DNA of 64,000 bases, from assembly GCA_046563655.1 (NCBI GenBank), contig CM102287.1:5270001-5334000 (forward strand). Reading direction: 5' to 3'. Every line of letters begins with the position of its first letter. Within the stretch, counting starts at the first letter, position 1. Position numbers and translations under genes: made by a program. Under the pieces are notes generated by a model. It worked only from the letters and a program-made list of their open reading frames with translations, was not told the origin of the DNA and ran no database searches. Source of the DNA: Yuukianura sp. NJ FZ-2021 (Eukaryota). Shown here piece after piece: positions 1-64,000 of the stretch.

Positions 1-1
1 A

Positions 2-646
2 TGTGATAAGCAGCATTCCTAGCAGCATTCCAGCTAGATTGCCGAGGGGAAAGTGTTCCGAAGAAACTACAGGGGCTTTAGCTACACCATCAGAGCCACC
101 ACCAGATCCTCCAGCAGAGCCATCAGATCCATCCTTTCCTCCAGGAGAGCCACCAGATCCTCCTTTGCCTCCAACAGAGCCACCAGATCCACCTTTGCCT
201 CCAGCAGAGCCACCAGATCCACCTTTTCCTCCAGCAGAGCCACCAGATCCACCTTTTCCTCCAGCAGAGCCACCAGATCCACCTTTTCCTCCAGCAGAGC
301 CACCAGATCCACCTTTTCCTCCAGCAGAGCCACCAGATCCACCTTTTCCTCCAGCAGAGCCACCAGATCCACCTTTGCCTCCAGCAGAGCCACCATCTCC
401 ACCTTTGCCTCCAGCAGAGCCACCAGATCCACCTTTTCCTCCTGCAGAGCCACCAGATCCACCTTTTCCTCCGGCAGAGCCACCAGATCCACCTTTTCCT
501 CCGGCAGAGCCACCAGATCCACCTTTTCCTCCGGCAGAGCCACCAGATCCACCTCCACCTCCGCCATCTGCTGTTTGTGTGGCAGTACAAACGATGCTGC
601 TCAAAAGGATCAACACAGCAGCATCGTACAAGCTCCTGTTCGCCAT
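2..646 (-). CDS. Gly-rich repeat protein (signal-peptide-like N-terminus, (GGKGGSGGSA)n, hydrophobic C-terminal segment); 3' end runs off the window
   Basis: Manual translation from ATG at 646: MANRSLYDAAVLILLSSIVCTATQTADGGGGGGSGGSAGGKGGSGGSA...GVAKAPVVSSEHFPLGNLAGMLLGMLLIT, open to the window edge. It is absent from the ORF track because no stop lies in the window. Confidence 0.75.
   Translation of the reverse strand, partial: MANRSLYDAAVLILLSSIVCTATQTADGGGGGGSGGSAGGKGGSGGSAGGKGGSGGSAGGKGGSGGSAGGKGGSGGSAGGKGGDGGSAGGKGGSGGSAGGKGGSGGSAGGKGGSGGSAGGKGGSGGSAGGKGGSGGSAGGKGGSGGSAGGKGGSGGSVGGKGGSGGSPGGKDGSDGSAGGSGGGSDGVAKAPVVSSEHFPLGNLAGMLLGMLLIT
105..560. repeat. 30-bp coding tandem repeat, about 15 units
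   Basis: Unit CCAGCAGAGCCACCAGATCCACCTTTTCCT repeated with few substitutions. Confidence 0.97.
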
Positions 647-1269
647 TGCACTTGTGGGCAGGTTTTTGCTCTACTGTGACAGTAAAAAAAAGACAGTCGT
701 GTCATTTCACAAGAGTTGAAATGTTTTTATAAATAATAATATGTTAATATTTAATTACTGAATATTGAAACGTCGTTTGCTGCTCACTCTAACCTTTTCG
801 AAGTCAAAAAACTCGCAACGCCGAAGAACAACCGACCAGCGCTTTGCTTATTCTTGCGAACTGCAGTTTCAAGTCCAACTTATGATGATGATGCATCATA
901 ATGGGGATGGCAATCGTGGTTATTTGTTTTAGCAGTTGAAGTGTTTTTAATTACAAAAAAATACACTGCTGCTATTGACATTTTTTAGAAATAGAAGCTT
1001 TGTAAAAGTTTTCGTTCCGCACTTCTTTTTAAAACATTTCTTTTAGTTATTCAGTTTAAAATCAACGAAACGTGCTGCTGCATGATGAACAGATCCTAAA
1101 AATAGAAAGTTTTAGAAAGAAAAAAAGTTTTTGTACAGGAAGAGTTTTCTGTTAAAGTTCAGTTTTTTGAATGAATCCAGACTTTGTGCGCTATGGAAAT
1201 CGTGTACAGTGGTACAACATAACTTTCTAGAGTTCCAAAGTTGAAGAATTGAACTCAGAAATCTAAGAA

Positions 1270-4241
1270 ATGGAAAGTCTATTGAACGCGAATGTGAAAG
1301 AGACCAGTCGAGGTCAGTTGAAAAGTGACAGAGAGGTCATCGAAGGTCAACTCAGAAGTGACAAAGACAAAGTTCAAGACATGTGTCACCTCCATAACGT
1401 GACTTCACAGTTTCATTTGAAGTGCCAAAATCAGTCTCAAGTCAACAGCACTGTTTTCGCAGACAAAATAGACTTCATCAGGGCACTCAAGGACCTCTTC
1501 ACATGGACTTCCCCATGTAGCCCCCCATTCATCAACCTCCTAAAAAGTACAACATCTTACTATTTTATCTTTGTGTCCTACTTTCAAAATCCTGCGCATA
1601 CAGCTTAATCACTGACCCTAATCGTCTCAACATGCTCCACTTCCCAAAATTTGCAAAACTTTGCCACTTTCCTGAAGCCTCATTTTCTTTAATCTCCATT
1701 TTAAATCTATTCTCAGAATATGAAAAATGTGGCGAAACATCAACGCAGTTCCGGCAGCGTGGAAACGAGGCCTATCGTACTCGGAACTTCTCGGAAGCTC
1801 TTCGGCAGTACAATTTAGCCATTATGTTTGGACCACCAGAGGGGGAGTCGTTGGCCTTGGCTTATGGCAATAGGGCTGCCCTCCTTCTGGAAATGGGCCA
1901 CCCCGATCTCAGTGTCCAGGACATTGACAGAGCGTTGGAGTGTCAATGTCCTGAGGGCTTCAAGATCAAGTTGGATGCCAGAAGGACGAGAGCGAATAAC
2001 TCTGTTTTGCGGTTTTCAAATAAAATGAAACCTGCCAATCCCACTCGGGGACAAGAGTATAGGCTGGAAAAACCGAATCCGAAAATTCCTAAAGCCGAAA
2101 GTTTTGTCAGCATCGACTGGAAATCGGAGTGTGGTCGAAGGCTGGTTGTAACAGAAGCCGTGCCTTGTGGTAAGAAAATTCAAAAACAAAGTTTCCTTTC
2201 CGAAAACAAATAGCGATGGATAAGACTGACAAACAAAAAGTTCAACTTCAAAGCGTTCGAAAACCAAAATACTCCTGCAAAAAAAATACTCCGGATTTTT
2301 GTCGACTTGGATTTCTAATTGACAAATTTTTTTTCTAATTTTAACTTACGATTAGTTTTTCTAACGGTTTCAATTTTGCTGTTTTACTTTCTGTGGAAAA
2401 CATAGCCTGTACAATTAAAAAATTACATAGTACAATTGAAATCGAAATTAAGAAAATGATAAGCATCAAATAGAAGGAAAACTCAAGCGAAATGCAGCTG
2501 ATGAGTTTCTAACTTATAAAAATGGAATTCTATTGTTGGACAAATCGATTTGATCTATTTGTCCGTTGGTCATTTTGTCATTGGAGGCTAGTCATGCTTA
2601 CCTCAAATCCTTTTAGCGGTACATCCGCAATTAAGTTCCTGTATCAGGTTTAAGGCTAACGAACTTTCTTGACAAAAGAAACTTTGACAAGAACGACTCA
2701 AAGTGAAAGTCTTTCACAAAGACTTTCTCCGAAATTGCACCTTCATTTGTCATATGGTATAAAATTTCAAGCTTACCATACTCATTAATGTCTTCCAGGA
2801 AAAGTACTTCTTATGGAAGAACCATTTGCTCTTTCCATTGACAAGGAACTTGGATTTGACACTCAACATTGCCACTTCTGCCTCACGACAATCATCTCTG
2901 GATTTCCGTGTTCGCATTGTCCCTTTGTAAGTCAAAAAAGTTGCAGAGAAAGCCAGATTATAATCATTTGCGCCGAAAAACATCTTAAATTTGAAAAACC
3001 TTTCTGAAATCTCCTTTCACTTCAGCTTACCAACTTTCACTTTGATTCTTTCATCAAAGTCAGGAATCTTAAAGAATTTTACAAAATTGTGCTAACTGCT
3101 GCGGAAAGCTTTTTTGTCAAAATCTCAAACACTCCAAAATATCATTCTTTTGAAATTTTAGGTATTGTATTGCAGCGTTTCTTGTTTGGATGAAGCTGCC
3201 TCAAGGTTTCATCGATTAGAAGAACCAATTTTAGCGTACATTTACTCACAAGAAATGGAAGAGCGGGAGTTGCTGATTCTACGAATAATTTGCACCATTG
3301 GACAGCAAGGGCTTTGGGATTTGTTCAAATCCGATTTGAGTGAAACCACTTTGGTCCAAAATTCCCCAAATGCTTCACCACAACAAATTTCAGGCGTTGA
3401 TCCGAAATCGGGTATTTACGAATCCGGGTATTACCAAATCACACACTTGGCAAATCATTCCCGCGTCCCCTGTGTTTTGAATCCTCCCGCCCAATCAAAA
3501 GACCTAATTTCCCGTTCATTTGTTCTTTTGAGTCTTCTGGAAGAAAAGGGCTTTTTCTCCATGACCTCTGACCTAACGGAGCTTAAACGATTCCGAGAAT
3601 TCGTTACTTTACAAATTCTCACTTTGTATGAAGTGGCTCCATTCAATGTGATGGCATTCAGTGAACTAAAAAGCTCAGACAGCAATGCGCATGCATTCGC
3701 CTCAGAGCCTTTAGGCACTGGACTTTTCCCTACGCTTTCACTTTTGAATCACTCCTGTACGCCGAATGCCGTCCACGTTCGCGTCGGTGCCAGAGCTCAA
3801 ACGGCCGTGATTTCTCTACGTCCACTTTCTGCCGGTGAAGAACTAACGATCACCTATGGGCCTAGATTTAATACTCAAAAAAGGCGGGAACGCCAAGCAG
3901 AGCTGCAGAGAAAGTATAACTTTCTGTGTGGGTGTCGAGCTTGCTGTGAGAATTGGCCCACTTCGGATTCAAACCTGGCGGGGGTCAAGTGCCCATTATG
4001 TTCACATCAAACTGAAACTTTGACTTGTGCCACGTGCCGAAACGTTGAAAAATGGATTCAAAAACTGAGGGGAATTTTAAACAAGATGAATCAGAGACCA
4101 AACGCACAAATCGATGAGGAAATGCTAAGTGACCTGCCAAGGGCTATCGAATTTTTTTATGAAAACTTTCCATTTCCATTTCAGTACACAGAAATTACAC
4201 AAGAACTTTTCAAGAAGGCGCTGGTTATGCAGTTTCTGTAA
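1270..4241 (+). CDS. SMYD4: SET and MYND domain protein, SMYD4-like (TPR + split SET/MYND + post-SET)
   Basis: Exons approx 1270-1546, 1717-2169, 2799-2926, 3162-4241. TPR (RQRGNEAY...LAYGNRAALL), MYND (HCHFC..CSHC..YCSVSC), SET (LNHSCTPN, EELTITYG), post-SET CGCRAC. Confidence 0.9.
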
Positions 4242-5267
4242 CTTTTTATTTTAAAAAAAACTACTAATCTGAGGAAAACATATCATACATGCGTGTATTT
4301 TTTTTTATTAAACCAATTTCCTTTCGCTAAATTTTAGCTTACTTTAAAACATGTTAGGCAGTGCAGTGGTAGTACATTTTATTTGTATGAAAGCGAAATG
4401 AGGTGTACTGGAATACACTTTCATAGGATTTTGGTTTCTTCTTGATAACGATATGTTGAGGTCAAACTAATTCCAGCGAAAGTTGGTTAATTAACCGCAG
4501 TTTGTTGCTTTCGTTAAAAAAATTGCCGCACGTTAGAGTTACATTCAATTAATTTAATGCTCAGTCCAGTTTGAGTTTAGCACAAAAGCAAAAGTTCATT
4601 TTGCAATAGTTAAATGTTCTGAAATTTTGAGAAACCGGTTTATAAAAGTTTTCAGCAATCTAATTAATTAAAGTGTAAACGTAGAAGCATGTTTGTGTTG
4701 TTTCTACAGAGAGAAAAAGCAAGCTTTAAAAAGTTATGCAAGATTTTCATAGCAATCAACGTTGCGTTGTACTGCTTTAGGAATTGAGTGGATTAAAGTT
4801 ATGTTGGTTAAGTTAATATTCAAAGTTTGAAGAAAACAGAAAGTAAATAGAGTGACAGTTAAGCAATTACTTCAAAAACTCAAAATGGTGAAAGTTTGCG
4901 TTTCTTTTTGGCCTAAATAAATTTGGATGAAAAATTGATTTTCCATAATGCGCCAAATTACCACTTCTACTTCTACTGTGGACCGTAGCATTTTGGAGTG
5001 TGAACATAAAGAAATTTAGGCTCTCTGGACCTTTGTATTTACTCGGAATGAAGGAAAGCCTGGCATAAGGGGGGACAAAAAGCCATTGGAACTTGGTCTG
5101 CTCTCTCCCTCACCAAAAGATCTCTGTTTCTAGTTTCAGTTTATAAGGAGGGCAGGGAGCATGCGGAATCACTTCTGGAAGATGAGATTACAAAGTTATT
5201 ATTAGCATTTGTATCTTAATCTTTCAAGTGACTCAAAGTTGAAGTGACACTGACCATACGAGAGATC

Positions 5268-8200
5268 ATGCGAGACAGAATTAGTTTCTGGATTAGAAGA
5301 CCCCGCCTGAGGGTGACTCGGCTGGTCAAAGGCCTCTGCTTAGCTTCAATTCTGTTTCTCATCCTAGTTTTCTCCCTTGAAAACCGAAAGTGGGCATCTG
5401 TAGCCAAGTCGGAGGCTGATGCAGAGATTGAGGCCTTCGTTAGGTCACGGGAGACTCCGAGTGCGGTTTTTGTTCTCCCGGATTCAGAGACGGTGGTCCA
5501 TAACCCACAGAGTCACTGCAATGCCGTAAGAATGGAATTTTTGAAACATAGACGAAATAAATTGAATTTTAGACAATTGAATTGTTTTTTGATGTTGACA
5601 AAGGTTAAAGTTTAACCTTTTTGTTAAGTTGTTTTAAGAATTTTGGAAATGCTGAAGTTTTTAGAAAACTTTGTGTTTTGAAGCCTAACTTTCTCTTTTG
5701 CTTTCACTTCCAGGACAATGGATCCAACGTGCTCACATTGTTCATGGTTGTGTCTGCTCCAGGAAAGAAAGCTGCTCGAGATGTGATACGCTCTGGGTTT
5801 AAATTTTACTTGAAAGAATACAACAATGAAATTGGAGGCCATTTTGAACCTACTCAAAAATTTAATACTCTGCTCTTTTTCACTGGGTTGCCTCAAACAC
5901 CGGTTGAAAGGGTACGCTAAATTCTAATTTTACATGAATTTCTCTTTGAGCTCTTTTGAATAAGCCTAACCTTTGTTTTCAAAATTTCCCATTTGGTTTA
6001 TGTTTGTACTGCGTCAGTCTCTGAAATAGGAAGCTTTCAAAAACATCCAATTGAAATTACGTTGGGTTAACCTTTGTTTAACTTAACTGGCGTATAACCT
6101 ATACATATTGAACAAATTATAGTTGTTGGATTTGGTTAACAATTTTATTAGTAAGCTGTACAGTACAATTAACAAATTACGTTTAATTAGTTTTAGTAAG
6201 TTATCAATTAACGTAAGCAGATTTACCAGTGTTCGGACGCCCCCTTCCCCACTGGGGATGGGGGATGGGGATTTGGGGCTCAATCCCCGGGGACATCATA
6301 CTCGAATTGGGGGTGGGGATTTAAAATTAAATTCGGCTAAAATCGGACGGCCGACGGCGGCTCGGAACTCCATTTGGCGCGAACCGTTTGGATCCAATTT
6401 ACAAACAATTGCAAATGTAGCAAAAAAAATACATTCTGCACAACATTTCACCGCAAAATTTCGGATTTTTCAAATTCATTAACTTTGTTTCATTAATTTT
6501 ATACATACAAAATACATACAAAACCATATAAATCATCAGTCCCACATATAACCACTTAAAACAATTGACTCAACCTAGCTTAACACCGAATCTCACATTA
6601 CCTATGGACATTGCTAATCAGCTGCTGGGTGTGAATTGCCGTACCAATTTATATATAGTGTAATTTAATCTAATCTGCTCACAAAATAATTGCGAGTTAA
6701 GCGAAATTAATTAATTAATTAGCTTGTATAAAATAGGATGACAAAATAGTGTGATACGTTCCTGTGAGAAAGAGAACCATAACCAGAAACACAACAGCCA
6801 AAAAGGTGCGCACAATCAATTAGGTTTGGAATTCCCGGCGGCCTTCTGGGCATGCGCAATGCTATTTTTCTGCTAAACCCCCAATTCCCCAAATCCCCGG
6901 GGATTTGGGGAATTCCCCAAATCCCCGGGGACATCATCTAATCCCCGGGGATGTCCGAACACTGAGATTTACAGCATTTCGGTTACTTTGTAGTCGTTTT
7001 TCTTGTTTTTTTTAAATCGTTTGTTCAAATGCTACTCACAGTCCCATTGTGTTTTGTTCTTTTGAAACAAAAATTAAGCTTCTTTGTGTTTTGTTTGTCG
7101 CTTTTGTTGTCTGTTTCAACATTGTCTATTTATGTAGTTTTGGGAATTTTGTAAAGTTTTGTTTCGGTAAAGGATAAAAGGTGACCCGGATTATAACTTT
7201 TTGTTTCAAATTTGGAAATTTGAACTTTGTTTTTCGAAAAAGAGTAGAATTTGACTCTGAAATTCATACCTGCTTGACCTTTCTAAAGCCTATAAAACCC
7301 TGTACTTTTCAAATCTCCAGCAGTCAGTCTAGTACTGACCGAAGACCTGTCAAGAAGGTCCGCAATTGCACTTCACTTGGTCAATTGTGTTCACTACAAC
7401 AGTAGAACACGAGAATGTTCCGCAGTAGTTAATGTTTAAATTATCACTGGGAATCTTTCTCGTGTTTGAACTGTCGAAAACCATCAACAGTAAGGTCAAC
7501 TTTTAGTTGCACTAAAGTTAGTAACTACTTGCGCCGGTAGTCATGCAAATGTCACCGGGTATTTAGTTGCTAATGTTGTTGCAAATTTCGCCGAAATCCT
7601 AAATCGTCTGTTACTTTTTATACTGTTCTAGAATCTAGTTAAACTGTACTAAAATTGCATTTCAACTTAACAATGTTTTCTAAATTCGTTTTTTTTTTCA
7701 TTTCAGCGCATGCTCCTCAATGAAGCTAGCCTCCACGGAGATCTCATAATCGACGACTTCAAAGATTCCTACATGAATCTCACGCTCAAATCCCTCCGAA
7801 TGCTGAAATGGATCGAACAAAACTGCTACAACGCCGAGTTCACAGTCAAAGTTGACGACGACTTTCACGTAAACTTGAGAAGGCTGCTCGGTCTCCTGGA
7901 AGGAATGTCAAAAGAAGGCTCCGGGAAGAACATGATTGGTGGAATGCTGTTCCAAGGGGCGGAGCCAGTACGAGATCCAGCTTCAGTCTATGGAAAATGG
8001 TACACTCCGCTGGAATTGTGGCCAGATCCGACATTCCCCGACTACGTCGCAGGATTCTTCTACGTTATGGGGAAGGAGGCAAGGTCAAAAGTGTACAAGA
8101 AAGCACTGCTCAAACCGCTGTTTCACCTGGAAGATGTCTTCGTCACTGGAATTGTAGCCAAAGATGTTCCGGGAGTCAGAGTGACAAATTTACCAACAAT

Positions 8201-8381
8201 TTCAAATTTTTGGACTCCTTTGAAAAATTTAGTCACGTCTAGTTGCGACATTCAAAATCGGTACATGGGGATACACTTCCATTCGAAACTGTTCAACTAC
8301 ATGGACTGCTGGAAGAATTTCAACGACAAGGACTTTGTCTGCAGTACCTGGCCACTCAGCACACACTGTTGGCTTGACTGA
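5268..8381 (+). CDS. GT31 beta-1,3-galactosyltransferase-like, copy A
   Basis: Exons 5268-5525, 5714-5911, 7707-8381. Type II TM anchor and motifs DSYMNLTLKS, KVDDD, FPDYVAG, EDVFVTG. Intron 2 is expanded to about 1.8 kb. Confidence 0.92.
6227..6964. mobile_element. hAT-type MITE (738 bp) in intron 2 of GT31 copy A
   Basis: 12-bp TIRs CAGTGTTCGGAC / GTCCGAACACTG, perfect 8-bp target-site duplication AGATTTAC (6219-6226 and 6965-6972), and subterminal ATCCCCGGGGA motifs at both ends. Confidence 0.93.
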
Positions 8382-8829
8382 TGAATGAGACATGAGTTCA
8401 ACAGTAACTAGTTCAACAACTTTTAAGCTACAAACTTCCAGTCAAAACGTTGTTTACGTAACTCAATTTAATATGCTAGTTAATAATAATGGACTTAAGT
8501 TGTCATTAGGCATTTAGGGAACAATTTTCTAGAACATTTTTCATAAATTCTTCCAAATTGTGTTTGTGTGCGTCTACCTAAAAATTTTAAATTTAGAACG
8601 ACTAAAAATATACTTTCGTATAAACAATGCTGTTTTTAGAAATGCTAAAACTTTATTTTTCATAGAAAAAATAAAATGCTCAGTTTACGCTTTATTATGA
8701 AGGACTCTCGTTCACAATTTTCAAAATTTTCTTTTTCAAAATTCAAAATGAACAATCGACGAACTGAGGACTGTTTTGAAATAACGTTTCATTATTTACT
8801 TTAGTAATTGACGTTTGGCTTATCATAGA

Positions 8830-9116
8830 TCTTTGTCACTGGAATTGTGACCAAATAAATTCCAGAAATCAAACTGACAAAACAATTAATTGCTAAACAG
8901 TGACTGGTTAATTACATGTACATTAACTGGATCACATGCAGTTGTGACATTGGAAATAATTACTTTGGAGTCCATTTCCATTTTAAACAGTTCCACTACT
9001 TGCATTGCTGGAAAAGTTTCAACGACAAGGGGTTTGTTTGCAGTAACTGGCCAGTTATAGCCTACTGCTTAATTGAATACAATGCGTTCAGCAATGATTA
9101 CTTCAGCAAATTTTAG
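8830..9116 (+). pseudogene. 3' fragment of a GT31 gene resembling copy C
   Basis: Aligns to about 12169-12448 (FVTGIV...NDYFxKF). It has a GAA>TAA stop at 8856, small indels and no upstream exons. Confidence 0.88.
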
Positions 9117-9349
9117 GAAACAAACAAGCTTATTCTTACTGATGTCTCAATATACCCCACCCTTAACAACTAACTTTGTAGCGCGAAAGGGAATTCAAAC
9201 TGACTCAGGTTTGAGATAAACAAAGGATAAATACAGAGATGGTTGACGTAACGTAAGGTTGAACTGAAATTTTATAGTAAATAAGGTTTAGACGTCGCGC
9301 CATATCTAGAAACTTCACTGGCCTGACGCCTGAGTGACGCTTACGAACA

Positions 9350-10652
9350 ATGTTGCTGGATATAATCAATTTCTGGAGACGCAGATGGAAAGGACGACAA
9401 AAGGCAACATTGTTCAAAGGATTGTTCATAGTCCTAATTACTTTTGGAATTATTACGATCTTGTACCTTGTTGAAAATCAAGCTTCAGCGATTAATGGAG
9501 CCAGGGAGAGGTTACAGTTCATCTTGAGATCCCAGGGTATTCCGAGTTCGTCCTTCGTTCTCCCGGATTCGGACACTTTGATTCATAACCCACAAGGTCA
9601 CTGCAATACGGTAAGCCAGCGTGTTTCTTTTTTAACAACCTTTACAGTTTTACATTTAAAGGTTCTTGAGAAATGCTAAATTTTCAGTGTAATTTTACTT
9701 CCAGGAAAATGGATCCAAGGTTTTTACGCTGTTCATCGTGGTGTCCGCTCCTGCTAACATAGCTGCTCGAGATGTGATACGATCTGGATTCAAGTTCTAT
9801 CTGAGAGAGTACGACAATGAAAACCGTCGTCATTTTGAACCTACTCAAAAACTAAATACTCTCCTGTTTTTTACCGGGTTACCTCAAAAACAAGTAGAAA
9901 AAGTACGGGTGAAATCAGTTTAAAATTTTTGAAGTTACGGTAATCTGTATTGTATTCATTTTTCATTATAGCGCAAGATCATCAATGAAGCCAGACTTCA
10001 CGGAGATCTCATAATCGACGACTTCAGAGATTCCTACATGAATCTAACGCTCAAGTCCCTCCGATTGCTGAAGTGGGTTGAACAGAATTGTTACAATGCC
10101 GAATTCTTGGTCAAAGTTGACGATGACTTCCACATAAACTTGAGAAGACTCCTTCGTTTTCTGGAGGGAATGTCAATCGAAGGCTCCGGGAAGAGCATGA
10201 TTGGTGGCCTGTTGTTTCAAGAGGCGGAGCCTATTCGAGATCCAACTTCAGTCGACGGAAAATGGTACACTCCGCTGGAGTTGTGGCCAGATCCGGCATT
10301 CCCCGACTATGTCGCAGGATTCTTCTACGTTATGGGGAAGGAGGCAAGGTCAAAAGTCTACAAGAAAGCACTGCTCAAACCGCTGTTTCACCTGGAAGAT
10401 GTCTTCGTCTCTGGAATTGTTGCCAGAGATATCCCAGGAATCCAACTCAGAAATTTAACGTCAATCATAAATCGCTGGGTCCCCTCCGAAAATTTAGTCA
10501 TATCCAGTTGTGACCTTGAAAATGAGTTTTTTGGGATTCATTTCCATTCGAAAGTGTTCAACTACTTGGACTGCTGGAAGGAATTCAACGAAAAGGATTT
10601 CGTCTGCAATCCGATCCCACTCAGCGATTACTGCTTCACTAAAGAACGATGA
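9350..10652 (+). CDS. GT31 beta-1,3-galactosyltransferase-like, copy B
   Basis: Three exons (approx 9350-9610, 9705-9908, 9972-10652). TM anchor, NLTLKS, KVDDD, EDVFV. Confidence 0.92.
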
Positions 10653-11116
10653 GTTCAACAGTATTAGTATTGGTTCAGCAAACACTAGCTATGCGTTTAT
10701 AAAAAAAAATAGTTGAAATTAGTAAATCTCCCGACAAAAGGTATCAAAACGTTCATTTAAAATGGCGTAAAATATTTTTTTTAAATAAAAAGTTCTATGA
10801 TTGTTTGTTTATTTTGTTGTCTAATCTGCGTTCGCTTTTATCACTTCCACTTGAGTACTAAAGATATTGATGAATTTATTTGCTCACTGTGTTGAATTGA
10901 GTAATTCCTTCGATATGCACTAACCAAACCAGTTACATTTCTCGCAAAACCCGAACCGAGTTAGTTAATTATATTGTAATATTTTATATTTTAACTATTC
11001 TATGATCGAAAAGTTCAAAACAAAGTGTTATTTCATAATTTTTGACACATTATGCTTGGGCATCAATAATGGTAAACAGTACTTACTGGTAAAAGTAATT
11101 TAGTGACTTTATAACA

Positions 11117-12448
11117 ATGAAATTCCGGATCAGACGACGACATTGTTGCAGATTTTCGATCAAAGGAACGTGTGTACTAATTACAATTTTAGCAATTAGT
11201 CTGCTCTTTTTCCTTGAAAACCGGAAGTGGGCAGCTATAGCCAAGATGGAGGCCGAAACAAAGTTTGAGATGTTGGTCAGTTCACGTGACACTCCGAGTT
11301 CGGTTTTTGTTCTCCCGGATTCGGACACTGTGATTTATAACCCACTGAATCACTGCGATATGGTAAGGAACGTTCAAATGCTTTAGAAAAGTGAATTTTT
11401 AATTTAAAAAAAGTACAACGAACATTTATGATTTTCGAAACTTAACTTTCACTTTCGCTTTTCCTTCATCGCAGGACAATGGATCCAATGTGTTAACATT
11501 GTTCATGGTTGTGTCAGCCCCGGAAAACGAAGCTGCTCGGAATGTTATACGATCTGGATTTAAATTTTACCTGGAAGAATATAACGATGAAGTTGGCGGC
11601 TATTTTGAAACTTTTAGCAAACTAAACACTCTACTCTTTTTCATTGGGTTACCAAAAACTGATGATGAAAAGGTGTCGTTACACAACTGCACTTTTGGTT
11701 GTTTTTTTTAATGAATTTTTTATAACTATTTTATTAGGAAAACCTTTTCTCCGAAGCTGAAATGCACAGTGACCTCGTCATCGATGACCTGCAAGAATCC
11801 TACATGAATCTGACTTTAAAATCCCTCCGAATGCTGAAATGGGTTGAGCAGAATTGCTACAACGCCGAGTTCACGGTCAAAGTTGACGACGACTTTCACA
11901 TAAACTTGAGAAGGTTACTCGGTCTTCTGGAAGCAATGTCACTGGAAGGCTCCGAGGAGAACATGATTGGTGGGCAGTTGCTCCAAGGGGCGGAGCCAGT
12001 ACGAGATCCAGCTTCAATCTATGGAAAATGGTACACACCGCTGGAATTGTGGCCAGATCCGACGTTCCCCGACTATGTCGCAGGATACTTCTACGTTATG
12101 GGGAAGGAGGCAAGGTCAAAAGTGTACAAGAAAGCACTGCTCAAACCGCTGTTTCACTTGGAGGATGTCTTTGTCACTGGAATTGTCGCCAAAGAAGTTC
12201 CGGAAATCAAACTAACAAACTTACAAATAATTGCTAAGCACTGGTTACCTGTACATAATTGGATCACATCCAGTTGTGACATTGTAAATCATTACTTTGG
12301 AGTCCATTTCCATTTTAAGCAGTTCAACTACTTGCATTGTTGGAAGAGTTTCAACGACAAGACGTTTGTTTGCAGTAACTGGCCACTTTTAGCCTACTGC
12401 TTATTTGATTACAATGAGTTCAGCAATGATTACTTCATCAAGTTTTAG
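11117..12448 (+). CDS. GT31 beta-1,3-galactosyltransferase-like, copy C
   Basis: Three exons (approx 11117-11362, 11475-11672, 11738-12448) with the same motifs as the other copies. Confidence 0.92.
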
Positions 12449-12968
12449 GTAAACAAGCTATTCCTACTGTTGTCGCAATTCACCCCACCCTAACATTAGA
12501 ACTGTGGCGCGAAATCAGCTTCAAACTGACCCAAGTTTGAGATAAAAACAAAGGAAAAATGCAGAGGTGGTTGGCGTAAGGTTGAATTAGTTATTGTAGG
12601 AATGTAGCCACTTTGCGGCAACACTGGGAAACTGCTATATGGCTACTTTTGTTGCCACTTAAAGTTAAGTGTTTTTGTTTTTTAGCTAGAACGATTGCAA
12701 ATGTTGCCACTAGGTGTAGCGGCGTATTGTAGCCACACAAGCTGGCCAGAGTAGCTACGTTTTTCGGCCACAATGACGGTCGTTAATCCTTATGTCAGTG
12801 ATGTTGATTGCAGAACTCAATCGACTGACGTTGATCTTTCACATCACCTCCATTTTTTTAAATTAATATTTATATGTAATGTAATTTAATTAAAATTCAA
12901 TTTTATAACAGTAAGTAGGTTTAAGCGTCGCGCCAGAATAGAAACTTCACTGACCTGAGTCAAGAACA

Positions 12969-14273
12969 ATGTTCCTGGATAGACTCAATTTCTGGAGACG
13001 CAGATGGAAAGCACGACAAAAGGCAGTACTAGTCAAAGGGTTGTTTCTAATCATAATTACTTTTGGAATTATTACGACTTTGCACCTTGTTGAAAATCAA
13101 GCTTCAACGATTAATGGAGCCAGGGAAGCGTTACAGTTCATCTTGATGTCCCAGGGTACTCCGAGTTCGGCCTTCGTTCTTCCGGATTCGGACACTTTGG
13201 TCCATAATCCACAAAGTCAATGCAATGCGGTAAGCCAGCGTGTTTCGTTTTTAACAACCTTCACAGTTTTACAAAATTTAAACGTTCTTGAGATGCGAAC
13301 TTTTCAGTGTAATTTTACTTCCAGGAAAATGGATCCAAGGTTTTTACACTGTTCATCGTGGTGTCCGCTCCTGCGAATTTAGCTGCGCGAGATGTGATAC
13401 GATCTGGATTCAAGTTCTATCTGAGAGAGTACGACAATGAAAACCGTATTCATTTTGAACCTACTGAAAAACTAAATACTCTCCTGTTTTTTACCGGGTT
13501 ACCTCAAAAACAAGTTGAAAAAGTGCGGGTGAAATCAGAGTAAAATTTTTGAAGTTACTGTAATCTTTTGTATTGCATATTGCATTCGTTTTTCATTATA
13601 GCGCAAGCTCCTCAATGAAGCAAGCCTCCATGGAGACCTCATTATCGACGACTTCAGAGATTCCTACATGAATCTAACGCTCAAGTCCCTCCGATTGCTG
13701 AAATGGATTGAACAAAACTGTTACAACGCCGAGTTCACCGTCAAAGTGGACGACGACGTCCATGTTAATTTAAGGAGACTGATGCGTCGGCTGAAAAGAA
13801 TCTCAACCAAAGGTACCGGGGAGAGTATGATTGGTGGACAGTTGCGAGTCAATGAGGAGCCGGTACGAGATCCGTCTTCAGACTTTGGAAAATGGTACAC
13901 TCCGTTGGACTTGTGGCCACACCCTACGTTTCCTAACTTCGTCGCAGGATTCTTCTACATAATGGGGAAAGAAGCAAGGTCAAAAGTATACAAGAAAGCA
14001 CTTCTCAAACCCCTGTTTCACCTAGAAGATGTCTTCGTCACTGGAATAGTGGCTGAAGGTGTCCCAGAAATCAAACTAGCAAACCTATCACTAACTACTG
14101 ATGCTTGGGATTCTTGGAAAAATGGGAGGACATCCAGTTGCGACATCCAAAACCTGTACATGGGGATACACTTCCATATGAAACTGTTCAACCACTTGGA
14201 CTGCTGGAAGGATTTCAACGACAAGGACTTTGTCTGCAGTAGCTTGCCACTCAGCACCCACTGCCAGCTTTAG
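12969..14273 (+). CDS. GT31 beta-1,3-galactosyltransferase-like, copy D
   Basis: Three exons. Exons 1-2 are nearly identical to copy B. Motifs KVDDDV and EDVFVTG. Confidence 0.92.
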
Positions 14274-15131
14274 TACTGATGATGATGATCATTTCAACGT
14301 TCAGGTCACAAATTAGAGTTTGTCCATACTATGTACGAAACTCACCTTAAAATCTAATTTGAGGCACCTACTGAAATTAAGGTTCTAAACTGCGTGGTGA
14401 GTAATTGTCTAACAATAGTTTTGTAATTCTTCCAAATACTAATGTACTAGTACAAATGCGACCTTAGACCTTACCATATTTTTGAAATCTAGATTAGATT
14501 TACCAAAATCCGGCTGCTTTTCTCTTAGAAACTGCTAAATAACTATTTTTCGATAAAGACGATATAAAGATTTTAGTGTTTGGTACATTTGGTTTGGTTA
14601 ATCTGTGGTAACTTGATTCCTGTGACGTTGATTAACTTTTTTACTGATTTTGATTACTTGATCATTTTTTTTTTCGAAAAAAAATTTTTGGTTTGTATAA
14701 CAGATTTTGTAGCGTCATTGCAAAGTACACGTCAGTTCATAATTCTATCAATCTAAAACCAGACTTCTACCATAAAAAATGTATCAGGTAATTGGTAATG
14801 TATCAAATGTATTAATTCTAGGATTTTATGCTTTGCATAATTCAACAGAGAAATCGTGTCACTCATAAACATTTGATTTGTTTATTTTCAGGTTATATGA
14901 AGATCCAATCCAGACTGCAACGTCAACTTCCAAATGATGGAATGTTGGCTACCAGCCAATTTTGGGATAAGGAAGAAGATTCAGCTTTGCGTTTCTGAAG
15001 AGGAAACTTTGCGGTTGTGGAGCACAAGGAAATCTGTTAGTTTACAGGATTTATGCATAATGGGATCAAGTGTTCCAAGTTTTTAGTAAGTGAGTCACAT
15101 CCATCAGTGAATCTGTGGTTGGAGGGAGGAT

Positions 15132-16481
15132 ATGCTGCTGCTGGAGAAAATCAGTTTTTGGATACGCAGATCCAGAGGACGGAAGAAAACATTAGTCAAG
15201 GGCTTGATTCTCATTGCCTTTGGAATTATTTTGATTTTGTGCCTGGAGAATCGAAAATGGGCGTCTATGGCCAAAGTGAAAGAAGAAGCTGATGCTGAGA
15301 TTGAATTCTTTGTGAGGTCACGTGGAACTCCGAGTTCCGTTTTTGTTCTTCCGGATTCGGACACTGTGGTCTTCAATCCACAGAGTCACTGCAACGTGGT
15401 AAGTTTTTCTAAATTTTTGAACATATCGGTCCAATTTTTATTGGTTCATCAAGAATTTTCAAAAATGAAAAAATTCCGAATCTGAAGAATCCTAACTTTC
15501 TATATTTTTTATTTCAGGACAATGGATCTAATGTATTCACCCTGTTTATGGTTGTGTCAGCTCCAGCAAACAAAGCTGCCAGAGATGTGATTCGAGCTGG
15601 ATTTAAATTCTACCTGAGAGAATACAACAAAGAAGTTGGTGGCCATTTTGAATTTGGTCAAAAGCAAAACACGCTTCTCTTTTTTGTCGGTTTGCCACAA
15701 ACATCCAGTGAAAGGGTATCCATTTTAAATTTTTGCAATTCAACTTTTTCTTCAGCAGTCTTTTTTTTTTTAAATTTCTAAAATGTCATAATTTGGCTTT
15801 TTTTTATAGCAAATTCTGCAAGATGAAGCTTCCCTCCACGGAGATCTCATCATAGACGACTTCAACGAATTCTACTTGAACCTTACGCTCAAGTCCATCC
15901 GACTTTTGAAGTGGGTTGAACAGAACTGCTACAACGCTCATTTTACAATTAAAGTTGACGATGACTTCCACATTAATATGCAAAAAGTGCTTGATTTCCT
16001 GGAGGTCACTTCACTACAAAACTCAAGTCTGGACTTTGTTGGTGGAAAACTACGGGTTGGAATTGAACCAATTCGAGATCCATTTTCAATCTATGGAAAA
16101 TGGTACACAACGTTAGAACTCTGGCCAAATGAAACTTATCCAGACTATATTGAAGGCTTCTTCTACGTTATGGGGAAGAGCGCAAGGTCAAAGATCTACA
16201 AGGAAGCACTGCTTACTCCTTTGTTCCACTTGGAAGATGTTTTCGTTACTGGAGTTGTAGCCAATGAGCGTCTGGGACTTAAATTGACCAACTTACCAAG
16301 AATATCCAATCACTGGACACCTTTCCTAAACATCTTCATGTCCAGTTGTGCCATTCAGAGACAGTATTGTGGAATCCATTTCCATTCGAAGTACTTTAAT
16401 TACTTGGATTGTTGGAAGGACTTTAACGAAAAACAGTTTTCTTGTAATAATTGGCCAATCATCACCCACTGTTGGTTCTAG
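15132..16481 (+). CDS. GT31 beta-1,3-galactosyltransferase-like, copy E
   Basis: Three exons. Motifs ESYLNLTLKS, KVDDD, YPDYIEG, EDVFVTG. Confidence 0.92.
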
Positions 16482-16530
16482 CGACGATAAGAGCTTAGTT
16501 CCAACAATGCGAGGAATTTGTAAGTTCGTA

Positions 16531-16736
16531 CAATGTTGCCTTTTTTCCGGGGATTTGATGATTCCCCGGGGATTCGAAGATTCCTCGGGAAATTGGAGTT
16601 TCCCCAAATTCGCGGGGATTTGGAGATTTTCGTGGCTCCGGTGATGTTTTGTATAGCATCCCCAAATCCCCATCTCCCAGCATGGGGAAACCCCTAATAA
16701 TCCCCATCCCCGTCCCCAGGGGTACTACCAACATCG
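16531..16736. mobile_element. Decayed, internally deleted relative of the 6227-6964 MITE, in inverted orientation
   Basis: CCGGGGATTTGATGATTCCCCGGGGATT matches the reverse complement of the MITE right end, and CCCCAAATCCCCATC matches the reverse complement of its left end. TIRs are degenerate and no TSD was found. Confidence 0.65.
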
Positions 16737-17279
16737 AGTTCGGAAATGCAATCAATATTTCTAAGACAATACGTACTCGAAGCGTCGTCAAATCTAATGT
16801 TTAACTCAACTTAATTTTGATTTAATGTATTTAACTGCCTTACTTTTTTTGGAGTTGTACTCTTTCTTTACTGTAAAATAATGAAATAAACTTAAAATGA
16901 TTAGCAAGTAGTGCATAGTTCTAAATTAACTTAATTAATTAATTAAGTTTTTAACTGAGAAACAAGTTGGAAGCTTATTGTTATAAAATGTTGCTTTTGA
17001 ATTGGGTGCTGTGAGACAGTTCCTCTGCGTTGCCGCGAATCAGCATTTCAAAAATGTCTTTGTTCCTGCATGTTATTCTGCCTTTTTTCTGATCATCTGA
17101 CCAAGACTTAGTTACTAATTACCTGGCGTAATAATTGTAAGTACTAATTAATCGTAATTAGTTAATTTTTAACACCTTATATTCGTTTTATGGTTGTTTT
17201 TGTTTCGTTTAGGTATGACAAATTTCTAAATTGGGACGAACGTGACCTCTAAATTCCAGTTGGCTGACATTGGGCTACG

Positions 17280-18680
17280 ATGTTGTACCGAATCAGCTTA
17301 TGTGCACGCAGGTCAGCAGGAATCGGACGTGGACGTCGAGCAGCGATCGTAAAAACGTTATGCTTAGTTTGTATTGCCATTATCTTCTACGCTGGAATAC
17401 GAAAATGGATGATGTCTTCATCTGGAGTAACCAAAGAAAAACCGGAAGCTTACCACGACACAGATGAAGAGGATGAGGCAGATATGGAAGTCTTCGTGCG
17501 GTCGTGGGTAACTCCTAGCGCTTCCTTTGTTCTACCGGATTCAGTGACTGTATTGCACAATCCTTACAGTAATTGTAATAAGGTAAGGAGGCCAAAACGT
17601 TTGTTAGAGTTCACAGTTTAATATTTAAATTACAAGACTATGAAATAAGGAAACCTGTAAGATTAGGCATTAGTTTTTTCTTTGGTTTCAGGACAATGGC
17701 TCCAATGTACTGGCTCTGTTCATCGTCGTTTCGCCTCCAGCAAATAAGGCTGCTCGAGATGCCATACGATCGGGATTTAAAATCCACCTTCGAAATCACA
17801 AAAGCCAAATCGGTAGCGCGTTGAGTCTTACAATGAAACCCAACAGTCTACTATTCTTTACTGGGATACCGGAAACACCAGCTGAACGGGTAAAGATTAA
17901 CTCAATTGTCCCGAAGATCTTAACTTTTATAACATCAAAAACAACTAACAAAGTGTCTAAAATTTTGCCAATATAAACTACTTGTTTCAGGGATTTCTTC
18001 TCAATGAAGCTACCGTGAATGGAGACCTCATCGTTGATGATTTGCTGGAATCTTCTATGAACCTCACGCTCAAGTCCCTTCGATTACTGAAATGGGTGGA
18101 ACGGAATTGTTACAATGCTGAGTTCATGATAAAAGTGGACGATCATTTCCACATAAACATGCGAATGCTGCTTGACGTTCTGGAGACTCTGTCAAGAGAC
18201 GGCTCAGGGAAGTCGTTGGTTGGCGGTCTACTCTCTACTAAGGATCTGCCAGTACCTTCAACTGCGATAATTGACGGGAAATGGCAGACAACATTGAAAC
18301 TGTTGCCAGATGAAGGTCGTCATGATATTGATGAGTACCTTGCAGGATTCTTCTATGTGTTTGGAAAGAAAGCCAGGTCAAAAATCTACAAGAAAGCACT
18401 GGAAATGCCAATGTTCTACATGGAAGATGTCTTCATCACTGGAATTGTAGCCAAGAAAGCCCTGGAATTGAGACTGACAAACTTTCCAAAAATTGCTTAT
18501 TTCTGGACACGATTCAAAAACTTAGTTGCATCGAGTTGTCAGATTCAAAATCTTTACTTGGGAATTCATTTCAATTCGGCCTTGTCCAACTACATGGATT
18601 GCTGGAAGAACTTCAACAGTAAGAACTTCACTTGCAGTAACTTTCCGCTCATCATCAGTCATAACTGTTGGTTTCAGTAA
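17280..18680 (+). CDS. GT31 beta-1,3-galactosyltransferase-like, copy F (most divergent)
   Basis: Three exons (approx 17280-17582, 17692-17889, 17991-18680). Motifs NLTLKS, KVDDH, EDVFITG. Confidence 0.88.
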
Positions 18681-19019
18681 GTACGCTCTTAACTAGATAA
18701 ACTTTTATTCAATTATAAATTACATTTGTGGCTACTATGCTTATTTAACATAAAGTATCTAAAATGTACAGAGTTTTAAACGCATTTCGTAAAAATTTAC
18801 GAAATCGCGCGGTAAATTATGTACGTAAAAACTGAATTTTTTAATTCCGCCACAAATGGGCCACGGACGAATGTCTGTGGAACCATTGCATGTCAGTTCA
18901 TTTGACATTACCATCCTAACAACATTTAACACGTAAGTCTTCTTTTTCCAATTTTTCAATCAGCTGAAGCGTCCACGAGTCGCTTTTTATTTCACTACAG
19001 TAACCGTTTTAAACTTAGC

Positions 19020-19590
19020 TTTTTATTAAGTATCGTCAGATACTTATAGGGATCGTAATGTCCGTCCGTCTGTCTGTCCGTCTGTCTGTCTGTCCGTCTG
19101 TCTGTCCGTCCGTCCGTCTGTATACTAGCTACAATATCTCTGGAACCGCTGGACCGATTTTCAATCTGTCTTCAAAGATGAACTACACATGGTCCAGGGA
19201 TGAACAAGTCGTTTTCGGTTTGACCGGAAGTGGCCAACTTCCGGGTCAAAGGTCAAGGTCAAGTACATTTTCGACGGAATTAGGAAAAATGGCCTCTACA
19301 AAGGTTGTTCATTTCAATGAGAGGAACAACTTTGCTATAGGTGACCTTGACCTTTGACCTACGGTTCTGGAGATATAAACAATGAAAGTTGCAAAATGGC
19401 GTCGCTCATTCTACGCGCGTCTATAACTCACGAACCACTGGACAGATTTTCAACCTGTCTTCACAGATGACCTTCACATGGTACAGGGGTGACTAATCGG
19501 TCTCTAGGTTAGATTAGGTCAACCATATTTGGCGCGGGAACGTTCTATAATTGATCTGACGATACTTATTTACATCATCTTTGTAAGAAG
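19020..19590 (+). mobile_element. DINE-1/HINE-like non-autonomous Helentron element
   Basis: 14-bp subterminal inverted repeats AAGTATCGTCAGAT (19028-19041) / ATCTGACGATACTT (19554-19567). Also a 5' hairpin TAAGTATC-gtca-GATACTTA, a (GTCY)n microsatellite at 19060-19120, an internal direct repeat (about 19144 and 19433), a small 3' stem-loop and T-rich flanks. Confidence 0.8.
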
Positions 19591-19741
19591 TTTATTACTG
19601 TATAGAAAGCTACTTTATGGTTGACCTTGTCTGTCTGTCTGTCTGGCCGCCCGTAAGTTTTGAGCTGCCGTTCGCTAATGCCACTTTCGTACACTTCTGG
19701 TTACGATCAGATTTTTTCAATTATTCGTTGGATATTTAGCG

Positions 19742-22276
19742 TCAGGTAATATGTACTTTTGTTTTCTTGAAATAAAGTCGAGGGATTTTGACGTGCCGAA
19801 GATTTTCAAATATTAGAACTAAAATAGAAAGTATAGAAAAAAACAGAAAAGTATAAAAAATTGTGCAAATGTTTGACTTTAAGCTGGCAGGAGTGAATTG
19901 AAATGGATTCAGGTTTTTGAGCGCTTTCATTTGAACTTTTTGTGTACGCGTTGGATGTAGTTTTTTAGTCCACTTTGTCCAAATTTGTGCAATTCCATGT
20001 GCTAGCAGCTTTAGAAGCCTTCTGTATACATGAACAGCACCGGGTAGATCCGTATCTTTCAATACAATTCCATAGTTTGTATGGAGCAACTTTTGATTAA
20101 TTTTCATATAAGTTACGTTTTTCTTGTAATGGATTTCCAACAAGTTCAGAAGTGCGACAACTCGCGAATGATCAGAAATATATCCCGTTTTGTCACACCT
20201 TTTGAGACGCTCATGAACTTCTTTGTAGTAGCCATCGTAGGTTAGATATTGCATCTCTATCTCGACTAAAACTGCTTTACTAAATGGAAATGGAGCACCA
20301 TGTACAGAAATTGTTGAATTATGGACACTAATTCCATAAACATGAGGCTTGTACAAGTTCTTCGGAAGTTGTGCAGAAAATTTCAAAATATCGGAAATTG
20401 GAACTTCTGTTCCATTTTTTGCCAAAATCTTTTTATGATTCCTGTAATCTTCCAAAACAGATCTGAAGCGTTTTTCGTTTGTATTTCCCGGTTTGTACAT
20501 TCGACAAAATCCAGAAATTGGTGGTTTGTTAATAACAATGCCGAGTGCATCTAGCTTCAATTTGACGCTGGAGCAATTTTCATGCTTAGGAAGATGATGA
20601 TGAATGTCTTTGTCACTTTCATGTCGAGGTCCAGAAAGATGCGGAACCATTTCCAGAATATCCGGAAAACACAAACAGCCCATCAAGTTTGCTAAGTTTT
20701 CAATGCGGTATCCAAATTTCGGAACAGTTTTTGAGTGGTGAATCGAGTCAAACGTTGAAAAAAATGAACGTGAAACGTAAAAGACAAAATTTGAAGTTTC
20801 GCTGACATTGGAATGAGTTGCGCTGGGAGGAGCATCGATCGTGAACTTGGAACTTACAATTCCCTTGTAAGCATTCATGATTATCACGGTCATAAGAGCC
20901 CATAAACTTAACATAAATTCGAATTTTGAAAATATCTTGAGTCCTTTTTCTAAATAGTGAGACATGCTTGGAAATTCAAAAGTTAGTGAAATGTTATAAT
21001 ACAAAATGGAGGAGAAAATGGAACGGGAGGAAATGGGCAGAGAATTTGAATCTTGACGAGGAACAAGTTTCGTCTTAAATTTCAAAAACAGAGTTCCCGC
21101 CAGGGGCAGCACAAGGCAAACGTAACCGAAGTACAAGATCCATGACGCAGGGTCGTACGGTGTGAAGTAGAACATGAACGAAAGTGGTTGACTTACACCA
21201 TCGCATGTAAAAACTGTCGTGTACTCATCACCGAGAGGGATAACTTCAACGCAATTTTTATCTCCACGAGTTAGCAACTTCTGTGTAGAAACTTTCGAGG
21301 CATACTCAAAAAATGCCATCTTTTTAAAACTGTCGTTCCAACGTCTGGCATAGTGGTTTCTCAAGTTCCAAATTTCTTTTGAAAAATTTTCAAAATCAAT
21401 CCAAAAATCAATTCCTTCTACAACCAAATATTGCAATACATTATTCTTTTCTTTGTAGACTTTAAACGGGTTGTTATAATTTGTGGAAACAATTTCTTTC
21501 CAACTGATGAAACTTTTTGATGACAAATAAGTTTTGTTAACATAAAAATCCAAAAGGTGGGCATTTTGATCTAGTATTAACGAATCAATATGAATTTTCC
21601 CGCCAAAAAGAACATTGTCCAAGGTCTTTTCAATTTCAAAACGACATTTGAAATTGTCAGTACTGATGAAGCAACTTTCCATTTCCAGTTCAAATACAGA
21701 TGGAACTTTATGAAATACTTTTTGAGGCAGCATTTGTGCAACTTTAACTTTCTGAATGAGATACACTTCCTCTCCGTGACCCTTCGTTTGGTTTAGAAAG
21801 TATGAAATTATGAATTCAATTCTCTTGTGATACAGAAGGCTGTTAACTATACGTCCAGTTAAGGTAAATTCAACATCAGACTTTACAAAAATGTGCACGT
21901 ATGTGGTAGATCCTGGAGGAAGAGTAGACAATAGCTTTCGGAAGCGCCAGCGCTTGAAATCCTCAAAAGAACGAAATTTCATTTCTGGAAAGAAAGCGAA
22001 TACGGACGTGTTGAAATGTGACATGCGCGTAGTAGAGTTTTGTATGCTCAATAATTTTTTGAAATCAAAACGCGAACGAAGCGGGTTGTGTTCTTGGTAG
22101 AAGAAAATAGGGGTTGAAATCGATGTTTGCATGTCCAAATCCTTTGAAAAGGAAACAATAAAAATTGTGCAATCGTTGTACTCTGACAGTAATGGACTAA
22201 AATTTTGAATAATTTTTTGAATCGTAAATGCCGGAAAAAACAGAACAACAAACAACACTTTTGCAATACCCATCAT
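19742..22276 (-). CDS. Intronless divergent ionotropic-receptor-like (variant iGluR) membrane protein
   Basis: 850-codon ORF, first ATG at 22276. Signal peptide, pre-M1/M1 (FYFTPYDPASWILY), M2-like LWALMTVIIMNAYKGIVSSKFT (SYTANL equivalent), and final TM after PASLKSNI. Confidence 0.72.
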   Translation of the reverse strand: MMGIAKVLFVVLFFPAFTIQKIIQNFSPLLSEYNDCTIFIVSFSKDLDMQTSISTPIFFYQEHNPLRSRFDFKKLLSIQNSTTRMSHFNTSVFAFFPEMKFRSFEDFKRWRFRKLLSTLPPGSTTYVHIFVKSDVEFTLTGRIVNSLLYHKRIEFIISYFLNQTKGHGEEVYLIQKVKVAQMLPQKVFHKVPSVFELEMESCFISTDNFKCRFEIEKTLDNVLFGGKIHIDSLILDQNAHLLDFYVNKTYLSSKSFISWKEIVSTNYNNPFKVYKEKNNVLQYLVVEGIDFWIDFENFSKEIWNLRNHYARRWNDSFKKMAFFEYASKVSTQKLLTRGDKNCVEVIPLGDEYTTVFTCDGVSQPLSFMFYFTPYDPASWILYFGYVCLVLPLAGTLFLKFKTKLVPRQDSNSLPISSRSIFSSILYYNISLTFEFPSMSHYLEKGLKIFSKFEFMLSLWALMTVIIMNAYKGIVSSKFTIDAPPSATHSNVSETSNFVFYVSRSFFSTFDSIHHSKTVPKFGYRIENLANLMGCLCFPDILEMVPHLSGPRHESDKDIHHHLPKHENCSSVKLKLDALGIVINKPPISGFCRMYKPGNTNEKRFRSVLEDYRNHKKILAKNGTEVPISDILKFSAQLPKNLYKPHVYGISVHNSTISVHGAPFPFSKAVLVEIEMQYLTYDGYYKEVHERLKRCDKTGYISDHSRVVALLNLLEIHYKKNVTYMKINQKLLHTNYGIVLKDTDLPGAVHVYRRLLKLLAHGIAQIWTKWTKKLHPTRTQKVQMKALKNLNPFQFTPASLKSNICTIFYTFLFFSILSILVLIFENLRHVKIPRLYFKKTKVHIT

Positions 22277-22399
22277 ATCAGTTATTCGGATCAAAAATGG
22301 TAAAACTGATGGCCGAAATTGATTTCTGCAATTTTTGAATCGCTATGCATTTCAAATTTTCGTAATTTAATATGCTAAAATTTTCAATTAATATGGTAG

Positions 22400-22895
22400 C
22401 AAGGTAACTAAACATAAACAAACACGCGCTTTCTAAGGTAGTCTCACGAGCGGTTTTTTAATATTTTTTTGCGATATTTTTTGGTGGGGCGGATTGTTTG
22501 TTTTTTAAACATTCCTCTGACAACGTTTTCCTTCGGTCGGAGTACAAAATCAAATTCCTCCTTTGTGACCATCCAGTGTACCCAATCGTCGGGCATGTGG
22601 TTTGCATTGATTTTAGGATTGGAAAATGGAATGGAGTAAACAAATTTTACGCTTATAACTACTACAAATTCAATGCAACTCAATGACAAATAGTTGATTT
22701 GCGTAAAATACTGAACGCTGGGTACAACCAACACATCATTGTTACCTCAACCAACCTTTGCACGAACTTTATACAGTTTTATTTCCTTGGAAACCGAACA
22801 ATCCGCCCCACCAAAAAATATCGCAAAAAAATATTAAAAAACCGCTCGTGAGACTACCTTAGAAAGCGCGTGTGTGTTTATGTTTAGTTACCTTG
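22400..22895. mobile_element. MITE (496 bp) with about 100-bp TIRs and 8-bp TSD (P- or hAT-superfamily)
   Basis: TIR CAAGGTAACTAAACATAAAC...GGGGCGGATTGTT is mirrored at about 22797-22895. Perfect TSD TATGGTAG at 22392-22399 and 22896-22903. Confidence 0.94.
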
Positions 22896-23819
22896 TATGG
22901 TAGGTATTGTGTAAGCATTTGTTTTGACATGAAATGACTTTTTATTCAATTTCGTTGATGATCCGATCGCATGTCAACAAATATGACAATTCGGCACATC
23001 CTCCTTAGCCTGCCATGGCCACTGGTTCAATATCCCACCACAGTTTGACATCATCGGAGCAGATCACTCGTTGAAATGTCAATTTAGGATTAGTGAAGGT
23101 AAATAGAATACTTATAGGTAGGGTCCCTTAAAATTGTTTTTTCAAAACCGAGTTGCTATGGGATTTTTTTCACTCCGAGTTCACTCGTCTACAGTGTTGT
23201 TCAACATTTTCATCATTTTAGTCTCAATACTTTCGCCGCAAAGTTAAAAATAGCTTAAAAACTCGGATGAACCTGTATTTTCACTCGGAGTGACGTCACT
23301 GCGAGTGAAATTGTAAACAACTCAAGAATCGGTTTTGGTCGCTAAGGCATTTTTGCCACCACCTTTAGTGTTGGCTTCTGCTGGTTTATACAGTACAACA
23401 AGCACATACGTGGAAGTGATGCCGTGACGACGTGAGTTAACTTTTGAGTCACCTTTCACAACTGTGACATCGACAATGCCTATGATAATGCCCACATTAC
23501 GACGATTTCTGAGCTTAGTAGTCAATGAAAAAGTTAATGATAGCCACTCAAACGCCTGTCACCTCATCATGCACCAATGTCTAGCTGAAGGTGAAAACAT
23601 TTTGTTCAAAATTCTTCAAAATTTTGGTAAAATACGAAGCTATTGCCTTGGATTGTTCCCTTGTCCTTACATTTTAGTTTAAGAAAATATACGGGCTTTA
23701 TTTAATATTTCCACTAAAGTTTTTAAGGTTTTTCGAAATTTAAAATATACATGAGGGTTAAATTATAACAACGAAGCAGCAAGGTGTTTGGACAACTTCA
23801 TCAACCTTGGCCAGCAGTA

Positions 23820-24237
23820 TCATCCATCAGTAGCTGGTGCTTGTGTCGTAGTTATGGCTCCACCAAGTACTGCCTGGATCAGTGGTACCAGTACTTTTCT
23901 TAAAGTCACAAATGTCACGGCGGGAGTGTCAGTCGGAAGATTCGGACTGTTGATGATGTTAGAAATGGCACTTGAATCCAAACTCAGGACTGTAAACATT
24001 CGAAATTCAATTATAACTATGATTAGTATTTGAAAAGTTTCAATTTCTTGCGATGTAATGCTTTTTTTTCGTAGTAATAAACTGGGTTTGTACAAAATTC
24101 GTTTTATTTGATCGGTTTTTTCTCTTACGTCTTGGTTCTTTCTTAACGAAATCCGTTTCGGTGTTTGGTCCTGCCGGGAATCCAACAACAATCGTAAGCG
24201 ACAGAGCTACTACAACAAGTGATACTATGCAGTGCAT
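23820..24237 (-). CDS. Small secreted protein (about 92 aa), function unknown
   Basis: Exons 24237-24129 and 23989-23820 join through a phase-1 GTAAGA...TTACAG intron: MHCIVSLVVVALSLTIVVGFPAGPNTETDFVKKEPR-LLSLDSSAISNIINSPNLPTDTPAVTFVTLRKVLVPLIQAVLGGAITTTQAPATDG. Confidence 0.7.
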
Positions 24238-24787
24238 TTTGCGATACTTTTTTTAACTAGTGCTAAACTGTATTGAACTTAGTCCAAGAAAAATGTGAGA
24301 GTTTTTTTTTTTAAATTGAAACTTTCAGAAAACTTCAAATTTTTAGAATTTTTTTATGAGAATTGAAATTATACTAAATGTGCAATAGAAAATGTTCATA
24401 TTGACATTAGGAACCGAATGCCAGTTTTATATGAAAGAATCCAGAAGTGAAAGGAAGCGTTGACCTTCTGTGAATTGTCATGAAAATTTCCAGGCTCTTT
24501 GTAATGGAAATGGGTTAAAATTTGAACGTTTTCCTGCTACTCGGAAGAAATCAACTACTGATTTAAAAAATAAGTTCAAAATGCTAAAATTGTAGCAAAA
24601 AAGTACAACGAATATTCAATCTACGTGCTAGCATATGCTTCATTTTATTCGAAAACAGGAATTAGGAACATAGAACAGTTTAAACTTCCTTGTCCAAATC
24701 TAAAAAGCAATTTACATTCATTCTATTTTACATTGTCTTTCTAAAATTAGCATTCTGATTTCCTATTTTTTAGAATCTCGGATCTCT

Positions 24788-26293
24788 TTAAGTAAGTACC
24801 TCTTCTCCACATGTGGCGTCACCTTTGACCTCAAAACCCTCTTCACACAAACATCTTCCAGCCACTTTCTTGTTCATCTGCACACATTTGGATCCGTGTC
24901 CGCAGCTTTCGGGATTTTTCGCCAAATCACATCGAGATCCAAGCACTCCCACGCATGCGCGTCGATGAGAGTCGTAAGTCATCAAAGTATCAGGACAAGA
25001 ACAGAGTCCGTTTCGACAGACAAGTCCAGCTACAGGGTCACACAATGTGGTACTACCGTAGGTGCATGGGGAATTCCATGCTATAGAAACACACTTGCCA
25101 GCTTCATTTTCAACCAGTCCGTCTTTGCATACGCATTGCATTTGACCAGTCTCCGAGACATACTTGCACTCCAAATTCGTGAAACAGTCTGAAGTGTTAA
25201 AGCAAAATGAAGAAGAAAGTCCTAAACATTTTATCGGATTTCCAATCGCAGTTTGATGTTGAAGTTGTGGACAATTACAGATTCCGTTAGTACAACGGAA
25301 TTCGTCGGCGCAGGGCTTCGATACAGTACATGGCTTTCCATGGCCAATGCCGCAAAAGCCTTCTGAAGTCACAGAATAGCCAGAGTTGCATACGCAGGAA
25401 CTGTTAGTAGAACAAACTGCGTTTTCAACGCACTCCCGAAAGGTGTTACAAGGTTGACCAGCCTTTCCAACACAACGAGTCACCGTAAGTCTTTTAGAAG
25501 GAATGAACAGTGCTCTCAGCACAAGTTTGTCTGGGTCGCATGCGCATTTTCCCTGAACACAGGTCGCGCACTCTGATGGATGCTGACACTCATCATCCAT
25601 GGTACAGCTCTCACCAAAGTTTTTCCTTCCGTAGCAAAAACCGTCCGCTCCGGCGTAGTTTTTTTCGGGAGTTTGGCAACTACAGATGCCATTTTGAAGG
25701 GACGTTAGTAATACGCATGTCGTATTTCCTTTAAGAACTTTCCCTGCTTTGCCAACGCATTTGTACGGAGATGAGTTGTCACTGCTATAATACGTATGAT
25801 CCAACACTGGGTCACAGGCACATTTCCCTTTGACACAGGCTAAGCCTTTGGACGCCTTGCATTCTGCAGTGGACTTGCATGACACGCTGAAATCGTTTTG
25901 TTCTTGGCAGTATCCGTCCTGTGTTTCGTAATACGCTTCCTTGCAAGAACAGGTGAGTCCATGGACATCGCAGACGGCATTTGGAACACAATCCATCGTT
26001 TCATATAGCACCACTTCGAATAAGTCTGTGGTATTCGACGACGACGCAACTTGAAATTTGCACCGTTCACCAGATTTTGCGACACACTTCCCCTGGCCCT
26101 TTTCATAAATCATATCCTCCATGAAACACGAACAAGCAGAAGATTTACAAACTAACCAAGCAGTTTTGTTACATTTTACCGTTCCATTGCAGTATTCTCC
26201 AAATGAGCTTCTTGTGCTTTGCGGTTTTGACAAAACTATAATCATGGCACAAATTAAAATAAAAATGGAAGTCCGAACGAAGTGACCTCCCAT
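24788..26293 (-). CDS. Secreted Cys-rich protein with repeated EB/EGF-like modules
   Basis: Single-exon ORF from ATG 26293 with a signal peptide and many C-x(n)-C-x4-C-x-C modules (GLACVKGKCAC, GLVCRNGLCSC). Confidence 0.88.
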   Translation of the reverse strand: MGGHFVRTSIFILICAMIIVLSKPQSTRSSFGEYCNGTVKCNKTAWLVCKSSACSCFMEDMIYEKGQGKCVAKSGERCKFQVASSSNTTDLFEVVLYETMDCVPNAVCDVHGLTCSCKEAYYETQDGYCQEQNDFSVSCKSTAECKASKGLACVKGKCACDPVLDHTYYSSDNSSPYKCVGKAGKVLKGNTTCVLLTSLQNGICSCQTPEKNYAGADGFCYGRKNFGESCTMDDECQHPSECATCVQGKCACDPDKLVLRALFIPSKRLTVTRCVGKAGQPCNTFRECVENAVCSTNSSCVCNSGYSVTSEGFCGIGHGKPCTVSKPCADEFRCTNGICNCPQLQHQTAIGNPIKCLGLSSSFCFNTSDCFTNLECKYVSETGQMQCVCKDGLVENEAGKCVSIAWNSPCTYGSTTLCDPVAGLVCRNGLCSCPDTLMTYDSHRRACVGVLGSRCDLAKNPESCGHGSKCVQMNKKVAGRCLCEEGFEVKGDATCGEEVLT

Positions 26294-27538
26294 CCTGATT
26301 TTTGTTTTCTTAAGATTTGCTTTTTGAAACAATTTTTCAGCAGATTTCAGTTGAAACCTTTGTTGAAACTGCAATGCTGCGTTCTTTTGCAAATTTGCAA
26401 CACTTATAACGTTTGGGTGATTTGCATAAAGTCGTATTCCAAGTTGACTCTTACTATCTACTTAATTCCACTTGAACTGAGAGATTTTTGCAAAAAGAAT
26501 TCAATCGAATTCGGGAATAACATGTCTATCTTCAAGTGTTTCTTGGAAACTTAAAATGAAAGTGATTTTTTTTGGAACTGCGCAACCATTTCTTGCAAAC
26601 AGAAGTTTTGGATTTAGAACCTGAGATAATTTGAGTGAAGAGTTCTTTTCGTTTTCGATTCCACTGTTTCGCAACATGAATATTTCAATTTCCTCGGATG
26701 TTAGAAAACAATCCAAACTAATTAGTAATTAAAATAATTAAATAATTAATTAATAATTAAGAATTTAATCATTAAAATTAATTATTATTAATTTTTTTAA
26801 GTGAACTGACAACCAGCCGGCTCCATGTTGTCTACAAACGAAAGGGGGCTTTTATGTATAAGAATTTTTCGGTGTTTTTGAAAAGTACGGATTGATTTAA
26901 AATTCTAAAAGTCTTACGACTTATTTATTTACATAAAAGCTCTCAACGAAAACAATGCAACGTAATGAGTACTTAAATAAATTTAATGCTGGACAAACAC
27001 TGTAAAAAATGTCTTAACCTTGTTTAGGGGGTGGGGATAGTCACATAATATCATCATAAGTCGTGGGGGTGCCAATTTGGTTAAATTTTTCGGTCACAAG
27101 TTGTAACTTACAATCCCATTACCTTAAGTATATTGGAATGTAACCGCAAATTTTTTATTTTACGACAAGGGTGCTTTTGAGTTTTTCAAAAATTGTTTAG
27201 AATTTTGGCCAATTTTCGGCCCTTGTGGGAACCATTTTTCAGAAACCTTGGACATAATTTGTACTATTTTGCAGGTTTTCTTTTCCGAAACCTAACCTAA
27301 AGAGTTGAAATGATACACAGTTATTTCTTCATTCCAGGAGGATCGATGCCAAAACACACGTTTACGGATCTTGATCTTTCACTGTAATTTGAGAAGCAGT
27401 ATTCCATTTTGATGAACCATCTAATTTTTTGTCTTTTGTATTTCCGGATTTACTATAAGTATAAAACTTTCAAAAAAAATTTTTTGCAGAACATTTTGAA
27501 CTAACGACCATAAAAATCAAATATTGTTACCAGAGAAC

Positions 27539-28808
27539 ATGTTGACCAAGTTGCAAGTAGACGTGATACACTTCTTCCTACGAATATTTTCAAAATTGAA
27601 ACTGGATCCATTTGAATACAATGAAAAAGAGCGCACACTTCAAACAACTGACAAACTCTGGAGGAGGTCAAAGGTTGTGGCCTTCATAAAATTTTCTTTA
27701 GCAGCCATACACTACTTCATTGTTATTCGTGAAGTCCTACTGCCTACAACCTCCGTCTTCAAAAAAATTCTTGGCCCTTTTGTTGCTTGTGTTGATACGC
27801 TCGGACTCTTCTTTTGCAGAACGAACATAATTTTTCATCCACATGAACTCGCCAGCACAATCAACTGCGTATTGCACATGGATAAATCCCTTGGTAAGTG
27901 TTTCTAGAAACAATTGGCCGAAGCATTTAAAAATTCTAAAGTTCGAAAAGGAAAAAAGAGCAAAAATTAAATGAAAAAATTGTGAAATTACAGGAACGCC
28001 CGAACGCAGAAATACAAAAGTGCAAGAAACCTTGTTCTTTGTATCAATTGCCATTGGACTTATTGGCGTCCCTTGGATTATGTTGCTTCAATTGTACGTT
28101 ATTACGAACACACTAATTTCGACGCCTATTGTCGCCATTGCGTACTGCTTCATGGCTCCCATCATCGTAATCACAAATGGGCATGACCTTCAACTCAATT
28201 TTTATGCATCCATGTCACTGTTCGAGGTTCCGTTTTGGCTAAAACTGGCCCTGTGAATTGAACAGCTTTTATAATATTATTATAATTATAATAATAATGG
28301 TCATAATAATAACAATAATTTATTATTAATTAGTGTAACTCCACGACATGGGAAATGGGAACATCCTTCGATTGGAATTTACCGCATGATGAGCGTTTTG
28401 ACGCAACTTATTAACATGTCAATCGGTTGCAGTTGTGGGCCATTCAAGCTGATAAGTTTGCTGAACGTTGTGATTCTAGTTTACACTGCGATTAGGTTCA
28501 CAAAGTACTTGGGCTTCTGGCTCTGGGCAATCTACACATTAGATGCAGTGTGTATGCTCATAGTTATTCCTGTCGCATCCATTGCCGTATCCAAAATATT
28601 TGACATGTCGCAACTTTTTCGGGAGAACATGAAAAATGGACTCATAGAACTGAGTTCCGCTGAACGAGCGATTCTACGCAGACGCATGAAGGCACTGCTC
28701 CCATTGCGCTTTAAGATTGGACATTTCTACTACATGGAGAAAACGGCCAAACTACGAATTGCCGACTTCCTTGTGAATGGAATTACATTCTTGTTAATTA
28801 ACTATTAA
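27539..28808 (+). CDS. Gustatory/odorant-receptor-superfamily-like multi-pass membrane protein
   Basis: Exons approx 27539-27893, 27993-28252, 28334-28808 splice in frame (about 360 aa). Multiple TMs and a TM7-like C-terminus PLRFKIGHFYYMEKTAKLRIADFLVNGITFLLINY. Confidence 0.7.
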
Positions 28809-29009
28809 TTTTATGATGATAATTTTTATTGCCTGAGCGCAATAAGCACAGATCCAAGCATTGTTTTAAACCACAAAAAATTTGTTGTATAGCGTCACAA
28901 ATTTTCGGAAATCCTAATAAAACAAAACTCACTATCATAAAAAACATATATTTAAACCACATAAGAACAGACTCCCACCTAACCCTAATTTTTTATTAAA
29001 AAGACAGTT

Positions 29010-30929
29010 TTAAAGACATTTTGCATATCCTAATTCCGATTCCAGTCCAAAAACGAATGAAGAAGAAGGTGCCGCTTTAGCTGAATTTTTCGTGGAGAAA
29101 ACAGTTCCGGCCATGATCGGTCCGAGATCTTTGTCCAGAAGTGTCCAAGTGAAGGATCGGCTGAAGGTAATCAGCTTTTCAGAACCGCTCGAAGCCGTGA
29201 GCGGTTGAGCTGAGCCGGTAGCGGCGGGAGCGTTGGAATCGGTACATGGTGCTGCTGGCGACTTTGAGCTGGTGGTTGGAGCAGCCTTGAATTTCTTGAC
29301 ATCATTTATTTGGGCTCCTAAGAATTGGAATTCAATTTCATGAACTTTCGCATTTTTCAATTCGAAATTTTCATTCTGTAAAGAAACTCACCAGTGATGG
29401 AAATAGCTTCAAATTTTTGTTGGTCCAGCGAAACCTGGATAACATGGTCCAGGAGTTGGAAGAAGTTGTCTTGTTTATCAAAATTGCACTGATTCGTCAG
29501 TCCCTGCCAATTGACATCAACCAAAAAATCAACAATTTCTTCTGGAAAACATCTTGCAAGAATTTCAAACTTACCGATTCGTAGTTCCGAATGCTTGATT
29601 TGAAAACTGGAATTTGAACACGAACTGAAGCGTAGTTGGCAAGTTTCGGTTGTGCTAAGTTGTCACTAAAAATTGTGGCGATGTTGTTTGGTAGCACAAG
29701 GGAAATGGCTCTCTGTTTGTTCTAAAATTTAAACAAAAACCGTTTGTGTTTAGAATATCTTTTTAAAACAGTTGTGTTGTGTTAAAACAGTTAAACACCA
29801 TAATTTAAAGTTAACTCCTGAAAAATCCTAACCTGAAATGGCACAATAACTTCTACGGCGTTGTCACTCTCCATGACCTGGAATGGTCCCTTGAGTTCAA
29901 TCATGTCCACGGTGTCGACACCGTTGAATTTTGGTGGACTCGTGACCTTTGTGACCTCCGAATCCCAAGTCTCAGAAATATGAAGAGCGTCGACCAATAC
30001 GGCTTTGGCTGCTGGAGAAATTGACGCTTCTGCAAAAAATAAGTCAAAAATTATAATTCCTGCATTGTTGCTCAAAATACAAAAATACTCAAATTATTCG
30101 ATTTTCCAGATTTTTTTTAAACTTCCAAATTTTACCTTTTGGAATGTAGTCTTGGTCCAGAGGTTGGCCAACAAACTTGCTGACGTAGGTGTTAATTGTG
30201 TCCTTGACGGTAGTTTGAGTGAGGTCAGCAGCCTTGACCTCAGTTTTCAGTTTAGTCAGAGCTGGAGTTATGCTGATTGAGTCGGACGTGAAAATTCCAC
30301 TGGTGAAAGTAGTGTCTGAATTCTACAAAAAGTTTTATACATGAAAAGGAAAGTTCAAAATTCTTTAAAAAATGAATTTTAGAAAAACTTACTTGTAGAA
30401 GTTTCTTAAAAATGAATTCAAATGAGTCTGGAAGTGTGTCCGGTGTAGCAGCCAAAACTTGCTGAAAAACTGGAACTCCAACTTTCCAAACATTTTGTTT
30501 CAAAATGGCCAAGATTTGTCCAAGTCCAAACGCCGAAGTTGCCTGGATTCCCTCTGGAGCAGGGCATGGACCTCCGCCTGAACTGTGACCTTGTGACCCC
30601 GACTGCATGGCAATGTCATTGTCCTGTAGATATGTTCATAATTTTTCAAAAATGTCAAAATATTTAAAAAAAAAAAACACAAAATATTTGAATGAGAATG
30701 TCGAAAATAATGTTAAAATTTCGAAATTCCGATACACAGACTCATTTTGATAGTAAAATTGAACATTGCAACATACAACAAGGGCTTTTCCGATTCCGGA
30801 TGTAAAGTTGCCGTAGCCATTCAATAGGGCCTGCTCAGCCGGTGAAAATGCTGGCCCTTGACCTTGCGGCGGAATCACATTACCGCTAACCACGAAGGTC
30901 AACAGTGTCAAAATGAAGAGTTTGGCCAT
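29010..30929 (-). CDS. Multi-exon secreted protein of unknown function
   Basis: Signal peptide MAKLFILTLLTFVVSG, TATA-like TATAAATA upstream, and a series of coding-like blocks separated by short AT-rich GT-AG introns. No family recognised. Confidence 0.65.
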
Positions 30930-32269
30930 TTCGAACTAGCTGACTTTGAGCTGAAGTTGGAGGGAGTAACTATCTGAAACCTATTTATACAGTTCCGTGT
31001 TACCTAACTTTTCAAGGTGGAGGTGACTGTCTTAACTGCTTAGTCGAGTGAGGTCACCTCACTTAGAATGTTCTTTCTAATGACATTTGAAGGCTAATTT
31101 AGTCCAATTTGACTCAACTAAATCACTTTACTTTTCCTAGAACTAAGACTCACTTTTGGTCACTTTTGTCAGGTACGAAAACCATAATTAGACAACTCAA
31201 ACGCCATAAAGTCCAGACCACAAAAATCTGCTATTTGTGACTGGGTTTTCCAAAAATTTATAGAATTTGAGGAAAATTTTGATATTGAGAACGTTGCCCT
31301 TTCGTGGAATCCAAAAACGTCATTTGGCTGACGATTTCTAGGGAATTATAGGTTTTTGAAATCCACAACAATGGAAAGGGAACGTATCTGACCACTGTTA
31401 GAACAATAGAACTGTTGTAAGCTTCAACAATAGAAATCGGACGTCATAAACTTCCGTTCGGTTGAAGCTACAACTAAACTTAACCCTAACCTTGGTCCTA
31501 ATTAACCTAACATAACATACGCTAAAGTTTACGCCAATGAGAAGTTTTGCAATAACTACTGACATTCGATGTAAGCTTGTAGTTCTTCCATTTTCATCTA
31601 CTTCATTTGATTTTTACTGTTAATCGTTAATTATTAATTGTAAGAAAAGAAAAACTTTGAAGAATTTTATAAGAGAAAGTGCAGTCCAGAATAGATTTAT
31701 GCGAATAATTTACAAATTTTAAAAGTGCAAAGTCAAAATCAAAAGCCGGCTTTTGCTCGAAAATCCAAGTTTTACTCAAGGTCACTTTTAATTTGGTTAG
31801 GTTACGCTCTTCCATGTTGAGAACGTTAATCACTCGCTGAGTTCACTTTCAGTAATTTTCAAAATTTTGGAACTTGGCACACGTTGTCCCATCGGCGCAT
31901 GTCAAAGGTCAACATTCCTTCTTTGGAATGTCAATTGACAAAATTGTGTCCCACCATTGCATCACGTCTATTAGAACTAAAGTCACATCATTATTATTCA
32001 TAATTCAAGTGTCAATTGGACGCTGGATTACAAGTTGTTACAAGTTTTTGATTATAGATTATGCTGGGGACTCTAAAAAATGATTAAAAGGAATTACTAC
32101 TCAAAAATTTCAAATCCACTTCAACTAATCCACACTTAAAAATCGATAAGTGTGATTAAATAAGGAATAACTTTGATATTAATTGCTAATTTGTCATTTT
32201 TTACCTTTCATACAAGGTTGTATCGAAACTCCTAAAGTTAGTGTTTGCAAAACTTTTGAATTTTAAGTC

Positions 32270-33260
32270 ATGGATTCCCTGACTTTGGAACAAATTGATT
32301 CGTTTTTAGTAAGAAAATTGGGAATTGAAAATTGGCAAATTCTGAAACGGGATAATCCACTTGACCTGGTTAAAACCATAAACTACAAGTACATCACTCA
32401 TCCTGACTATGCGTTTCAAGTAAGCAATTACAATTTGCACTACGTGTTTCGAAAAAAATAGAAGTTTATAGAAGTTTTTTTTCTTTTTGAAATTTTAGAA
32501 CTTGGGTTTTGCTTCCGTTGATCCAGAACTGAGAAAACCGCCTACCAGAGAGTCGTCAATTACCCAATGCATTTCGACATTGAGCGGAATGTGCATCGAG
32601 CACAACTACTTTCTGGCGGTACTTTTCAAAAGCATGGGTTTCGATTCGTTCCTTGTCGGTTCGACCGTTTCGCTCCTTCCGATCCCCCTCAACCATCCGT
32701 TGTGTGTCGTAAGACTCGACGGCGGTCTCTGGTTGGTTGACATGGGCATGGGATCTGTCTTCCATCAACCAATCCCATTACACCAGTTGCCGGTTCGGTT
32801 CGATGTTGGCGGTTTCGTTTGCGAATACCGTCAAGTCGGAGAAGTGTTTCAACGAGTTCATTTGACCGGAGATCCGGTAAAAGGTACATTCCACTCCGTT
32901 CCGGAAGAAGTCCGGTATCATTTTACCCTGGAGCCAATGAAATTCGAAGATTTTGACCCAGCTATGACCATAATCTGGACGGACGACGAAACATCATATT
33001 TTCTAAACACGCTGTACTCGTTCCGGTACTTACGTTTGGATATGGATTCAGAATTCAATGTGAAAAAATTCAAAGCCGTGATTTTCAATGGAACCACTTT
33101 CATCCAGTTTTCGGAAAAAAAGTTTCAAAAAACCGAGTTCGCTTCGTATGGTGAAATGGAGTCAACTTATTTCAAGTATTTTCCACAAATTCCCTTGGAG
33201 CAGTACAAACTAGCTGTCAACTGCTTTAAAATTAACACTGAAAACAGAAAAAAAATGTAG
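32270..33260 (+). CDS. Arylamine N-acetyltransferase (Cys-His-Asp triad family)
   Basis: Exons 32270-32419 and 32499-33260. AFQ|NL corresponds to PFENL, and SGMC, NH and LVDMGMG supply the triad residues. Confidence 0.88.
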
Positions 33261-33933
33261 TTCAGTGTATTAGAACCGTAAAATTTCAAAAAAAAAATCA
33301 ATAAATAAGTAAAAGATAAATTCAAAAATTTAAGTTTAATGTTTAAACAAAATGTCGGAAATGAGAGTTTGACGAGCTTACAGCGTTCACAAGATCAAAT
33401 CTAAAAATTTCATGTCGCGAAAGTATTACCTTAATTTTTTTACGAAAACTTCAATCGGGGTTAAATTTTGATTTTTTTTTGAGAATGAAAACAGTTTTTC
33501 AATAGTGTTACATTTTGGATTCCAATGTGGGGTTTTGCATCTTTAGAAATTCGCAACCTGGCAAACAGCTTTGCTTGTACTGTTGACCTATGCGTTTTGT
33601 TGTCAAGTGCTAAGAGAAGATTCAAAAATTACGAAAACAGTTTTTGGCTTGGAAAATTCTGTCACGCAGGCTTTGGTGTGATGCCAAATTGGTCAATTTC
33701 TAAAAATACAAAAACGGGGAGGTGAAGATGTTCTGAACAAGATCACTTACACGTTTTAGTGCTCTACTGCTCTTCATCCATCACTTCCCAATTGACTTGT
33801 TTTGTTGTTTACAAAAAGTGTAAATCAACTAGAGGAGTGGGGCCTGAAGACCTAAATCTACTTTTGAATCGCTGTTTTAAATGGAACAGACGATGCTTAA
33901 GTGAATTCAGTCGCTGCGTGGAAGCTGATAAGA

Positions 33934-36879
33934 ATGGATCGCTTCAAGATGGCTGGACTTCCGACGCTGACGCTTCTCGTTGCGCTACTCGTCTGCGTAG
34001 AAGCTAAACGCCTCCCTTGGTGGCAAATGAAAGTCACGCAAAGTCAAGGGTAAGTACAGAATTTTGTTTGAAACCAAAGAAAATCTTGTTTACCTAACTA
34101 GGAAATCGTGTCTAACCTAATTTGTTTTAAAATAATCACAGTTTTGAGCTTTAAAATTCTTTAAACAGCCCCAATGCTTGTATCGTCGAAGAAGTTCCAG
34201 AATTGAATCGGAAATATTGGACAGAGTGCAAGTACTGGCCCGTCAGGAAAGTTTGTGGCAAGGAAGCGTTAGTGCAGAAATAACATTTTGAAATTTCGAA
34301 AGTTTTTTTTAAAAATGATTTGACCTATGACATTTCACTTCTTCTTTTGTAACAGCATCATTCGATACGAGTGTTGCGAAGGATTTAAACAAATTAATGG
34401 AGAGGACGGATGCACCGGGGGTAAATCTGAAAAAAAATTTGTTTACTGTTTCAAAAAAAAATTTTTTTTAATTTTAGTGAAAGCGTTGAAGGACGTTTTG
34501 GAAACTGCACGGGAGTTGGGCGCTAGGCGATTCGTAGAGTACTTGGAATCAAGCGGCCTTGCCAACGTGTTAAGGGGTAGTGGGCCCTTTACACTCTTCG
34601 CTCCACTGGATTCAGCATTTGACACTCACGCAGGCGCAACTCTTGCGTCAAAAATTACTCGGTCACTTTATGACCCCATTTTGAGCTACCACGTTAGCAA
34701 TGAAAAGGTCACGTCAGGTCAATTCACAGCCAACAGTTACATCACCTCAAGAAACGGAGCACAAAAGCTACGAATTTCCAAGTACTCCACCGGCGTAAGA
34801 AATTTTTGAAAACCTAAGTACTAACGCAGTATCTCCTAAAAAGTTTTGAAAAAAATTGTCATCAATAAAATTTTACTTGAAATTCAGATGGAGACAGTGG
34901 ACTGTGTCTTGATTTCTAGAAAAGATCAAGAAGCTACTAACGGTGAGTTCACGATACGTGTTGCGTAGGTTGTCAAATTGCTATTAATTGCAATTTGATC
35001 TTAAGTATTTTGTTTTTGAATTTGATTTTTTTTTTCACATTTCAGGCGTTGTTCACATCATTGACTCACTTTTGGATCCAAATCTATTCATTCCACGAGA
35101 TGTTGGACAAATCGTCATTCAGGTAACCCGTTCTTTAAGAAAAACGCTTTAAAATTTAGTTTTACAAAAAAAAGAGCACTTTCTTAGTTTCCAGTGTAAT
35201 TTATAGTATTCAATTTTTTACTTGCTTTTTACAAGGACGGACGATTTCGGAAGATGGCCGACGCAATTGAACGATGTGGCTTTGGAGATCGTCTGCGAGA
35301 GCGCGGCGGAACTTATACTTTTCTGGCACCATCTGACGAAGCCTTTTTAAAAATCGCGCCTCTTCGGTTGGAAAAGCTACTGAGAGACCCTGCCGCTTGT
35401 ACAGCAATGCTCGAAAATCACTTGATTCCACATGTCATGTGTGTCCCTGTCATTACGGAAGAGGTCAAGACCAGGTCAGTTGGATCCCACAAATTAAGTT
35501 TCGATTGTGACGGAGAACGCGGAGTTGCAGTCGAAGGCAATCGATTATCCGAATTTCTATTGGGCCAAAACGGGCTTGTTTATGTCATTGGCGATGTCCT
35601 CATTCCTGATCGAGGTGAGACTTGCACCTTCTGAAACAAAGGTCAAAGGTCAAATAGATATAAAATTAACATATATGCTTGTTCCAGCTAAAACTATCAT
35701 GGAAGTGATTGATGACAGACACTTGACAACTCTGAGTCGCCTTGCGAGAATTAGTGGATTGGATGAAATGCTGAATGGACGTGGAGATTTTACGTTTTTT
35801 GCACCGGGAGAGGCTGCATGGGATGCTGTGGACGTAGATCTTCTGAACGAGGCCAAAATGAACCCAGATTTGGCCAGGCGGATTCTTCTGTTCCATGGAT
35901 CGGCTGAAGGAAGAATCAAAACTCCCACAATCAAAAACAATCAAGTTGGTTTACACAACTTTCGCAATTTTTTTTTCAAAATTCTGCTTGATAATTGAAT
36001 TCTGTTTCATTTTCTGTAGATAGTGAGATCGCTTGATGACGAAAATCCTCTGCGCTTGGAAGTGTATCGAAAGGCATATGGTGTTGAAGATGCAATTATC
36101 GAAACTGCGGACATCGAATGTAGCAATGGTATGAAAAACTGTACTAAAAAGTTTACGAAGTTGCGAATTTCTGGAACTTGATTAAGCCTAACTTAAATAA
36201 AAACGTCACATAATTTTGAATTTTTAATCCACAGGAATCTTGCACATCATCTCCAGAGTTCTGTTTCCAGCAACAGAAAGTGCAGGAGATGTACTTCGAA
36301 AAAGTGGCAACTACACGTAAGAATCCAAATTTTGAAAATTTTGATGAAATCCTTGAAAAAATTGTCTAAAAAGTCTTTAAAAATTGTTTTATGAAACGAT
36401 TCAGAATATTTCTGGAAACGATGGAATCCATGCTGAGGGAAGATCCAGATGCAATTGACCTCTCCAGAAATGGCGACCGGGCTGACGGAAATCACTACAC
36501 TTTCTTCGTCCCAACAGATAACGCTTTTAGGTAAATAATTTTTCAAAATTTTAAAATGTAATTTTTCAGAATTGATTTTGTCATGTTGAAAATTGTAAAC
36601 TGCTGCTCTAGGGCTCTTGGGCAATCGCGTTTGCGCCGAATCCAGACCGATCCTTACTACAAGGCCAAGCTCCTTCGGAACCACATTTCCAACAGCATGG
36701 CTTCGTCGGAGTCGTTCAAACCAAAACTCGTTTACGACATGCCAACGAGACAAGATGCAGTTGGAATCTCCTGCGACGAACGTCGACGCATGCGCATCAA
36801 CAATGCTGAGGTTGTTGAAAAAGACATGATGGCTTCCAATGGCATCATTCATGCAATTGACCGACTTCTGGATTACTAA
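33934..36879 (+). CDS. Periostin/TGFBI-like protein: signal peptide, Cys-rich EMI-like domain, four FAS1 domains
   Basis: IRYECCEGF. FAS1 H1 motifs FTLFAP, YTFLAPSDEAF, FTFFAP, YTFFVPTDNAF and H2 motifs such as NGIIHAIDRLL. More than ten exons. Confidence 0.9.
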
Positions 36880-37362
36880 TTTTAAGATATCATGGACCAA
36901 ACATCTTTAGCCAAATGTGGAAAGTAGTCTCAAATATTTACTGCCATTTCAACTGCCACGTTACTAAATAGTTCACTGAAATAAATTTCCACCAATGACA
37001 AAGTACTCACGCAAAAATCAAGCTGACACTTTTTGTTGCGCATGATTTGGACATTTTTAATCAAGAGAGAAGAGAGAGATCATTTTGTGTAGTTAGGATT
37101 TTGTGTTCCCTTCATATATGGATTCTGAGTGATGAAGATTAGCTTAAGTTAAGATTACTCAAGGTCATGACCCTTGGATGTCTAGCCCAATCCTGTGATA
37201 CACAAAGGTCAAAATACAATTCGTGAGAAGTCATTTCTGAATCATAAACTCACACTTCTTTCATATTTCGAATCATCGAATCACCACATTTTTGTTTCAA
37301 CGGACTTTCGAAAACAATATTCGGGATTTTGAATTTCGAATTTTTGTTTTGAAGTTCACACC

Positions 37363-39224
37363 ATGGATTCCTATTCACTTTCGGCAGCAAAACTTGAACT
37401 TCCGATTTTGACTGACGTTGAATTGGAATTGGACCAAAAGACCAACTGGAGAAAGTGTGACATTGACTTCGATACGATGGCGATCCAGGAAACAATGGAT
37501 CCTGGAACTTTCTCGCACAGTTGCTTCATGCCTCCAATTGTCACGTCTTCTGTCTTCAACACAACAATAGAAAGCAGACTGGAGCCACCCTCGAGAGTAA
37601 GAACATAACACCATAACTTGGATTTAATCAAAGTGAGTTGATTTAAATCATGATTTAATCTATGTGTGGTTTAGGCACTACATGTGTACACTCGCTACTC
37701 AAATCCAACACGTTCGCATCTAGAATCAGTGCTTGCCAAATTTGATGGAGCCAACTACGGTTAGAATGCTAACTGAATACTGAACATTTAAACTAACAAA
37801 TTACACTAAACTATAATTAAATTAAGGAAAAATTTTAACAACATCATTCCCAAAAACTTTAGCGGTGACATATTCATCCGGTATGGCAGCGTTGGCAGCC
37901 ATTTTCCAAGCGTGTTCAAGTGGTGATCATGTGATTTACGTTCAAGCGATTAGCGGTGACACTGATTGGCTGATAAAGCAGAAATTACCAAGTTTGGGAA
38001 TGGACTGTGATGAAGTATACTCACGTGACACGTCAGAAATTGTGTCGCACATTAATTCTCGAACAAAAGTAAGCCAACTAAAACAACATTATACAGATGC
38101 TGTCTGTACCAAATTGTCATTTTACATTTTTTGCTTTGGAATTTTGATTTTCATAGGTGATTTTGCTGGAGTGTCCAAGCAATCCAATTCTGGAAATGGC
38201 TGACATAGAAGCGCTTGCTACTGAAGCAAAACGAATCAAGCCAGACATTCTAATTGCAGTTGACAATACAATTTTGACGCCAATTTTCATGCGTCCTTTG
38301 GAACTTGGTGCAGACGTTGTTATGTACTCGTTGACAAAGTACTTTGCAGGGTACTCTGACGTTACAATGGGTTCACTTGTGTGTAACTCGGAAGTACTCT
38401 ACAAAGCTTACCTCAACTGCCAAATATGTAAGGTCAAAGGTCAACTTTGGGCCAATCTGAATGCTTGTGTTAACTTAAAAGCTAACTTTTTAATTTTTCC
38501 ATTCTAGTTTGTGGTGCAGTGCCGTCACCAATCGATTGCTACTTGATGATTCGTAGTTTAAAAACATTTCCGCTAAGAATGCGACAACATTTTAAAAGTG
38601 CCATGAAAGTAGCCCATTTTCTGGAACATCATCCTTGCATCGATAAAGTTTTCTTTCCAGGTATTTCAGTGCATTGACTATTTCAACTTTTGGTATAAAA
38701 TTATCAACACGAGTTAAATTTTTGAACAATTCTTTTAAGGATTAAAATCTCATGCTCAGCATGAGTTAGCGCGAAAGCAGCAATCCGGAAATTCTGGACT
38801 GATGTCGTTCTACATCAAAGGAGGATTGGACGAATCAGTAAAATTTATTAAAGCACTCAAATACTTTCGGCACGGAGGTTCCTTTGCGTCAGACGTCAGC
38901 ATCGTAGTTATTCCGTAAGCTATACAAATATTGATGTCGTAAAACTATAATCTAAAAACTACAACTTCATTCTAAAAAGTACAACTTGATTCTTCCTTGT
39001 TGTTGTTTGACCTTCTTTTCAAATTTCAATTTCAAAATTTTAGATCCATAACTTCCCAGCGTCAAATGTGCACCAAAAATCAAATTGATCTTGGAATAGA
39101 AGAAAATTTACTAAGGATATCCGTTGGGCTGGAAGGTGCTGAGAGACTCATTCTAGACTTGGATCAAGCTCTACGCAAAGCTGTGGTTGACCCGGCAGAA
39201 GAAATGTCGCAACTCAAAATTTGA
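37363..39224 (+). CDS. CTH: Cystathionine gamma-lyase family PLP enzyme (divergent)
   Basis: YTRYSNPTR, SSGMAA, ECPSNP, VDNT, YSLTKY (PLP lysine), LLRISVGLE. About seven exons. Confidence 0.88.
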
Positions 39225-39478
39225 CCCTAGACCATCCTTAGAGAAAATATTTTAAAAGAAAAGCTCGCTTATAACAAAAAATAACGCTTGATTAAAAAAA
39301 AAAGCTTAAAATTAAAAGAAAAAAACTATGGGACACGCTGGAAATTTTGTTTTTTTTTAACAACTTTTGTGGAGAAACCAACGTTTTGGTTTCTCCCCGA
39401 CTTTTTCAATTTCTAAACCCGGGTTTCGAAAAATCTTTCACGCTCTAAAGTCCACTCTGCGTAGGAAATTGGACAAGA

Positions 39479-39942
39479 ATGGATTTGAACAACAATGAAT
39501 TACGAGAGTTTATGCTTCGGCGGAATCTACGGCCACGACGAAATCCTCCACCGACGCCTCTTACTGACGTGGTGTCAGAGGTTATGGCTGGTTTGAACAC
39601 AACGGAACCGCTGTGGCCGTCGCTGCTCATCGCCGTCGCCCATGTCTACGCCATGTCCTTCCTGTGGCTGTTGTCCAAATTTCGGTACCTAGAATATGAA
39701 AAAACCATAATCAAGTCAGCTTGAGACATAACTTTTTTGAAAATGTTTCTTTTAGACTCATCTTATTCGGATTGGCGGTGATGTTCATCCTCTACGTCCT
39801 TCTGGATCTGATGTCCTGGCTACCTCAAACAATTTTTTGCAAGGAAGAGATTCTCCAGTACAACACCAACTTCGGCGTGTTAGTTCCGTCCACGCTGCGC
39901 AAACTGGTCAAAGACTGGGATTTGTTTCAAGAAGTCAACTGA
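39479..39942 (+). CDS. Small membrane protein, two exons, unknown function
   Basis: Two adjacent ORFs with hydrophobic segments, joined by a short intron (about 39686-39755). Confidence 0.55.
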
Positions 39943-40217
39943 ACACGATTCGAGCAAATTCACATTCACAACAAATCTTTCGCCATATTTTGAAATATCG
40001 AAGCATTTTGTTTGAAAAAAGCAGTTTCATAACGAAAATTTCATTAAAAAGCTAATTCAAAAACTTGTTATTCTTTGGTAGTAGCCAGTCTTATTCATTT
40101 CAAATTCTCTTATATTTTGTCTTAAAATTATGAAACTTCCCAAAAAAGTCATAAATAAAGGTCAGAAGGTCAATCGTGACCATTTGGCTTTGAATTAATG
40201 TTGGCGAGTGACATTCT

Positions 40218-43200
40218 TCAAGCAAAGTCTTGTTCTGGAGCTTTGTTTCTACGTGAAGGGCGCTTGCGCAGATTCGTGCTGGAATGTACTTGAGGTACCA
40301 TCGTATTTTTCTTGCTCACTCTTGACACTGAAGTGTGAACCGATTTTTGAATTGACGTATCAGAATCGTCTTCACTTGCACCACTCTCCATTGGTTCCAG
40401 TTCTTCTTCAGCGATTACCAAAAATCGAGCAGGTAGAGGAGAATTGGGCACCTAGAAATCGTAAAAAAATCGAATGATAAAAAGAAATCGAAGTTTTTGA
40501 AACAGGAATCCAACTCGAGTGTTACCGATGCAAGTTTTTTGCAAGTTCTTGGAAGTGGTCTTGGAGCTGTAAATATTTCTTTGCTCGTTGCATCTTGGAT
40601 TTTCCCTTGAAGAAGAATCACGTCACAAATGAATTCGGGAATGGCCATGTTTTCAAATTTTGGACCAATGGGAACAGCCGATTGTTCTACATGAAGTCGA
40701 ATCTTGTCCAATGTCCAGGATTGGTATTCCGGTTCAGCTGGAAGTAGTGCTGCAGCGACACGAATTCCAACTGATCTCCATAAACGTGATTCCAGCGAAT
40801 CTTCTTCGTCTTTGAACATTTTCTTGGCTTCTTTCATTGTGTTTTGCGAAATGTGGTAAATTGTAACGCGTGTTTCACAAGTGACGTTGCAAGCACATGG
40901 AAGGTCAGTCAGAATTCCAATTTCGCCAATCCCGTAACCAACTTGGACATAATCCATGTCTTCGTAAGTGAAGCTTAAGTCACCAAGCGTCTCAACATTT
41001 GGCAGTTGACCTTTGGTGACCTGGGCCTATAAAATGACAATGGAATTAAGTAAGGTTGTGCCAAAATTAGGTCGAGGTCACAAAATGACATGTCAGGGTT
41101 GCATTACCTCCAGAATGGGAATGGTGGGAAGAAAGTGAACTTTGACCATGCCTTTGATAATCAAGTAGATCCCATTAGGTGGATCTCCAACAGCACAAAT
41201 AGTGTCACCCTCCGAAAAATTCAGCATGGTGGCATTGTTCTGAAATTGTAACATTTTTCACAAAATTTCGAAAACAATTTTGCAATGTTTTGGATTTATG
41301 TATTTTGAACTTACCAATATGACTTCTGCAAGTTGTGGTGCTCCGTGAAGCCAAAGCATGCTGCCAAGTATCGCTTCTGGCGAATTGGGTTCGATTGTTG
41401 GTGGAGTTGACCAGAGTGACTTCATGTTTTTTTCAATGATGGTCATCAGACAAGCACTTTCGCTTTGGTCCAAAAGTCCATCTTCCTTCAGCTCGTTCAG
41501 AGTTTCCCGCGTCTGATTCAAAATGGCTCTGCTTGCATGGCGCGTCTTAACTGCAATGGCAATCAATGGATGCTTCTGCTGAAGCAGACCTGTGTAATTT
41601 ACAAGAAAATGATCGAGTTAGTTAGCATTTGCACTTGCTAACTTAATTTAACGTTGAACATTCAGGAATAGGCTAAAAAATTTACCGATGAGCCGAATCG
41701 TTTCCAGCCGTTCCACGCGTACAGCTCGTTCCAGCCGATTTAGCACTCTAGAATTCAAAATGTTCAATTAGCTGAGACTTTAATGACTGAGTTGTGAGTT
41801 ACTAAAATTTTGAAAATTGCCAACAAAATTTTTGAAATTTATCCAAACTCACGTCTTGTTCTCCACCATCTACAAAATAAGAGTTTTGTTTTGTATAAAC
41901 TTATGCAGTTTGTGTTAGATACGCTATACGCAATTCCTCCACTCACCTGCGGCAGAAACTTGATCACATCGTCAATGGCTGTGACAAAACCCTGAAAATT
42001 TTGAAAAAATTTCATCGAAAGTTAATTTTTATTATATTTCGAATTCTAGTGACCTGAAATTGAAAGTGTTTACCTTTCCAATGTCATAACCCAAGAAGAT
42101 GCTGTAATTGATTTTCATATCCAGAAAGCGATTACATCGTGGCATGCAGCACTGGAAAAAATTTAAAACTAGATAAATCCTTGGCCTGAATTTTTATTGA
42201 ATTTCAAAATTTTGAATTTTTTAAATAGTGTTCGGTTGTCTTACTTTGAGTAGCCGAAGTGATCGAATAATTTTGAAGAGTCGAAATGTTCTCATAATAA
42301 TTGCAATTGCCTAAACATTTCAAAAAATTAGTTTTCGTTTATACTATAAAAACTTTCAAACTTTTTCATAAACTTAAAAAAGTCATTACTATTTTTTATG
42401 TTGGTTCTTAAAATTGACGCTTACGGAAGACGCTGAATTTGTGTTGGCATCTACTAGGGAATTCACATAGGCAATTGTAAAGCAAATGTCGATAATTCCC
42501 ACAATCAAAATTAAGACGTCGATCCAGTTCCACTTGTCTTTGAAGTAACCTCGGACGCCGAAGCCAATAATCTAAAACATCATGTTATATTAGGTTAACC
42601 TAACAAAAAAGTTAAGTTAGTTAGGTTAGTTTGTTGTTGGTTTACCTTGATGATAAATTCCAGGACGTAGATTCCAGTAAAGACGCAGTTGGTTATGAGA
42701 AACCCCAACACTTTCTTCCAGTCGTCTTTGGATGGACTGTGATTGATCTCCAGTGCGAATTCCCAAATTGCTGGAATCATATTGAGCAACACAATGATTG
42801 TAACGAGTGCAGCAAACCTGAAATTATGAAAAAAGTCCAAAATTTAGAGAATTTCAGAAAAAAATCACCAAACTATTTTTCAAAATGCTCTTACCACTCT
42901 TGCGTAGCCACTTTCCAGAAAGGCTGTCTCCATTTGGCAAGCGGTTTCGGAGGTACTGTTGGTGCCATATCAAGACGGAATCGCTGAATAAAGTTTTTGC
43001 GAAACCAGTGAAAGAATCCATGCAGAATGAAGTATCGCTGAAAATCCTTGGCATGAATCATGTGCAGCGGCATGTCACCAACTCTATCGGCAACTCCTAT
43101 TAGAATTTGAACTGCCAGGGCACTTAGTACTCCTTGTTCGTATTGTCGCCAAAATGAAACCTAGGTCAAAGGTCAAAGTTTTAGCATTTACTCTTTTCAT

Positions 43201-46103
43201 TCCAAATCTTTAGCTTTGAAATTTACTTTGAGAGCCTTCAGAAGACGCTGACGAGCTTCTTCCGCCTGTTCCCGAAATTCGCTTGGACTAATTTCGGCTT
43301 GACCCTCTCCAGCCAGTTTGGCCAAATCTGAATTTGCAGCGCTTCGGGTCAAGGTCGATTCGTCTCCAGTTCCAGAAACACCGTCATCATCGTCATAGTC
43401 CTCATCAAGGTCTGGAGGGGGTTCCTGGACTGGAAGTGACAAGCGATTCCCTTCCGGAGCACCAGTTTCCTGAAAGTCCAACGTTGGCGAACTTTTGGGT
43501 GCTTTTAGCATTTTCTGTTTCACATTTTGCTAAAAACAAAAACCAAAACTTAAAATTTTGAAAAGGACGCCTCAGCTTTAAATTCAAAAACTTTCATACC
43601 TCTTTGTAAGGATCTTGAATTTTTGTGTATTTCTCGACAACTGACCAATCAGCGTCAGCTAAAAATCTGTCATGGCGGTACTGGAATACTGCGCGGCTCT
43701 AGACAAGAAAAAAACAAAAGCAAATTTTCATAAAAAGTGAAGCAAAAATTGGTTTCTGATACGTTTTTAGTACCTGTTGCGACACAATTTGTTTGACAGC
43801 GTTGTTCATATCTTGAAGCCTTCCAACTGAAACGTCTGTTAAATGCAGAGCGTCGAGCAACGCTTTCGTAGTGGTTCCATTTATACAAAGTGTTAGAAAA
43901 ACGATTCCGGCAGTATGAAACAGGAACTAAAACCCAGAAAATGAAATTTTCAAAATTCTGCTTCGAAAAAATATTCAAAATTTTGAAAATACTAAAGATC
44001 GCTTACTTTTGGACCAACTTGGTCTCCAGGCAGCTCGCACAGTTCAGTGTTGTAGTAAACTTCGAGTGACAAACAAAGACCAACGGCGCCACGCAGACCG
44101 CCCCAAACAGAAACCGCGGTTTCCCGCCATCCAATTCCGTACCCAATCCGGGTCATCCACGGCATCAGCACGAGCAACATTATCAGCCTACACATTATAA
44201 AAATTGAAATGTCTGAATCTTACCGAAATACCGTAAGATTCCGAAACTTACCGAATGATATTGAGGAGGACGTAGAGGAAGATGAGGTTGTACCAGTCTT
44301 TACCAGTGATTTGTCCAATTGCAGTTTCCGATACAATGACACCGACCATGACGAACAGAACGGTATTGGCCAAGTATCCAACCATTTCCCAGAAACGATG
44401 AACTAATTTCTCAACTTCTGGAGAAATGCTGGTACTGTCCGCTCGCAGTTTGAGTCCAACGACAACTACGGTGATGACTCCAGAAATTCCAAGTTCTTCA
44501 CCAACCCAATAAGCAAGGTAACTTGAAAATAGCGTGAAAGTAATCTCGATTACTAAAAGACAAACATAATACGACAGTTTCGTTTTAGATTTTTAGATAA
44601 ATTCGGTAAAAACGTTTTGAAAAGCACCAGCATCGTTGAAAATCCTGGACAGGAACATTGAGCATAGTTTTCCCACGATGTAACCAAACAGAGGACCACC
44701 GATGCTAATTTTAATTAGAATCAGCACCACTTCTAGAATAATCCCGGGCTGGCGCTCGACGATTTTTCGAAAAATTTCGAACATTAGAATTGCCTAAAAC
44801 CAGAAGAAAAAACAATCAAACTTAACTGAAAAATTACACTTTTTACATAGCAAAAATCGTTTTTCTAACTTACGACTCCGTCGTTGAGCAAAGATTCTCC
44901 TTCGATTAGCATGCTGAGCTTCTCCGATGTACCTAATTCGGATAACATTTGAATTTCAAATTTTGAATAGATTTTTCAGAAAATACAAATTTTTGAAATG
45001 GTTTCTCGGTAGAAGTGTTTTTTTAAGTCCTTGCTTCACCTAGCTCTTTCAAAATGGCGACGACGGCAACAGGATCCGTGGCACTAATGATAGATCCATA
45101 CATGAGGGCAATGGGGTAATCCCATTCGTATGAGGCCATGAACCCATGACAAACAAAACCGGTGAGGAAGACGCTGTTTTGAATTTGAAACAGAAAGAAA
45201 GGAATTTCAAAATTTCGAAATGAAACTTTTGAAACTTTTTGGCTTTCTTACGCAATGACCATTCCTGGCAGAGACAATACTAAAATCTAAAAAAAATGAA
45301 TTAAAAGTATTAGAAAGCAGTTGAGATTCTGAAATTTTAAAATTTGAAAAGCGAGACCTGTGACAAAGATCTCATGAAGACATGAACGTCCATGCTGTAG
45401 GCCGAATCAAAAATGAGTGCTGGAAGGAATGTGTACAGAATGACCTTGGGAGCCATTCGGGTCATCTTCGTGTACTTGCTCCAGAAGGAACAAACGTCGT
45501 CTTGAGGAATATGCGTTCCAAATCCTAAGATGATTCCGGTGAACATCAAAACCTGAAAAAATTAATCAACTTTTTGAAAATGGGATTTAAAAAAAATCGT
45601 TTTTCGATAACTATGATTTCAAGATAGCTGCGAAAGCTTTACCACTGTGTACGGTAAGCTGAGTTTGGTCATTTTCAAAACTGTCCGCACAAGGGCACCA
45701 TAAGCAATGATTAGAAATAGGCTCAGGAAGAACCAGAGCAGCTCGTCATCATGTACTGGACAGTCGTGACCTAAAATTACACAAAACGTAAATTCCTGAC
45801 CCAGTTGAAGAACTTTTTATCAAAATTATTGCAAAGATGCTGAAGAATATAGTTTCATATTTTGAATCTTGGCTGAGACGAACTCTGTTTCTTATTGGCT
45901 TCGCAGAAACCAAGCTCCGCGTGGCCACCACCATGATGGCCCGTCTTGTTCGTGTGATTCGACGCAGTGACATTGGGGCCGTGGCCAGTAGTGACGTTGT
46001 TGGTTTTATTCTGTCCCAGGGTTCCAGTTACAATGGCAGCGATTATGAAAAAGAGCACGCAAATCAACCAATGACTGGCACATGTTGCCGAAGCTTTGCC
46101 CAT
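40218..46103 (-). CDS. SLC9C1: SLC9C-type (sperm-type) Na+/H+ exchanger with voltage-sensor and cyclic-nucleotide-binding domains
   Basis: NHE motifs ATDPVAV, EGESLLNDG, WGGLRGAVGL. S4 segment MRTFRLFKIIRSLRLLK at about 42245-42296. CNBD motifs GIYLIIKG and GEIGILT. Many short introns. Confidence 0.9.
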
Positions 46104-46873
46104 TTGGGGATTTTGTTGGGGTTTTTGGAAAAGTTTCACTGTTTTTTGAACTACTCGGTCTGTTTTAAATGAATTCAAAATTACACTAAAATAAGCTGCA
46201 GCATGCTTTTCACAAAAATTCTCATTGAGATTTGGGACATGTACTTCCAAATTGTGTTCTGGAAATGTTTGTAATTGCAATCACCGATTCTCAGGTTCCA
46301 TAGAGATTTGTTCGCCTCTTTTCAATGATTTTGACCTGCCGTAAACTGGAACTTGCGAGAAAACGAAGAATTTGGAATCCCCATCATCGACCTCTTAAAA
46401 ATTTGTATGAAATTGAAAAGCAGATTTCAGTCACAATTTGTTTCAAGTTTTTAAAATTCTGATGAAAACTCGTATGTATAAGAAGTTTTTTGGCGTCGGT
46501 CTCCGTTTCCGATTTTTCTGATAATTCGTCGGACCCAGAAGCGCCAAAGTCAAATGAGCTGAAAAAACAACAACACCGAACAGATGATGGCAGAGGAAAA
46601 AATTGATTAATTTTGAATTTTAGGCTTAATTAATCGTCTCGGCAAGCCTCCAGGAGTGAAATTTGGTACGGTTGATTCGAATACTCTTGTGTTGGTCTCG
46701 ATCTTGGATTTTCAGGTAAATCTGACACAAATACGACTTACAATCTTATTGCAAATCATAACTTCCTCCATTTGAAATTTAAATTAAATTACCGAAAACC
46801 TTTGAGTCGCTGATTACGAATACGAGGCTGATGTTTAATTAAACTAATTTGTTTTGTCCACTTTAGTATCAAG

Positions 46874-48492
46874 ATGGGAGCTACCGTGTCAGCGGCAAAT
46901 GTAGGTCCTTTCATATTCCGACCACACCCGACGACCCCAGTTGCTACGGAGGATCCAACGTTTGAGCCCGACTACGGATTTGAGGGAGAACGAAAAGAAA
47001 GGGGTACGGTTTTTAACCTTAACGTTTCCATTCAAATGTAGACGTTATCCACTGGACAATGCAACCGACAAGTTTTAAATCCAGTAGTTCATTGTAATGA
47101 ATTCGCTGCTTTGTTTCTGATTTCTAGTAATGCTTGCGACGGAAGAGGCCATGAAAAGTGCGAAGATCCCACTGAAGTATCGAGACTACTGTGCTCATCT
47201 ACTCATAAACTACCAAGCATGCAAACGTGACAAGTTCCCATTTGTCTATCGATGCAAGCACGAGAAACATGAATGGGACATATGCCAATACGAAGAGTAA
47301 GTCTAAACCCTGCTGATGAAAACGTCTCTGACTTGATCTTGGCAGGCATTTACCTCTGGGTTTTTAACGTTTCCTTATTTTTTCAGTCAAATCATTCGGA
47401 TGAAGGAATATGAACGCGAGAAACGTCTCTTGGAACGTACTGTCCCTCACAAGCTATAAACGACCCTCTGGAAATGAGGAATTATGGCGGCTTGCCAAAA
47501 AAAGAGCTCCACAAAAATTAAATTTGCCGTTTTTCAATAAAGCGGCTTTCGTACGAAAGATTGTTCCAACTGCTTTCTTTTTTCAAAATTTTCAACTTTT
47601 TAAAAAATTTGAACTTTTTTTTTTCAAAATTTTGAACCTTTGTCAAAATGTTGAACTTTTTTCAAAATTTTGGTTGTTTTTTTTTCAAAATTTTGAACTT
47701 TTGTCAAAATGTTGAACTTTTTTCAAAATTTTGAAGTTTTTTTTCAAAATTTTGAACTTTTTTCAAAATTTTGAACTTTTTTCAAAAATTTGGACATTTT
47801 TCAAATTTTCGAACTTTTTCCAAAATTTTGAACTTTTCATAAAAATTTTAACTTTTCCTAAATTTTGATCATTTTTCGAAAATTTTGAAAAAAGTTCGAA
47901 ATTTTGGAAAATGTTCAAAATTTTGAAAAAAGTTCAAAATTTAGGAAAAAGTTAAAATTTTTATAAAAAGTTAAAAATTTTGGAAAAAGTTCGAAAATTT
48001 GAAAAATGTTCAAATTTTTGAAAAAAGTTAAAAATTTTGAAAAAAGCTCAAAATTTTGAAAAAACTTCAAAATTTTGAAAAAAGCTCAAAATTTTGAAAA
48101 AACTTCAAAATTTTGAAAAATGTTCAAATTTTTGAAAAAAGTTAAAAATTTTGAAAAAAGCTCAAAATTTTGAAAAAACTTCAAAATTTTGAAAAAAGTT
48201 CAAAATTTTGAAAAAAGTTCAAAATTTTGACAAAAGTTCAAAATTTTGAAAAAAAAAAAATCAAATTTTTTAAAAAAGTTGAAAATTTTGAAAAAAGAAA
48301 GAAGTTGGAACAATCTTTCGTACGAAAGCCGCTTTATTGAAAAACGGCAAATTTAATTTTTGTGGAGCTCTTTTTTTGGCAAGCCGCCATAATTCCTCAT
48401 TTCCAGAGGGTCGTTTATAGCTTGTGAGGGACAGTAAAGAAAGACTCAGGAAGAAAGCAGAGCGCGAACGTCGTTCTCTTGAAAGTTGCTAG
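46874..48492 (+). CDS. NDUFB7: NADH dehydrogenase 1 beta subcomplex subunit 7, last exon interrupted by a foldback element
   Basis: Not in the ORF track. Exons 46874-47003, 47128-47297, then from 47387. MGA start, PTFEPDYGF, RDYCAHLLI, twin CX9C, RMKEYEREKRLLER. The original tail KERLRKKAERERRSLESC* resumes at about 48436-48492. Confidence 0.93.
47440..48434. mobile_element. 995-bp foldback element/MITE with TA target duplication
   Basis: Ends CTGTCCCTCACAAGC... / ...GCTTGTGAGGGACAG. About 140-bp unique TIRs are followed by inverted arrays of ~20-22-bp CAAAATTTTGAACTTTTTT units. Flanking TA at 47438-47439 and 48435-48436. Confidence 0.95.
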
Positions 48493-49301
48493 CAGATTTA
48501 AAATTTTCTGAGTTTGTAGTTCAGTCATCCTTAGCTCATCTTTAATCGAATCAAACGTGACAACTGTAATGCTTAGTAAGATGCAAAGAGTAAATACAAG
48601 GTAAGGGCATTACTGTTCCTACCGGCTAACAAGTTTAACTCTGAGAGTCTGATAAATTAATTCAACCAATACTTTCAAAGTTATAATGATCGTGCCAGTT
48701 TGTTAAGTCTGTTTATTTAGGTTAGGAGGAGGGTTCAGCGGCTCGTCAGCTACTGATCTCCGTCCGAAAGAGATCATACTGACGAACGAGGTTGGATTTA
48801 TGGATAACAAACTGGTTATTGTGATAAGGCTGGATAGGCACCCTCATCTTTAGTAAAGCTTTGACTGTTGCAGAATGCCAAGAGAGGAGATGAGGTTCAA
48901 ATATTTTTTTCTTTACTAAAACTCTTGCCTCTATTACAGAAGAGAGGCAAAGGGAGGAAGATCATATCCTCACAAGGTGTGATAATACTTTTTATTTTAT
49001 AAGTGTGCTGCTTCTCCCAAGCTGAGAACAATGGTTTGGTCCCTGTAGCCTCTTCGCCTTTTGTAACAAAGTCATTAGGTAGTAGTTAGTAGAAGGTCGA
49101 TGTACACGTAAACAAACTGCTGAGTTTTGTACATTTCTTCAGAAAGACAGTCATAAGTTCAGTCCAGAAGGCGTTGGCCTCGTCTTTTAAAATTTTGAAA
49201 GATTTTAGATTTTGAATTCCTTGACTTTAGTATTTCCTCAATTTTTGGCTTGTGTTTCGTTTTCAACTTCAAGGAAGCCTAGCGTAAGCTTAGCTTCCAA
49301 A

Positions 49302-50137
49302 ATGGTGAACCCTTGTTGTGGTTGCATTCCGCTGCAAATTGGTGCTAAAATAGTTTCGATTGTTGATGCGGTAAGTTTGACAGTTAGTTTTTTGCAAACC
49401 TTTTTGCATTTTTGTTCTAAAATTTTGAATTTCCTCCACAGCTTGGTGCTATGTTCGGAGGCTTTACGGGATTGGTGCTGCTGCTCGGACTGCTTTTTTT
49501 CAAAACGGAGCTTGAAGATGAACTGTACAGAACAGACGCGGAAGACCAAAATTATGAATTGAAAAAATTCATGGAACAACCAAGTAAGTTTTAAAACATT
49601 CTAAAAATTTTGAATAAGTGGTAGTGGATTTTTTTCTTCAAAATTTTTAAATTCTTTTCAAAATGTTGTTCGTTTTGCAGTCGCTGTTCAATACTCCTTG
49701 CTCGGCGTCACCATTTTGATTTGCCTCCTGGAGCTAGCGATTGCCGTGACACTGTTCCAGGGAGCCAGAACTGTGAGCGGAATTTTTCAATTTCAATCAT
49801 TGCTAAAATTCAAAAAAAGTTTTCAAAATTTTGTTCAATTGAAATTTTTAAAATGAAGCTAACCGTTTTTTCTTTCATTTTGTAGCGAAACGCTTCAAAA
49901 TGTATCGTGTGGTTCCGAGTACACTGCGTCCTGTTCATAATCGGAATCATTTTTAGCGTCGTGACTATCATCATTTCACACGAACGAATTATTCTCGCTG
50001 TGTCTTGCGCTGTTGGACTACTTTATCAAGCCTATTCACTCTGGGTCGTTCGAGCGTTTATTTTGCAGCTCAATTCTCTCAAGTTCTGCAACGACGATGA
50101 AGACCAAGGCCAACCATTGCAGGAGATGCAAAAATAA
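49302..50137 (+). CDS. Small four-TM membrane protein (CCxC N-terminus, arthropod DUF4728-like)
   Basis: MVNPCCGCIPLQIGAKIVS start, four short exons, four hydrophobic segments, and YSLWVVRAF near the C-terminus. Confidence 0.72.
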
Positions 50138-50615
50138 ATCGGTCCACAGTGGTTTAAAGCTTCATCGACTTAGTTCGGAGCGTTTTTGTTGGTTATGGTG
50201 TTCGAACACAAACAAAAAGTCTTGCCAGCGTCCTTCGCCTCCTTAGAAATTATAAAAGCTTGTGAAGTCATGGTTTAAGTTGCTTCACAAGATTTCATGG
50301 ACCGTCAACTCTCAAAAGCAACGACTATAGTGATTTTGCATTAATTTTTCTATTGTTCTCGTGTTTAGCACATTGATGTAGTACTTTTTATTTTTCGTTG
50401 TAGCATTCATGAATTTTGAATTAAGAACTTAGACTAAACGAACTTCTTATGTAAGACGTTACAACTTTTTTGGAACACAACCACTTTACAAAAATTTTTG
50501 ACGTAAAAGTGGAGTCTGGTTGTGAATTGTTGTTTTTCATTTGTCGATTTTCGTTTATAGTGAGTGACAAATACAAGTTATAAATTTTTTGAAAACATTT
50601 CAAAATTAAAACAAC

Positions 50616-51320
50616 TCATGTAGTTATTTCAGAATTTCCTGAATTGAAAGTAGCAGCTAAAGCTGACAACCCACTGAAGAATCTTCGCAACGATTCTTCA
50701 TTAGAATATCTTTGAATATCTCCATTGTTTACCGGGACATCGGCATCTTTCGTTGTGCCGGAAGACATGTCACGCAACTCAATTGTTTTGGCATCTTCCG
50801 GACTCGAGGTCGTTGACCTGATTTTGTATCGGTAGTTGACATCTCCAAGACGCTGTTGATGATACTGATAGATTGGCAAACTAGGTTTCTTTGTTCCTGC
50901 AAATCTGAATTCAATTCTGTTCAAGATTTCATTGTCTTCGGGATTGACAGTTCCTGATTCTGCGCATGATCCGTTCCGCATAGCACTGAATCCATTGTTA
51001 CAAAGACATGCTCCAGTTCCATCGGTCCAGGAACAATAAGCGTCTTTCGGACAGTCACGGTCACCAATATACACGTTACATTCTGTTCCGATATGAGCGA
51101 CGCAGCGGTTCCGGAAGGTGTCAAAATATTGACGCTTTGGATGCAGACATGCGCAGACTCCACTTTCTGGACACCAAAGCCACTTTCCATAATCGCACCA
51201 GTTTTGAGGTTGACATGAAGAGCCAATCGGAAGCCGACGTTCTGGAGCTCCTAAAGCTTCCAGAATGGACGCTGCAGCGATAAGTCCAAGCGTCACTAAC
51301 ACTTTCACTCTCAGCATCAT
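50616..51320 (-). CDS. Secreted protein with a short Cys-rich EB/EGF-like N-terminal region
   Basis: Signal peptide. CDYGKWLWCPESGVCAC...CVAHIGTEC resembles the first module of the 24788-26293 protein (CNKTAWLVCKSSACSC...CVAKSGERC). Confidence 0.8.
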   Translation of the reverse strand: MMLRVKVLVTLGLIAAASILEALGAPERRLPIGSSCQPQNWCDYGKWLWCPESGVCACLHPKRQYFDTFRNRCVAHIGTECNVYIGDRDCPKDAYCSWTDGTGACLCNNGFSAMRNGSCAESGTVNPEDNEILNRIEFRFAGTKKPSLPIYQYHQQRLGDVNYRYKIRSTTSSPEDAKTIELRDMSSGTTKDADVPVNNGDIQRYSNEESLRRFFSGLSALAATFNSGNSEITT

Positions 51321-52736
51321 TTGCCAATATTTGGCAAAAATTGCGCTAAACTAATTTGGAATTTTTCAAAATCCGCAAAACTTCCGTACAAAATTGCACT
51401 TTGCTCAAAGTCCACAAATATAAACTTTCAGATTCGTATAACTTCAAAAGAAGACAATTTTTTCTCAGGTGTAGTTTGTAAATTAAATTGTTGTGAATTT
51501 CGAAATTAATGGACTGCTTGGAGTGAGTAAGTCTCAAAATTTGAGGAAGTTGGAGTAAGAGCGTTTTTATGCAAAATTTGCAAAAATGAACTTTTTGTGC
51601 ACTCAAGTTCAGGAAATGTTTCCTCAAATCCACCGTTAAAGGGCTTTGTGATGAATAGTTGTGTGTGAAACGCTGTTATTATGTGTAACAAGATTGAAGG
51701 TTTTAAAGTTGAACTGCTCTCGGAAGTTAATTCTTGTTTCAAAGGATTTCCTATTTTACGTTATATTTTCAACTGAGAATCGACCGTATAAGGACAAGCA
51801 CTACTGTTGAAAACTTGAATTTATACTTCAATTTTAGTCTAAAACCCTGACTTGCCAAAAACCTGAAATTTTAATTAGCAGAAGTATTTTTTGGAAACTT
51901 AAGAGTTCACACTTCCTACTTTGGCTGAAGTCGTTTTACGTATGAATTCGGCGGAAGAGATAGTAAACACTGCCTAAGTAATTTGTGTACATTTTTTCAA
52001 ACCAACTTTAACTTAACAACCTTCTACTTGTTTGTCTTGCATAATCGGCAAAAAATTTCATTTTTTGCCAATTTTAAATTGACAAAAATGTAAATCGCAT
52101 AAGAGGATTTTCATTTTTTGTGATTAAGCAAATTCCTGCGACGTTTTAGCAATTTATTACGTCGTACGTCGTAACTCATACGCTTAAAAACCAAAAATTC
52201 TAAGCAAAAACAGAATCTTGACATCGAAAGCGACAATTTCCATTTCACACTAAAAAAAAAGGTAACAATAGGCCATTTAAGTGGACAATGGAAGAAGAAG
52301 TGTGAAAAGTGGAATTAATTGACTCATCATCAGTCGTAGAATGAAATCCTCTTACGATTGTTGTCTTCGATGTGTATTGTTAAAATTAGAACTTGCAAAA
52401 GTAGTCAATGCCATTGCCAAGGCCAAGCGCTCATACCTTATCAACACGGGCCTAGATCACGATTAGAATTTTTCCCAAGGGAAAAGGAAACATGGCTTCA
52501 TGGATTTAAAACGTCTGAAATAATGTGACGCAATATTCACAACCTACGCGATCGAAAATTGCTGAACTTAAGTTTTTTTTAACTTTTTAAACTTCTTTTG
52601 TGAGGTTATATTTTCATGCTGTGCAGTGGAGCATACACACTTAAAGCTTTCAGAATTAAGAAAATGATTTCGGCCAATTTCCATTTGCGACGATTTAATT
52701 CGACCAAGGTATTTTCGAATGACAGCAAATTTTACT

Positions 52737-55700
52737 TTACTTCCAATATCGTCTAGCTAAAATGCTACCCAAGGCTATTGTTAATACTGTGACACTGAAA
52801 AGTCCGACACGAAATCCCGAAAAAATCTCTGTAGATGTAGAAGGCTCTGATGAAGCCGAAATGTTGTCCAGAATTTGTGATTTTTCTGGACATACTGATC
52901 CTGTATCCACCTCATTCCGCTTATCACACTTATTTATACCAGCATCACCCTCCAATGAACGAAGCGACTGAAGTTCAGTGTTTGCTTGACTTAGCTGCTC
53001 AATTTTGATTTGAATTTTCCCGCTTGTGTATGCTGATGTCCAGGTTTCCAGTTTCAATTTGAAACTACGGGTGACATCTTCCAAGTTTCTTGAAGGCGTT
53101 AAGGTTGAATCACACCCGATTAATGCCACCACCGAATTTTGTGCTGGAAACAGCATTTCAGGATACGGATAGCCGAGAATGTTACAGCGCTTGCCCAGAT
53201 CAACCACCAGCCTCACCAGTCTTGAACTTAGAATTCCTTCGCAAATGACAACATCCTTGAGGTCATCGCAAATGATCTGAATTTGGACATAAGAAGGATA
53301 TTTGCTATAAAAATCTTCTTTTTCGCACAATATCTTCCATTTTTCTTCGAAAGACGCTCCAATTTTTGCCAAGATTTCATTTCCTCTCGATATTTCTTTT
53401 TGGATAAGCGATCTAGTACTTTTTGTGACATTTCTTGCTCTGTTCAAATAAGGAAAAGACGGTGCATGAATTGGCATCAGTTCGGGCACTTTGCTTTCAA
53501 ACATCGCTGGAGTTGATATGGGCTGAAGCTGAACTGGACTCGGCCATTTCCAAAATGAATAAAATTCAAAAAATTCTTCAACGAGGTCCTCAGCAGTCGC
53601 TTGTTCCGGCTTCAGTTCCGTGTCTAGAATGATTTTTGCCAGGAGCAGCGCAATTGTATTGCTCGAAAAGTATCCCATGACCTGCCCGTAGATATTGCGT
53701 TGTTTTGCCCAGTATTTGACGACCCTCATGCAAACACAGTAGGTTGGCCACCATTCTTGTGGAATCAGTGAACAAAGGGCTTCGACTTCCTTGATACCAT
53801 CGATTGAACGAACGAACGATTCTGATTGGCTGCGCAGTTCCTGGTCACTGATGTTCTGCCAGTTGTCAGCTCCACAAGGACAGTACACCACATCAACCTC
53901 CAAACATTCGTAGGTCTTAAACCGGGCTATTGGAACTAACGTGTCTAGTACAATTGAAACTAGCTGTAGAGTGTTGTCCACTTTTGAGTTACAAACTTGC
54001 CGCAAATTTTCAAAAAATGATTGATGTGGTACTTCCGGTGGACCGCAGATAAGAATGTCAATGTCGCTGGAGTCATCATGAAAACCGAATTTCGAGGATC
54101 CAACAAGATGGACACTCACGTCCTGCGTAACTTGCATACAAAGTTGTTTGATTTCAGTCAGAACCAGCGATTGTACTGCCTCGCGTTCTGCAGATGGAAC
54201 TAACTTGTTCAGAACAAAAAATTTTTGAAGAAATGGAAATCTTTCTGGACGTTTTGCTTCTGAGCCAAGTGGAATTGACTTTCGAATTCGAAATGGATCA
54301 TTGAATTTTCGACTGATGATGAAAATGCTGTCAATTGTAAATTCAATTCCTTCGCCAATTGCCTCCTGCCATTCTTCCATTAATTTCGTCGCCATTTCCT
54401 TTTCTTGGGTTGTTCTGATTGAAAGTTTTGCTATGGTGAGATGCGGTGTAAACCCAGATCCAGATTTGCTGCTCTGTTCGTTACATGCTGGATACGCTGA
54501 TTCCAACTCATGCTGCAAGTATTTTACTTGTTGGAGTTCGCTAGGCGAAGATGTTGTCAAATATACCGTAAGAAACTTTCCGGATTTAAAAGTTTCTACT
54601 TTTGACAAGCGGATTTTGATCGGATCGATATTTTTTAGAACCTGCGCAAAGGATTCTTGGGCTTCGTTGAATCTAACTTTGTTTTCCGGTATGAATCCAT
54701 ACAGTAGGTTAATATGTGGAGGCCATCGGACATAACTTGGATCAAAATGGTTTCGAATCGCTTGAATTTTAGGCCAAACGTCAGTTGGTGGGATTATGGC
54801 TACTGCGGAAGTATGGACTGGAGACATTGCGTCTTCTTTAGTCTGTATCTTGTGGGGCGCCTGCGCCAATATCGGGAAATCGGCATTGTTTTCTGCGACT
54901 GCTACTGAAGCTACAATTGGTTGCTCCAGTTTCTTGGTGGGACGGATAATAAAATCACATTCTAGTGCAAAATGATCGCTCAGGTACAGTTGATGCTGGA
55001 CGGGAGAAGTGTTGGACGGACTTCCGGAAACTTGATTCCTCGCTGGAACTCCGAAATCTATTGGCTCCTTTCCCGTGACGCGCAGTTCTCCTGCAACTTC
55101 CAATAAATTTGCTTGCGGATTCAACAAAATTCGGTCAAACCGGGCCTCAGTTGTCCGTCGTGCAAATTGTTTCGCCAGCGTATTTTCGTAAATACTGAAT
55201 GTCCATCCGGGATCCGAATCGGAGCGGTCTTGTCTAAGATGCTCCACCAAGTCAACAATTTTCACCTTCATTTTGGAGTTGTCAATGTATTCTTCATTTC
55301 CGAAATTTGTGTCACCCACAATCAGAATATTCGGTTCTGATTGGCTCTTTGAAGTAAGTTGACTCAATGACGCTACGACATATTCCAGTTGTTTATGCCG
55401 CATCTTAGACGCTTCTCCTTTAAAATTCGAAATCAAATGGACATTGGCAATGGCGAGAACAGCATCGGAGAATGGGAAAGCAGCCAGCGTGAATCTTCTA
55501 GAAAAATGTTCCGTATGGAACAAATTAGACGGCTGAAATTTTGTTAGAAAAAGCTGTCCATAAGGCTTAATGGTTGCTCCTACACTGGAGATGTCGCTGA
55601 GAAAATACTTTTCTTGTACCCATGATACAGATTCCAAAATGGACAGAAACTTTGGCGTCACTTCTTGGAGGGCAATGATGTCAGCGTCTGAATCTTCCAG

Positions 55701-56426
55701 AAAATCAATCAAGTAAGGCCATCGATTATTCGGAACATGAAAATCCTCTTCATAAAATTCGTACAACACATTCAAACTAATCAATTTGAATATTTCAGCT
55801 TCTATTGTGGGTGCCATTTGCCGACAAGGGGTCCATCTTCCGTCGACGTCACTATACTGATACACTGGAACTTCGTGATATCCTGTTGGTATGACCACTT
55901 GATGCTGACCTCTTGGTTTTTTGACCTGTTTGACCCCATTTGCAAACGTTTCACCCGAATTGAAAATTAAGTCCAGTCTGGTCTCTCGATCCCAGTAGAT
56001 AATAGCCCCTGGTGGCCAATTGTCTTCTCGAACAGCAATTTCGCCATCTTTTCCAATCATCGGAGCAATTGGTGGACCACCGCCACGGAAATAATAAATT
56101 CGGTGAAACGGAATATCACCTTCTTCAGCACAGGGATTGAAGTCTGTGAATTTGACTTCGCACATTCCTAGGAAACGATCTTTGTATCCAATATAGAGTT
56201 GTGAGACATCAATATCAAGAGCCTCAGAGTCCCATTTCAATCGATTAAATACGTCTTTCGATGTCCGCAATTTTGCCTTTGCTTCTCCATCTAATTTGCT
56301 GGAACAATTAATTGGTTTTGAATACAACTTTGCTTTGCCATTGGCCGGATTTGAGTTTGAGGGCCGTGACCTTTCCTTTTTCTTTTGTGACGCCTTGTTT
56401 TTCGAAGCGGGTGCTTCCATATCCAT
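52737..56426 (-). CDS. Multidomain RNA end-processing protein: MJ1316 + EEP + 2H phosphoesterase + poly(A)-polymerase-type NTase + C-terminal TM
   Basis: Uninterrupted ORF, first ATG at 56426. MJ1316 (VFNRLKWD, IGYKDRF, IPFHRI, WDR). EEP (SLNVL, IIALQEV, GDTN, FDRIL, SDH). 2H (RWPPHINL, FTPHLTI). PAP (VGSSKFG, SDIDIL, EVDVVY, VKYWAKQRNIY, GYFSS, FYSFWKWP, MPI..P). Confidence 0.9.
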   Translation of the reverse strand: MDMEAPASKNKASQKKKERSRPSNSNPANGKAKLYSKPINCSSKLDGEAKAKLRTSKDVFNRLKWDSEALDIDVSQLYIGYKDRFLGMCEVKFTDFNPCAEEGDIPFHRIYYFRGGGPPIAPMIGKDGEIAVREDNWPPGAIIYWDRETRLDLIFNSGETFANGVKQVKKPRGQHQVVIPTGYHEVPVYQYSDVDGRWTPCRQMAPTIEAEIFKLISLNVLYEFYEEDFHVPNNRWPYLIDFLEDSDADIIALQEVTPKFLSILESVSWVQEKYFLSDISSVGATIKPYGQLFLTKFQPSNLFHTEHFSRRFTLAAFPFSDAVLAIANVHLISNFKGEASKMRHKQLEYVVASLSQLTSKSQSEPNILIVGDTNFGNEEYIDNSKMKVKIVDLVEHLRQDRSDSDPGWTFSIYENTLAKQFARRTTEARFDRILLNPQANLLEVAGELRVTGKEPIDFGVPARNQVSGSPSNTSPVQHQLYLSDHFALECDFIIRPTKKLEQPIVASVAVAENNADFPILAQAPHKIQTKEDAMSPVHTSAVAIIPPTDVWPKIQAIRNHFDPSYVRWPPHINLLYGFIPENKVRFNEAQESFAQVLKNIDPIKIRLSKVETFKSGKFLTVYLTTSSPSELQQVKYLQHELESAYPACNEQSSKSGSGFTPHLTIAKLSIRTTQEKEMATKLMEEWQEAIGEGIEFTIDSIFIISRKFNDPFRIRKSIPLGSEAKRPERFPFLQKFFVLNKLVPSAEREAVQSLVLTEIKQLCMQVTQDVSVHLVGSSKFGFHDDSSDIDILICGPPEVPHQSFFENLRQVCNSKVDNTLQLVSIVLDTLVPIARFKTYECLEVDVVYCPCGADNWQNISDQELRSQSESFVRSIDGIKEVEALCSLIPQEWWPTYCVCMRVVKYWAKQRNIYGQVMGYFSSNTIALLLAKIILDTELKPEQATAEDLVEEFFEFYSFWKWPSPVQLQPISTPAMFESKVPELMPIHAPSFPYLNRARNVTKSTRSLIQKEISRGNEILAKIGASFEEKWKILCEKEDFYSKYPSYVQIQIICDDLKDVVICEGILSSRLVRLVVDLGKRCNILGYPYPEMLFPAQNSVVALIGCDSTLTPSRNLEDVTRSFKLKLETWTSAYTSGKIQIKIEQLSQANTELQSLRSLEGDAGINKCDKRNEVDTGSVCPEKSQILDNISASSEPSTSTEIFSGFRVGLFSVTVLTIALGSILARRYWK

Positions 56427-57254
56427 GACCAAACTATTGATTGACAAAATTTAATTTTAATTAAATGTGAAATTTAATTCGTCTGAATTATAGAGTAATA
56501 ACTAAACCCACCGAAAATATTTGCAGCTCAAAGACTTTCCTATTGCTCGCAAAAAAGAAGGATCAACTACTTTACTAAATAAGTAAAATTCTGCGAAATA
56601 ATTAAAATTTTTGAGATGTTTTTTCGTCGAGTTTTACTAAATTAGAGAGTGAACAGCAGTTTTCCGCCGCTTTCCCTTTGACTTTTATACAATCTCACCT
56701 TCACCAGATTTGCTGTTCATACTCAACGTTCGCGTATCAAAGTTTTCACAAGTGACTACGCCAAGCCAAAACGTTTGCGGAATTATTTTGTTGCATGAGT
56801 CAAGCATTATGAAAAATGACGTTGTGATAACGTTTGTATTCCATGGTCATTTGTCAATTTAGCTCTTAGAAGACAATACTCCACAACGCGCGTGGAAATG
56901 CAGAAATAACTAATCAGTAAGCAAAGTGTGAAATTTAATTTATAGCAATTGCAAAACACGAAAAAGAGTGTCAAACATCTTTATCAAAATGAACACCCGT
57001 CTATGACAATGAGCGAAATAGGATACACAACACAGTTAGTTCAGTGAATATTTTAGCGCAAAAGTGCCACTTTTGTGCTTGATTTGGCAATCATGATTGC
57101 CTTGAACAAAGGTTATTCTACTGTGGTCAGGTTATCTCTTTTCGCAGCAGACTAAAATTTGGTTTCTACAAAACATGTTCTTTGCAGCCTCGAGAACTGC
57201 TCAGTTACCACAAACTATCAGACACAACACTAACCAGCTTATTTAGTCTACAAA

Positions 57255-58851
57255 ATGACTCGCTTAAAAGGTAATTCGCTACATAAAATTAAATTCTTAA
57301 ATATTAGTTTTTGTAAAATGTGTAACTAATGTATAAAAATTAATTAATAGAGCTTCAACGCGAAGGAAATGCTTGCACCAAAAATCTTTGTCAAATCAAG
57401 GCCATCGGCAGTATGCAGACACCAATTTCCGACTCTCCACCTCCGCAAGAAGTTACTGTCCTCCAAATTCGTAAGATTTTAATGCGGAACAAAAATTTCG
57501 TCGCAAGAATTCCGGAATTCGGAAAGTTGATGGGAGTAAAAAGTTATTCGATGGAGCAAAACTGTGGCGTGCCGAAAACTCTACTAAATTCAATTCTGTA
57601 CACCTTTGAAAGGTGCTTTTATCAAAGATCATTGTCCGAATCCGTCATTCGTATACTGGAGGACGACATGACCCTGCAGGACTTGGCAGGTAAATTTTAA
57701 CAAAAATCTGAACTAGATTTCCTAATTTTTGAAGCATAGTTACGATTTGTGTATGTGTAAATCCCGTCATATCTTATTTACTTTGTCGTTTTATCTTGTC
57801 AGATGAAATCAAAATTCTCACCAGCGATTCAAAAATGGGAGTGTCCGGTTGCCATAAGCCAAACCTACCAACACCAACTGTGTCGCCTTCAAATAAGGGC
57901 ACTGCGCGTGTTGATATCGAAGCCGGCACAGAAACATTTAGCCCTGAAGAGGCAGTTGCCCCAAGCGCAGATTTTCCGGAGGCTTGCAAAAGAATTGAAA
58001 TTCAGCATGGTCAAACTGGCGTTTCTTATGAGGGACTTTTCGGTCCTTATTTGAACCAAAATGTGCGTTGGGTTGAAGTAGCGGACCCGTATCTTATCAA
58101 GGCTCATCAGGTAAACCAATCTCTAGAAATAACTTCATTTACATTGTTACAATAAAAAAATGAAGTACATTACATTAAATTGCATTATTAATACAACTTA
58201 CATTATTGTAGGTTGTACATATTGTAGGCTCTAATCATATTTCAATATTTGTAGGTGGTAAATGTCATTACGCTTGTTGACCTCGTTTTGTCGAAATGTA
58301 ACAACTTAGAGGAAATCAGAATTTTGACAAAACGATATGACGCAAATCAGCTCGCAGTTATCCAACAAAAATGTAAACAAGTCTGCTTGAAAGTGGAAGA
58401 TTCGCTCCATGATCGATGGGTCTCGTAAGTTCATAAAATAACATATTTACAATACAATGCTCTAAAAAACCATTACTATTAATTCAACATTTTTTCTAGA
58501 ATTTCCGAATCCATGACCATGATGAAAATAGTTCTCGGAAGAGGATTAGACATGTTTAAAAATCAAAGCGGTAAAATGGCGGCAGATCAAAAATCAAGAG
58601 AATGTCTCCCCTGTTACGTTATCGCAATCAAGTGTCTTCCAACGGATTCTGTCAATGTTTCAAAAGTATCGGACGTCACAGCAGACTCAATTGCAAATCA
58701 GCTTGCGAGTTCGTCATCCAGCGTGGCTTCACCAAATCGATGTGTTGACAGCAAGCCTGGAACAACGTCAAATCTGAAAGGCCGAAAAAATTCCCGTTCT
58801 AAAAAGAAGAAAATCCAGAAGCAGAAGTCGTGTAATCCGGCAGCGGCTTAA
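57255..58851 (+). CDS. Protein with a MITD1-type C-terminal PLD-like domain, no evident MIT domain
   Basis: Exons approx 57255-57270, 57351-57688, 57803-58110, 58255-58424, 58500-58851. TGVSYEGLFGPYL, DPYL..HQ, SLHDR and LGRGLDMFK match the MITD1 C-terminal motifs. Confidence 0.8.
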
Positions 58852-59211
58852 TCGTCTTTCGCATTCTCGTTAAGTAAACACAGTTTGAGATCGCTGAAGT
58901 TGAAGTTAACGAGTGTGCTTTCATTTTTCATGTTGTAAATGACGTCCAAAAGTAATGATGTCGTAGTTGGCCCAGTTGTAGTATTACTTACTCCAAGATC
59001 TCATAAAATCTCAACAAAAAGTTAAAAATTTATTTAATTATTGTTGATAATAAAAATAAAATAAAACTAAAATTCAATTAGATGATTAATTCTCTAATTA
59101 TTCAAGTCGTAGTACCATAAAATATAATGGTAGTTATACCAATACATTTAGACCTCTTTAGTAGTTTAATTTAAAAGTCTCTATAGCACCTTTTCTTTTT
59201 TACAATTAACT

Positions 59212-61909
59212 CTATTTTTGCTCAGAAATTCCAAGGAGCTTCATAGTCTCTTCTCTCATGCGGAACTTCTGGATTTTTCCGGAAACGGTTCTAGGAAAGT
59301 CATCGCGGAAGAAAATATGTTTGGGTACTTTGTAGGCTGCGATCTATTCAGGTGGAATATAATTTGAGATTTCTAAAAACAGTTTTCAAAATTTTGAAAA
59401 CGTTAACCAAATTACCTTTCCCTTAACATCAGCTCTGAGTTCTTCCTCCGTCATGGTCTCTCCATCTTTGAGTCGAATCCATGCTCCGACGATTTCTCCA
59501 AGACGCTTGTCTGGAAGTCCAAAGACATGCGCTTCCAGGATTTTGGGATGAAGATGAAGAAATTCTTCGATTTCCCTGGGATAAATATTTTCGCCACCAC
59601 GAATGATCATGTCCTTCAATCTGCCTACTATTCTTGCATGTCCAGATTCGTCCATCACAAACACGTCTCTGAAACATAAATTTCCACATGCAATTTCAAA
59701 TTCAACACAGACATGATTTAATTTTCAAAGTTGACTAACATACCCCGTGTGAAACCAACCCGATTCGGTCAGAACTTCTCTGGTTTTCTCCGGATCATCC
59801 CAGTAGCCCAACATTGTCATGTACCCACGGCAGCACATTTCTCCAGGTTCGCCTAGTGGAACGACGTTCCCGTCCTTGTCAACAATTCTCACCTAAGGCC
59901 ATCCCGACAAACGTTTTACAGTAATTCCCATAAAATGCGGTCATTTCAAATTTCAACAACGTTCGAATTCGAATTCATACCTCTGTGTGTTCCGTAGGAT
60001 GTCCAACTGTGGAAATCCTGAGATCGTCAGAGTCTTCTGGGAGACTTTGGAAGAACACTGGACTCGTCTCGGTCAACCCATAAAAGCTCTACAAATTGAA
60101 GGTCAAAGGTCACCCTCATTTCAAACATGCCGGTCACCAAAATGGAAAGTTAAAATTTCACTCTTACCGCAACTTTAGCACCATAACTTTTCGTCATTTC
60201 TCTAGCAAGGTCTTGTGGACAAATTGCTCCAGCCGTCATTGCCAAACGTAAACTACTTACGTCTCTGCCTTCTAAACTGTTTGTCATATCCACATGCTAG
60301 TTAAAAACACAAAAATTTTAAGAAATTTCCCAATTTTTTTTTCTGAAATTTGAAATGATAACTGGCTTACCATTGTAGGCGTTCCATAAAGTGCAGTGCA
60401 TCTATCCAAAAAACAAGAAATCAATGGAAAAAATAGTACACTTTCAATTTCTTTTTGAATTGCAGATGGAATGCCTCAATTTGAAATTTCGTACTTTTCT
60501 TCTTCTACGACACGCATGGCTTCCTTTGCATCAAAACCTGCACTTGGTACTACCACTGACGCTCCAGCATGTAACCCCGTTAAAACTCCACCCACACCGC
60601 CATAACAATGAAAAAATGGAACTGGAAGGCATAGTTTATCCTTTGGAGAATAATGCAATCGCTTCGCAACAAGAAACGAATTGTTCACCATGTTATGGTG
60701 ACTCAGCATCACACCTTTCGGTTTTCCTGTTCAAAAAATACATTTTCTAAAATACCAATTTTCAACAAAAATTTGAAATCGTTTCTCAGTAATTTTCCTT
60801 TTAAACAAACCTGTTGTGCCTGAGGTGAACTGAATGTTGAAAACATCGTCAAATTGAACCGAAGCAAAAACTTTGTCTAAAATTTTGGAATCTTTCTGAG
60901 CTCCTTTCCAAGAAACTTCCGCAAAAGAAAAAGTTCCTCTAAAAATCAAAATAGTGAAAGTTAGAACTTGAAATTCTGGGTGTTAAGCATTTGAATCGAT
61001 CGCACTTAGAATATCGATCTAAAACTTCATAAGAAAAGTCGTTCTATACTTTGGAGCTTGCTGCTTCATGCTGATGACAGTTGAAAGATTCGGAGCTTCT
61101 GAAGACTTGATTTTACCCGGTTCGGATTCACGAACCGACGGTACGACGGAACACAAAATGTCGTAGTAATTTCTTCCTCTAAATTCATCGTCAATTATGA
61201 TTCCGCGGACTCCGACTTTGTTCAAAGCGTAAAGCAGTTCTTGTCCCTCATAAGCTGGGTTTATATTAACCTAAATTTTCATTAAAAAAAATTCAAAAAT
61301 TTCGAGTTTTACAAAAATTTAATTTTTGGAAATTACTAGAACAAGACCGGCTTTCGCGGCTGCCATTTGTGTCAGGTACCACTCGTGACTATTTGGACCC
61401 CAAATTCCGATTCGGTCGCCTTTTTCCAAACCGATTGCCAGTAAGCCTTCGGCCAAATTTTCTGTCTAGAAACCAAAATTTTGAAAATTAAAATTAAAAA
61501 ACCATTTTTTGTAAAACTAAGAATGAATCTTGTCTGTTAGACTTCGGTTTTAAGTTGAGCAAAAGTCCTTCGAATGTTTTGATGCGTGACGACGAGTCCT
61601 TCCTTGTCACCATATTTAGCTGTTGCTTGGTCCTGGAGTTGACCTAATGTCCACCCTAGCAAAGGCTGTTGACCTGGGACACTTATGTAGCTGATACCCA
61701 GCTCAGGCTTTCCTGTCCAACTACCATGTTGTGTCCAACTGTTTCAAAACACGAAAAGCTATTTAGCTAATGTTTTGTTTCGTTGTCGTCAAATTTTATG
61801 TTTTAACTGTTAATTTTTACCTTTTGTGTCGAAACTGCAGTTTCAGAAAATCGTTTTGGATTTTAAGCAGTTTCCCTCCAAATTGCCTCAAAATTTGTGT
61901 AGCCCCCAT
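59212..61909 (-). CDS. ACSF2: Acyl-CoA synthetase family member 2 (medium-chain acyl-CoA ligase)
   Basis: [60 protein letters not shown]. Multi-exon. Confidence 0.93.
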
Positions 61910-62813
61910 TAAGCTAGCTAAATTCTAAACGCTAAATAGTTGACCGATTACCAAAATAGCACCAAACAAACGATTAATTCTGCAGTTTGTTCACTGCTTG
62001 CATCACTTTCAATTTTTTGTCGAGGTGGTAACGCTGATAGTGAGATTATGTAAACTAGTGCTCGTGGACCACGCGTTTGACCTTGCACGTTCTAAACTAA
62101 AACTGGACACGCTTACTCTCAAATGTTTAATATTATCCTGTATACCACTTGGCAAAAGTGAAGGTTAAGAGCATATAGGCTCAGAGTGTCAATTTGAACT
62201 AAATCCTATAATACACAAAGTCTCTACTGATGCTTTCTATTCTGGGCTATGTGTTACTATACTGTTGTTGTACTCAATTCTTTTGTTAAACTTTTCACAA
62301 CTGAAACTAGATGAATCCTGTGGGAGTGGGAAGTGATCAATTTGATAACTGGTAATTGGACGTATTTTAATTACTAAATTTTATTATACCAGATCTGTGA
62401 CTGACAATTACATAGGTTCTAAGCTTTTTAAAGGAGAAACTGGTTTTAATTCTCGAAACTCATTGAAAAGTCAAAAAATATCGTTTAATTTTCATCCATA
62501 CTCATAAGAAAATGACGCCGTGTTTGAAATCTCCCGCCGTTTCAAAAAATATACAAATCGATTAGATGCGTTGGAACGAAACAGCGAGAAGAAAATTAAA
62601 TTTATAATCGACGTTTAGGTTTTGATTCTCTTTATGAAAGAAACTGAAATGAATTCTCCAAAAAGTTAAAAAAAAAATTTCACAAGATATTTTTTTTGAA
62701 TTTTAGGAAAGTGAAATTTTGAATTTGATGTTTTATTTGCCAACTAAATATTGCAGTTCTCTGATCAGTTTAGATTTGTAAGAGTAAAAGTAAATTCAAA
62801 GTAAAAGTAAAGC

Positions 62814-64000
62814 CTAATTCTGGAGCTCCTTCATAAAAACGTTATGCAGAATGACTTTCTTCCTTCGTTTGCTGTAAGTGTTGTCAAATGTCACTGCGTA
62901 TGTTCCCACTCTGTCGCAGACCATTGACCCCTCCTTCTGCGTCACATGAGCGTCAATTCTGTGATTGTCCACAAGAGCCTCTGACCTTGACCCAAACTCA
63001 TCTTTAAACGTCACTTGAAATCCAATGTCATAGCCCTCTGATTTGATTCTCCACATGAGCAACAATGTTGACTCTTCATCTAACTGTGATTTAGACACAG
63101 GAAATTCAAGTTCAATTTTAGATCCTGCTGGAACTTCTGTTCTCGTAAAATTTGACTCTGGAGTGTCGAAACTTCCTTTTCGACTATTGGATCTTTTGAG
63201 GTCAAGAGTTCCACTGACGTCAAAAATTGAGTTTCGACCTTGGGACATGTCGGCTTTGAAGTAGTTCTTGGGCAATGGTCCATCGTTCCAAATGCTTGCA
63301 TTTGAGCAGTACTCATCACTTCCTGGAAGAGTTCCACCGTAAAACGGTGGTAGCAGTTCAGATGGAACTTTTTCTAAAAGTGCTCTTTGCCATTTGGCTG
63401 GATTTGGACCAAAAAATTCCATTTTGCCAATCGTGCGAGGAGACAGGAAAGGACGCAGAAGTGCAAAAAATATTGGGAAAATCCTTGGCGTGTTGATGAA
63501 AAAGCAGTGTTTCAAAATTTCAGGATAATTGGCTTCAAAAATTCTGAAAAATTCTATTGCTCCTTGACACACTGTGCGACTGTTCAGTTGTCTGTAAGAA
63601 AACTGTTGACAATCAAAAATAACCAAAACTTGATTCACCGGTTTGTTCAAACGTTTTGAAGATTTTTTAATTTCATCTTCCAGCATCACGAGCAACTTAA
63701 TTGCAGCTCGAACTCCAGGAATCAAATCGCCAATTTCAATTACTTCACGCATGTCCCAAACTCCCATGGGACAAATGAATACTAAAAAACGCAACACCAA
63801 AATTTTCAAAATCATTTTAAAAAAAAAATGTTTTTCGAAGCTTACTTGGAGATCCTTCTGAATCTGATCCCAAATGAGCATATCGAAAGTAGTTGTGAAC
63901 TGGTTTCCAATCAAGCAGTGTATGCAATTCGTTTCGGATGGTCCATGCCATTGACCTGCGCAACATTAGCTCTGCTTTGTCCAAATCAAATTCCCGGGCG
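62814..64000 (-). CDS. SEC14-like lipid-binding protein (CRAL-TRIO + GOLD), 5' part outside the window
   Basis: FEANYPEILK, INTPRIF, LLPPFYGG. GOLD motifs YDIGF and FDNTYS. Confidence 0.9.

Follow-up and report, generated by a model that had tools for sequence, protein, structure and literature searches.

The window, a 64,000-nt stretch of contig CM102287.1 from Yuukianura sp. NJ FZ-2021, carries on its minus strand a long open reading frame that, by the ORF list and its translation, opens with a TTG codon at 56447, has its first ATG at 56426 and runs to a stop codon at 52737-52739. The gene is intron-less and intact, with a frame of ~3.7 kb (Table 1). A chance ORF is excluded, because 1229 codons remain open in DNA of ~40% G+C and the product has full-length homologues. 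Also in the window are an EB-module gene, a SEC14-like CRAL_TRIO/GOLD gene, a tandem Galactosyl_T array and MIT_C, along with split AMP-binding exons and split Na/H-exchanger exons. Since these flanking genes are intron-bearing animal genes, contamination is an unlikely source, and the assignment of the gene to an animal genome in an earlier, sequence-based note on this DNA is supported. Scanning the window ORFs within ~10 kb of the gene revealed no RNA-repair partner genes (RNA ligase, polynucleotide kinase).

Table 1. Features of the gene and its predicted product (positions are those of the window).
Feature	Residues	Position	Strand	Basis
Complete CDS, 1229 codons + stop, single exon		52737..56426	-	ORF list, translation, full-length colinear homologues
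N-terminal leader; basic, Lys/Ser-rich, low-complexity	1-50	56277..56426	-	Alignment A1
MJ1316 domain (PF04457)	54-155	55962..56267	-	Pfam, alignment A1
MJ1316 insert, ~24 residues	about 118-141	56004..56075	-	Alignment A1 columns 120-150, Folsomia sequence
EEP domain, TDP2 type	212-492	54951..55793	-	Pfam (weak), profile vs PDB, AF2 + Foldseek
2H phosphoesterase (PF13563; YjcG/LigT-like)	536-720	54267..54821	-	Pfam, PDB profile, NCBIfam
Canonical poly(A) polymerase (PAP) module	739-1156	52959..54212	-	Pfam, profile vs PDB, AF2 + Foldseek
PAP sub-domain, NTase catalytic	739-883
PAP sub-domain, central	896-1035
PAP sub-domain, RRM-like C-terminal	~1045-1156
C-terminal hydrophobic helix, then short basic end; predicted tail anchor	1207-1224	52755..52808	-	Hydropathy

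Domain architecture of the encoded protein

The earlier note had read four modules in the order MJ1316, EEP, 2H and PAP, and all four were recovered by Pfam, a profile search of the PDB and two AlphaFold2 (AF2) models, with boundaries within a few codons of those it gave. The catalytic motifs that it considered intact are likewise kept, as the EEP, 2H and NTase residues named below are invariant in a 15-sequence alignment (A1), with the exception of H662, which is found in 14 of the 15 rows.

The match to PF04457 spans residues 54-114 (E 7.5e-10, 39.8 bits; cut-off 26.3), and R62, W65, D66, R84, H108, R109, W145, D146 and R147 are near-invariant in the alignment. The insert within this domain is limited to the animal lineage of the window copy: it is common to the window protein, its closest relative (P0002) and the Folsomia candida orthologue, is absent from the bacterial rows, and is 63% identical in a metagenome fragment (L078). 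PMC6514570 describes MJ1316 as recognising RNA 2',3'-cyclic ends, which is itself a computational prediction, and reports eukaryotic fusions to RNA-repair domains.

The EEP module scores under the Pfam cut-off in the window protein (Exo_endo_phos, PF03372; residues 238-437, E 7.3e-4, 19.8 bits against 24.5), and orthologues exceed it (Folsomia, for example, at 39.4 bits). The family profile matches TDP2 in the PDB (E 3.9e-26), which is also the top Foldseek match of the AF2 model (pLDDT 85; E 8.9e-16, TM ~0.8 on target); ranks 1-44 are all TDP2 chains, with sphingomyelinase, CNOT6L and PDE12 behind them. By profile and predicted structure the module is thus TDP2-like rather than CCR4/APE-like, and its metal-binding and catalytic positions are those of TDP2 (invariant columns N219, E255, H330, D372, N374, D431, D484 and H485). 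Its identity to TDP2 is, however, 16-20%, and as Pfam found no UBA domain in the window protein (E<=1), we class it by its sequence as TDP2-like, not TDP2. TDP2 is a 5'-tyrosyl phosphodiesterase that cleaves 5'-phosphotyrosyl links, whereas the context of the EEP module would lead one to expect an RNA 2' or 3' end as substrate instead of a 5'-tyrosyl DNA adduct.

The 2H module matches 2_5_RNA_ligase2 (PF13563) over residues 546-706 (E 7.9e-28, 97.8 bits; cut-off 27), with YjcG (2d4g) and a plant cyclic phosphodiesterase (1fsi) as matches in the PDB and a weak match to TIGR02258 in NCBIfam. Both His motifs had been described as present; the second, H662-L-T, is classical, but the first reads H571-I-N and not the classical H-x-T/S. 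H571 itself is invariant, and the motif around it is H-x-N in 12 of the 15 rows and H-x-T in three.

The polymerase, described earlier as a canonical-PAP-like NTase, is predicted from sequence and model to be a complete canonical PAP, and adenylation is its predicted activity. Its catalytic sub-domain matches the MTPAP-like, PAP_NTPase and NTP_transf_2 families in Pfam, its central sub-domain matches PAP_central (PF04928, E 3.7e-27), and its C-terminal sub-domain is modelled by AF2 as a beta-alpha-beta-beta-alpha-beta unit. The profile matches PAP gamma/alpha, yeast Pap1 and S. pombe Pla1 at E 6e-68 to 3e-61, and Foldseek alignments of the AF2 model (pLDDT 90) cover whole PAP chains (457-514 columns, TM 0.68-0.80 on target). 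PAP_RNA-bind (PF04926) was not found in the window protein by Pfam; it is present in relatives with a permuted domain order. The window PAP shares with these enzymes the catalytic and central domains, a predicted RRM-like domain and a G-S plus three-Asp signature (G776, S777, D788, D790 and D845, all invariant), but is only ~20-23% identical to them, is fused downstream of three end-processing domains and shows no evidence for CPSF/Fip1-type partners.

The window copy and P0002 carry additions at both termini. In the alignment, only P0002 has an extension comparable to the basic leader. The C-terminal helix has the highest hydropathy of all 19-residue windows in the protein (Kyte-Doolittle mean 1.89), has an equivalent in P0002 and is missing from the Folsomia candida orthologue; as a predicted tail anchor, it probably holds the enzyme of this lineage at an organelle membrane, on the cytosolic side. 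The helix does not appear in the earlier note.

Distribution and phylogeny of the family

A taxonomic survey of the architecture, proposed in the earlier note, found it at full length in 24 bacterial genomes in six phyla, including those of Calothrix, Rivularia, Corallococcus, Nannocystis, Dactylosporangium and Xanthocytophaga, as well as in Folsomia, Brachionus, Capsaspora, Balamuthia and a dinoflagellate. Public members include Folsomia candida XP_021946634/OXA59204, Brachionus plicatilis RNA21173.1, Capsaspora CAOG_08076 and Balamuthia KAL6065166. The novelty implied by the earlier note was therefore overstated, as four-domain proteins are already public for a springtail, a rotifer, Capsaspora, amoebae, fungi and many bacteria. 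Fourteen proteins match over 74-91% of the query (E 0 to 1e-63), and all four Pfam families are present in 13 of 15 homology-search matches and in each of 13 scanned representatives, two of which are permuted to 2H-EEP-PAP-MJ1316. The window protein shares with the fusion family an identical domain order, colinearity over ~85-91% of its length and matching invariant catalytic residues. The gene is an intact new member of an already known, widespread, predicted RNA-repair family.

Vertebrate LENG9 has an architecture of MJ1316 and 2H only, with a CCCH zinc finger. LENG9-type proteins share with the window protein an MJ1316 domain followed by a PF13563 2H domain but lack the EEP and PAP modules, and Pfam detected no CCCH zinc finger in the window protein. 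The weakest homology match (E 4.9e-24) was a red-alga protein named LENG9, which has only the MJ1316 and 2H families.

Identity to the window protein is 49% for P0002, 40% for Folsomia candida and 25-31% for the bacterial rows of the alignment. A quick IQ-TREE search with SH-aLRT support grouped the window protein with P0002 (99), then with Folsomia (100) and with P0034/P0035 (95), and a branch with support of 99 placed all 23 bacterial rows included on one side; a FastTree overview was consistent with this grouping. The animal copy clusters with eukaryotic rows and is not nested in a bacterial subclade. We reject a recent bacterial import; the probable origin is an ancient transfer from a microbial eukaryote, or retention from an early holozoan. 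The architecture and the 24-residue insert persist in P0002 and Folsomia candida despite their divergence, which argues for long purifying selection.

In six of the 24 bacterial loci, namely all five from cyanobacteria (L002, L003, L005, L008 and L016) and one of two from Bacteroidota (L011), same-strand neighbours encode an RNA ligase (PF09414, E 1e-31 to 1e-38; Rnl2-type in L011) and an HD/P-loop polynucleotide-kinase-like protein, whose HD/HDIG and AAA_33 domains are weakly similar to the bacterial Pnkp kinase. Such neighbours are absent from the other 18 loci, two of which, from Corallococcus, carry SIR2 upstream. With only six loci of this kind, the neighbourhood is not family-defining. 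At these loci the family resembles bacterial and phage RNA repair cassettes, and, like Pnkp-type kinase-phosphatase plus RNA ligase and RtcB/RtcA cassettes, it is predicted to work by healing RNA ends that have been broken. It would differ in healing 3' ends by 2H and EEP domains instead of a Pnkp-type phosphatase and in its added PAP, and the animal copy stands alone.

Proposed function and alternative readings

We think it rather probable, reading each step from domain identity, that the protein is a single-chain enzyme that heals and tails RNA 3' ends. The MJ1316 domain would dock on a 2',3'-cyclic phosphate end made by a metal-independent ribonuclease, the 2H domain would open the cyclic phosphate to a monoester, the TDP2-like EEP domain would strip that phosphate or another end-blocking group, and the PAP module would add adenylates to the freed 3'-OH. 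Bacterial members may also pass the healed end on to the kinase and ligase encoded next door, which would reseal it; for the animal copy, since such partners are not found nearby, a tail that leads to decay or to stabilisation would be the likelier outcome. The end-healing and tailing proposed in the earlier note thus gains independent support from the ligase/kinase-like neighbours of the six bacterial loci. Less secure is its conversion of phosphate to hydroxyl, which would be the weakest link in the mechanism because the EEP module resembles TDP2 and not a known 2'/3'-phosphatase; to our knowledge, the TDP2 branch has no established 2'- or 3'-phosphatase activity. We also counted against healing and tailing the 18 bacterial loci that lack the ligase/kinase neighbours, the H-x-N form of the first 2H motif and the difficulty of placing a processive-type PAP in a repair route that finishes with ligation.

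Several other functions can be weighed against this one. The protein could be dedicated to tRNA 3'-end repair, cleaning a 3' end or anticodon loop cut to a cyclic phosphate and restoring the terminal adenosine(s) with no long tails, and the HDIG domain of the bacterial neighbour does bear a weak resemblance to its HD counterpart in CCA-adding enzymes (TIGR02692, 1e-7 and 4e-9, far under the cut-off). We consider this improbable, as the polymerase, which has a central and a predicted RRM-like domain, belongs with canonical mRNA PAPs and not with class I or II CCA-adding enzymes, the best CCA-enzyme match in Foldseek ranks 34th (TM 0.36 on query), and Pfam detected no tRNA-binding tail domain. 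The proximity of the EEP module to TDP2 in profile and fold, together with a TDP2 structure in complex with 5'-phosphorylated RNA/DNA (4puq), would suit an unlinkase that, with the other domains in an accessory role, acts on tyrosyl-linked RNA or DNA in antiviral defence or in repairing topoisomerase damage. Yet three modules out of four are of kinds that work on RNA 3' ends, Pfam found neither UBA nor any other TDP2 accessory domain, and the bacterial partners are an RNA ligase and a polynucleotide kinase, not DNA-repair genes, which leaves adduct removal quite improbable.

The single exon amid intron-bearing neighbours could instead mark a horizontally acquired or retroposed passenger that has lost expression or function in this animal. 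This is very improbable: the frame is intact with all catalytic residues retained, the orthologues keep the architecture, the lineage-specific insert and, in one, the tail anchor, and divergence free of any disabling change points to selection. The least probable of these readings is an OAS/PDE12/AKAP7-type system, in which oligoadenylates, either cyclic or 2'-5'-linked, would be made by the NTase and degraded by the 2H and EEP domains. Both families do include 2-5A-degrading members, and there are faint matches to AKAP7_NLS (2H, E 1.1e-3), to PDE12 (EEP, Foldseek rank 49) and, in a bacterial orthologue, to a CBASS cyclase (18.8 bits; cut-off 200). Canonical PAPs nevertheless lie far ahead of OAS/cGAS/CD-NTase enzymes (E 6e-68, against 4e-4 to CdnC), and the MJ1316 domain and ligase/kinase neighbours point to polymeric RNA ends.

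Returning to healing and tailing, the reading can be extended to the membrane. In springtail-like soil animals, a tethered enzyme derived long ago from a microbial eukaryote might face the cytosol from the ER or mitochondrial outer membrane and there clear or rescue RNAs that end in 2',3'-cyclic phosphate; fungal ribotoxins that attack membrane-bound ribosomes, or IRE1-type cleavage, would be possible sources of such RNAs. We regard this extension as tentative and, taken as a whole, unlikely. A parallel to its ribotoxin element, which the earlier note had also raised, is the hypothesis of fungal ribotoxin defence set out for bdelloid rotifer RNA-repair genes in PMC11258130.

Implications

Animals are thought to process cyclic-phosphate RNA ends with separate enzymes, including RtcB, ANGEL2, USB1 and CNP. 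If the proposed function is correct, such ends would be recognised, opened, cleaned and tailed on one chain, and the entire pathway could be studied in a compact, tractable form. With 280 representative clusters at E<=1e-30, partial architectures counted in, the family is large, and as the literature searched yielded no biochemical study of it, assaying any one member would give hundreds of genes an annotation. The predicted tail anchor, being specific to this lineage, provides an easy handle for a localisation experiment. Springtails and rotifers, micro-animals of soil and fresh water that are noted for foreign genes, carry the gene, which fits the idea of borrowed repair genes in ribotoxin defence put forward in PMC11258130. 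Were the membrane-tethered reading to prove true, the enzyme would represent an arm of animal innate defence or RNA quality control without a counterpart in model animals.

The four-domain gene is a single exon of an animal chromosome

The ORF listing and its translation gave one unbroken frame of 1229 residues for the four-domain gene, in which the earlier note had placed MJ1316, endonuclease/exonuclease/phosphatase (EEP), 2H phosphoesterase (2H) and poly(A) polymerase (PAP) modules in series, with catalytic motifs apparently intact. The Pfam ranges match the four segments proposed there within a few codons, and the modules were recovered by Pfam, by the family profile and by AlphaFold2 models searched with Foldseek, with their catalytic columns conserved in our family alignment; the observation is confirmed.

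Features of the window and of related loci (window nucleotides unless residues or another locus are named)
Feature	Position	Strand	Details
Four-domain gene	52737-56426	-	first ATG 56426; upstream in-frame TTG 56447; stop 52737-52739
MJ1316	residues 54-114	-	Pfam E 7.5e-10, over curated cut-off
Exo_endo_phos (EEP)	residues 238-437	-	Pfam E 7.3e-4; 19.8 bits, below cut-off of 24.5
2_5_RNA_ligase2 (2H)	residues 546-706	-	Pfam E 7.9e-28
Pol-beta NTase models	residues 739-883	-	Pfam
PAP_central	residues 896-1035	-	Pfam E 3.7e-27
Candidate 5'-UTR intron	56437-56705	-	AT-rich run ending in AG
Galactosyl_T tandem array	7671-18680	+	six similar ORFs, 223-239 aa, ~2-kb spacing
Open frame, 866 aa	19742-22342	-	no Pfam match at E<=0.01
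Arylamine N-acetyltransferase ORF	32499-33260	+	253 aa; PF00797, E 3.2e-13
Na/H-exchanger exon	44.3-44.6 kb		
MIT_C	57.7-58.2 kb		gene in short exons
AMP-binding enzyme	59.4-61.0 kb		at least 3 pieces
Metagenome contig fragment	L078 544-912		63% identical to residues 50-168
Metagenome contig fragment	L081 2586-2945		52% identical to residues 49-160
SIR2-family gene, Corallococcus	L006 5206-5997		E ~1e-45
SIR2-family gene, Corallococcus	L007 1566-2345		E ~1e-45

The gene occupies a single 3.7-kb exon, whereas some genes on both flanks are split into short exons. By their gene content, both flanks belong to an animal chromosome, and contamination was rejected as unlikely because intron-bearing animal genes lie to either side. 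The intron-less state of the four-domain gene fits an acquired or retroposed gene. Upstream of it, the AT-rich run ends seven bases before the ATG in what resembles a 3' splice site, and inspection by eye placed a donor-like GT-containing site ~260 bases further upstream, so that this segment may be an intron of the 5' untranslated region.

A gene for a secreted Cys-rich protein lies directly downstream. Genes for an EB-module protein and a SET-domain protein are also present in the window, as is a SEC14-like CRAL_TRIO/GOLD gene; among named proteins, the best matches of this last one are from ants, bees and molluscs (27-30% identity). The six-ORF array, the first member of which carries Galactosyl_T (PF01762, E 2.4e-34), looks like a set of tandem genes for putative beta-1,3-galactosyltransferases. 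The arylamine N-acetyltransferase ORF, likewise one open frame, may be another foreign-looking gene of the region, and an 866-aa open frame was also found.

Conserved catalytic residues and structural relatives of the modules

The EEP module is the one whose Pfam match is weak, and it is rescued by three independent results. The family profile matched TDP2 chains in the PDB at E 3.9e-26; an AlphaFold2 model of residues 45-502 (mean pLDDT 85.3) retrieved TDP2 structures at Foldseek ranks 1-44 (best E 8.9e-16, TM ~0.8 on target), with neutral sphingomyelinase, CNOT6L and PDE12 ranked below them; and the EEP Pfam score is over the cut-off in orthologues. A phmmer search of the PDB with the EEP domain alone gave no match, nor did one with MJ1316 alone. 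N219, E255, H330, D372, N374, D431, D484 and H485 of the EEP module (numbered as in the window protein) are invariant across the 15 rows of the alignment, as are G776, S777, D788, D790 and D845 of the nucleotidyltransferase. In the 2H domain, which among solved structures comes closest to B. subtilis YjcG and to the cyclic phosphodiesterase of Arabidopsis, H571 is invariant and H662 is kept in 14 of 15 rows; the first motif reads H-I-N, its third position being Asn in 12 rows and Thr in the other three.

A second AlphaFold2 model, of residues 530-1165 (pLDDT 90.0), aligned in Foldseek to whole canonical PAPs over 457-514 columns (TM 0.68-0.80 on target), including bovine and human PAP alpha and gamma, yeast Pap1 and fission-yeast Pla1. 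Its C-terminal unit is modelled as beta-alpha-beta-beta-alpha-beta, the form expected of a PAP RNA-binding domain; the Pfam scan of the window protein did not detect PF04926, the family for that domain.

The architecture is shared by bacteria and eukaryotes

A word-index protein search returned 15 proteins, 13 of them with all four Pfam families, and an exhaustive search returned 4338 proteins at E<=1e-3, of which 280 reached E<=1e-30, counts that take in partial architectures; all four families were present in 13 of 13 representatives scanned. Named eukaryotic members comprise the springtail Folsomia candida (XP_021946634/OXA59204, 40% identity), the rotifer Brachionus plicatilis (RNA21173.1, annotated 'poly(A) polymerase'), Capsaspora owczarzaki (CAOG_08076), Balamuthia mandrillaris, Gymnodinium smaydae and Soliformovum, and Atlas clusters with the architecture come from Actinomycetota, Ascomycota and Rotifera. 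Two of the 13 representatives, P0051 and P0063, are permuted to 2H-EEP-PAP-MJ1316 with a detectable PAP_RNA-bind domain, and they cluster with Balamuthia in our trees. A scan of prokaryote genomes with the window protein alone as query gave no match; an alignment-based scan in which each prokaryote species was represented by one genome gave 70 loci, 24 of which were taken as full-length (8 Myxococcota, 7 Actinomycetota, 5 Cyanobacteriota, 2 Bacteroidota and two MAGs labelled proteobacterium and Clostridia). Because of these bacterial and named eukaryotic members, neither the four-domain architecture nor its occurrence in animals is new, and the window protein adds one more member to a known, predicted RNA-repair family; it is not a new kind of system. 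Fusions of the MJ1316-EEP-2H-PAP type were reportedly described first, in all likelihood, by Burroughs and Aravind in 2016; among the papers retrieved for MJ1316, LENG9, DUF504/PF04457 and the Folsomia accessions, none deals with the four-domain architecture.

The sole unusual traits of the window protein are an insert and a predicted, lineage-specific tail anchor. The insert, 24 residues within MJ1316 (~residues 118-141), is common to the window protein, its closest relative P0002 (1213 aa, 49% identity) and Folsomia, which unites the three as one lineage; the bacterial rows lack it. At the C-terminus of the window protein, a hydrophobic helix (residues 1207-1224) precedes a short basic tail. 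No other 19-residue stretch of the chain is as hydrophobic (Kyte-Doolittle mean 1.89), and the arrangement is that of a predicted tail anchor. P0002 has an equivalent helix, and the Folsomia orthologue is without it.

A metagenome scan gave 35 loci, none above 32% identity to the homologue P0034 among matches of at least 1000 residues. Two metagenome contigs carry short N-terminal fragments that cover the position of the insert in the MJ1316 region, which shows that metagenomes contain further members of the animal lineage.

Phylogeny and origin of the animal gene

In a FastTree overview of 147 rows, limited to representatives 800-1400 aa long together with the 24 bacterial loci, the clade of the window protein, P0002 and Folsomia was fully supported and fell within a 27-row group containing all named eukaryotes. 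A quick IQ-TREE search (LG+C20 PMSF, SH-aLRT) on a 41-row subset, made up of the window protein, 17 rows from the 27-row group, 12 without names and 11 named bacterial rows, recovered the window protein with P0002 (SH-aLRT 99), these two with Folsomia (100), and the three with P0034 and P0035 (95).

These trees bear on where the gene came from. All 23 bacterial-side rows fell to one side of a branch with SH-aLRT 99 in the quick tree, so that the animal gene is not nested in a bacterial subclade and a recent bacterial import is unlikely. A giant-virus or other viral donor found no support in two pattern-limited scans of viral contigs, one of which gave no match and the other a single distant partial match (21% identity). 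The gene may instead be an old holozoan one lost from most animals, or springtails and rotifers may each have received it, in separate transfers, from a microbial eukaryote; the tree that bears on this choice is a quick one, with a very long Brachionus branch and with P0034 and P0035 as the sister rows.

Bacterial gene neighbourhoods and a proposed mechanism

The strongest new evidence on function is the bacterial neighbourhood. At all five cyanobacterial loci the four-domain gene stands third in a same-strand row, preceded by genes for an RNA ligase (PF09414, E ~1e-33 to 1e-38) and for an HD/HDIG protein with an AAA_33 P-loop kinase domain that is weakly similar to bacterial Pnkp and mammalian PNK kinases. 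In one Bacteroidota locus the four-domain gene follows two RNA ligase genes, of which one is Rnl2-type, and precedes an HD-kinase-like gene. Ligase and kinase neighbours thus occur together at 6 of the 24 bacterial loci, and the other 18 have no conserved partner gene. Judged by their domains, the ligase, the 5'-kinase and the four-domain protein would form a complete repair set for breaks with 2',3'-cyclic phosphate and 5'-OH ends.

Two Corallococcus genomes carry a SIR2-family gene immediately before the four-domain gene and in the same orientation, a pairing that may reflect a functional partnership distinct from the ligase-kinase cassette.

MJ1316 has been described as a reader of cyclic ends (PMC6514570). 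Combining this description with the ligase and kinase neighbourhood, we infer that the protein most likely acts in four steps, in which MJ1316 would dock a cyclic RNA end, the 2H domain would open the cyclic phosphate, the EEP domain would take off the remaining phosphate and the PAP module would add adenylates. Of the four steps, that of the EEP domain has the least secure basis, as the solved relatives of this domain cut 5'-tyrosyl links; some EEP enzymes, ANGEL2 among them, remove 2',3'-cyclic phosphates. The earlier note's reading of the protein as one that heals and tails RNA ends is thus partly supported, in its domains and repair context, while the chemistry is a prediction. No ligase or kinase gene was found near the animal gene among the ORFs scanned in the window, so that with the animal copy the process may finish at tailing, whether for decay or stabilisation. 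The predicted tail anchor suggests that its activity would be placed at an organelle surface.

Work on rotifers offers a possible setting. Horizontally acquired 'RNA ligase' genes of bdelloids, including PF13563 domains, were among those with the strongest induction in response to a fungal pathogen, and the authors proposed that they defend against ribotoxins (PMC11258130); four A. vaga genes, known by annotation only, account for 4/41 in the enriched set under the GO term 'polynucleotide adenylyltransferase activity' (PMC11258130 supplements). RNA ligase and EEP genes were also among the HGT candidates induced by desiccation and radiation in rotifers (PMC10809525). In light of these papers, a role in ribotoxin defence is a reasonable suggestion, by analogy, for the four-domain gene, which is a good candidate both for the family's first biochemical study and for the idea of RNA-repair defence in soil animals.
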